From: Octopus vulgaris
Taxonomy: Eukaryota
Assembly: GCA_951406725.2 (NCBI GenBank)
Contig: OX597832.1
Coordinates: forward strand, 64,542,001-64,606,000
DNA length: 64,000 nt
Reading direction: 5' to 3'
Of the stretch, positions 1 to 64,000 are shown in pieces (position 1 is the stretch's first letter; each line of letters starts with the position of its first letter). The notes under the pieces are model-generated. The model was not told where the DNA came from, did no database searches, and saw only the letters and a list, made by a program, of their open reading frames with translations. The translations under genes were made by a program, and so were the position numbers.

Positions 1-250
1 ACAGTTTTTGTTTTGTTTTGATTATGTTTTCGTTTGTTTTTTGTAACCTATGTAGTGGGTTGTTATTGAAACCATCGACTCGTTTCAAGATTAGCCGAAC
101 GTTGCTTTAATAAAGATCAATGACCTCCACCCTACACCGAACAGCTCAACGCAAAATTCGATAATTTAGGACGAGATTTCTTGTTATCGAACGTCCTTTG
201 CCTCTTCGAACGAAGAGAAACATCTAACCCAAAGGAAATCATAATACATG

Positions 251-349
<99 letters not shown>

Positions 350-976
350 GACATTTCAATATGACACACACCTAGTTACTTTAAGAGGGCATAGTTGCTT
401 CAGTGTATGTATTTATTTAAAATTTAAATCACTATATAGACATGATTAAATACAGAGCCTGCATATATGTATATAAATGTATATATATGTATATATATAT
501 ATATATATATATAATCTAAGTAGGGTTAAAATCTACGCTGTGTGGTTTTGAAGTATATGCTTATTTCAGTTTTCGAAATCCGTATGGAGTAGGTCTAATG
601 TTTGTGTGAGATATGCGTAGGAGTTGAAAATACTGGAAAACATTCTATGCAGAGTAATAATATCAAAAGAGGAGATTGTCGAGTTTATTCATCATTACAC
701 GTGTTTACTTTTCTATATATGTTTTCTAATTTCAATTGATATATGTTTTCTAAATCATGTACATTTTGTAACTCTTATTAACAAATGAGACACGGTAGTG
801 GTGAATAAAGAATAATTAAGCATTTTGTATGACGATATTAAAGCCAGTGTGTAAATCTCGTGAAATTTGCGGTTTCATCGACTGACATGATGTGAAGAAT
901 ATTAGCTATCATAAAAGCTTAGACTATCATATATACTAACTTCAAAGTTTATTGATTAGAAGAACAATCTACCCAT

Positions 977-1032
<56 letters not shown>

Positions 1033-1034
<2 letters not shown>

Positions 1035-1384
1035 CGCAGGAGTGGCTGTGTGGTAAGTAGCTTGCTTACCAGCCACATGGTTCTGGGGTTCAGTCCCACT
1101 GCGTGGAATCTTGGGCAAGTGTCTTCAACTATAGTCTTGGGCCGACCAAAGACTTGTGAGTGGATTTGGTAGACGGAAATTGAAAGAAACACAGTTGTGT
1201 GTATGTGTTTGTCCCTCCAGCATCGCTTGACAACCGATACTAGCGGTTCTGCAAAAGAGAGCGATAGAATAAGTACTCGGCTTACAAAAAATAGGTCCTG
1301 GGGTTGATTTGCTCGACTAAAGGCGGTGCTCCACCATGGCCGCAGTCAAATGACTGAAGCAAGTAAAAGAATAAAAGAAAGAAT
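1033..1384 (+). mobile_element. tRNA-derived SINE family A, near full length
   Basis: Head GGCGCAGGAGTGGCTGTGTGGTAAG (A-box-like) and GGTTCAGTCCC (B-box-like); tail ...CATGGCCGCAGTCAAATGACTGAAGCAAGTAAAAGAAT; about ten further copies in the window. Confidence 0.9.
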
Positions 1385-1520
1385 ATATATGTACATACAT
1401 ATTCACACAAAATACACATACCGTTACAATTTAAGGAGGGAGAGGGAGAGAGGAGGGACGGAAAAAGAGGGAAAGGGAAAAAGAGAGAGAGAGAGAGAAC
1501 GTGAAATAATTCTTTTGGGG

Positions 1521-1654
1521 AATGGTGAATCTCGAAGCAGATGTAGCTATAAGTAAGAGCTTAAAGATAAACCCTTTGGATATAAAGAGTGTTTTCTAAC
1601 CCAATATCTAGGTGCTATTATTTATAGATTTATCTGCTTCGAGATTAAACCATT
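1521..1654. repeat. Short inverted repeat element
   Basis: AATCTCGAAGCAGAT (1528-1542) is the reverse complement of ATCTGCTTCGAGATT (1632-1646); outer AATGGT/ACCATT extends it. Confidence 0.7.
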
Positions 1655-1789
1655 ACGAAAATAGATTTTATATATATAATGTCATGAATACATTTTAATG
1701 GAATTCGATAAATGCGGTTTTTATGGTACTCTATACTCTATAGTAGACATAGACACGATGTTCCACACATAGGAGGTTAGTAGAGCTAT

Positions 1790-1825
<36 letters not shown>

Positions 1826-2179
1826 GTGTGTGTGCTCGTGTGTGCGCGCGCGCCTGAGTGTGTGTGCGGGTCTGTGTACTAAACATTATCACCCACATAT
1901 ACTCACCGCACACCGCCCAAGTATTTGCCGGTAGGCTGCTAAATTGCGCAGCGGAGAAAACTCTATCAAAACCCAGGTGTTAACACAAATGAAAGTCATG
2001 AACAAGCGAGATAACTTACCCTCAATCCCATCTAGGATTGATAGACACCAATGTTTCGCCATTTTTGTGGCTTATCGATACCAGATACACGAACAGCATC
2101 GGAAATGAATCATATCGCGGTCCATAGCTTATACGCATATAGCGTGCGAAATATGTGCGTGTGCCGATATGATTTATCT

Positions 2180-3150
2180 CCTGTTTCTTTTTCTTGTCTT
2201 AGCTCGAGAGCTGCGGCCATCCTGGGGCACTGCCGCTTACTTTGCTACATTTTCATTAAACAAACTCTGATGTCTGGAATTCAGAGAATGAGGAAGTTTG
2301 ATGTTGTTTCTCGCATCTGCGTTTCTTGCCGCGAGATAAGTTTATCCACAACTCTTGACAGGAGGAGATCCAGTTTTGTTTTGAAGACGCCTACATCCTC
2401 CCTGTGTAAGTTTCTCGGGTTTTGAAGAAGGATACTGGAGAGCTGTGGGCCCTTGAAGCCCAACCCGTTGCACTATCTGATCCTGTATCCTGATGGCAAT
2501 ATGGGCATTTCTGGTACTATGCAGCGGCACCTCGTTCTGCTGTTTGTGTAACTGGCAATGCAAAAGTATGGTACAAATTCGTCTAAGATTTTCAAGATAT
2601 ATGTACCTGCATATCTTTCCCGCCTTCGTTCTAGGGAATAAAACTCTAACGTTTTCAGTCTCACCCAGTAGCTGGCATGTCGCATTGAGACGATCTTTTT
2701 CGCTGGATTGCCTCGTGTTCCGTCGTTAATTTTACACTGTGATGTGACCACATTTGGGAATAATTATCCCTACGGCTGAGGACAAATGCCATCAAGAGGA
2801 CCATCATGGTTTCCCGTTCGCTCAATCTGAAAGTTCGGAGGTTCCTCCCGGCCAACCGTCTGCGTTTTTGTTTATTAACTTAGTAATATGGACCTGTAAA
2901 GGTGCATCATTACTCATGTCAATGCCAAAGTCGCGCATGGATTTTGATTCAAAGATTGCAATCTTTCCTGGCCAGTATATTCCGCCTGCTTTTTATTGTT
3001 TCGTGTGTTGGTAGCGCCGGGCTTCGAACTTTCCAGCATTAAAAGGCATGTTACTTTCTTCAGCCCATCTCTATATTGCGTCCAACTCCCGTTGCAGGTG
3101 TGCAACGTCTCCAGGGTTCTGCATCCTCTGAGAGACTTTTCTGTCTCTGT
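2180..3150 (-). mobile_element. CR1-type LINE 3' remnant (RT C-terminal region plus 3' UTR), frameshifted
   Basis: Minus-frame peptides YWVRLKTLEFYSLERRRERY, YSQMWSHHSVKLTTEHEAIQRK and FKGPQL...FKTKLDLLL resemble the CR1 ORF2 C-terminus, split across frames. Confidence 0.85.
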
Positions 3151-3192
3151 CTAGCTAGCAAGGGTGGCTATCTGAGAAGCTGAAGTCTGTTT

Positions 3193-3264
<72 letters not shown>

Positions 3265-3417
3265 ACACACATACATACATACATACAGAGAGATAGGGGT
3301 GATAGGGAAATAGAGGACAGAGAGAGAGGGAGAGAAAGAGAGATTTAGAGAGACCTATATCCAGAGAAATAAATCTATATATTGATGTAGATGTGTACAT
3401 ACACACACACACACACA

Positions 3418-3473
<56 letters not shown>

Positions 3474-3589
3474 CATACATATCTATATATACATATGTAC
3501 ACATACGTATATACATATAAATGTAGACATACATACTTATACATGCATACATAAATATACATAGTCATACATATATACACACATACAAC

Positions 3590-3778
3590 GATGCACGTCG
3601 CCCTAATCAAGCGTAGCCAGGCTCATGGGCCCGGTTTCTGTGACGCATGTGTTCCCCCCAGCTGGACGGGACGAGAGAGTGAAAGAAAGTTGTGGCGAAA
3701 GAGTACAACAGGGGTTGCCACCCTCCCCTCCCCTGCCGGAGTTCGTGGAGCTTTTAGGTGTTTTCGCTCAATAAAATC
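3590..3778 (-). mobile_element. SINE family C-related fragment
   Basis: GAAAGTTGTGGCGAAAGAGTAC...TTTAGGTGTTTTCGCTCAATAAA matches the reverse complement of the body of the 6800-7162 element. Confidence 0.75.
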
Positions 3779-3923
3779 CTCTACCCTAAGTACTGGGCCA
3801 TTGCGCCCCCACATATATACTTATGCACTCAGATAAAACATGTAGACTTTATACACATTGATACTCTTAAGCTTAATCTGATCCCAAATATGTTGGATTT
3901 GAACCAACTACATCATACATGAA

Positions 3924-3986
<63 letters not shown>

Positions 3987-4619
3987 TTTGTGCATGTATG
4001 TATATATACATACAAATATATATTCAAACCCACACACACACATATATATGAAGTAGAATGAATATCACCTGAAAATAATAAACACATCACATGCCACAAA
4101 GAAGACCTGAGACTTAATTATTAGTTGGTTTAGATTATTTCTCTGTTGTCTGGAGGCATCTCAGTATGCGTTCATTTTTCATATATATTTGGTATTTCCA
4201 TTACCAGAGGCTCTCAATGGAAATAACTAAACACTAAAAGGAAACTCTCCTCCTTTTTACTCTCTCTTAGTATTTCTCTATCTCTTTTCCTCTATTTATC
4301 CGTCTCTCTATCCTTATTTCTATCCATCTCTTACTCATTTCCTCTCACACAATTCATATCCTGGTAAAAGAATGCGCGCAAAAAACAAAAATATACATGA
4401 CAAAATATGAGTATGGTAAAACAGCGGGAAATATTGCTGTTACTTGCAATCTAAACTCTGAATTCTATATCAATTCTGTATATGAAATACTGTCAACAAC
4501 TGGCGGATGAACTTCCTTTTGTAACATTAATAAAATATGATGATGTAAAAATTATGAATGTATCATTTTTGGTATTATTATTATTGATGTTAATAATAAT
4601 AATAATAATAATACTAATC

Positions 4620-4656
<37 letters not shown>

Positions 4657-5513
4657 CGACGACAACGACGAGGCTAATGATAATTTATTTGTCACAAGAC
4701 CCAATTCAGACATCCAGCATACTATAAGAATGTTTACAAGTCGTTTAGATGGATAAGTAGTTTTGTTAAACGAAGAGAGGAGGACGGTACGCCATAGAAA
4801 ATAGGAATTGTACAAATACATTATAAATAGAAAATATAAGCAGAAAACAAAATAAGAGAAACCAATCTACACCCAGGTGAGAAGCGATCGCTGGAAGCCA
4901 CTTATCTCATTCCCGTCCTTCCGCTTTCAAGCAAAGTACCTCTACAAACTTAAGATGTCAAGTCCCGGGTGCTTTTGAAGTTTGTCTCTAGTTACTGAGC
5001 TGAATCACCTCCTCATTGTACTGTTTACTTGATACGCAACCAAACCCAGCGAACTCGTGACAAAATCGATACTCTTGTTCGCTACATCCTTCGCAATTTT
5101 GTATTAATTTTCATCAACTTAGAAAGAATCAGGAACCCATGCATCTTAAAGGGAAATGGATTTGACTCTCCAGACGTCGAACTAATTTCCTTCATCGTTA
5201 CGTGCCTCTGTCGATATTTGTTTCCAGTATGGTGATGCGCAGCTTTATCTCAGCGATGATCTATACACATACACATAGCTATTTAATACGCTGACTTGAG
5301 TACAGCGTTTCTCAATGTATTTGAGTTCCAGAAGAGAGACCGAAAACTTAAAAGATACAAGAACAATCATTATTATATTGAATGTAAGATTCGTAAAATT
5401 TCCAATAAAAATGACCACCGCACCGATGGCAATGCACATAAAAGCAATCTAGCTTCTGAAACCTAAACCAAATGCACAACCATGACATTCCGATGTTTGA
5501 CCCTACACAAATA

Positions 5514-5865
5514 CTGGGTGTTCAAAATGTTCCTTCACAGTGAATTTTTTTCATCCTGACTCTCCAAGGTGTATTTCAAAACATGTGTAGAAGAGTCAAC
5601 TTATGTATTGAAAATGAAGGACGACACTTTCAACACCTCTTATAAAGGTTTTTAAAGTCTTGTAAAGTCTAAATATAATCTTTTGCAGGCCTATACCATA
5701 ACATCTTATAAATAATTTATAAATAAGGGCAAAAGAAAGATTTCTATGACAATATGCTGAGAAATAGACTTTAATTCGTCAGTCACCACATACAATATAC
5801 ATCACTAAAAATTACACGTCGTGCTTTGCAATAAAATACTAGTGAGAGACTTTTTGAACACTCTG
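5514..5865 (+). mobile_element. Tc1/mariner-derived non-autonomous element
   Basis: TA|CTGGGTGTTCAAAA ... TTTTGAACACTCTG|TA termini. Internal frame NMCRRVNLCIENEGRHFQHLL* resembles a mariner-type transposase C-terminus. Confidence 0.8.
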
Positions 5866-6399
5866 TACTTAGGTTATTATAAGCCAGGCAAGGTTTATAC
5901 ACCCTGTTTGTACACCCTGTACTTCTCAACCAGTTCTTGCCTATGTATCTCTTTGATTCTTATCTTACTCTGCTAGACCCTCATACCCATTCAATGTTTT
6001 TTAAAATCCCAACTATATTTTACAGTATTAAGTATCATTAGAGATTGTATAAAGAAAATTACGATATTTGGTACATTTTAGAACATAGGCGATTAACTGC
6101 ACATAGATTTCAACCAGAAAGTCATATATGGACACCGAAAGACCATATGGACACCGGTTGAGAATTGATGTTCTAAGTGACCTAGCGTTGTAACCTTATC
6201 TACGATAGATCACATATGATGAACGATGTCCAGGACAAATTTCCCAGGAAAAAAAAGTCAACGCTGGATCACGTCTTAAAACATTGTCCAATATAATTTA
6301 TTTCAAAGAAGTTAGTTGACTCACAGCTATAATCTTACCTACAATTTATCCGGTTACACAAGCTGTTACCATTAAGTTTTAATTAATGTTCACCTTTAA

Positions 6400-6597
6400 C
6401 TCTTTAGCATTCAGAATAGTCTGTCAAACAATGCTTATTTGTTCAAACAATCATGTATTATCTCGTAACTTCGAGATTTCACTGATGCGATTGTACATGA
6501 CCTTGCATGGTAGACATAAAAGGCTGGATCTGGTCAGTTCCAACGTAGAATATGCTGAATACATGAGCCTGCTATGACTGGTTGAAATGCCAAATGG
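6400..6597 (+). mobile_element. TTAA-flanked MITE (piggyBac/Kolobok-like target)
   Basis: TTAA|CTCTTTAGCATTC ... AAATGCCAAATGG|TTAA imperfect TIRs; related copy at 37640-38466. Confidence 0.7.
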
Positions 6598-6799
6598 TTA
6601 ATTAATTAACAGATATGCATATGGGTGTTGCCGGAATTTCATGTGAATAAACTTTAACACCATGAATCTTGAGTAAATCTTTTTCAACTTGTTCATTAGG
6701 TTGTTGTATAAAAAGATAGCTGTCTGGCGTAACGAAAATGTATGTGTGTTTGTATGCTTGTATATATATATATTTGTGTGTGTGTGTGTGTGTGTGTGT

Positions 6800-7162
6800 G
6801 GAGGCGCAGTGGCCCAGTGGTTAGGTTAGCGGACTCGCGGTCGTAGGATCGCAGTTTCGATTCCCAGACCGGGCGTTGTGAGTGTTTATTGAGCGAAAAC
6901 ATCTAAAGCTCCACGAGAGGGGGGGGGCGAACCCTGCTGTACTCTTTCGCCACAACTTTCTTTCACTCTTTCTTCCTGTTTCTGTTGTACCTGTATTTCA
7001 AAGGGCCAGCATTGTCTCACTTCTGTGTCAAGCTTAATCCCCGAGAACTACGTTAAGGGTACACGTGTCTGTGGAATGCTCAGTCACTTGCACGTTAATT
7101 TCACGAGCAGGCTGTTCCGTTGATTTGATGGAAACATCGTCATCGTAACCGACGGAGTGCCA
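6800..7162 (+). mobile_element. tRNA-derived SINE family C
   Basis: tRNA-like head TGGCCCAGTGG ... GTTTCGATTCC; tail shared with 14613-14795 and 32226-32393. Confidence 0.88.
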
Positions 7163-7166
7163 TCTA

Positions 7167-7249
<83 letters not shown>

Positions 7250-7264
7250 TTATCTATCTATCTA

Positions 7265-7333
<69 letters not shown>

Positions 7334-7727
7334 ATTAAGCAGCTGGTACGTAAATATTAATGCCTACGCAACACACAGTATATCTCATTTGCAACTATAA
7401 TACATAACAAATGTTAATTGCTTGTAATATTTTAAAATACTTAGTTGTACGTTATGGTTGTATGTGTGTGTGTGTGTGTGTGTACACGCTCAACGAAGGC
7501 AAACATATGTTTGTCAAAGCGGAAACGTGCAAAAAACTTTAGAGTTTAACAAAATGCATGATGTCTTCGTCACTTACTTAAACTCTCTACTGTAATACAT
7601 ACACACCAACGTTCATATAAGGACACGTGAGTATGTGCTGGAACATAATTAGCAAAATGTATAATTAAGTAACACATATATGATAACCTTTCATACGATG
7701 AAATTGCTACTACTACTACTACTACTG

Positions 7728-7781
<54 letters not shown>

Positions 7782-8451
7782 GAATCAACGAAGTTAATAA
7801 GAATAATAATTGCACAAAAAGTATATCTAAAGTAAATTAGAGTGATATGTAATTAGAAGACAGAAAAAGCTGTGACGAAGAGGAAACGAAAACAGCGGAG
7901 GTTCCGCTGGCTTCTCTTTACGAAGTAAGAAGATATTTCAGACTTCACCCTCTGGCAAAATCTCTCAGCTTGAAACTTGTTTACGTATTCTTTGTCTAAT
8001 CTACTACATTGATGTATATGCTTCTCTCTCACTCATAACTATTAACATTATTATAATCACCTTCTGCGTAATCTGTCTATCTACGTACAGATTTATATAT
8101 ATATATATATATATGTTTATATATATATATATATATATATATCTTTATGTACTCACACACACACAAACACACACACACACACACAATAGTAACAAGAACA
8201 ATAAGGATAATAACAATATTATTAGCAATATTTGAGTGGAATTTTTAAATATTTTAATGAATCACTACGTGCATTTCCACAAATTACATGTTTCTTACGA
8301 TCATAGCCTGTATGTCTGGGCTGATTTCAACATTACAGTCCGTAGCATCAATGGATATATATATATGTAGGTCCCGGGTTGAGTCGGGGTTAACCACAGT
8401 AAATAAGGTACTCAATACATAGCAGAGTAAATTAATTTATTTTATAGAAGG

Positions 8452-8502
8452 AGCTTCTACAGGACTAGAACTGTTTCATTCAAAAGAAATCATCAGGAAG
8501 CT
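8452..8502 (-). ncRNA. Type I hammerhead ribozyme motif (mirror copy in left palindrome arm)
   Basis: Exact reverse complement of 8512-8562. Confidence 0.75.
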
Positions 8503-8511
8503 AGGTGACCT

Positions 8512-8562
8512 AGCTTCCTGATGATTTCTTTTGAATGAAACAGTTCTAGTCCTGTAGAAGCT
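8512..8562 (+). ncRNA. Type I hammerhead ribozyme motif
   Basis: Stem I AGCTTC/GAAGCT; core CTGATGA 8518-8524; stem II TTC-tttt-GAA behind a U.U pair; GAAA 8537-8540; stem III CAG/CTG; GUA site, cleavage after 8556. Confidence 0.78.
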
Positions 8563-8576
8563 CCTTCTTTAAAAAA

Positions 8577-8649
<73 letters not shown>

Positions 8650-8716
8650 CTCATGACTTAGTGTTTTGCTTCTTTCATGGGTATGAGTAAGTATTTCATT
8701 TATTTATTTGCCACAT

Positions 8717-8776
8717 TTATCACTGACGAAGGGAGGGTTCTTACGAACTAACCCTGAAATCGGTTCGATATGGTAA
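8717..8776 (+). ncRNA. Type I hammerhead ribozyme motif
   Basis: Stem I TTATCA/TGGTAA; CTGACGA 8723-8729; stem II AGGG/CCCT with inner GTTC-ttac-GAAC; GAAA 8756-8759; stem III TCG-gtt-CGA; AUA site at 8768-8770. Confidence 0.82.
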
Positions 8777-8917
8777 TAATGGAATTTTTTAGAAATTTCT
8801 GTCGGCTCCTTTTCGAGTAGCGTGCGTATTGTGAAAAATTATATGGTTAAGGGCAATATGTCCAATTTTCGGCATATCTGGCTTTAGAAATTTTTTCGTT
8901 TGCCCTTATTTATAAGT

Positions 8918-8982
<65 letters not shown>

Positions 8983-9182
8983 GCAAGTTGATGTGTGTGT
9001 ATATAAGTTTATCCTACATTATATAGGCACAGCTCGGTGTGACCCCCAAAACTGGTATTGCCAGTTAGCCTCGTTAGGCTGTAGACCGCATAATATAATA
9101 GGGGCTTTTGTATGCATATTCTAAACGTTTTCCGTAAACAAACTTAAGGAATATACGGTTATTATATATACATCAACCAGCA

Positions 9183-9229
<47 letters not shown>

Positions 9230-9249
9230 GTGTGTGTGTGTGTAAATGT

Positions 9250-9420
9250 AATATGTGACAATTATTCGCTAGCCATGATAAAACTCCGAGTTTCGGATGC
9301 CGAGGTGGAAATCCACGCCGCCATCTCTTCAGTTATCCGGCCATCGGAGAAAATGCCATGAAAAATGACCGTTATACAAGGGGAAATTTTATAATGGCTA
9401 CCGAATAATTGTCACATATT
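9250..9420. mobile_element. PLE-like fragment with 27-bp inverted arms
   Basis: AATATGTGACAATTATTCGCTAGCCAT (9250-9276) versus ATGGCTACCGAATAATTGTCACATATT (9394-9420), one mismatch; encloses an HHR motif. Confidence 0.7.
9277..9337 (-). ncRNA. Type I hammerhead ribozyme motif
   Basis: Minus strand reads GATAA CTGAAGA GATG..GTGGA-tt-TCCAC..CATC C GAAA CTC-g-GAG TT TTATC; near-palindromic stem III; GUU site. Confidence 0.75.
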
Positions 9421-9494
9421 GTATTACAAATAAATTCCTTTATTTACATAATATCGAGGTCTCTTTCTTTCTTTTGTTGTCTTACCGTTTTTAT

Positions 9495-9554
<60 letters not shown>

Positions 9555-9613
9555 TTACAACCTTTATTAAACGGATGTAGTGCGAAACGAAGTTAGTCTT
9601 GTTGCATATTTTG

Positions 9614-9670
<57 letters not shown>

Positions 9671-9898
9671 TATACACACATCTATGTATATATACAGAGA
9701 GAGAGATTATGAGAAGTAATGGTGTCAATAAGGCATAAAGGTATGAGGTAATGCTGAGTAAGTGCTATGGACAGACAATAGTTAAGCTCCAGGTTCGGTG
9801 ATTTTGCGAATAAGGAGTCTAACGTAAGTCATTTATTAGCATGTATATATATAAATATAAATGCACTTTAAATAAAACCCTCAATTCATAATACTATG

Positions 9899-10200
9899 TA
9901 CAAACTCTATACTTGGAATGACCAATTTTAAATTCTATTGGAACTTACTCACAAGGTACTGGAATATTATATGTATACCATTCTGCCTAAATAATGTATG
10001 TACAGATGCAATATCCCTGCATATCTCACGTCTATTTTCTTTCCTCCACTTCACTCTCTATTTCATATCTTATGTAGAATAACTATTACTTAACCATTTT
10101 CTCTCACCGTCTCCGATGAATGGATATATGAAATATCCCAGAAACAGATGTAAGACCTATTTATAAATGTTCAAAAATCTTTTTATCGCATTCTGAAAAC
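9899..10200 (+). mobile_element. PLE-like terminal repeat fragment
   Basis: Colinear homology with 58150-58420; contains an HHR-like motif; abuts (TA)n. Confidence 0.65.
10109..10156 (+). ncRNA. Hammerhead variant motif (CCGAUGA core)
   Basis: Stem I GTCT/AGAC; CCGATGA 10113-10119; stem II GGATAT/ATATCC; GAAA 10141-10144; ACAGATGT, one change from the palindrome ACAGCTGT; GUA site. Confidence 0.65.
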
Positions 10201-10202
10201 CA

Positions 10203-10253
<51 letters not shown>

Positions 10254-10257
10254 TATA

Positions 10258-10340
10258 AAGGGAGATCGGGCGAAAAAGGCCTTTCTCCAGCATGCACTTC
10301 AAACATGCTGGAGAAAGGCCGTTTTAGCCAGATCTTCCTT
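10258..10340. repeat. 83-nt hairpin with a perfect 17-bp inner stem
   Basis: GGCCTTTCTCCAGCATG-cacttcaaa-CATGCTGGAGAAAGGCC, extended imperfectly by AAGGGAGATC.../...GATCTTCCTT. Confidence 0.9.
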
Positions 10341-11261
10341 GACATAATTATGTACATATGTACATAATTATTAATTTAATGTATTAATTGTCTATAAATT
10401 TTTATAGTTTGCTGACTACTTGATAAAACTCATTAATGTGATTTTTATCCTTCTACTATTTTATGAATATATGTATATATATATATATGTATGTATGCGT
10501 GTGTGTACAAACACATATAAACATTCATGTACACACACAGACATACAATAGTCACGCACATCCACACATGCGCCGCATATATCTTATTTTTTGTTACCAA
10601 AAATTTACAAAAGGAGCCTTGAGTTACTTCGATAACTTTCTGTCTATTAGAAATAAGAATTATATATAACCTATGCACATACTCATATATTTGGTTGTAT
10701 TACTTCTAGAATCCTCTCTCATTGATACGTAAGATTTACACAACTTCATAATTCCTTCACACTATTCATATCCAATAGTCATCGGTCATTTTTTCTACAT
10801 TAAGTTGTTTTTATTTGTACTGAACTGTTTTTTCTTTCGTGATATTAATTTCTTTGGACTCTTTATTTGACTTTTCTCTTTTCTTATCATGACTTCTGTC
10901 CGTTTATTCAATTGTTTCTTTCCTTTTAAATAAAAATCATCTGAAAAATATATGCTCTCAGCCATTTTAAACCTCGTAAACACTAGTTGTAGCTACACAT
11001 TGAAATAGTATAAAGAAATGTTACGAAAAAGAAACTATCTCCGGAGAATAGCAACGCGAAAAACAGCCCCAAAACCGCTATGCTGTCACCGGTACCATAT
11101 TTCTTTTGTGAAATATAAAAGATAGAAATAAAGGAATAAATGCCTTTTCTGCTGTTTTTGAGTGATTCCTATTTTTTGCCTTTTTCTTTTTAGCCCTTTT
11201 ATCTTAACATCCTGTTATAAACACCCACTTCAAACTTCCTGAGATAAATATCGCAAACGCC

Positions 11262-11481
11262 ATAGGCACAAGGCAGAAATTTTGAGGGAGGGGTCTAGAC
11301 GATTACATCGTTTCTAGTGTTTCACTGGTACTTAATTTAACGACCCCCGAAAGGATGAAAGGCAAAGTCGACCTCGGCGGAATTTGAACTTAGAACGTAG
11401 CGACGGGCGAAATACCGCCTAGCATTTCATCCGGTGCACTAACGATTCTGCCAGCTAACTGACTTCATGATGATGAAGACA

Positions 11482-11550
<69 letters not shown>

Positions 11551-11760
11551 TAATAATAATAATAATGGTTTCAAATGTTGCCACAAGGGCAGTCATATTG
11601 GGGGCGGATAAGTCGATTAGATCGACTGCAGAGTTTAACTGGTACTTAATTTATCGACTCCGAAAGGATGAAAGGCGAAGTCGACTCGGAACGTATCAAC
11701 GGACGAAATACAGCCTAGCATTTCGTCCAGCGCGCTAACGATTCAGCCAGCTCGACGACT
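11262..11760 (-). mobile_element. Two co-oriented SINE family B copies separated by (AAT)n
   Basis: CCGAAAGGATGAAAGGCAAAGTCGACCTCGGCGGAATTTGAACT core, intact in the first copy and partly deleted in the second. Confidence 0.88.
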
Positions 11761-11776
11761 TCATAATAATGATGAT

Positions 11777-12154
11777 GAAGAAGAAGGAGAAGAAGAAGAA
11801 GAAGAAGAAGAAGAAGAAGAAGAAGACGAAGAAGAAAAAGTAGAAGAAGAAGAAGAAAAAGAAGAAGAAGAAGAAGAAGAAGAAGACGAAGAAGAAGAAG
11901 AAGAAGAAGAAGAAGAAGAAGAAGAAGAAGAAGAACAAGTAGAAGAAGAAGAAGAAAAAGAAGAAGAAAAAGTAGAAGAAGAAGAAGAAGAAGAAGAAGA
12001 AGAAGAAGAAGAAGAAGAAGAAGAAGAAGAAGAAGAAGAAGAAGAAGAAGAAGAAGAAGAAGAAGAAGAAGAAGAAGAAGAAGAAGAAGAAGAAGAAGAA
12101 GAAGAAGAAGAAGAAGAAGAAGAAGAAGAAGAAGAAGAAGAAGAAGAAGAAGAA
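11777..12154 (+). repeat. Long (GAA)n tract, about 380 bp
   Basis: Seen directly, with few interruptions. Confidence 0.98.
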
Positions 12155-13479
12155 CCCTAAAAATATGACTATGAACAGTTCTCTGTCCGAACACGCAAAC
12201 AATCATTTCCCATATAACTTTGAATCTTGGCTATCAACAGTTCGCCCTGTTCGAACAAGCAAGTAGTCATCTTTCATATAACTTTAGAACCCTGAATATC
12301 TACAATTTCTGCTGAGAGTATTTAAAATTTCATTTCTTTCTGATTATTCGTATATGTAAACATCTTTTATCGCCTGACCACACTTAAACACCTCCGGCTA
12401 CCTAAGTTAAGCAAGTTCAAAATAAGCGACACCCTGTGAGTACACAATCCCTTAACCCTTTCTAGCCTCTCGAACACACAAACATCTCTCTTAACCAAAA
12501 AACAAAAAAAAATAAAAAATAAATGAAATGTCTCCGAAATCCAAAACGTAGAATGCTTTCCAGAATTAATAACAAACGCAGAAGTTAAGCAACTGTCATA
12601 TTTAAAAACAGCACGCTTAAGAAACGTGTAAAACAGAGCAAAACTTCATCCATAGAAGAAAAATATCAACAGTGCGTGTGATCGGTAATCAAAACAGACC
12701 AAGGTGAGTCGGTTCTCTTCCCGGCCTACCATCGCTCTTATCGATTGTGGTGGTAGTAGACATATATGTTGACTTTCGCTGACCGCATGCGTGTGCGATC
12801 ACCACCGTCATCATCTGTTGAACTTGTTTATAGACTGGTGACGCTTGGCTGAGGGGCAGTCAAGCTGTGACCGTTCCTCCTACCTTCTACTCCTTCTCCT
12901 AAGTTTCATGTACTTGTGACCATCTCGCACTGAGATTTCTCTGGCAGCTGCTCATAAACTGACAGCAATAACAATGATGATAACGAATACACTGTTGCTA
13001 TGGCTACGGAGGTTGGTCGCAGCGACAGAGACAACGGCAGCGGTAGAGATAATCAACGATGACCATTGCTGCTGTAATGACAGGGTGGTGGTAAATGTAA
13101 CCGCAATAACTGGAAGTGATAAAGGCAAAGACAACTTCGGGGAATTTGAACTCCAAACGCGAAGACAGACGAAATGCTACTGATTTCAGAGTTCAACTAG
13201 TGCTTAATTTATTGACCCCGAAGAGATAAAAGGCAAAATCGACCTCAGCGGAATTTCTTGCCAATAAAGAATGAACCGGCGTCTAACCTAGATCCAAGGC
13301 TCTTCATTGTAACAACAGGTTATTTTTGTATGTATGTATGTATGTATGTATGTATGTATGTATGTATGTATGTATGTATGTCTGTATGTATGTACGTATG
13401 TATGTATGTATGTGTGTGTGTATGCATGTACGTGCAGATTTGTATGTTTTAGGTATGTATTCTCATGCGTATAGTTGCA

Positions 13480-14172
13480 TATTAAACATGCCATATATAT
13501 TTAAATGATAATCTCCTGGAAAATTTTACAGATATTTACAGTTCTAGTGATGGATTTGATCTGTAGTATTCGAATTAGCTTTCTTCTTTCTGATATTCAT
13601 AATCTGAATATAAAAGCTGGGGGTTTCGAAGCAGTTGTCCGAAGATATCCTCTTCTTTTTCGATTTTCAAAGAGATATTTATATCTGTAGGACAGCTGAC
13701 CTCTATGATGGTACATACTTTTGTCCCTCTGTCCCAAACAACAATATCCGGCCTACAATCGACAGAAGTTTTGATGGGAATATTCCACCAGTATTCAATG
13801 AGTTGATGTTTATGAATGTATCCCACAACAGAAGGATCGTTAAAGTTTATTTCAGGACAGTCTTTCTTGCAGAGGCATTTTAAATTGTTTTAGCGACAAC
13901 ATTGTGCCGCATAGGGAGGTAGTACCGTGATGACATTTCAGGACAGCTGCTAATCACATGCGTAATGTCTTCTACAAAAACATGACATATCCTACACATG
14001 CAGTTGCACGTTGGGATTACAAGAGTGTCACTGTATTTCTTGTTCACCAGGTACTCGTGGCAATCTCCTGTTCCTGGATTGCAAAGGCATAGCCTTCAAA
14101 GTGTAATGTGATGTAGTGGTCTTGTGTCCAACAGAGGCTGCACTTCGTGTCAGTTCTACTGTCTTCTTCAAG
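13480..14172 (-). mobile_element. R4/Dong-type non-LTR retrotransposon remnant (zinc knuckle plus restriction-like endonuclease)
   Basis: Minus-frame peptides HFEGYAFAIQEQEIAT, CRICHVFVEDITHVISSC...RHNVVA (CCHC plus RH motif) and WWNIPIKT..RPDIVVWD...IIEVSCP.D.N; stops and frameshifts present. Confidence 0.88.
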
Positions 14173-14187
14173 TATGTATATATACAC

Positions 14188-14581
14188 TTTACTCTTTTAC
14201 TTGTTTCCGTCATTTGACTGCGGCCATGCTGGAGCACCGCCTTTAGTCGAGCAAATCGACCTCGGGTCTTATTCTTTATAAGCCCAGTACTTATTCTATC
14301 GGTCTCTTTTGCCGAACCGCTAAGTGACGGGGACATAAACACACCAGCATCGGCTGTCAAGCAATGCTAGGGGGACAAACACATACACACACACACATAT
14401 ATATATACATACATATATTCGACAGGCTTCTTTCTGTTTCCGTCTACCAAATCCACTCACAAGGCATTGGTCGGCCCGGGGTTATAGCAGAAGACACTTG
14501 CCCAAGATTCCACGCAGTGGGACTGAACCCTGAACCATGTGGTTGGTTAGCAAGCTACTTACCACACAGCCACTCCTGCGT
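14188..14581 (-). mobile_element. SINE family A, full length
   Basis: Reverse complement of the 1033-1384 element. Confidence 0.9.
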
Positions 14582-14612
14582 ATGGTTTATATATGGTTTA
14601 TATATATATATC

Positions 14613-14925
14613 GTGGCACTCTGTCGGTTACAACGACGAGGGTTCCAGTTGATTTGATCAACGGAACAGCCTGCTCGTGAAATTAACGTGCGAGTGACCA
14701 AGCACTCCACAGACACGTGTACCCTTAACGTAGTTCTCGAGGATATTGAGTGTGACACAGGGTGTGAGAAGGCTGGACCTTTGAAATACAGGTGCAACAG
14801 AAACAGGAAGGAAGAATGAACGAAAGTTGTGGTGAAAGAATACAGCAGGGTTCGACACCACCCCTTATCGGAGCATCGTGGAGCTTTAGGTGTTATCGCT
14901 CAATAACCACTCACAACGCCCGGAT
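14613..14925 (-). mobile_element. SINE family C, 5'-truncated
   Basis: Reverse complement of the 6870-7162 segment. Confidence 0.88.
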
Positions 14926-15682
14926 TAGTAACAGTATTATACGTACTTCCAGTTTTATGTTTGAGCTTCTGTTCTGTGTGAATTGGTAACTGAAAAATTT
15001 GGAGTAAAGAAGGAATATGGTTGGACATTTATTTTTAATCCCTACAATTATTTCTCCGCAACGTAGTTCTCCAGGCGTGCAGGTGCTTGAATATGCAACC
15101 GTTTCTCTGCATCATGAATTCTAGTTGTGTTTCGCCAGTTCAAATTCTCGGCTTCAAGAGCACCATCTCTGTCTGTCGAGGTCTAAATTTCGTAGTAGTT
15201 ACTGAGTCTATCAAAGTGTGTTGTTTCTGAATGACCGTTGGCAAAGTGCTTTGAATGTGCAGATGCAATGGGGTGGCGATTCTGATACTGTTAAAGTGAT
15301 GGCCATTTTAAAGGGATTGTCATTTGATTTCTTTGTACTGTTGATTTGTTCAACAAATAACCATGAAGTGATTGTCATACTAATCACAATCATAAAAGCA
15401 AAAAAAAAAAAGAAGAGAAAAGCAAAAATGCAAAAAATGGTCTAGTGAGGATATTTAAAATGACAAACACATTTGTTGTTTTTCGTTATCATTTCCTTTT
15501 GTCCATTGAATCCCTCAACCCCTACCTTTACCCATTAATAATTGTAGTTTAGACTTTTTAATGGATTATCTGGTCAGGATCTCATCTCAGTTTAATTATT
15601 TACTCTTGTATATGTATATAAAATATTTGAATGTAGGAGTGTACAGATATCTATAAATGTACGTATATATATAAATATATAT

Positions 15683-16905
15683 AAAAGCAAGGTTTACGAA
15701 AATAAACAAAAGACGAAGGCAAGTGGAGTACCAACAAACAAATGTATTAGTATAGCGCTCAGGAATAGAAATAGAAAAAGTCTTTTACGTTTAGAGCCTA
15801 CGCTCTTCGACATATATATATGTACGTTGCTCAACCGGTCACTCTTTGCAACACCTGTCTGTGTTCGGATTGTCCTTGCACAGAGGCCATCCTGACTCCC
15901 GTTTGCGCCGTGAACAGGGATTAATCTTCCTGCTTCGCTCTTTTACGCCATTTGGGCTCAACTCTCCTCGCCTCTTCATCTAACCTCCTCCCCTTGCCTC
16001 TATCCCCCTCCCCTACTTCCTCCCACCCAACTCTCCTCTCTAGGCCCGGCTCCTACTTCTCTTCACGCATACTCTCTTTTCCTCTTCTCTCTTTCTCTCC
16101 CCTCTTTCCCTCTTCTGTCTTACTCTCTTTCTCTCTTTCTCTCTAACACTCTTTCTCTCTTCCCTCTTTCGCTCTTCTCTCTTATTCTCTTTCTCTCTTC
16201 TCTCTTACTCTCTTTCTCTCTTCTCTCCTCCTCTCTCTCCTCATATACCCACCTTCCCCTCCCTCATAAGCCCACCCCACCCCTACACATTTCTACTCGA
16301 CCTTCCCATCCCCCATCCCATCCCTCATCCCATCCCCCATCATATCCCACACACTCTCTTCCACATACTTCACCTCTACACCCCTCTGCCTACCCACAAA
16401 CCGCAACTCTAGCCCAACCCTCAGCCGAAACCAAACCCCACCCGTGCTTTCTCCACTCTCGCCTCCCCCACCTCCCAACAGCATCATACCACATCACACT
16501 ACACTATACAACATTGCACATTACATCACAACACACCACCTACACACCCATCCCCACATTTTCACACCTACACATACATACACGCACAGGTCCAGACCAC
16601 CAGCCCTCTTTCACACACACATACATACTCTCTTATACACACACGCACCTTCATGTTGGGGTCCATCTTTACTTTGTTATCTCCTCTACGTCTTACCCCT
16701 CGTGTGTGACCCTTCTGTCTGGCAGTCGCCATGATAGCCACTACACACATTTTTTTCTCTCCTTGTTTTTTCTGTGTCCCTTTCTGTAGAAGAGCGTAGG
16801 CTCAAAACCTAAAAGACTTTTTCTATTCCTGAGCGTTATACTAATACATCTGTTAGTTTTGCACACCACCTGTCTTCGTCTTTTGTTTTTTGCGTAAACT
16901 CTCCC
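15683..16905 (+). mobile_element. 5'-truncated Penelope-like element with inverted terminal arm
   Basis: About 120-bp arms at 15683-15812 and 16785-16905 are diverged reverse complements. Interior holds a GIY-YIG C-terminus then a pyrimidine-rich UTR. Flanked by (TA)n. Confidence 0.82.
15834..15983 (+). pseudogene. Penelope GIY-YIG endonuclease C-terminal remnant
   Basis: TGHSLQHLSVFGLSLHRGHPDSRLRREQGLIFLLRSFTPFGLNSPRLFI*, matching the GHS...R..E...I..L....P.GLN pattern that ends PLE ORFs. Confidence 0.8.
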
Positions 16906-16929
16906 TATATATGTATATATATGTATATA

Positions 16930-17198
<269 letters not shown>

Positions 17199-17610
17199 TT
17201 CAAAGAGAATTTAAAACTACTCATTCTAATCCTTTATAATCACGTCTGCTAGGTGGTTTTTTAAAAAACCTACATATTGAAATAAAATTTTCATTTCATG
17301 ACAGCAAAATAGTTAATAAAAGAGGCCAAAATAAAACAAAATATTATTAAAACTTAAGTAAATATCATAATAAATGTTAATAAAAATGATTAAGAAGCGA
17401 ATAGAACCGTTTTATCTCGAATGAATGAAATTCACCCTAAAATAGCTGCTAAAATTTGTAATTTGAAAACATTGAAGAAAATTTATCAGAATCGGTAGCG
17501 ATTTTGAGAAAATGTTGAGGCCTGCGTTACACATTTTAACTTCTCGTGGTTAAACACTGGGGATAATGTTTTTGACGATACTCAAATAAAATGGAGAAAC
17601 AGCTAGCCAT

Positions 17611-17910
17611 AGACGCAAGCATGGTTGCGTCGTAAGAATTTTGTCTACCAACCACATGGCTCTGGGTTCAGTCCTATTGTATGTCACCTTGGGTAAACGT
17701 TTTTATGATGTACTTCGGGCGACCAAGAGGTTCAAAGTGGATTTGATAGACAGAAACTGAATGAAGCTCGTCGTGTATATGTATAAATATGTGTGTGTGT
17801 ATGTGTGCGCGTGTGTGGGTGTATGTCTGTGCGTCTGTGCTCCCACGACTGCTTGGCAAGTGGTGCTGGTCTGTTCACGTCCCCGTAACTGAGTGGTTGT
17901 CAAGTGGTGT
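17611..17910 (+). mobile_element. SINE family A, degraded
   Basis: CCAACCACATGG..GGGTTCAGTCC..GTGGATTTGATAGACAGAAACTG. Confidence 0.75.
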
Positions 17911-18003
17911 TGGTGGACACACACGACTCAAAAGCACACGCAGTCAGATATATATATGTATATATATAATATAGAATATATATATATAATATATATGTAT
18001 GTA

Positions 18004-18053
<50 letters not shown>

Positions 18054-18084
18054 CATATATATGTCTGTGGTATATATATATATA

Positions 18085-18179
<95 letters not shown>

Positions 18180-18380
18180 CAGATAAATAGACAAACAGAT
18201 GGATAGATAGCATAACAACCTAACGTCATCCAGGGTTTATCCAGTAATGAATAAAACACGGCTGATAGAAATATTGCTAACTTCACAATTACATGATACG
18301 ACATATCTAACTTCTAAAGCTGTCGTTGTAATCTCATCCAGAAATACTCCACCAGACTCCCTGGATTAGATTACTCTACT

Positions 18381-18480
<100 letters not shown>

Positions 18481-18689
18481 TTTGGGGATTGTGATATTGA
18501 CGTGCAAGTTGTGCTCTCACCTATTTAAGTGAATACACAGAGATATGGCCCCAGTTGACATTTTCATCCCCTTGACATTCTCATCCCCTTGACAGGTCAA
18601 AAACTTTCGCATCTCTGATTTGGTTCATTACACAAAACTATAACTAGTTTCATTATTGAAAGAAACACTACGACGACGAGGACGTGTGT

Positions 18690-18828
18690 GGAGAAGATAA
18701 TGGCGACGGTGATGACGATTGTAGTAGCCGTGTCTGTATGATGATGATGATGATGATGGTGATGTTCAGAATGCTGATGATGACAGTGAAGATGACGATA
18801 GTGAAGGTGATATTGATCTTGACGGTAG

Positions 18829-18875
<47 letters not shown>

Positions 18876-19115
18876 TTGATGATGATGATGATGATGTTGA
18901 TGATGATGATGATGATGATGAGTGTGATGATAATGATGATGATGATGGTGCGGATGAGTGTGATGAGGATGCCATGATAGTGGTGATAATGATGATGATG
19001 ATGATGATGATGAGGGCAACGACGTTGTTGATGGGGATAATGATAATGTGATGATGATGGAAGCAATAATGACACTGATGATTATAATGTTTACGAGTAT
19101 GGCCATGATGATGGT
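18690..19115 (+). repeat. Imperfect (GAT)n tract
   Basis: Seen directly; source of the poly-His/Met/Ser ORFs. Confidence 0.95.
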
Positions 19116-19119
19116 CATC

Positions 19120-20215
<1,096 letters not shown>

Positions 20216-20943
20216 TTATTATTATTATTATTACTCCTTCATACTTCATCCTTCGCACCGGTGGCAAATAAAATAAATCATCGATATTATTGGAAATAAC
20301 TATAACTATTAGAAATCACAGGATGTGCTGACATAGACAAAAATGAAGCGTGTATTTAGTCTCAGCGCTTTACGTCCTGAATTCAATTCCCACTGAAACT
20401 ACCTTTACCTTCCATTCTCTCGGGGACTACAATGACGAAGTAACTTCTATATGATTACATTATTTGATCGATATCCCCCAAAAAAAGAAAAGCAAAGTTG
20501 ACCAGTGTGAATTTGATCATAGGAAATAATTCATGGTGGTCCGCTCGACGCACCAGTGACTGCCAAAACCTTGCTCTTAAATTTTTTTCTAGGGTATTGA
20601 ATTAGGCCATTAAATCCTTTGGAAAGAAAGGCAACGTTGACCTTACCCCACTTGAATTACACCTCAGAACGTAAAGAGACGAGAAACTAAAAAACTAAAA
20701 ACACTAAAAAAACAAGCAATAATAAATCTCTGAACGAGGTATAAACAGTAGCTGCACGACAATGTGCAGCCACATTTAAGTGGCAAATATACTTCACATT
20801 GTCGTGCAGCTACTGTTTACACCTCGTTCAGAGATTTATTATTGCTTGTTTACACCTTTTCGAGATCAGCGCCTTTTCTTCACTGGAAAAAGGATATATG
20901 TATTTGCATTGGTACCCCTTCGCATCAACGACCGGTGATTGTC

Positions 20944-20986
20944 ATGCGCTGACAACGGGTAAATACCCAGAAACCCGGGTCTGTGC
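20944..20986 (+). ncRNA. Minimal hammerhead motif, degenerate (copy 1)
   Basis: CTGACAA C GGGT-aaat-ACCC A GAAA CCCGGG TC; palindromic stem III ACCCGGGT; GUC site; core G8 changed to A. Confidence 0.65.
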
Positions 20987-21296
20987 GTATCACGTCAGGT
21001 CGACGATGGGAAGGATGGCCTCTCTTTGCAAATACTGATAGGGCACAGAAATTGTGTCAATAGCCTGCTGGAGAAGTTCTCATGGGCTACAATCTACAGT
21101 AGCATCCACTCTTAATGGTTAGCCACATTTAAGTGACAAATATACTTCACATTGTCGTGCAGCTACTGTTTATACCTCGTTCAGCGATTTAGTATTGCTT
21201 GTTTACACTTTTTCGAGATCAGTGACTTTCCGTCACTGGAAAAAGGATATATGTATTTGCATTGGGACCATTTCGCATCGACGACTGGTGATTGCC

Positions 21297-21341
21297 ATGC
21301 GCTGACGGCGGGTAAATACCCAGAAACCCGGGTGTTACGCA
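21297..21341 (+). ncRNA. Minimal hammerhead motif, degenerate (copy 2)
   Basis: CTGACGG C GGGT-aaat-ACCC A GAAA CCCGGG TG; core A9 changed to G; homology with copy 1 stops at the predicted cleavage site. Confidence 0.6.
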
Positions 21342-21374
21342 CACACGCATAAACACACACACATATACATGCAC

Positions 21375-21540
21375 ATAACAAGTTTATTTTCAGTATTCAC
21401 TAGCAAACCCAATGACAATCTTTGGTCGGCCCGAAGCTATAGCAGGCGACAGCTACCCAATGTACCGCGCATAGGGGCTGAATGCAGAACCATGTGGTTG
21501 GAAAGAAAAATACTTACCACACAGCCGTGCCTCTGCCTAT
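21375..21540 (-). mobile_element. SINE family A 5' half, degraded
   Basis: ACCATGTGGTTGG...CTTACCACACAGCC...GCCTA. Confidence 0.75.
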
Positions 21541-21549
21541 ACACACACA

Positions 21550-21580
<31 letters not shown>

Positions 21581-23058
21581 TTATCAGGCGCAAAGGCATT
21601 GCTCCTAGGTTGTAGATTGATTCTGTCGCAATAAGACAGGCATAAATAATTTATTCAATCGACCCCTAATGAGTAATATTCAGCGTGGACATGAGCATAA
21701 AATTGAACTCGTAACCTAAAGCCATGCAGTTAAAACGCTGTTAGTCATTTGTTTCCTTGGCTGAACTGCTACTATTAATAACGAATAGACTATATAATTT
21801 TTGTGTGGATAATTAAATCAATAATGATTATGGTATAAATGTTAAGAAATAATTTGACGATGATGATGCTGCTGCTGATGAATCAGATGAAGCTGCTGCT
21901 GATGGTAATGAGGAAAAGGAAGTTACTACTGCTGCCGCTCTTGATAATAATATTCTTGATGGTGCATCACGATGATGATGCTAATGATGACGCTGACGAG
22001 GATGCTGATCATGCAGTTAGTGGTGATGATAATGATTATGGCGATGATGATCAGAGGTGTGAAGATGGTGCTTACGCTGCTGCTGTGAATTATGAGGATG
22101 ACGATGGAAACAACGATGTTATTGTTGCTGTTGTTGTTGGTGGTGGTCGTGGTGACGGCGGCGCACTAATGATGCTGATCAGGCTGCTGATGAAGGCGCC
22201 GCTGTTATTATAGTTGCTGCTGCTGCTGCTGTTGCCAGAGTCAATGATGTTGAGAGTCGTGGTGTATATTACCATAACAGTAATAATATTGATACTGACG
22301 TCTAAGGTGATGACGATGTTGTCGGCAATGTATTTGATGAAGTTTATGATGATGATGATGATGAGGATGATGGTAATAAGTAGGCGAAGAGCGGGAAGGT
22401 AGGCAGCTTTTAAGAGAGGATATTTAGTCAATGACGCAGTAAATATCGTATAGAGATCAAAAGGTTTGGAAACAATTGAGAGACCGGGAAGAGTGGAATA
22501 TTATTTTATCAATGAAAACAATTACGGGCGATGAAAATGTGGGTCGAAAGATAGAACACAGGCACACAGATACACACACACACACACGCACACACACACA
22601 CACACACACACAAACACGCACACATATATATTTACAGGTATACCTATACATATGCATATATATGCGTGTATATATGTATAGCCATCTCAGTATTGGCGTC
22701 TATATATAGATATATGCATACGCACATATGTAAGTCTCTTTCTCTCGATACACGCACATACACACACACACATGCACACATATATATATACGTATGTGTA
22801 TATATATATATGTTTATATCTATCTATATATATATATATGTATATATATGTATATACATATATATATGTATATACATATATATGTATGTATATACATATA
22901 TATATATGTATATGCATATATATATATATATGTATGTATATACATATATATATTTATATGTATATACACACATAATACGGACATGCACACATGCATATAC
23001 CTACATAGATAGATACAAACATATATATGCGTGCATAGATCCACAAACACAAATACAC

Positions 23059-23108
<50 letters not shown>

Positions 23109-23206
23109 ACACATATATATATAGATGCGTAGATACACACATATATGCATAGATAGTTACATACATATACATATATGCGCGGATATATATATATATATAT
23201 ATATAG

Positions 23207-23291
<85 letters not shown>

Positions 23292-24761
23292 TGGATTTAG
23301 ATTAAACGTGATTTGAGAAAAAGATTCTTTATGAAATCTCGTATATAGTGTTGGAAGCAAATAAATTTTCTGTCGTAATTAACTTTCGATAATGCAACCC
23401 CAATAAAACAAAACGAAAGCAAAAACGCTAACAAACATTAGAAAGGAAATATAAAAAGACTAACAGAATATACGACCAAAATTATTACCATCAACAATAT
23501 CTACCATAATAGGCTATAGAACTACGACTACTACTACTACCACTGCCACCACCTCCACTGCTGCTGCTAATTTTGATTCCGCTTAATTGCATACTACAAA
23601 AACTGCACAGCTCGGATAATTCAATAGCTTTACAAAATACCGTATCGCGGAATATTAATCGGTTGCTTCTTGTGCAAATCACACAAATTTCGTTTAACTG
23701 CATAATTTCTTTTTTTCGGAATTTCGAGTAAAAATTAGAGAAATGTAGTGTAAAATTAAACGTTTTATTGATTTCATATGAATAAAGTGTTTCTGGAAGC
23801 TTCCGTTTTCATGATAAAGTTAAAATGACAGTAGTCGGTACTTGGTGTTTACAAACAAACGTTATCAAACGAATAAAATATATTCAAAGTTATTCTTACG
23901 ATTTCAATGAATGAAAGATGATTGATGTTCAGCTTCTGGTGTGTTTTTATCTCATATTTAATTGTGTAATATCATTCTTCAATAAACAAATCTTTATTGT
24001 AGATTTAAATTTGTGAAAAGATAGTTTTGAATTGAACGATGAAAGGAAGACATTTTGATGGTTTCATTATTGAGTATATTAACCTCTGAATGTTACAATT
24101 ATATATATCTTTAATCTTTTATCTTTATTCTTCTTGCAGTCGCTCGACTGCGGCCATGCTGGGGTACCACCTTGAAGAGTCCTACTCGAGTAAATCGACC
24201 CCATTTTTCATAGATTGTTTTCAAAGTCTGGCACTTACTCTATCAGTGTCTTTTTGCCGATCCTCTAGGTCAAAGGGACGTAAACAAACCAACATCGGTT
24301 GTCAGGCGTAGGAGGGAAAACACAAAGTCACACACACATTAGGTCATTGAATGCACAAAACTTGTCCTCATTTTACTGTAATTAGGTACAGGTAATTTTA
24401 AGAGAATATTAAATTGATCACAGGTATTTTATTTTATCGATGTGCAATATTTGATCTCATCAGGATTAAACTCACAACATAAAGGGAGAAATTAAATACG
24501 GCAAGAAATCTTTTTGACCTACTTACTATTCTGCTGACCTAAGGATCCGTGAACTTCCCGAATCTTTTTTGCGGGTCGGGGGGTAATTGAAGAATAAATG
24601 GCACAAATATGGCGGTGTTGTTAAAATTCTCGCGTTGCTACCACATAGTTTCGAGTTCAGTATCATCCCGCAACACCTTGACCAAGTCCCTTCTAATATA
24701 GCTCTGGGTCAACCAATGTCTTGTGAGGGAATTTGGAAGACAGGAAGCGTATGGAAGTCCA

Positions 24762-24809
<48 letters not shown>

Positions 24810-24913
24810 GTGTGTGTGCTCGTGTTTGCAATTTTCCTCTCTTGATTAATGATGCTGGTTTGTTTTTGTTCGCGGTTCGGCAAGTGGATCATAGAATAAG
24901 TATCAAAGTATCA

Positions 24914-25146
24914 AAGGCGGTGAGCTGGCAGAATCATTAGCACGCGTGGCGAAATGCTTAGTGGTATTTCGTCTGCCGTTACGTTCTGAGTTCAAATTCC
25001 GCCGAGGTCGACTTTGCCTTTCATCTTTCCGGGGTCGATAAATTAAGTACCAGTTACGCACTGGGGTCGATATAATCGACTTAATCCTTTTGTCCGTTCT
25101 TGTTTGTCCCCTCTATGTTTAGCCTCTTGTGGGCAATAAAGAGATA
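24914..25146 (+). mobile_element. SINE family B, full length, nested in an old SINE A with a 15-bp duplication
   Basis: AGAATAAGTATCAAA at 24893-24907 and 25147-25161; SINE A-like sequence on both sides. Confidence 0.9.
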
Positions 25147-26454
25147 AGAATAAGTATCAAAATTAACAACAGCTGGAGTCGATCGGCTGGATGAAAGCCT
25201 TCAAGGTAGTGCTCCGCCGCGTTTGCAGTCCAGTGATTTATACAAATGAGAAACAAAATAAAGGTCTATCATTTCTGATTTCGCTTTACTCCTCTAATTC
25301 CTCCTTAGTCAATACATCATCATTTTTCTCGTCTTTTAGTTTTTCCAACAACCTTATTTAAGCATTCGCCATTCCTTCGAAGAACTGTGAATTTCATAGA
25401 TTAAACGGTTGGCTCCTAAAATGATGGTGAATGAATCCTATAAGTTTTGAATCAAGCCCCATTCTATTTTTGACCATTTTTCTCCGAATTTCATTTTCCT
25501 CAGGGACCATCTCCAGCGTAAGGATGTTGGCTGGGTCGTCTGGTGATACCCAATGACCCATTCTCTGCTCGGGGACGATGAGATATTTTAATCATTTCCT
25601 CCCTCGAAATCAGCCCTTCATGTTGATCATACTGGGAAGGGGGCAAAACTGTTTCTGCTTTGGTCAATCTGGGAGGGCCAAAGTAGCAGGTTTAATAGGG
25701 ATAATCTTCCTTCATAAGGCTCCGTTATTTTTGCCATTGTCCCTGCATGCCTTTTCCTTCCATATTTTCTCGTTTAATTTTTTCCTTTTGACCAGATATC
25801 CCTCAATTAGTTCTTTCTCAGATTTTCTGCCATCTTCCACCTGTTTAGTCAACACTTTACCATATAGACAAAGCGTATTCAGTGTTATTTTGCATCTAGA
25901 AGTATCTTTATATTCGAACCAGTCACATGTTGCTGAGGGCCATTCACTCAGCACCTCTTTATACTGTACCACTGAAGTAACAACAATGCAACAACCTACT
26001 CTCATCAATATCGTTGGCCATGAGCCTTGGATTCCTCTTGCACACAAAGTATGGCTAAATACTTGGCTGCGGTACAAATATTTTGCAATATTTTTATGAC
26101 AGATTTTGCATTTTTGGTTCAAATCTGATTGGTATAAATTGTGCCTTTCATCACTCCGGGGGGAGGGGGGGGCGATAAAACCAAGTACCATCTAAGGGGC
26201 GGAATCGATTTAATCGACTACGTATACTCCATCTGATTAATATATTTAGCTTCAAGCCTGACACAAATATTAGCACAGTATCAACAGCTTCCTCACCATT
26301 GACGTGATCGTGATCGTCTTCGTTCGAATGCTATTGCAGATGACCACAATCCATTGATGTTTTCATGATTAATGGCAGAGCATTATCCGGATGATTGCCA
26401 CTGGCCATCAACAGAATTTGATCCCAGGCCAGACAGAAAGAGAACACTTATCTT

Positions 26455-26660
26455 AATTCTTTATTGCCCACAAGGGGCTACACACAGAGGGGGACAAACA
26501 GGGACAGATAAAGGGATTAAGTCGATTATATCGTCCCCCCCCCACCAGTGCGTAACTGGTACTTATTTAATCGACCCCGAAAGGATGAAATGCAAAGTCG
26601 ATCTCGGCGGAATTTGAACTCAGAACGTAGCGGCAGACGAAATACCGCCAAGCGATTCTT
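26455..26660 (-). mobile_element. SINE family B
   Basis: Core motif plus tail TTTATTGCCCACAAGGGGCTA. Confidence 0.88.
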
Positions 26661-26753
26661 TGCGTTCCGAGCTTTCAATGGTGAGTCCTATTTCGGTGCA
26701 TTTACAAGTCCTTGACTGGAACTCAATTATTCCACCGACCGAGCAAGAATATA

Positions 26754-26825
26754 AAAGCGAGAACAAAAAAATAGTAGAAAGCGAGAACAGAAAAATAGTA
26801 AAAAGCGAGAACAAAAAAATAGTAA
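26754..26825 (+). repeat. 24-bp tandem repeat, three copies
   Basis: AAAGCGAGAACAAAAAAATAGTAR three times, one substitution in the middle copy. Confidence 0.9.
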
Positions 26826-27897
26826 AAAATAAAAAAGAAAAGAAATCAGGGTGAGATTTGAACTTCGATACTTTAAAATAAATTGTAACTTAATACCACA
26901 GCAATCTAGCAATTTTGACTCTACACCAACCACAAAACAGTTTCATAATAATATTATTAAGAGTAATACAGAAGGAAGAATAGAAATAATTGTTCAAAGC
27001 TATACCAATATATGAAATATTCAACAGTTAACGATTTATTCCACGTTTAAAAATGGTTCGCTAATTCTTCACATGCTTTTCGCTTTGTTTGTTTGTTTTT
27101 GTTGATTTTGTTTTCAATTCTCTTCTGCATAAATAATCGGAATACTAAATGTTTTACGAAGCAAACGGTGATGCAATAACAACAACAGCAGCAGCAGCAG
27201 TAGTAGAAGTAGTAGTAGTAGTAGTAGTGGTTGGACATTAGAATAAAATAACTGAATTTCATCTTAATACGAAGCAACGAACAACAAAAGCACAAAAAAT
27301 AACTATTTAAAAAATATTTAAAAAAATAACGTCTTTTTCTTCTGTTCCATGAAATATAAAATAGTTTGATAGTGTCTGTCTGTTTTTGCTCATTTTCCTG
27401 CCGTTGTTTTTGTTGTTTATATGCATCATGGCTTCTCTAGTTTTTAAAATTGTTTTGTCTTTCTTGCTTTTACAGATTTTTAACCACCACCACCACCACC
27501 ACCACCACCACCAACACTACCGCCACTTTCATTTTCTTCATAGTTTTCTATCCTATTTGTTCTTTTCGTTTACTTTTAAAATAATTTTTTTTCCTCCTTG
27601 CCTTGTCATAATTTTCTTCCTCTGCTTTTCTTTCGTCACTTATTATTCTATAATTTTGTATTTTTTTCATTCACGCTCTTTTTCATTGTTTTCCTTCTAT
27701 ATTCCTCACTTTTTTCAGACTGCTTCCTCCCCACCTCTCTCTTATTTCTTTGGGGATGAAATAGATGGTGATAAAAAAAAAGGAAGAAAATAGAGAAAAA
27801 AGAAAATATTTTATGATGTGGAGTTAGAAGAGGAAAAAAAGATCAGTCAAAATTTCTTTCAGACAGAATTTTTGTCTTTCATCACACTTTTCGTCCA

Positions 27898-27938
<41 letters not shown>

Positions 27939-27949
27939 GAAATGTGTGT

Positions 27950-28019
<70 letters not shown>

Positions 28020-30974
28020 ATGTGTGTGTGTTTCAAAACTTTATTTATCATCGTCTCTTTCACACATGATTAAATATATTTTTATATTCAGAATAGACGA
28101 TTGAATTGTATAAAAATAATAGTATAGATACATGGTCACCAGTATCCTCTTACATTACTGGTATTCATTTCATCAATAATCGTTTTTTGTAAAGCAATTG
28201 TTAACTACGAACCTTTTAGAATCCATCAAATAGACGCCCGCTATCGAATATTGTGATTTATGTGACATATATGGCGTTCTGGTTTTATGAAAAATCCTTC
28301 ATGATTATGACAAGAAGCAAGGGAGTTGGAAAGCCATAATCTGCCCACCATTTCAATCTACGAGTTGACTTGAAAGCTCAGTTGAACAAAGGGGTATAAG
28401 GCATCCACAAATATGGGCCGCACTTCTGGTCGAAGCACTTGCCAACTTTCCTCAAAGACAGTCGTCTTTTGTTGGGTTCCGCCTAGTACCTAGCTGCTAC
28501 CGCGACCCCAAAATGTAGCTTGATAAACGTCTATATTGCGACAAACTGCTTCGACAAGCAACCCAAATAAGAAGGAGGTAGTAGTCGGGTATTAAAACCC
28601 TGATGATATGTCTAAAAGATGAGCAGTGGCCTTGTGAAGATTAACTCCAGCGATCTAAGCTGACAAAAACCATAATGGCTTTAATGTTAAAAATGGCGCT
28701 TTTGGCAAGATACGAGGAATGCTAATAAGCATGATATAACAAAATAGCAGACGAGGTCGCACTTTAGATAAACCTGCTGCCAACCGGCTTCTTACTATCT
28801 GACCAGTAGTTCTAATCACACCTAGTCTAAGTCAAAATAAAAATCATTTTTCACTTGAATCTGATTAAGGAACAAGTCATATCGCATTATTCTGTGGACT
28901 GTTTCCAGGATATTAAACTTTCCTCCAAAACGAAGGCATGAACAACACTGCATGTTTTTTATCTCCTTCAAATAACACTTCTATTAGTTCTAGCCCCGAA
29001 GAAAAACATTATCTTTTAATAGAGCTTAGATTTTATCTTGTGAAATGTTTGTCTGTGATCGACTGTAAAATAAATAATTCCTGCCGCTTAGAAAATGGAA
29101 CTTAGAAACCCGAAACAAATAAACTGTGGATAAAATAACGAATAATGTAACTTAATGATTCATTGTAAAACGCTACATTACATTCTAAAATAATGATTAC
29201 CATATTTAAAATAGTGAACACGAGCCTCAGATCACTATTTCGGCGGGAGGGAAATGATCGATTATGTCAACCTTAGTACTGATCCATCCACGGATGAATG
29301 CAAAACAACATTAGATTTAACAAGAATTGAAACCGGAACCTAAAAAGGCAGTAACATAATAATTCTGTTGGATGATCTACCGATTGTATTATCTCACTAC
29401 AATTTTCACAGATATTAATCTGATAAAAACACTATTTTGTGTTTTTTTGTTTTGTTACTCGTTTGTCTTTATTTTTGGTATATGCAATATTCACGGTTGA
29501 ATAAGCAATGCTATTGCAGTGTTTAGATGGTAATGTTTATAGAATTATGCAATTTTGGCACAAATTGTTGGGAGCAATATATCTATATTCCATGAAGCAG
29601 AGAAAGTTTATTCCATTGCGAAATAAATATATCCTGTGACTATGCTAGAATCTTAATCACAAGATTTATAAGTAAGAGCAAATTTAATCAGAAGAATATC
29701 GAGAATTTTCTAAATGAATGAGGATTTTCGATAAATTCAAAAATGAATACATAATCACACACAAGAAAAAAAGAGAATATGTATATTTATACACACACGA
29801 AAAAAGAGAAATATATATATATATATTTATATATATGCTGAGTAAATAAGACAAATGACTGCTGGATAATAATCAGATAAGACAAAATAGATTTTAAATT
29901 AACTTATACGCTCGTGCTGCTTATATGAGGGTAGGTTCAGGTATTTTATTAAAGGATATTAATGAATAGAGAACAATGCAGACCTTTCCGTTAATAAAAG
30001 GTCTCGCATCAAATGACCTTATTAGCCGCAGTGCTATCTCTAGAGCTCTCTATTTTTCGAGACTGAAATATAATATTAGGAAATAAAACTTTTTTTGTCT
30101 CACATGGCGTCAAGTCAGTTGAAACTTCTTACAAACATGGCCCCCCTAATCCAATTGACGCTAGGCTGGCTTGTCCGTTTAAACTGTAATTATTTTTACG
30201 AAATATATTTACTGTGTTTTATATAAATAGAAATGCAATTCATTCCATTTAATGACCTTCTTTTTCTTTTAATAATGTTTGAGCAAAATGATTTGTTTAC
30301 ATGGAATGCTATAAATGTGCGAGATAGAAGGCAACAAGATGACAAATAAATAGATATAATATAACATAATATATATAGATATAAGTTACTGTAAAATATA
30401 GAGCTACAGATAAATTAAATGGCCGACGAGACTTTGGTTCATGTCAAATCAACAGCACTGTACAATACAAAATGGAAAAAGTAATTTAAATTTCCAATAT
30501 CTCCCGAAGCATGATGTAAGCAGCGAATTGGTAGAGCTTGAAAAAATGCCTCGCGTCGTTTGTTGCGGTTCACTGGGATTTCACTTAAATTTCACCCAGA
30601 TCAAATTCGTCTTTGAGTTTCGATAAATTAAAGAAGCAGTCCAGGATAGCGAAGCGTTAGAATTATTAGCGCGTCGAACAAAATGCCTTTTCGTATTTTC
30701 GCAGTGCTTTGGTATTTTAGAGGATTTCATCCTTTAAAGACACAAACTAAGCCTTTAAGACAGGTTTCGGTCTAGCTAGACCGTTCACCCGTCCTCCTTC
30801 AGAGGCGCTGAACAAGTTAAAGTGTGATGGGCACTATCCTCCCTTTCACATTCCTCAGTTTTGGTTTTCAAGAAAGAATCTCTATGGGAGAAATACATCT
30901 TTTACAGTATATCATATTTGAAAGCCTCTCTCAAATTTTTGTTTCCATTTATTGAAGGAAATATTTCGCAAATA

Positions 30975-31650
30975 TTGGTTTCAAATTTTGGCGCAAGGCC
31001 AGACATTTTAGGAGAGCGGTGAATGTCGGTTACATCGGTCCCAGGGCTCAACTAGTACTTGTTTTATTGACCCGAAAGGATGAAAGGCAAAGTCGACCTC
31101 GGAGGCATTTGGACCCAGAACGTAAAGTCAAATGAAAAGCCGTTAACGATTCTGTTGGCCCGTTGCCTGATGTTTCTGAAGTATTTATTTCTTTATTGCC
31201 CACAGGAGTGAAGGGGATAGACATAAAGGGGACAAATAAGGACAGACAAAGGGATTAAGTCGATTACATCGACCCCAGTGCGTAAGTAGTACTTATTTAA
31301 TCGACGCCGAAAGGATGAAAGACAAAGTCGACCTCGGCGGAATTGGAACTCAGAACATAACGGCAGACGAAATATCGCTAAACATTTCGCCAGGCATGCT
31401 AAAGATTCTGCCAGCTCGACACACTTTGTTTCTGAAATATTCTTTTCTACTCTAGGCACAAGGCCTGAAATTTTGGGGAAGGGGCCAGTCGATTAGATCG
31501 AACCCAGTACACAACTGGTAATTAATTTATCGAATCCGAAAGGATGAAAGGCAAAGGCGATCTCGGCGGAATTTGAACTCAGAACGTAAAGACAGACGAA
31601 ATGCCGCTTAGCATTTTTCCCGGCGTGCTAACGATTCTGCCAGCTCGAGA
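30975..31650 (-). mobile_element. Three co-oriented SINE family B copies
   Basis: Core GAAAGGATGAAAG.CAAAG.CGA.CTCGG near 31075, 31310 and 31540. Confidence 0.9.
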
Positions 31651-32086
31651 CCCTTTGTTTGTTTCTCAAATAATGAATTATGAATGTAGCTATAAAACCT
31701 AAACAAATCTTAAAATAGACTTTGTTGTCTCCCAAACAAAGAAAAAGAAGAATGTAAAAGTTCTACAAATCAGTAAAATTAGATAAATTCATCAGTTATA
31801 GCCACGAGTCTCTTATACGTGTAATACATCATCTTCGACGGGTGGTTAGATACAACCTATTATGAATAGAAAACATTGGATCTCATACGGTAATTGATGC
31901 AAAGAAGCGAAGATGATAAACGTAGACTAACACGGGCTAAACCCTATGAAGGAGGACCGCAGAGAAGGATAAGAGAAAAAATACCATTTTCCTCTATAGA
32001 AGCATAGTTTAACTCCTAGATATTGAACTCAGCACTGAAAGCCAAAGTATATATAATCTAAAATTTCATCAGCGCAGTTGGTTAGT

Positions 32087-32393
32087 GAAGACGTGTCGCT
32101 AAGCGGTTAGAATATTTGGTTCACGATCGTAAGGTCATGAGTTCGATTCCTGGTGGAGCGATGTGTCCTTGAGCAAGATTCTTTACTTCACGTGGCTCCA
32201 GTTCACTCAGCTAGCAAAAAATGAGTTGTACCTGTATATCAAAGGGCTAGACTTGTCACATTCTGTGTCACGTTGAATCTCCCTGAGAACTACGCTAAAT
32301 GTACGCATGTCTTTGGAGCACTCAGCCACTTGTACGTTAATTCTACGAGCAGGCTATTCCGTTAATCAGATCAACTAGAACCCTTGTCATCGT
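32087..32393 (+). mobile_element. tRNA-derived SINE with a different head/core but the family C tail
   Basis: B-box-like GAGTTCGATTCC; core GTGTCCTTGAGCAAG..CTCCAGTTCACTCAGCT; tail GAGAACTACG..CAGCCACTTG..ACGAGCAGGCT. Confidence 0.8.
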
Positions 32394-33401
32394 AAAAGTT
32401 TGCTGTTTAGATTAGGGTTGACTCTCATAAAACACATCTCAGCTATGACTCTCGCGCCTTTTGAAGGAATACCGAAGATTGCTTTGCTGAAGATGTATCT
32501 TTTTAAGAGAATGTTGTATGATTTAGAGAGAGACTCTGCTACTGTAACTATTTGCTGTAATAACTTGTAGAATGTTCATCGCTCGTCCACTTAAAAGGAG
32601 CAAAGAGAGGCGGTTGCATTCTAATTGCATTAGGTGTTAATTACTTCGTCTAAGACAGAAGTGCATCGCTGCTGAAAGAAGCTGCATCTGTCGCTAGTTC
32701 TGCTGTTGCTGCTGTTTCTTCTGAAAACACATCATTCAAATCTTTCTATCCGTGACAATCATGCTTGTGCTCTTTGAGATATATTAATAGGAGTATAATA
32801 TTCAGTTTGTCCTTTGTCATTGCTACTTAGCATCCAGTAGATCCTGTTTGAACAACGCTATTATCAAAACCGCATTCCAGCAGTGGCCATCATTTTGTTT
32901 TTTTTACAAACGTCAGCCAATATGTTAGTGTATTTTAAGGTGCTAACTATAATTTAAGGGATATATACCTGCTGTTTTTAGCAGTTTAGTCAACAACAAT
33001 GAAACCACAAGTCAGTGTTGCACACATACAATTCATAGGAACCAACAGAGGCCGTTCTGTATTCTTCAAACTGCTTTTAAATTTTAAGGCTTTTTTGCGC
33101 AGTAAAATCTCAAAGAATTTAAGTGTCGTGACCGCAAGACAACATTCGAAGCACGTGATCACTTTTGACCTCTGAGAGGTGAAGGTTCAAAATATTGACC
33201 TTCCAGAGATGACGAATCAAAATATTGATCCCTGATAAAGAGAAAAGGTAGTATATTCCCATTGATTCAACAAACCTCGCTACAAACGTTCAACACCAGC
33301 AACATCTCTGCTGAAAACAATGACTACACAAGTTGCACTACGATTATTGAATGAGGAGAAATACATGATATTAATGATATTATAGTGTTCATTACACTTA
33401 C

Positions 33402-33483
33402 CAATATACGTGCTCCAGGTAATAAATGTGATCAAGCAGAGTGACCAAAGTCTCAAACAACACCAGATTGTAAACTGCTGCAT
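33402..33483 (-). CDS. Candidate first coding exon, signal-peptide-like, of an unidentified secreted or membrane protein (exon 33402-33485)
   Basis: Minus strand: pyrimidine tract TTTTTTTGTTTCTGTTCTTTAG, then GA ATG..., encoding MQQFTIWCCLRLWSLCLITFITWSTYI+G, then the canonical donor GTAAGT (phase 1). A second frame is also open. Confidence 0.6.
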
Positions 33484-33710
33484 TCCTAAAGAACAGAAAC
33501 AAAAAAAGAGAAACATAAACAAACAGGTTGATAAATTCAATAAATAAGATGTAGTAAAAGAAATTGTATTGACAGAAATTACGTCTACAACCGATTAGAT
33601 TAATATGTAACAAGAGGAACGAAAAAAAAAATAAAACGGAAAATAATGGAAAATAAAATGATAGACTTCCTAAACCTATCAAATAAATCTCCATGAAATA
33701 AAACGAATGC

Positions 33711-33885
<175 letters not shown>

Positions 33886-34072
33886 GAAGAAGAAGAACGA
33901 CAACAACAAAAACGCAGCACTAAATTGAACATCTAAATAATGGTAGTGGGTGTAAAAAAAGAAAAAAAGAAACAAGGAAATAAAGGATACAGGTGTTTCG
34001 AAGCGTCATTTGCTTGTCTATTATCTATTCTGTGAGAATGTAGTAAATAACTAGACAAATCATTATTTCGCT

Positions 34073-34122
<50 letters not shown>

Positions 34123-34125
<3 letters not shown>

Positions 34126-34523
34126 TATTCCCTCGCCATAACGCGGTTCAGCTATCGTGGTTTGTTATTTAAGCTTACGTTTTTCTGCCGAGTTCGACCT
34201 TGCCTTTCATCTTTTGGGAGTCGATAAAGTAAGTACCAATGAAACACTGGGGTTGATGTAATCGACTCGTCTCCTCCTACAAAATCTCAAGGCCTTGCGC
34301 CTTCAATAGAAAGAATTGTTTAAGCTTACGTCGCTTCTTCTATGGGGTTGTTATGCATTTATAATTAAATATATATATAAAGAAAATGATATACCCCGAA
34401 ATACAAAAAATATATACAAATTTTCAAAATAATAAAAAAAAAACCCATATAGTACAGTACTGTTTCTACTTCGCGGATTTTCACTTATCGCAGGGGTTTT
34501 GGAACGTAACATCCGCGACAGAC
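34123..34523 (+). mobile_element. Tigger/pogo-like MITE, right end truncated, interrupted by a SINE
   Basis: TA|CAGTATTCCCTCGCCATAACGCGG left end; CTTCGCGGATTTTCACTTATCGC..GGAACGTAAC..CCGCGA subterminal right end. Confidence 0.7.
34181..34318 (+). mobile_element. 5'-truncated SINE B with 13-bp target site duplication
   Basis: TTTAAGCTTACGT at 34168-34180 and 34319-34331. Confidence 0.85.
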
Positions 34524-35060
34524 TAATAAACTGTCCTACTATATTTTCAAAACAATGTTGAAGGCCGGAGAGCTGGAATAATACTTTCAATGTGTGATCT
34601 AGAAGTAAAATGAATGTTCCACGTTCAACTCCCTAGCCTAGCCGGTAAATAAAAATAGGTCATTGATACCAATTGAAATTGGGTTCTAAAGAACATTCTT
34701 ATGACGAGAAATTACGGTGAAATATATGCTGGTGTTCCTTCTGAATAATTCAAAGAGAATCAAATCAATTTCTTCTGAAAATAACTCGTGGCCACGAAAA
34801 GATTGCACGTAGTACGTAGGTCTTTATAGGAGTTTTAGAGAGGGCAAAGATGTGTCATAGGTCTAACATATAGTTTATTTAGGACGTGATATCAAACTGT
34901 GGTCATGTTTTGAATTCTCAAAAGGGTTTAACATTTTATAAGAATTCACCACGCAAAGAGTATTCTTTAAAGTATTAAAGCCCAATATAAATATATTATT
35001 TACACACACAGATTGTATATATATACACACACATACTAATCTCTCTCTTTCACACACACA

Positions 35061-35102
<42 letters not shown>

Positions 35103-35279
35103 ACTCACACACATAAGAGAGCACTTTATTTTTGTTCGTTTGTGTTACTAATGTAGCTTTTAGCGTTTATTCTTTCCTAGCGTGTAAGCAGAGTTTTCTG
35201 GAACGAATTCAAATTGGAATATTAGAGAGAGAAATATCTGAATATCCCCCCACCCACACACACATATACACACAAATAT

Positions 35280-35333
<54 letters not shown>

Positions 35334-35419
35334 TTATATATACATACACATATGTATAAATATATATATATAGATATACATATATATATGTATATATATG
35401 TATATATGTATATATGTGC

Positions 35420-35451
<32 letters not shown>

Positions 35452-35538
35452 GCATATATATATGTATATATATATTTATACATATGTGTATGTATATATA
35501 TGCGTATATATACAATATATATATATATATATATACAC

Positions 35539-35569
<31 letters not shown>

Positions 35570-35913
35570 CATATACACATACACACACAGAGAGACAGAG
35601 TGTGGGAGAGAGAGAGCATATGTATACGTGAAATATGGAGATTGTACTTGTACAAGGGTAATAACAAGTAAGGCCAACAACAAAGTCAGCTACAAGCAAA
35701 GCCACTACTGTAGCAACTGGTACAGGAAGCCATACAATGAGAATATGAAATCTATTTGTGATATTAATAGGAATACGCTGAGAATGAGATGAGATGGAAT
35801 GAACGACGGTGAGAGACAGAAAAGAGACGAATATGAAAAAATATGTGCAATATATAAGTGAACGCTGTTCTTGGCGATGATGATGACCGCGAAAGTAATA
35901 ATAATAATATTAA

Positions 35914-36128
35914 TGGTTCCGAATTTTGCCACAAGGGCAGCCATTTTGGATGACAGGATGTGTCGATTACATCGACCTCAGTATTCAGCTGGTACTTAAT
36001 TTATCGACCCCGAAAGGATGAAAGGCAAGATCGACCTCGGCGTAATTTAAACTCGGAACGTGGCGACTTGTGAAAAGCCGCTAAGCATTTTGCCCGGCGT
36101 GATAACGGTTCCACCTGCTCGCCACCTT
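35914..36128 (-). mobile_element. SINE family B
   Basis: Core motif and head remnant GCTCGCCACCTT. Confidence 0.88.
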
Positions 36129-36665
36129 AGCAACAACAATGACAGCAACAACAACAACTACAACAACAACAACAATAATAACGCTATCAGCAACGATATA
36201 GCCGAACTGCCTAAAGGAAAGATGATGATGTCTGTGAAATATAAATATATGAGTTTGGCCAGACATCATTATTCAAGGAATCAGAGAGAGAAAATATATA
36301 GAGCTGTTTTTAGACAGTTTTAATCCCAGAAGATAGAAAGCGTATATTCTTATTTCAAATGGACACATTTTATTGAGTAACAGGTATAATAATGGAAGTA
36401 CGTTTTATTTACGCTCTGAACCAGCACACGTCGTCCCGTCCTTGAGAGCTTGCAGCTAACTTAATGGTTATTTTTAATTTAAATTTGTAGAAGACTGTTG
36501 TTAGCCCCTCGCTTAACACATTTATATTTTGGATAATAAAATGACTGTGAGTGGCCAGCCCGTCTAACTCGAAGTAAAGAGCAGCATGAAGGTTAGCATG
36601 AAATAAGCTTACAGGTAATTTGACAGGTGTGCAAACGCGCGCGCTCACACACACGCACACACAAA

Positions 36666-36749
<84 letters not shown>

Positions 36750-36750
<1 letters not shown>

Positions 36751-36924
36751 GACTGGTTTTCTGGTAAGAAGTTTGCTTCCCAACTACATGGTTCTGGATT
36801 CAGTCCCACTGCGTGGCAACTTGGGCGAGTGTCTTCGACTATAGCTTCGGACGGGCCGAAGCCTTGTGAGTGGATTTGGTTTAAAATAAATCTCATCGGA
36901 TATATGTGCATATGTGTGTGTGTG

Positions 36925-36955
<31 letters not shown>

Positions 36956-37155
36956 ATCCCACCGCCACCTGACAACCAGTGTTTGTGTTTTTACGTTCGA
37001 GCAACTTAATGATTCGGCAAAAAGAGTCCGATAGAATAAGTACCAGATCAAAAAAATAATAAAAAATGCACTGGGGTCGATTCATTGGACTAAAAATTCT
37101 TAAAGGTGAATCCCCAGCATGGGCGCAGTCTTATGACTGAAACAAGTAATAGATT
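36750..37155 (+). mobile_element. SINE family A
   Basis: TTCAGTCCCACTGCGTGGCA...CAGTCTTATGACTGAAACAAGTAA. Confidence 0.85.
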
Positions 37156-37639
37156 AACACACACACACACATATCTGTAAGTTAATAAGATCATGCATTG
37201 GAAAACGATGAAACATTTAAATATTAACTGATGATGTAACTCCATACATTTTATGAACTGGGATTTATTGATAACAATGAACTCCAGGCGAATTATTATT
37301 TTGATTATATATATTCGCGCTTGTGTGTGTGTGTGTGTGTAAATAATGAAGAACGGGATGAGAGCGAGATGATTAAATGAAACCGGTGTAACAGATTTAT
37401 CATCAAAGGTATTTTAGGGTTTCCGTTTACATTTTAATTCATTTGTACAACCAAATTTTGTAATGCATCGTTCTTCAAAGTATGAAATTCCAGGTCCCTA
37501 TAAAATCGAAAATTCTCTCAGCCTCTTCAACAACCTTATAATCTCCTTTCTTTCACATAACTTTAAACAATTTTGAAATGTTTGTATTTCTTTTACTTCT
37601 CCTTGCGTTTCAATCCGACGACGAATACTAATCTCCATT

Positions 37640-38466
37640 AACACTGAAGCCTACCTCATCCATCTCAAATCTTTCCCATATTTCATGTTGAAATTTGCCT
37701 GATCTAGCTTCCAACATACCGTACAATGTCATTCTAAAAATATGCAATTATATCATCAAAATCTCAGAGCCATAATGTAATCGTTTCTATTCAAGGCACA
37801 AGGCTCAAAATTTTGAGGGAGGGGGTCCAGTCGATTAGATTGATCCCCCAGTACGCAACTGGTACTTGATTTATTGAACCCGAATGTATGAAAAGCAAAG
37901 TCGACCTCTGTGGAATTTGAACTCAGAATGTAATGGCAGACGAAATACCTATTTCTTTACTACCCACAAGGGGCTAAACACAGAGAGGACAGACAAACGG
38001 ATTAAGTCGATTATATCGACCGCAGTGCGTAGCTGGTACTTAATTTATCGACCCTGAAAGGATGAAAGGCAAAGTCAACCTCGGCGGAATTTTAACTCAG
38101 AACGTAGCGGCAGATGAAATACCGCTAAACATTTCACCCGGCGTGCTGACGTTTCTGCCAGCTCGCTGCCTTAGATTACAGAAATATTCTTTTCTACTCT
38201 AGGCACAAGGCTCGAAATTTTGGGGGAAGGAGGACAGTCGATTAGATCGACCCCATTACAAGACTGGTACTTAATCGACCCCATTACAAGACTGGTACTT
38301 AATCGACCCATAAAGGATGAAAGGCAAACTCAGAATTTGAACTGAGAACGAAGCATTTCGCCTAACGTGCTAACGATTCTGCCAGCTAGCCGCCTTTGAG
38401 CCATGGAATAATGCATGATTAATTCAAACAATGGATATAAATTCAGAATAGTCTAAATGTCAAAGT
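37640..38466 (-). mobile_element. TTAA MITE (family of 6400-6597) split by three SINE B pieces at 37785-38395
   Basis: ACAATGTCATTCTAAAAA..ATCTCAGAGC on the left and ATAATGCATGATTAATTCAAACAA..TAAATGTCAAAGTGTTAA on the right resemble the reverse complement of the first copy. Confidence 0.65.
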
Positions 38467-39519
38467 GTTAAAACGGTGGTGACTTTACTGTCATTTAGTT
38501 GTTATTTCTAGTGAGTCGAAGGACTACTGAGAGAGTACCTCTTTGATGCTTTGATATTTGATATTTATTGTATTTACAGAATGTCAGTGGAGAATACGAC
38601 AATTGGAGTTATGGAGGGAAGCGTACTATTAAGTTAGTGGTTTGTCTTTGATGAAATATTGGATACAATTGATAAATGTTCAATATGAGAAGTTGCCAAG
38701 TCTGCAACCAAAATAGACATTATAGAAAAGTTAAGTTAGTGTTAAATTATTTAATGGATGGTTCATTAAAATAACGCTGCTTCATTAAAAGAATAAGCGA
38801 AGTAGAAGTAAATAAATAATGATAGTCAAAATACCTATGAAGAAAAATGTAAAACGAAAAAAGTAAAAGTGAATATATGCTGAGTCTTTCTAAAGTGTTT
38901 GTGAAATATTAAATTTTAAATATCAAATTTTTGACACTTTTGCACTATATATGGTAGAATTAATCTTGAAAGAATATTTATAAACCTGATGTCTCTATTT
39001 TTCTGTCTTTCATGAAAATTTTTTAAGAATATTTTTTATTTATTTTTATATGAAACAATAATTAAATTTTATTTTATGAGGACATGTGAAGTCTACTGGT
39101 TACTTAAGCTGGTTCTAAAGATAAATTTGTTAGCTACGATAATAACTAATGCGTTTCTGTCTATAATTGGAAATCAGCTACGAAACATACTTGTAGAACT
39201 TCAGAATTTGTCACATGCTCTCTGTTACTATATGACTTCCCAATTTTAAGACAGCAAGTTGAGATTTGAGACAAGACCGCGCAGCTATATCAAAAAAGAT
39301 CGGACTGATCTCAGAGCAGTGGTATTGGGGTTCAAACTCCGTCGAGACTGTGTATTTCATCTTTTAGTGGTTGAGGAAATGTAATCGACTAGCCCTCCCC
39401 TCAAAGATTTCAAGCCTTGTGCCTTTAGTAAAAAATATTATTATTATTATTAAAGAAAAGAGGACAAGCTGGTAGAATCTTCAGCGCCTCGAACAGGATA
39501 TTTAGTAGTTTCCATAGAA

Positions 39520-40140
39520 ACTACGTAGACCATAATTCATGGCCAAGTCCTGCTACTTTGCTATTTCTTCTATACCTCCCATATTGATTTTTTTCATCAT
39601 TTGGGACCTTAAAGTCAATTATCTGGCACGTTCAATTCTCTTTGTCTACAATTACTAAATCAGGCCTTCTAGATTCTATTAGTCTGTAAGTCCGAATGTT
39701 AAAGTCCCACATCTTGTATTTCTTACTTTCTAGTACTTTACTAGGTTCATGTTTATATTCAAACCCTAGCTTTCTTCAGAAATCCTAGTGGATTACTCTC
39801 CCTAGGTAGTCATGTATTTTCTTGTATTCGTTCTATGCAAGCATTCTACATCGACATAATATATTAGTTACACTTTGCTCTTTTGACTTGCATGATCTAC
39901 ATCAAGAATCTAGTTGATTTTTATTCATCTTTGCTTTTATCCAATTAGTCATTAATGCCTGATCTTTTGCTGTTTCTAACAAACATTCTGTCTCTTTTCA
40001 GCCTTCCATTCTCCAACCATATTCATGTCTCACTACAACCATTTGCTGCAACTATCTTTGGGAATCTACCATGCAAAGCCTTCTCCTGCGAGTTAGAAAA
40101 CCTCTATCCTCTTTTCTGATGTCTAACTTCGTTTCATTCT
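39520..40140 (-). mobile_element. Second R4/Dong-type remnant
   Basis: Minus-frame peptides ETECLLETAKDQALMTN, CRSC....SVTNIL..C and WDFNIRT..LIESRRPDLVIVDK...CQIIDFKVP; many stops. Confidence 0.82.
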
Positions 40141-40146
40141 CTGGTT

Positions 40147-40199
<53 letters not shown>

Positions 40200-40201
<2 letters not shown>

Positions 40202-40382
40202 GTGGCAAAATGCTTAGCGGCATTTCTTCCGTTTTTACGCTGTGAGTTCAAATTCCGCTGAGGTCGGCTTTGCCTTTCATCCTTTCGGGGTCGATAAATT
40301 AAATACCATTGAAACACTGAGCCCGATGCAATAGACTCTCCTTTCCCCAAAAATTTCAAACCTTGTGCCTATAGAAGAAAGG

Positions 40383-40390
<8 letters not shown>
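40200..40390 (+). mobile_element. SINE family B between (ATT)n tracts
   Basis: GAGTTCAAATTCCGCTGAGGTCGGCTTTGCCTTTCATCCTTTCGGGG. Confidence 0.88.
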
Positions 40391-40424
<34 letters not shown>

Positions 40425-40905
40425 TAATAGTAGTAATATTATTTTGTTTGCTTGTTGTATTATGTCTGTTCTAGGTTTTAAGTATTGTCGTTATCGGCGG
40501 CGGTCGTGGTAGTATTGCAAGTGTTTTCGTCTGTGGTGTAGAAGTGGTGGTGTGGTTGGCTATGGAATTGTGGGAGTAGTGGTCATTGTTGGTTTTATTA
40601 TTGCGGTGATGATGTGGGTGATGATGATAATGTTTATCCCCTAGTGAACCCTGTTCAAGCAGGCCTATGATCAAAAATATATTCTTTCTAAGAGTATCAA
40701 GGACTACATTATCAAATTTGACCTTTTCCTTTAGAAAAAAATCCGTTGATTTATAGAATGGTAGACACATAAGAATAGACGAGTGAGTGAATTGTTTGGG
40801 GTGAGAGAGAGAGAGAGAGAGAGAGCGAGAGGGAACGAAAGAGAGAGATACAGACAGGCCAATAGATATAGAGATGGGAAGTAACAGGCTGTAACTACAA
40901 CTGAT

Positions 40906-40938
<33 letters not shown>

Positions 40939-41120
40939 TGTATATATGTATGTTTATGTGTGTGAATGTATGTAAGCGTGTGTCTGTGACGGACAAACGA
41001 ATCCAACATTGTTGGAAGCATTTAGTGTGGCTGCATGTGCTTATGTTTGCGCGTGTATATACAGAAACGTATCGAATACTTATGTATACAATTCATACAC
41101 ATTTATACACTATTTCCTCC

Positions 41121-41216
<96 letters not shown>

Positions 41217-41376
41217 ATATAAATATATATTTATTTTTATGGGGGCGTGTGTGTCTAAGTATTAGTATGTGTATATAAATATATGTATCTAAGAATACAA
41301 GCATAGCTTTAAAATTTTCACATAATCTGTCTCTCTCTCTCATATATATATATGTATATATGTATATGTACACACA

Positions 41377-41455
<79 letters not shown>

Positions 41456-42442
41456 GGACATACACCCTGTAGAGCAGTACACAAACGCTCTCTTCGTAGT
41501 AGTTTGTAAAGATAATAACCCCTGAAGTCATATACATTTATCTGTGACAATCATAATCAATTTGCTTTTGAAAAAGAGAGTAAGATAAAAAAATAAATAA
41601 AATAAAAGAACAACGCTTTTTGTCTGCTGGAATTTATTTTCCATTTACGCATATATAATGTGTATTGGGAGTTTATATTGTAAATAGGCATCTAGTGTCA
41701 TCTTGCGGCACGTTTTAGGAAGTACCATTGCAATAGTCATGTGTGATGTAGCATCTTGTTTGTAAATCATTCCTGAAAATGATGGAGGGAAACTGGAAAA
41801 ATTTGCAAAGTGTAGGAGGGAACACCGTTTCGGTAGCTTTATTCTGTTGAAAATGACCCTTCTTGAAAACAAGGGAAATGCTTGCAGGACTGAGAGAGTT
41901 CTTTACCAATTGGTGATCTGTAAGGATGCTTTTTCTCTAAGACTAATACTGAGATTTATCAATGTAAAGGCACTATGACACAACACAAAAATAACTTGAG
42001 AAATCACACAAAAAATAAAAAATTGAAGATATTTATGTTGCAAGAAGCATGGCTTCATAATAGGATTCTTGCAATTATTCCAAGTTTTATTTTTCTTCTA
42101 AATTCATTAGTGTATTAGTAATAAATTAATAGCCATCAAGTGTTGAAAAAGGTCCCCGATTTTACACCTTACACACACAGATACAAAAGGAAACATTGTG
42201 TTGCTGGATGTACAATTGAGAGCTTTGTGAAATCCATAATGGAAGAAAAATATCAGTGATTTTCTGTTTGCTTCATGATTTAATTAATATCTTAGAATCC
42301 TCTCAAGTACAGCAGAAGAAGATTATATATTCAACGAGGAGAGAAAAAAGAAATATGGCATAAAAACGATCATCGACCATATAATGTAATGGAAAAATTT
42401 GGTTTTGTGTCCAATGAAAACTGCATTTTTCAGAATTAATCA

Positions 42443-42890
42443 GCAGTAAACGTTCCACATTGAATTAAAACTAAATATGTTCCGATTTGGATTAGAAATA
42501 TGCATTTGGCACTGAATGAGGTGTGAATATTTTACATTGAATAAAAATTGAATGGTTTACATTGAAGGAAAAGCAAACATTTCACAGTGAGTTGCAATCA
42601 AACATTTAAATAAGTGACAAGCATATGTCTCATATTGAACCACAAGCAAGTATTTCACATTTTATGCCAACTACACATTTCAATGCGGATGAGAAGTAAA
42701 CATCTCACATTGAAAGATATTCTAGCTTTTCACGTTTAGAGTTAGGGATAAGCAAGCGTTTCACAGCGATTAAGAAGTATAGAATTCAAATGATAAGTAA
42801 ACGTTTCACATCGCATAGACCCAAAAATAAATAAATAAAAAAAAATATTTCACGTTGAACTAAAATTAAATATTTCACCATTCAGTGAAA
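42443..42890 (+). repeat. Cryptic degenerate tandem array, period about 25 bp
   Basis: About 17 units by eye, consensus near AAGTAAACATTTCACATTGAAnnAn. Confidence 0.75.
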
Positions 42891-43702
42891 CCTAAGCAGT
42901 TACCAATACATTTTTCCCGTAGCCTGCTGCCGATCGATAGAATGAAAGAGCCAAACAAATATTATATGAATATCTAACAAATACGTATCTGAGTCTTTAA
43001 TGAATACGCTCTAATATCATGAACATAGATACAATGTTGGAAGTAGATCCAAACGGATAAGCACTGCAGAACCTCCCGTAAAAAAATTATACACTTAGTA
43101 CGATTGATAAAAATGCTTAACTAGGGATAACAGAGATAAGGATCTATTTGTGTAACAGGCCCCATCAATCAATTTCAAGATACTTCTGGTTAAAAATAAG
43201 ATTTGATCTGCTTGCAGAATGAATTAACAACTCATATCATTCCTATAGTATGTTCGACTATCAATCATTACAACTCACACAGCTGCGCACGTGCATGTGT
43301 GTACATGTGTGCGCATGCGTGTACCAATGTGTTAGGCACAAAATGGCCGAATAGTTTAGAAGTTCGCTTCGCAAATACTATGTCCCCGACTCGGTTTTAA
43401 TTGCGTCGCGTCTTGGGTAAATATTTTCTATATCTTCGAGTGAACCGATTCCTTTAGAGTGATAGCGGAGAGACGAAGCGTGTATAGAAGCTTGTCAAGT
43501 GATTTACCAGAGAATTATGTTAAGAGTAATAACATGTCTTTCGAAGACTCACTTTCACATTTATTGAGGGGTAGATAATTCAGTAGATCAGATATCTGAA
43601 TCCTCATAGACCATCGACAGAAATCCATCCATCCATCCATCCATCCATCCATCCATCCTTCCATCCAGCCACCCGTGTGTCCGTCCGCCAGACCGCTTGC
43701 TC

Positions 43703-43773
<71 letters not shown>

Positions 43774-43808
43774 GTCTCTCTGTCTGTCTGTCTGTCTGCC
43801 TGTCTGCC

Positions 43809-43852
<44 letters not shown>

Positions 43853-44536
43853 AATCTATTTATCTACATACCTACCTACACATATATCAGCCTATCTATC
43901 TGTGGGCTTATGTCGAACGATTGCTATCGCGTGTAGAACGAGTCAGTTTATCAACTGAGTCGCGCCTCCTTCCTTGAAACGGGAAGGAAGATCCATTTTC
44001 ATCGTATGTGTGCGTATGGCGAAAGAATGTGGTCAATCTCTCCTCAATTTCTTCACGTATCACTTGAAGAGGAAGGTGAGAGAGGGAAGTTTTGTCAAGT
44101 GAATGTTTAAAAAAAGACGGGTGAATGTAGTAAGGATGTCACTTGTTAATGACGGAGTCAGCTTGAGCATAATCCTATTAACCAAAAAGAGAGAGGAAAA
44201 AAGAGAGTTATTTACTCTAATGTCTTTTTTGTTGTTGACATTATTGCCCAAGATTACCGTGGTCTCTTCCGTAGGCTTTTCTTTCCACAGATAAACCTAA
44301 TCTGTTCGCCCTTTTTATATTATGACATTTCTGTGATACACATCCCTAGTGATCGGCCCTTTTTTTTTCTCCACGATCCATTTTGATCGAAATTCTACCC
44401 ACACCTTTTTTTTCTTCTTCACCAAAAGAAAAGATCTACTTTGTATTTTGTCTCCTCTGTGCAGCCCTGTGTAGCCAATAAAGAAACATATCTATCTATC
44501 TATCTATCTACCTATCTATCTACACATCTACCTACA

Positions 44537-44622
<86 letters not shown>

Positions 44623-44652
44623 CCTACCTACCTACCTACCTACCTACCTATC

Positions 44653-44744
<92 letters not shown>

Positions 44745-47700
44745 ATTGTGCGAGTGTAGGTGTGTAACTGTCTATGAGTATGTCACACTAATAACAAAAA
44801 AAAAGACCCCATAAAATACATGGGCGAAAATAATAATGAGACCAGTCTCCCCCACATACACATCGAAGAAAATGAAAAAAAATTATAAAAGAAAGTCTAT
44901 CTTATATCATTTTATATAACTAATAAAATATTAAACAAAAAAACGCAAACATAAAAAAATAACTCCGAAACGTCTGATAATAGAACAATCAGCTTGATCT
45001 CTCATTTGATAGAATTTCGAGCTAATAATTCTATCATCTGGTTAGCTGATTCCCAGAGAAACCAAAAACGAAAAAAGAAAGAAAAACTAAAAATCACAAA
45101 ATAAAAAAAGAACAAAAATGTCAACTATCAAAGATTCTAATAGAATATTCTACCAATTCATTAATGTTTCGTTTTTGTTGTTGTTTTTTTATTTTTCCAC
45201 TTTGGTAAATGTATTCTCTGCTAATGTTCGTTATAATAATTGAGACGACTGCAGAATATGTCTATAGACACAATCTATTGAAAATAGTGAAAGCACGAAT
45301 AAGCAAGTCAATTTGGTACCGAACAAACAGTCTCTATGTATATTAAACGGCTGATACTAATTGTGTGTCCACTGAGCCCAAATGCTTAACGGCTTAGCTT
45401 TATTAATTTATCACCAGGTCAGCGTTAATAGAGTAGATTTATAAGTAAAGACGTTCCGTTCACCAGTGTTTCGTCTGTCAGAGATTTCTGATGGTTATTT
45501 CGCCGATTACGACAATGAAGTTTTCGCAAAGCCGAAAACTCCACTGAATGTAAGTGGCCGAATATACCATAGAAATGTGTCCTTAATGCCGTTCCCGAGC
45601 CGAATTGTCGTAAGGCAATATACAGGTACAGTCCGGCCTAGAGTGTCCACACAATCTCTGGCTATCCGAGTTCAATCACACGGGTTCCATCGAAGCGAGG
45701 TTATGCTCAATTCGTCTAAGATGATGTCAAATACTGACATCCAACATGCGAACCCTTGACCACTCAACGAATCTTTTAGCCACTCAATCATGTCTATATT
45801 AAATAGGGTTGCATTATCTAACGTCTCTTCCCATCTTTATGACTCTAGGTTAGAATTTAATGAACATTTAGCAGTTATTTTTAGCAGTCGTACAGTCACG
45901 TAGATATTGCGCTTGCTTTTTATATTTTTTAAGAAGGAACCGTGTTGTAATTATAAGTTACCGCTAGAAGCATCAGTCTTATACTGGACTAAACGAGTCA
46001 TCCGTTAGTTCACAGCAACAATGGACATGTTTACTGCGGCTAGGGCCCAAGTTACCATTGAGCCACCGAATGCCGATTAAATAAAGTTGAATAACAATGT
46101 TCAGGCAGTAAGATTTAATCATATAAAACAAACACAAGATACAGCTGAAAAGTAAACTATCTAATTATGAATAAAAAATGTTTTTGACCCAGACTTGAAC
46201 GCAGAAATGTGACGAAAATTTTGGTACATCAACAAACAAAGCAAACCAGTGTTTCCGCGTCCTTGAATAGCTAAAATAACTATTCTACGAAGTAACTGAT
46301 TTCGATGATAACGACGCTTCGCACAGTCAGTAATTATGCCATTTGTTAGACAACTTCACCGTCAAAATTCCATATGATCGCCAATAACCCTTCAATATCA
46401 CGAGGTGTTTCGCAATGACGATTTTTTCTTCCAATAACACAGATTTCAACGTGGCCCTCTATGAAATTTCTACGATCTGATTATCTATCTATTTGTTTAT
46501 ATAACCTAATATAAACCAGTTGTTTGCACAACTGGTTTATAGGAGTTAACCTGCTTTCACGCTAACAGCTGCTTAAAATTTTACAACTTGTTCAGTGTGA
46601 GATTTTCAGCTCATCTTATTAAATACTTTGAAAGGGGATAGAAGAAAAAGTATTCTCATTCTCTGTATTTATCTTCGGAAAGGTTATCCACAATTATTTT
46701 AGTTTTCAGAAGTACGTTACTTAATCTATCGGTATTATTTGCCGAGCCGCTAGAGTACGGGGACTCAAACCAACACCGGTTGTTAAGCGACGAGGGGTGA
46801 CAGACTTAAAGGCAGACTAACAAATTCAATCACAAGGGATTAGTCGGTTTGGGGCAATAATAGAAGACAGCCACCCCATGGGCTGTGCAATAGGACTGAA
46901 CCTGAATTCATTTTTTTGGTGAAAATTTCTAAGGTGAAACTTGAAGGAGATTTAGCTGCTTTTGTAGTAGATCCTGGGGCCAGGAAGACGCAGGTTAGTC
47001 GTAGGGTCACTTAAATTTATTTTGAATTATGGCATACTCACTGCAGATGGAAACCACAGTCGGTAATATAGTCTGGTGACTCGTATGTATGTATGTATGT
47101 ATGTATGTATGTATGTATGTATGTATGTATGTATGTATGTATGTATGTATGTATGCATATATGTGTGTATGTGTTTGTATGTATATATGTGTGTGTGTAT
47201 GTATGCATGCGTATGTACGTGTGTATGTATGTGTGTGTGTGGTTTTCCATACACCTCAGTTTGTGAACAACAGCATCGTTGGGCGCAGATTTTGAGAGGG
47301 TTGAATCGACTCTTATTTTGTTTCTAGGCGTTATGACAGGGAAGTATCGGCAACTTCGTTTAGAATAAATGTCATTAGAGATTTTGCTTGAAAAGGAACG
47401 TTTATTTATATATCTCGGTTAGAATTATACGTAATACGCCCGCCCGTCCACCCTTTATCCATCCATCCATCCACACACACACACACAAAACAATCACATT
47501 TGGAAAGGCAAGGGCTAATGGTTAGAATTTGGGGTTCTCGACCAATGAATTCAATTTCTAAAGCAGGTTGCATGTTATATCCTCGAGTAAAATTTAGAAC
47601 CTATTTCTCACAATCTTACTACTGGAAGTACCGAGAGAGAGTGTAACTATGTCAGCGTGCGATTACACAGCCATCGAAACTAAACTGGCGCAGCGACAAC

Positions 47701-47895
47701 AGCACCAGTTACCTGGCCATATTCACTTGCGAGTTACTGCGAAGCGTTGTTTAAAATTTTACCTGTGGGTGCCGGATTTATGCTATGACGTAACGTAGGA
47801 ACGCAGCAATAAAATTATATCGACAGTTGTAGTGAATTTTAAACTCACATTGTGCTTTTCTTATATATATGTGTGTGTGAGTGTTTGTGTGAGTG

Positions 47896-47926
<31 letters not shown>

Positions 47927-49597
47927 ATATATGTGTGTATACATATATGTGTATGTGTGTACGTGTGTGTATATATGTCTGAGTGTGTTTGTATGTGTAT
48001 ATATATGTGTGTGTGTGCGTGTGTGTATATACATATATGTGTATGTCTGTGTACATGTGTGTATATATATTTGTGTGTTTATATATATGTGTGTTTATAT
48101 ACATATGTGTGTGTGTATGTGTATGTGTGTGTGTGTGTTTGTGTGTGTAAATGACACATTTGATACGTTGTGTATTGTGTTGCATCTGAAAGCGCGAGAG
48201 GTGAAGTAGCAGAAAGTTAGACTATTTATTCCTCAGGTCAATTGAATTTGCTGATCTCAACAACGAAATCTCATTGACTGGTATTAGTTCAGCCAAACTC
48301 CAATACTGCTGTCCTTACGACCGAATGTCGTATACAGCTCGACTATTATTATTCATACTTTACCCAAGTACTTACTCTAAGTTCCGCGACAAATAAAAAT
48401 TTTGACATTTTCTCGAAATCCCTGCTAGGTTTCTGCATCTTTCTGCAATAATATTTCTATGTAAATTGGCGCCAGTATCTATTAAGGTGCATTGCTATTA
48501 CCATACAGCAGAAAGTTTTTATTAATTGCAACTAGAAAGCCGCATTTAAATAGAAACACTTCTGAATATTTCGATAGATGGAAAAGTATATGAGGTAGTC
48601 AGTTATAAACGACGTTTGCAAGAAAACGGAAAGTGTGAACGAAAGAAGCTGTGAGAAATGAGTCAGAAATTTAAATTGAAAGCCGGGCATAAATATAGAT
48701 AAATAGATAAGATAACGCAAGAGGAAATTCTATAGATATGTATGCCGGTACATCCGTAGAGCGCTAAATAGATAGGTAGGCAGGCAGGTAGATAGAGGGA
48801 TAGAGAAGTAGGTAGATAGTGATGTAGGTAGCCAGGTAGATATGTAGGAAGGTAAGAACTAGTAAATCTGTTGTTAAGTGAAGAACTGATGTATGACTTG
48901 GACATATGATTCTAATTGACTGCTGTGTTTCAGAGAGTAGAATTTGGAAACGGTTTCAAATTAAGACTTCTTCACAGAAGTATCTCTTGTTTCCTTGCAT
49001 TAAATTTAACACTCATCACGGTTACTACTCTTACTGCGCAGTTTCTTGGATTTTAAGCTGCTTACATAAGATTTCTCCCTCCATGCCTCTGTTAGGCTGT
49101 CTTTCTACGTCTCTCTTTCACTAGCATCCATTATTTCCCATTGCCTATTCTTTTCTCATGTTTTCCTTCTACCTTCCTTGCTTTCTTTCTTTATTACGTC
49201 CTCACACTATCCCTCTGGACTCGTATGCCTGCTTCTACATATGAGTAATATACAGGCAACCTCCCTTCCTCCCTCCCTCCCTTCCTCCCTCCCTCCCTTC
49301 CTTCCTCCCTCCCTATCTAGCTGCTTACCTATCCAATTATCTATCTACAAAGAAACCAACCTGCTAACCAGCCAACCCGCCAACCAACCATCCGACCAGC
49401 CTACAAACCTGCACAAACATTACATAAACATGTTTCCACTCCTCATCTACCTACCAACATACACATCCACATATCTATCTGCTTATTTCTCTTTCCTATA
49501 CACACTCACCTATACATGAGCGACGACGGAGCGGGAGGGAGATAACATGCACACGTGTGCGTGTGCGTAAGTGTGTATGTGTGTGTATATATATACA

Positions 49598-49652
<55 letters not shown>

Positions 49653-49655
49653 ATG

Positions 49656-49689
<34 letters not shown>

Positions 49690-49830
49690 ACTATCTATTT
49701 ATCTGTCCATGTGTGTGTAAATGTGTCTGCCTGTCAAAATTTCTCAATTTCTCTCTATCTATGTCTGTCTGTCTATCTACCTATCTCCTAGCTTCTCTCT
49801 CTCTTCCTCTCACTCTCTCTCTCTCTCTCG

Positions 49831-49865
<35 letters not shown>

Positions 49866-50186
49866 ACAAAGTTACACAATATCACTAGTACTGTTGTCAT
49901 CTTATACCATTGCACCATATTTGTCTACACTGCAGTGAAAAAAAAAAGTATCGATCCTAACCAACACTATACCCCCCGCCCCCCCCCCCACATACACTAG
50001 ACCACACACAAACACAAACAAACAAAGAGTTTTAAAAGACATGTGCAGACAATTAGAGACTATATTTCTCATTCTTACATCAATATTCACACGCATACTT
50101 GCTAACTCATGGATACATTCCCAAATAAAACAATTGCTTCCGCAGGAACAAGCACATTAACACACACGTATATGTATATATATATG

Positions 50187-50255
<69 letters not shown>

Positions 50256-50548
50256 TGCGTGTGTGTATGTGTGTGTGTCACCACCTATTATTTATACATG
50301 CATTCGGGCAATTTTTTACGAGTATATATTTTAAACTAGAATATATTTACTCACCCATTAAAACGTATATTCGTAAGGGAATATATATATATATATATAC
50401 ATATATATACATATATATATATATACATATACATATACATACATATACATACATGCATACATGCATACATACATACATACATACATACATACATACATAC
50501 ATACATACATACATACATACATACATACATACATACGCATATATATCT

Positions 50549-50751
50549 AGACGCAGGAGTGGCTGTGTAGTAAGTAGCTTGTTTACCAACCACATGGTTC
50601 CGTGTTCAGTACCACTGCGTGGCATCTTGGGCAAGTGTCTTCTACTATAGCCTCGGGCCGCCGAAAGCTTTGTGAGTGGATCTCGTAGACGGAAACTGAA
50701 AGAAGCCCGTTGTATATATATATATATATATATTTAGCCAAATATTTAAAC

Positions 50752-50792
<41 letters not shown>

Positions 50793-51000
50793 TATGTGTA
50801 CATGCTTGTGTGTCTGTGTTTGCCTCTCCCCTCCAACATTGCTTGACAGCCGATGCTGCTGTGTTTACTTCCCCGTAATCTAGCGGTTCGGCAAAAGAAT
50901 AAGTACTAGACTAACAAAGAATAAGTGCTGGGGTCGATTTGTCCGACTAAAGGCCGTGCTCCAGCATCACCGCAGTCAAATCACTGAAACAAATGAAGAA
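50549..51000 (+). mobile_element. SINE family A, full length
   Basis: Head and tail as at 1033-1384, with an expanded internal (TA)n. Confidence 0.9.
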
Positions 51001-51223
51001 TATATATATATATATATAGCTTCGTTTTTCCTTGGGGCTGGCCAGATTGGAGCCATCTCAAGAATTATCAGCCGAAATTGCGAGGATAATCTGGTTCTGA
51101 AGATTAGAATACTTGGAATGATCTGTTCTTGTTTTCTTTGTATCTTCTATCTGGATGTTTAGTTGTTCTTTTTTGTATCCGTAGTTCCCCGGATGTTTTG
51201 CGTTCTTGTCCCATTTTGTACTT

Positions 51224-51272
<49 letters not shown>

Positions 51273-51858
51273 TCACAGACACACACATAAGTCTGCATGA
51301 CCACAACCTACCGACTAATAAGCCTGGCCTCTTATGAAAAATGAAGTGTTATATGAAAATGTAGAATTAAATAGAAGATTAAAAGATGGAATGCCTACAG
51401 AGAGGATTAGCTTTGTTATACCCCGTAGTAAAACTGATCCCGGAAATTACCCATTGCCAGCATATCAGTAATTCACGTAGCAGAACAAACAGTTGAAAAT
51501 ATGTCTTCGTACATTGAAATCAGTCTATCTTGTGCAAATATATCCATTGCAATATTGCTTTCAAAAACAACTTGGCACATTCCGATTCCTCACAAAATCA
51601 TGATTGTCCAGAACCGGCTTTCACCAATCAATGCTTGATTCCTGTCCACAATGATGTACTATACCAAACATTAAAAATATTTACCATAGTCTCGTGAACC
51701 TAGTAAAATTCATGAATTTCTTTAATGTCTTTAATTGACGAACCCAGTGGCGGTTAAATCATTTTGGGATACCCCACAGTAAACTTCAGCATAAAATCTC
51801 CATACAAGCACATATATAATTTTGCGCGCGTGAACTTTCCCACCCCTAAGACCGCCCC

Positions 51859-52016
51859 CAGGAGTGGCTGTGTGGTAAGATGTTTTCTTTCCAGCCACGT
51901 GGTTCCGGGTTCAATCCCACTGCGTCGCACCTCAGGCACGTGTTTTCGAATATGGGCTGGAGCCAATCAAATCCTTGTGGGTGGATTTGGTAGACGGAAA
52001 TTGAAAGAAGCCTATC

Positions 52017-52104
<88 letters not shown>

Positions 52105-52292
52105 TTGTCCTCCCACCATCGCTTCACAACCGATGTTGGTGAGTTTATAACCCCCGTAACCTAGCGGTTCAGCAAAAGAGATCGATAGAATAAGTACTAG
52201 GCTTACACAGAGTAAGTCCTGGGGTCGACTTTTCAGCTAAAGGCTATGCTACAGCATGGCCGCGGTGTAATGGCTGAAACAAGTAAAAGAAT
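51859..52292 (+). mobile_element. SINE family A
   Basis: CAGGAGTGGCTGTGTGGTAAG ... GGCTGAAACAAGTAAAAGAAT. Confidence 0.9.
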
Positions 52293-52831
52293 ATATATAT
52301 ATATACAAAGAGAGAGAAAGAGAGACAGAGAGGAGGGAGAGATGGAACAGAGAAAGGGGAGAGAGAGGGGAAGGGCGAGAAGTGGGAGAGGAAGTGTGAC
52401 AGAGAGAGGGAGAGAGTGCTATGTATGTAAACCGATGTGTACCTCTGAAAGAATTACATAAACTTTAAAAGCAATATCCCGGTTTATCCTAAAAAAACTG
52501 CATACATAATATTTGTTCCGGCTAATATCACGTACGCTTCCTCGCTGGAACCCTGTCAGGCGCAGTGAAGCAGTCCCTTGACAAATGTAACTAACATCAT
52601 TATCAATATTTTTTCCCTACAAACTTCTATTAGAAAAAAGAAATACCTAAATCGCCACAACAACTTTGAATATATATAGATATGTAGACTTAATTCAGAA
52701 ATAGAACAGGTTAGCACAAACATACACACACATACATAGAAATACAAATACATCCATGCATACGTATACAACACACATGCAGACTAACACATGCGTTGAC
52801 ATACATATTAAGAAACATACAATATACCACA

Positions 52832-52876
<45 letters not shown>

Positions 52877-53018
52877 TCATACACACCTACGTAACACATA
52901 TACACTCATATACGACTTTATTTCAAGCAAGCAATGAGGTGTGAAAAATTATGTCAATAAGAATCATGACAGATATTCCCATGTCACCGAGGTTAATGTG
53001 AGAAGCAAGGCTATATAC

Positions 53019-53055
<37 letters not shown>

Positions 53056-53127
53056 TATATATACTTATCTTTTATATATATACATATACTTATCTTTTAA
53101 TTATATATATATATGTATATAAAAATA

Positions 53128-53171
<44 letters not shown>

Positions 53172-53299
53172 GTATATATATATATATATATATACTATAT
53201 TTATATATATACTTGTCTTAATGTACATTCTTATAATACACAAGTATATATATATATATATATATATAAACAACACGTACATGCATGTAGACAAGTGCC

Positions 53300-53342
<43 letters not shown>

Positions 53343-53380
53343 TATATGTGTGTGTATGTGTATGTGTGTGTGTGTGTGTG

Positions 53381-53431
<51 letters not shown>

Positions 53432-54164
53432 ATAGACCAGTTCCTCTGAGTGCCAAAGTGTAATATATTTTCTATAATAATATATTTTACAAACAAGAGA
53501 TGTCGATACGAAATGTTATATATCTTACTGGTGTCTACGCAGTTAATTACTTACACACGTTACAGACACACACACACATACATAAAATATATATAGATAT
53601 ACATACATATATACACACAAATATATGTATATATCTATACTCATATGTACGCACACATACATATACACACCTATAAACAAACACAAACACACACAATCTC
53701 CACAAACATTGATTTACAAAAATAGACCAGAAATATATGTTAAAAACGCCATTTGTCTTAGATTCCAGAACATTTTTGGATATTAAACAAAGAAAGTTAA
53801 TAAACAAATAAATACATAAATGAATAAAAAAATAACGGAAGAGAATCTCGAAGGTAAGCCAAGTGGCTTCGCGTGTTTTATTCAAAGATCATCCGCATAT
53901 CATTTGACTCCATTGCGCTATCTCCTATATTTAAACTCGTTACCTGATACCTCGCCCCCTCTTCTTCTCCCTCACACTACATTCTCTCTCCACTTCACCC
54001 ACCACCACTCCGCTCTACTCCACTGCTCAAGGGAGTCTGGGTATGCAGTCCAGGTATCTTCTTTGCTCCTCTCTTTCTTTAACAGTTTCAACGAACGTCA
54101 AAAATATTGGATAAGCTATTTGTTAATATATATATATAAATACAACAGCAACAATAATAATAAT

Positions 54165-54565
54165 CTTTTCTACTATAGGCACAAGGCCTGAAAATTTGGC
54201 GGGGATGGGGGCTAGTCGAATATATCGACTCCAGTGCGTAACTGGTACTCATTTTATCGACTCCCAAAGGATGGAAGGCAAAGTCGACCTCGGTGGAATT
54301 TGAACATAGAATGTAGCGATGGCAGAAATACCTATTTCTTTACTACCCACAAGGGGCTAAACACAGAGCGGACAAACAAGCACAGACAAACGGATTAAGT
54401 CGATTACATCGGCCCCAGTGCGTAACTGGTACTTATTTAATCTTCCCCGAAAGGATGAAAGGCAAAGTCGACCTCGGCGGAATTTGAACTCAGAACGTAA
54501 CAGCAGACGAAATACCGCCAAGCATTTCGCCCGGCGTGCTAACAATTCTTCTAGATTGCCGTCTA
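54165..54565 (-). mobile_element. SINE B dimer
   Basis: Two cores joined at GAAATACC|TATTTCTTTACTACCCAC. Confidence 0.88.
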
Positions 54566-54641
<76 letters not shown>

Positions 54642-54738
54642 TATATTGGTCATTCTCCGGGAAAATTCCAACCATTAAAAGCCTTTCCTATACAGTGTGC
54701 AGGAACTTGCGAAAAGATTGAATGTGGGAGTGTAAATA

Positions 54739-54806
<68 letters not shown>

Positions 54807-55223
54807 ACACACACACACACACACATAAATGTATATATATGTTAGAGCACACACGATGTGCCGTGCAGTGAAACCGAACTCAGATACACGTGCTCGGGAA
54901 GATATCATTTTACCTCTGATACGGTATTAAGTTATCAACCTATGACTTTTTATCTCCTTCGCAACTGCAATCTCTTGTCTTTCTTCCTTTCTCTCCCTCT
55001 CTCACTTTTTCTATCTATAGAGCAGAGTGCCTGCACGACAATACACCCCTCCACGATATCCTCTCCCTGGAGCTCATATATATATGTATATATATATATA
55101 TATACGCATGCATGTGCATACACATGTGTATATATGTGTATGTATACGTATGTACATATGAATAGGTGGGTGTGCATGATTATCTTACGTCAGTGTGATT
55201 ATTTACAAGCGCATGTATATATG

Positions 55224-55254
<31 letters not shown>

Positions 55255-57048
55255 GGCTGCGTACGTATCCGCAAGAGAATCTGAGATGTGTGTGTACATT
55301 ATGTATATGTATGAGTGCATGCGTTTCTCTGTGTGCGTGTGTTGCTGGCTGTAAACGAATTTCTTTCTGGTACCTAAAGGTATCGATCAATTAATTGATC
55401 TCTGACGAACGAGACGAAAGAAATGAACACCGAGCCTGCCTAACATTATTGATTCCCGACATACTTTTAGCACGTCGTTTGTTCATATGACTTTCATGTC
55501 AACAAGTGCTTTACATATTAAACAAGTCTGCCACTTTTAACAGTCTAGTTTTTACTTTCACTTTCGTTTTGCTAAACCTTCCTCGCAGTTTCATTCATCT
55601 CATCTCTATCGCTTCAGTATTTCTCTATTTAACCAGCGGGAGACTTTATGCCAAACAGGGAAGCAGCTCTTCTGCCGTTCAAATACTTTGGAAACCACAT
55701 ATGCTTCAAATCACAGTCTCTTATACTAAAAAGTTACTCGTTGAATAGTGTAGTTGTAGGTATATTATGGCTGAAAACAAAATGGTGTCAGATCATAGCT
55801 GGAAAGTCCTTTGATCATAGATCTGCAGATTTGAGTTTAACTTGGGGCTGAAGACTAAACAGCGCCATCATTAACAACAACATACACCCCCACTCTCACT
55901 TTCTCTCCACTTTTATTTACTGAGTTCTTCTATACATTGTGCATCTATCATCACATCTCCGCCATCCACGACAAACAGGAAACAGCGACTGTATTAAGAA
56001 AAAATGACGAAAATAGGGGGAGGTCTTTCCCCAGCTGCTCGACCTGCTAGGAATAAGTACTAAACACCCTAATCGTAATTCTTAAAAAAAAAGTTGGGGG
56101 AGTTTTCGATAATTTAGTTCGAAATGCTTGTAAAACAAAAACGAGATGTCGATGGCAGGAATGCCTTTGATCATAATTTTCGACCTGCAGCTATAATTCA
56201 AAGAGCTAAATGTGCTGGCCTTTACACTTCTGTTACCACATCAGGCTTTAATCGTTGTTATATATTCATTCATTTACAGTCTTCTTATTTATCTTGTCTC
56301 TCCTTTCTTCGCCCTCTCTTGTTTAAAATTTCATTCTTTATTAATTATCACTCAATCTTAACCAGTTTGTCTCCCCCACTCACTTTCACTTCATTTCTTC
56401 CTCTCAAACTTTCTCTTCTCCTTACTATCGTCAGCTTCCATCTACTTGCCACTCTCTCAATCTTCATTTCTCTCTTTTACTTATCTTTTCCCCCTCCCAT
56501 TTCATCCCTTACTGTTGCCCCCCACCCAGTTCTCTTTATTATGTCTTTGATGTGGCTCTCTCTTTCTCTTCTATCTTCACCCACTCCCGTTTCTTATCTT
56601 CCGGTATTGGAGCGTGCTCTCTCTCCTTCGCAATCTACCTGTGTATATCTGCCACGTATATACATATGCAAGGAAATCGTGAGAGACAAAGACAGACGCC
56701 CTCTCCTCATCCTCTTTCTCGTTCTCTACTTCCCACCCAAATTTCTTTTCCTTTCCCTGTTTTACTTCTTGCCCAACCTTTCTATCTACGCATGTTTCAT
56801 CTAACACCTGGATTATCCAGCCTGGATCCGTTTCGGATATTTCTTTTTCATTTTCTATTTCCAGCTTATCTTTTGGCTGTTTTTCACGATAACGAAACTA
56901 TTACACAGTTTCTCCGAACTGACAACGATGGCATTCTGTAACACACACAAACGATGGTTTATATATCAAGATATATATACAAAAATAATTTAAACTTAGA
57001 CTGAAGGATTATTCAATAGTTTTTAATAAAATACACATTTATTAAACA

Positions 57049-57556
57049 CTAGCAGTATCGCCCGGCGTTGCTCGGGTTTGTAAGGGAAATAACTATATAA
57101 GCATTTTTAGAGAGTTACTTCCCTTATAGATGCCAATTTCTTAGCCATTTCTGTTTTGGTGTCTTCAAGCCGTGAAATCGTTGTTCTAAAAGAATGCTGG
57201 TCTCCTTGACAACGCATTACGACGTTGATTTCCTTACACTCCCTTCCCCACAGCTTCACGAGGGAGGGAAGAAGGGGGTGAAGCACACACAGGTGCAGGT
57301 GTGACCGTGGACGCCAACTCCGCCGCCATCGACACACGAAAAATTATGCATTAAAATGGAATAAAAAATTATGTTAAATTATTTTAAAAATCGTAGACTC
57401 ATCGTAGAGGCGCGCTAATAGCCAGACAAGCTCGATATGAATTACGACTATAAGATACCCGAATTTGGTTAAACTGCACCGCAAAATGTGGGAGTAGTTA
57501 GGAATTTAAATCGAAGGGGACAGACACTCACACAACTACAGTTTTATATATATAGA
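57049..57556 (-). mobile_element. Non-autonomous Helitron
   Basis: Minus strand begins A|TCTATATATATAAAAC and ends with hairpin CCCGAGCAACGCCGGG then CTAG|T; AT insertion site, no TSD. Confidence 0.88.
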
Positions 57557-57601
57557 TTTACAAGGAAACGTTTCACAGAGCCTTCGAAGTTGAATATACG
57601 T

Positions 57602-57667
<66 letters not shown>

Positions 57668-57716
57668 ACACACGCACACATAGAATAACGTTGTGTTTTC
57701 CAGAAGTGAATAACAT

Positions 57717-57801
57717 AGGCGCAGGAGTGGTTATGTAGTAAGAAGCTTGCTTCCGAACCACATGGTTCCAGTTTCAGTCCCACTGCGTGGCACCTTTGCA
57801 A

Positions 57802-57858
<57 letters not shown>

Positions 57859-58130
57859 ACCTTGGGTAAGTGTCTTCTACTATAGCGTCGGGCCAACAAA
57901 AGCCTTATGAGTGGATATGGTAGACGGAAACTGAAAGAAGCTCGTCGTATATATATATTGTGTGTGTGTCTGTTTGTCCCCCACCATCGCTTGACAACCG
58001 ATGTTGGTGTGTTTACGTCCCTGTAACTTAACGGTTTGGCAAAAGGTACCGATAGAATAAGTCCTGGAGTCAATTTGTGCGACTAAAGGTGGTGCTCCAT
58101 CAAGGCCGGATTCATATGACCGAAACAAAA
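57717..58130 (+). mobile_element. SINE family A interrupted by (TA)n
   Basis: Head at 57718; body resumes at about 57856. Confidence 0.88.
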
Positions 58131-58149
58131 CTCCATCGAATAACACCTT

Positions 58150-58420
58150 TTACAAATCTCTATGCTTCGAATGACCAATTATAAGCAACATTGGAACCCA
58201 CACACAAGGTACAGGAAACTTATATATATACCATTCTGCTCAAATAATGGAACTCCAGATAGAATATCCTTATGTATCTCACTTCTGTTTTCCTTCCTTG
58301 TCTTCACTCTGTATTTCATATCTGCTCAATAATAACTATTGCTTAACCATTTTCTCGCGCTGTCTCTGTCCCAGAAATAGCTATAAGACCTCTTTATAAA
58401 TGTTCTGAAATCTTATGTAT
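58150..58420 (+). mobile_element. PLE-like terminal fragment, paralog of 9899-10200 with the HHR core deleted
   Basis: Shared GAATGACCAATT..CACAAGGTAC..TACCATTCTGC..TTAACCATTTTCTC..CCCAGAAA..TAAGACCT. Confidence 0.7.
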
Positions 58421-59089
58421 ATCTGGTCCAGATGACCCATGATCACATGCATAGCCCGTATATCTCGATCTTGTATGTTGCTTTATGAAGTCTACCTTAT
58501 AAAACGGAGAGGTCAGCTTTTGTCCAATAGAATAGGGCGTGATTTGAAGTGTGGTTTAAACGATATTTGGCTTCTTATTTCTAGCACCTCAGTCTACCAG
58601 GTTTTTGCCAACTGCTCAAAACGCTTAACGTTACATTCCATTTTCAGTGAGTACAATGCGTTAAGAACTCAACCACGCTAGCAGGAAACTTGATATTTCT
58701 GTATATATTTAATCCTGTATCCTATCTCACACAACCAGGTAAGAGAATAAAGTAGAATAACTGAATAGTTACGAACGCTTGAAGATTCCAATAACATATT
58801 CCATTACGAGTACAGCCCACACCAAACATACCCTTTCGCTCAAGTAGCTGTAAACTCTTGTTTGCATGTATACTTAATCTGTATTATGTCTGACATAAGA
58901 AGACAAGTATGGAAAATATACAAATGCCTGCCAAACTATTTCAGTAACTAAGCAATTTAATCCATGAGTTTATTTGAATTGAGCTTCAAATGTTTGACCA
59001 TATTTCATGGTGAAAAGAGACTAACACTCGTTAAAGCCATCTGAATATACTTCTATATGATAGCGGTGCAATGAAAGCGAGGTTGAAAA

Positions 59090-59239
59090 TCACGTCATAA
59101 AAAAAATTCACGTCATGGAAAGAAAAGGACGGGTTTTTGCGGTTTTATTGTTGCTGTTGTTTAGGGAAAACGATGTTGACAATCACCATCACTGTCCTCA
59201 CCCTCCTTCTTCTCCTCCTCCTCGTCATCACAATCATCG

Positions 59240-59272
<33 letters not shown>

Positions 59273-59747
59273 GGCCGCTTATTCGTTTCTTTGTAATATC
59301 TCCTGTTTTAATCGATCGGTTTATATATGTATGCAAGTACACGCACGCACACACACACACACACACGCACACACACACACACACACACACATGCTCTTAT
59401 CGCTCCATCTATCTATGTGTGTGTGCGCGCACGCACGCGTAAATGTGTGTGTTTCCTTGAGTCAACATTGATGATAAGCGTGAGCCTCGAGAGAGATTAT
59501 TGATGTGTGCGTATATTCAGCTGTTTGGTTTCTGAACAAATGCTTCCGTCACAGAGGTGACTTCATACACGACAAATCGGAAAGTAAACTGTACGATGCG
59601 GGTATCTATGCCTGTACGTGTTTGTAGAATTCCGACATTTTCTCATGTTCCTTTATTTTATGTGTGTATTTGTATTTGTGTGGTTTGTTAGTCTTCGTCA
59701 TTTAGGTTCGCTCACTTACTCCCATCAGCTTTTCGGTGATGACGTCA
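59090..59747. promoter_or_regulatory. Cluster of CRE-like motifs
   Basis: TCACGTCA at 59090-59097 and 59108-59115; palindromic TGACGTCA at 59740-59747. Function is unproven. Confidence 0.3.
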
Positions 59748-59934
59748 CACACGCACACACACACACAATATTACTGTTAAAAGCGTGAAAATATGAGAAA
59801 ATATGAAGAGTTTTGGACGACAAGAAGGAACAGCAGTTATACCTCTTGTGTGTGAATCTTCTGTATGTTTCTTTGTCGTGGTTCAGTACAATATTTCATT
59901 TCTCTCTCTCACTCTCTCTCTCTTTGTTGTGTTA

Positions 59935-60236
59935 TTGTCTGTTCCTTCTCGAGCCATGCCTCACTCATAAGGCCGGTTTCCCAGTTTCTTTGGCGTATAG
60001 GTTCCCCACCCGGACGGGACGCCGGTCCGTCGCAGGTGAGCTGCTAGATGCAGGAGGCAAGAATGAGAGAAAGTCATGGCGAAAGAGTCAGCAGAAATTC
60101 GCCATTACCTTCTGCCAGAGCCGCGTTGAGCTGAGGTGTTTCGCTCATAAACACACACATCACCCGGTCTGAGATTCGAACCTGCGATCCTTCGACCGCG
60201 AGTCCGCTGCTCTAACCATTAAGCCATGTGCCTCCA
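59935..60236 (-). mobile_element. SINE with family C head and an alternative tail
   Basis: Minus-strand head GGAGGCACATGGCTTAATGG..GGTTCGAATC; tail GACGGACCGGCGTCCCGTCC..GAAACCGGCC differs from 6985-7162. Confidence 0.85.
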
Positions 60237-60278
60237 CCTCTTTTGGCATACGCCAGGATAATTTATCCCTTTTATAGA

Positions 60279-60340
<62 letters not shown>

Positions 60341-61219
60341 GTGTGTGGTGTGCGTGTTGGTGGGTGGATATATATTACTCTGGCAGGTGTAAAATAGGGA
60401 TTAGAAGGGCAGCGCTAAGTAGTGCTTTAAACATATCCGAATACGTATGAAGGTTGTTCACTCCGAGTAATCAGTTAGCGCAATCAGTTACTGGAAATTA
60501 ATGGGACTGGAAATTATCAATCTTTCGTAGTCAGTTCAGTCTCGCCTCTCTTTTCAGTACCCGATGCTGAAGACCAGATAACTACTTCGAAATGTATGCA
60601 TCACTCGATCTGGATAGAGGGAGCTCAGTACTGACCTGGTGTGTCTATATTTTTTTGTCAAGAGCGGGGAATGTTCTCTATGACAAAATTCAATTAATGG
60701 CCTTCTTACGGGCTTGGATAAATCTCAAGCTTAGTTGAATTGGTACTAAGTTTATACTTATACACACACATTTATCTCCACATTACAATACAGCAAGAGA
60801 AATCACGCGCAGGAGGTGGGTTCGAAGACTGGAATCACGAACACAACGGTAAGAGAAAAGAAAAAAATGAAAAAGAATTAAAGTTACAACTGTAAAGTCG
60901 TATGGCAATATGGTATAGAATCAATGGAAAGGGTCTAAAATTTGCGATATAGCTGTCAACAGTTTCATCTGGGTTTTTTTTTAAAGGGATTTCTTTTCTT
61001 CTCTTGTCGTAAATTATGACTGGTATGGGTCATGTGCCCAGAGCATGTGGATTAATTGGAGACGCGAGAAGTGTTTATAAAATTGCCTGCATAACGTCTT
61101 CATTGAATAAAAAATATTAGTAGTACATTAATATATACAGTGTACATTACACAACATTTATCTCCCACCAGATGGGGCACTTTTTTCTGTTGATCATAAT
61201 GGGAAAGTAAACAATATCC

Positions 61220-61308
<89 letters not shown>

Positions 61309-61479
61309 CCTACATACCTACCTACCTACCTACCTGCATACCGAGTCGGTGTGTGTATATATATATGTGTGTGTATGAGTATGTATGCATATATTTTTGT
61401 ATGTATGTATGTATGTATGTATATGTGTTGTGTGTGTATCTATATATCACGTTGGTATATCTATAACTTATGAGAGTGT

Positions 61480-61660
61480 CTATGAAGAGCTGAGCAGATG
61501 AATGACTTCGGAACAGAAACCCAAGTCTTGAAAGTGTTTTGGCTCCTAGCTCTTCAAGCTGTGAAGTGCTCCAGCTGCAGCGGATCATGATTCCTGGTAA
61601 TGTTTCTGCTGCCACATTCTGTACTACTGCTAGCATTGCAGTCCCCTGGATTTTTAAGGC
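61480..61660 (-). mobile_element. Possible CR1/L2/Jockey-type RT C-terminal remnant
   Basis: Peptide SWSTSQLEELGAKTLSRLGFLFRSHSSAQL resembles the post-RT SW..H....K....LG.L.R region. Confidence 0.45.
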
Positions 61661-62165
61661 GCCCCAGCAGCATGCTATCTCCTCAGGTGTAACTAGCGCT
61701 GAGTGAGAGACCAGTTAACTACACACACAAACACGTGAAAAAATAACACAGAAACAAAAACAGAGACACAAGCTGAGATATATAAAATTACTTTATATAT
61801 TATATAAAAACCTACACAAGCACACACATAAATGTATGCGTGCGCATATGTTAATGGCTGTCTGAAACGGGGAAACGAGAACGTGGCGAAAACACATTTA
61901 ATGTATACGCAGCCACACAGTCCAGCGCTGGAATTTGAGTGTCTTTTAATGTTCCATTAATTTACTGCATGAAGAAACCTTTTTCAACTATCATATGAAA
62001 CGAGAGCTTTCACTTTTGGAATTTTATCCATTTTATACAAACACGCACACACACATATGTATGTGTGCGTATGTGTATGTGTGTGCGCGTGTATGCATAT
62101 ATGAATGTATGTAAAGGATAATAATAAATATATATGTATATATATAATCAAGCTTTATATGTATG

Positions 62166-62223
<58 letters not shown>

Positions 62224-62871
62224 GAGAAATTTATATGTACATATATACATAAACTTGCAAATATGCATGGATATATATATCTACATATATAAACATACAT
62301 ATACACACGTAAATATAAGTATGCTATACATATATAGATATATTTACATAAACGTATATATAAACAGTTATATGTATACTATATATATATATATTTACAC
62401 ACATATATACACACACGCTCACATATGCATGTATATATATATATAAAACAAATTAACGTCTAGCTTTTCTCCAAAACGTTATATCTACGTTTCTTGTCCT
62501 TTTGCTCCAATTCTCAATCGCAACACATTTTCTTAGACTCTAAATTAAAATTCTTATTTCCAATTCTATTTCCTGAAGCCTCAGATAAGATAACAGAAAT
62601 ACAAATGTCCTAATATATGATAATTAGTAATACAATTTACTGTTTATTTGCCGCTATATATGCTAATTAGAATGAAGAACTGCGGTTACCAAATGATATA
62701 TTGTTCAGAGAAAACCGCTGAATCGATAAACTCGTGTCAAAATGTTACAGACTTTAATTACACTCCGATAATTATACTACGTTGATTATTTCCCTGACAT
62801 ATGATTTAGGAGCTCAAAGACGTTTTTATGTATATACGTACATACCTATATACACAACACATATCTATCTA

Positions 62872-62918
<47 letters not shown>

Positions 62919-62954
62919 GTCTCTGTCTGTCTGTCTGTCTGTCTATATACTTGC

Positions 62955-63110
62955 AGGCTTGGCTGTGGAGCAAAAATTATGTTCTTCATTCGGCGGCTTT
63001 TCACTCAGTTCCACTGTGTGACATCTCATTCAAGTGTCATACTGTAAGCCCTGGTGAGCCAAAATTTTGTGAGTAGATTTGGTTGACAGAAATTAAAGTA
63101 AATCTGTCGT
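62955..63110 (+). mobile_element. SINE family A 5' half, degraded
   Basis: TCAGTTCCACTGTGTGACA..TTGTGAGTAGATTTGGTTGACAGAAATT. Confidence 0.7.
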
Positions 63111-63113
63111 GTG

Positions 63114-63169
<56 letters not shown>

Positions 63170-63292
63170 TGTATATGTATATATATGCATATATATGTGA
63201 TGAGTTTGATAAATTTCGTAAGTGCTAACACATGAAACTCTCAGTCCTTGAGTCTCTGTGATACTTCTGTTAACAGCCCCTCCTTCTCTTAA

Positions 63293-63417
<125 letters not shown>

Positions 63418-63739
63418 CAATATATACGACGTTTGACAGCCACACGCTCGCAGACACACACACACGCGTGCATACACACTCATCCATATTCTCTGTATAC
63501 GCACAACGAATGGAACCACAAAAAATAAATAACAATAAATATAAGCATTCGTGGATAAATATTTTTTATAATGCACATAGGTAAATCTAGTCCTAGACTG
63601 AAATTAAGAAGGGACTGTAAACCTACTGGAGCAAATATTCTGAGGTTGAATATGTGGATCTTCTCTTTGTATTCGATGCAGCATGGGGATGGTGCTCAGC
63701 TGGGGACGGGTCTTTAAAGAATGTTGCGTTCTTGTTCCA

Positions 63740-63870
63740 GTAACTGTTCTGTTTGTCGATAGTGTGTTTCGCCGACGAATAAGGCACTGCAGATTTGGTA
63801 TGTGTTGTGAGTATATATTGGTGGAGACGGAGCAGCGTGTGGCTTTGACTTTGATATATTCCTGTCAAAA
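63740..63870 (-). mobile_element. Possible PLE RT thumb-region remnant
   Basis: Peptide HQYILTTHTKSAVPYS resembles HQYL...S.HP.HTK.AIPYS; the match is short. Confidence 0.3.
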
Positions 63871-64000
63871 TAGGTTAATTCTCCGCAGGCGCCCCGGCCA
63901 ACTCTACTCAGGTCTGACAGGTTAAACAGAGTATTTTCTTTTAAAAGATTCCAATATATGAAATAGACGCTGCAAGTGAGAGGTGTCAGAAAACGGAGTT

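What the first reader, a model, noticed from the sequence alone, without database searches (positions are those of the whole stretch)
8440..10200. Hammerhead ribozyme island: four unrelated type I motifs in about 1.7 kb, each module separated by (TA)n
Seen: CUGANGA(-like) / GAAA / NUH cores with closing stems at 8512-8562 (+, plus mirror), 8717-8776 (+), 9277-9337 (-) and 10109-10156 (+). Their stems share no sequence, and each module sits between (TA)n tracts. Known: Penelope-like element terminal repeats carry minimal type I HHRs. Inference: several PLE families repeatedly targeted one (TA)n locus, leaving potential self-cleavage sites on both strands. If the region is intronic, they could cut pre-mRNA or release small RNAs.
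Basis: partly seen in the sequence, partly recalled or inferred. Interest (0 to 1): 0.85.

Follow-up and report, generated by a model that had tools for sequence, protein, structure and literature searches.

The report
Stacked Penelope retroelement ends carrying hammerheads
The four hammerhead-ribozyme motifs are real, but they are the truncated tail ends of four common jumping-gene families that likely landed one after another in the same TA-repeat tract, and most are predicted to be folded shut or decayed here, so this is an ordinary pile-up and not a regulatory island.

Summary
All four type I hammerhead motifs are at the stated coordinates, and shuffled sequence gives almost none. Each module belongs to a separate dispersed repeat family of this 2.8-Gb genome (likely an octopus). 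Modules 1, 3 and 4 are 5'-truncated 3' ends, with inverted arms, of Penelope-like elements showing Hydra-clade motifs; that clade is published as (TA)n-targeting, hammerhead-bearing and present in Octopus bimaculoides. Module 2 is a piece of an ORF-less, about 480-nt retrozyme-like tandem unit. Two more remnants lie between them. Such motifs are common here: 11-21 sites in 400 kb of arbitrary DNA. Roughly 1-16 four-motif clusters are expected per genome by chance, more given a 2.3-fold local enrichment; six families in 2 kb does need that hotspot effect. The cleavage idea is weak: motifs 1 and 3 are predicted to be locked in hairpins with their own inverted arms, and motif 4 has decayed. Transcription, intronic position and cleavage are untested. 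The scan noted a similar stack in another genome. Minor new point: two families, one very young, carry a U4-to-C core.

The parts
8186..8350 (-). Decayed arm of an older fifth repeat family (family X), with a GAAA-palindrome-UA piece at 8277-8266 that may be half of a long-stem-II hammerhead; module 1 abuts it
   Evidence: 71-80% matches to family X loci; motif position; the hammerhead reading is doubtful (105-108-nt insert, weak stems)
8368..8577 (.). Module 1: one Penelope-like insertion = 3' tail (8368-8436) + inverted arm (8437-8506) + sense arm (8508-8577)
   Evidence: 70-nt arms, 97% complementary; 724 first-look candidates, best sibling 100% over 222 nt; same end lies 2.4 kb behind an RT/GIY-YIG frame in L205
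8512..8562 (+). Hammerhead H1, predicted site after 8556
   Evidence: all 10 core positions at the family majority in 52 of 58 siblings
8452..8502 (-). Mirror copy of H1, predicted site after 8458
8577..8646 (.). (TA)35 tract
8646..8919 (+). Module 2: 5'-truncated piece of an ORF-less, about 480-nt head-to-tail unit (retrozyme-like)
   Evidence: 3448 first-look candidates; unit spacing 462-499 nt, 16 spacings; no Penelope protein match in 59 loci, longest ATG frame 36 aa, GC 33%
8717..8776 (+). Hammerhead H2, predicted site after 8770; T8765 replaces the C found in 34 of 34 siblings
   Evidence: 5 of 19 pairs change on both sides against a diverged subfamily
8920..8978 (.). (TA)29 tract
9008..9173 (+). 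3' tail of family X, ending in (TA)n
   Evidence: 466 first-look candidates, 78-84% identity
9186..9229 (.). (TA)22 tract
9245..9496 (-). Module 3: inverted arm with tail (9496-9387) + sense 3' end (9388-9250) of a Hydra-type Penelope-like element
   Evidence: 2283 first-look candidates; 79% and 86% identical to the 3' end of an element with a 717-codon open frame
9277..9337 (-). Hammerhead H3, predicted site after 9282; site and 3' strand of stem I pair with the inverted arm
9497..9553 (.). (TA)28 tract
9554..9615 (+). Remnant of a sixth family: 3' half of stem II and GAAA (9584) of a hammerhead; 5' core and cleavage site missing
   Evidence: 4 other matches; L314 holds the whole motif
9616..9694 (.). 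(TA)n tract
9703..10199 (+). Module 4: inverted 3' tail (about 9703-9855) + sense 3' end (about 9864-10199) of an older Hydra-type element
   Evidence: 4898 first-look candidates; tail placement; decayed GIY-YIG region about 1.0 kb upstream of the core in L118/L184, L191 and others
10109..10156 (+). Hammerhead H4, family core CCGAUGA; window copy departs at 10121, 10140 and 10148
   Evidence: stem III self-duplex -5.2 against -13.1 kcal/mol for the family form
10205..10257 (.). (TA)n tract

Best explanation
The region is a stack of four complete and two partial hammerhead-bearing retroelement ends from separate high-copy families, which likely inserted one after another into a (TA)n tract that their endonucleases are thought to target. 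Shown: each module is one member of its own dispersed family; modules 1, 3 and 4 have the inverted-arm-plus-one-sided-tail build of Penelope-like insertions and sit 3' of RT/GIY-YIG frames with Hydra-clade motifs in longer copies; module 2 is part of an ORF-less tandem unit; the families end in (TA)n. Inferred: target-primed reverse transcription from nicked (TA)n left 5'-truncated ends; each insertion left (TA)n on its sides, which served as new targets; insertions came at different times (best sibling identity 100, 95, 89, 92 and 84%); module 2 was moved in trans by such an element. In the parent elements the hammerheads likely cut tandem read-through RNA, mostly as dimers through palindromic stem III (published proposal, not tested here). 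At this locus they are passengers: H1 and H3 are predicted to be paired off by their own inverted arms, H4 has decayed, and only H2 is left as a possible cutter if the locus is transcribed.
For: Family searches (161, 181 and 4147 exact pattern matches for H1, H2 and H3 types, 0 for reversed controls). Other families of the four occur in only 7 cases among 116 sibling loci, so the island does not travel as a unit. ORF links: H3 sister family; H1; H4. Hydra motifs RWK, DKT, CxCX5C, CxxC, CxH and no CCHH in P0002 (against PMC8557442 section 11). Hydra-1_Obim is listed with (TA)n preference and a hammerhead of the same build. (TA)5 at both ends of 29 of 29 M1 siblings, at one or both ends of 27 of 29 M3 siblings, against 6.8% of random windows; within 330 nt downstream of the core in 26 of 28 M2 copies. 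Background 11 strict or 21 family-based sites in 400 kb, 0 in 10 shuffles. Stem I pairing probability falls from 0.83-0.93 (H1) and 0.65-0.99 (H3) alone to 0.0 in the module; the M1 hairpin is -112.6 kcal/mol.
Against: No autonomous parent was found for module 2. Module 3 is tied to an ORF only through a sister subfamily at 79-86% identity. At the BLAST ends only 12 of 29 M2 and 14 of 29 M4 siblings had (TA)5 (those ends are not the true termini). Six families in 2 kb is not expected from uniform placement (0.014 per genome) and only borderline at the measured 2.3-fold enrichment (0.02-0.8), and that enrichment is itself weak (14 near against 13 far, P = 0.036). The rest of the 64-kb window holds no complete motif where 2-3 would be expected. 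No tree was built for clade membership. The H1 family is longer than 4 kb, against 'generally <3 kb' for Hydra.
Confidence: 0.9

Rival explanations
1. The cluster has been co-opted: the hammerheads cut a host transcript on one or both strands, or release small RNAs between sites.
For: H1, H2 and H3 keep all core bases; H2 has no inverted arm and can form a 4-bp stem III with a 3-nt loop; the density here is extreme.
Against: H1 and H3 are predicted to be occluded, with the antisense arm transcribed first in either direction for H1; H4 has three stem departures; the four stems III differ, so they cannot dimerise with each other; intact cores are expected from young age (M1 is 100% identical to a sibling).
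Confidence: 0.04
2. The whole 1.7-2 kb is one composite mobile element or segmental duplication carrying several ribozymes.
For: Regular module-(TA)n-module look.
Against: Among 116 sibling loci only 7 cases of a second of the four families, none with three; module ages differ.
Confidence: 0.02
3. The motifs are chance matches in AT-rich repeat DNA.
For: None of the four folds better than its shuffles at z below -2; Rfam finds none.
Against: 0-2 hits in 1000 shuffles; compensatory changes in all three stems of H2; palindromic stem III and position 3' of Penelope frames as published.
Confidence: 0.01
4. Module 2 is the pseudo-LTR of an autonomous element not found here, and not a separate retrozyme-type family.
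For: It shows the two alternative 3' ends typical of Penelope-like insertions (about 200 and 290 nt after the core); only 2 of 29 siblings found with the monomer query are 480-nt dimers.
Against: Upstream of the core the family runs into its own downstream sequence at 462-499 nt, with no protein match in 59 loci.
Confidence: 0.25

Closest known systems
Hydra clade of C-terminal EN+ Penelope-like elements, including Hydra-1_Obim (Craig et al. 2021, PMC8557442)
   Same: RWK, DKT, CxCX5C, CxxC/CxH motifs, no CCHH; (TA)n insertion; 3' hammerhead with an extra base after A9, an unpaired base before GAA and palindromic stem III; inverted 5'-truncated arms. P0002 matches the printed Hydra-1_Obim N-terminus at 27 of 44 residues (counted by eye).
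   Different: Different families; the H1 family has a 2.4-kb microsatellite-rich 3' UTR; two families have C at core position 4, whereas all 26 Hydra hammerhead rows of File S2 start ctga.
Minimal type I hammerheads of metazoan Penelope-like elements (Cervera and De la Pena 2014, PMC4209133)
   Same: Thousands of dispersed single motifs from truncated copies, many sequence families per genome, pairs on opposite strands, palindromic loop 3, predicted dimers with low in vitro activity.
   Different: H1 and H2 have a 4-bp stem III that could form as a monomer; the parts read do not discuss multi-family stacks.
Animal non-LTR retrozymes (Cervera and De la Pena 2020, PMC7229834; preprint 10.64898/2026.07.22.740005)
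   Same: Module 2 family: non-coding, GC 33%, head-to-tail units each with a type I hammerhead, many dispersed monomers, co-occurring with Penelope-like elements.
   Different: Unit of about 480 nt is slightly above the 150-450 bp quoted; mostly monomers and dimers; circular RNA not shown; no parent pseudo-LTR identified.

Membership tests
Type I hammerhead ribozyme | CUGANGA, GAAA and NUH core | tested here: met
   H1, H2, H3 canonical; H4 has C at position 4, as do 30 of 35 siblings
Type I hammerhead ribozyme | Three stems with open ends in stem I, supported by covariation | tested here: met
   H2: 5 of 19 pairs change on both sides, in all three helices, on 6 hand-picked sequences of two subfamilies; H3 aligned and inspected only; H1 and H4 siblings too alike to test
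Type I hammerhead ribozyme | Match to an Rfam hammerhead model | tested here: not met
   0 at gathering score, none among 63 weak matches
Type I hammerhead ribozyme | Self-cleavage | not testable with these tools
   Needs an in vitro assay
Penelope-like element (modules 1, 3, 4) | Single ORF with RT and C-terminal GIY-YIG upstream of the hammerhead in longer copies | tested here: met
   Pfam support is thin: GIY-YIG E = 0.011, below cut-off; no family for the whole protein
Penelope-like element (modules 1, 3, 4) | 5' truncation, partial tandems, inverted arm, one-sided tail | tested here: met
Hydra clade | RWK and DKT motifs, CxCX5C linker, CxxC and CxH, no CCHH | tested here: met
   All in P0002; CxCX5C, CxxC and CxH in the H1 and H4 family frames, whose N-termini were not held
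Hydra clade | Insertion into (TA)n | tested here: met
   34 of 38 young H3-sister hammerheads are followed by (TA)5 within 190 nt
Hydra clade | Length generally under 3 kb | tested here: inconclusive
   H3-sister unit 2589 nt; H1 family over 4 kb
Hydra clade | Placement in the Hydra clade on an RT tree | not tested
   No reference set held as sequence
Non-LTR retrozyme (module 2) | Non-coding head-to-tail unit with a type I hammerhead per unit, low GC | tested here: met
Non-LTR retrozyme (module 2) | Expressed as linear and circular monomer RNA | tested here: inconclusive
   Only contigs of runs guessed to be RNA were available

The most novel reading that the evidence does not exclude
The youngest, most abundant Hydra-type family in this genome has fixed an attenuated U4-to-C hammerhead core, as has a second family, while inverted arms routinely fold other copies shut: weakened or silenced ribozymes would be favoured because they spare host transcripts in a genome with some 10^5 hammerheads. 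The 480-nt module 2 family would be an octopus retrozyme that makes circular RNA and rides on Hydra-type elements.
Probability: 0.15. Interest if true: 0.55.

Novelty: new member of a known kind. Interest (0 to 1): 0.2.

Why it matters
The locus itself matters little: it shows the known (TA)n targeting of Hydra-type Penelope-like elements. Useful by-products are an estimate of 0.4-2 x 10^5 type I hammerhead sites from at least 27 sequence clusters in this genome, all four window motifs missed by Rfam, a very young family with intact 717-codon frames and a U4C core, and a retrozyme-like family. These give natural variants for asking whether hammerhead cleavage is needed for Penelope-like transposition, which PMC8557442 calls unclear.

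Tried and rejected
Rfam scans found no hammerhead. Pfam and PDB named nothing for the whole 708-aa protein; 1036 unnamed homologues were found. Sequencing runs: no RNA holder listed; only contigs of runs guessed to be RNA, at small shares. Laying four runs on an M2 monomer from L214 gave fragmented cover, no start or end pile-ups, and one end-to-start joint, in the run of unknown kind only; this says nothing for or against expression or circles. Host gene search: of 88 complex open frames of 75 aa or more in the window and 80 kb of flanks, 5 matched RVT_1 retroelement profiles and none a host gene; short exons would be missed, so intronic status is open. The count of inverted arms double-counts overlapping loci and palindromes and is not used. 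Folding predictions ignore core and tertiary contacts, so the low stem I probability for H2 (0.24-0.43 alone, about 0.02 in context) is not counted against it. A hammerhead in family X was considered and left doubtful. Earlier notes on this genome: none.

Full report
Observation. A strict descriptor recovered H2 and H3, and H4 only with a CYGANGA core; 2 of 1000 dinucleotide shuffles of the region gave a hit. A relaxed descriptor recovered H1 on both strands, H2 and H3, missed the window's H4, and gave 0 hits in 1000 shuffles. The motifs share only a 7-nt piece. Rfam finds none of them. (TA)n tracts separate the modules.

Each module is its own family. The genome has 2.8 Gb in 227 contigs; an octopus is inferred from that, from the microsatellite load and from the likeness to Hydra-1_Obim below. 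Searches gave 724, 3448, 2283 and 4898 first-look candidates for modules 1-4 (40 scored each, not copy numbers). Exact patterns gave 161, 181 and 4147 matches for the H1, H2 and H3 types, with 0 for reversed controls. In the 3-kb flanks of 116 best siblings a second of the four families occurred in 7 cases. All 10 core positions were at the family majority in 52 of 58, 31 of 34, 21 of 35 and 21 of 35 siblings. Against a diverged subfamily, 5 of 19 H2 pairs change on both sides, in all three helices (6 hand-picked rows, so few independent events).

Parents. A flank of an H3 sibling held a GIY-YIG-like frame. It belongs to a very young family: all 150 scored matches were 99-100% identical without stops, several in 717-codon frames. 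Its hammerhead lies about 200 nt after the stop, and module 3 matches this end at 79% (sense part) and 86% (inverted arm and tail). The H1 end lies 2.4 kb behind a 587-codon RT/GIY-YIG frame in L205, with the intervening sequence shared by L204 and L208; this protein is 41% identical to P0002. The H4 end lies about 1.0 kb behind decayed GIY-YIG regions in L118/L184, L191 and others. P0002 has RWK, DKT, CxCX5C, CxxC and CxH and lacks CCHH, the traits given for the Hydra clade in PMC8557442 (introduction, section 11, passages and part of the supplement read). That paper lists Hydra-1_Obim with (TA)n preference and a hammerhead of the same build, and describes inverted 5'-truncated copies and one-sided tails. 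Modules 1, 3 and 4 all show that build. No tree was built.

Module 2. Upstream of its core the family runs into its own downstream sequence. Unit spacing is 462-499 nt in 16 measured pairs from a dimer-biased search, but only 2 of 29 siblings from the monomer search were such dimers. There is no Penelope protein match in 59 loci, the longest ATG frame is 36 aa, GC is 33%, and no likeness to the 11 longer element loci tested. This fits non-LTR retrozymes (PMC7229834, passages; preprint 10.64898/2026.07.22.740005, parts 1-3 of 5; its supplements are closed). Circular RNA is untested.

Further pieces. 9554-9615 is the 3' half of a hammerhead from a sixth family, whole in L314. 8186-8350 (-) and 9008-9173 (+) are two parts of a fifth, older family ending in (TA)n; modules 1 and 2 may be nested inside it, which is not proven.

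Is the cluster special? In 40 arbitrary 10-kb stretches the relaxed descriptor found 17 motifs at 11 sites in 10 stretches, and 0 in each of 10 shuffles. A library of 287 motifs in 27 clusters from all fetched loci found 21 sites there, or 0.4-2.2 x 10^5 genome-wide. Other-family sites were 14 within 500 nt of a sibling against 13 in the outer 1000 nt (2.3 times background, P = 0.036). Expected four-motif clusters in 1.7 kb: 1-16 per genome under uniform placement, 15-180 with that enrichment. For six families in 2 kb: at most 0.014 uniform, 0.02-0.8 enriched, though half-motifs were not counted in the density. So the locus is an extreme but explicable hotspot; shared (TA)n targeting is needed. 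(TA)5 flanks both ends of 29 of 29 M1 siblings and at least one end of 27 of 29 M3 siblings, against 6.8% of random windows; the figures were 12 of 29 and 14 of 29 at the BLAST ends of M2 and M4, and 26 of 28 M2 copies have (TA)5 within 330 nt after the core. Best sibling identities of 100, 95, 89, 92 and 84% point to different insertion times.

Would they cut? Module 1 is a hairpin of -112.6 kcal/mol against about -7 for the ribozyme fold, and the antisense arm comes first on either strand. Stem I pairing drops from 0.83-0.93 to 0.0 for H1 and from 0.65-0.99 to 0.0 for H3 in their modules. H4 departs from its family at 10121, 10140 and 10148, and its stem III self-duplex weakens from -13.1 to -5.2 kcal/mol. 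H2 has no inverted arm and remains the one candidate. These are predictions. PMC4209133 (parts 1-2 of 4 read) reports no monomer and low dimer activity for a minimal motif, and the preprint found cleavage in 1 of 9 elements. Transcription and intronic position could not be determined.

What is mildly new. 82 of the first 100 listed H3-type matches (counted) and 30 of 35 H4 siblings have C at core position 4; the 26 Hydra hammerhead rows in File S2 all have U. U4C is known from a viroid, where it lowers activity in vitro yet allows infection (PMC3088659, passage). Searches for hammerhead with Penelope-like and octopus, and for hammerhead ribozyme with cephalopod, listed PMC8557442 and one twister paper; an O. 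vulgaris repeat annotation counts 31 recently active Penelope-like families and does not use the word ribozyme (PMC13282606, passages). The library lacks most subscription papers.

Verdict. Real motifs, known kind, passenger state at this locus. Interest 0.2.

Noticed in passing
window 10257-10450: Member of another repeat family with a short internal inverted repeat next to (TA)n (175 first-look candidates); no hammerhead seen; MITE-like or a truncated end.
   Followed up: partly
L151-L153 (G000 C6:45922500-45929000 and others): Very young Hydra-type family with many near-identical copies and intact 717-codon frames, in tandem and inverted arrays; RT motif reads YKDD; hammerhead core CCGAAGA.
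   Followed up: partly
L205:2976-5419: The H1 family has a 2.4-kb 3' UTR made largely of TA/TG microsatellite-like sequence shared between copies.
   Followed up: partly
L239:2290-4530 (G000 C1 near 20.003 Mb): Seven identical canonical type I hammerheads at about 359-nt spacing, five on + and two on -: a young retrozyme-like tandem array met in an arbitrary stretch.
   Followed up: no
L282, L284 near 1321-1450: Family X has CUGAAGA or CCGAAGA and GAAA-palindrome-UA 105-108 nt apart; possibly a hammerhead with a very long stem II insert.
   Followed up: partly
window 58140-58414: A second, older copy (75% identity) of the module 4 family in the window.
   Followed up: no
window 11250-11460 and 11570-11750: Very abundant interspersed repeats, about 100 matches among the fetched loci; likely SINEs.
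   Followed up: no
L307:684-4493, L304:7701-9998, L305:5341-7675, L303:2197-2748: Non-LTR retrotransposon RT frames in the flanks, one of 1270 codons without a stop.
   Followed up: no
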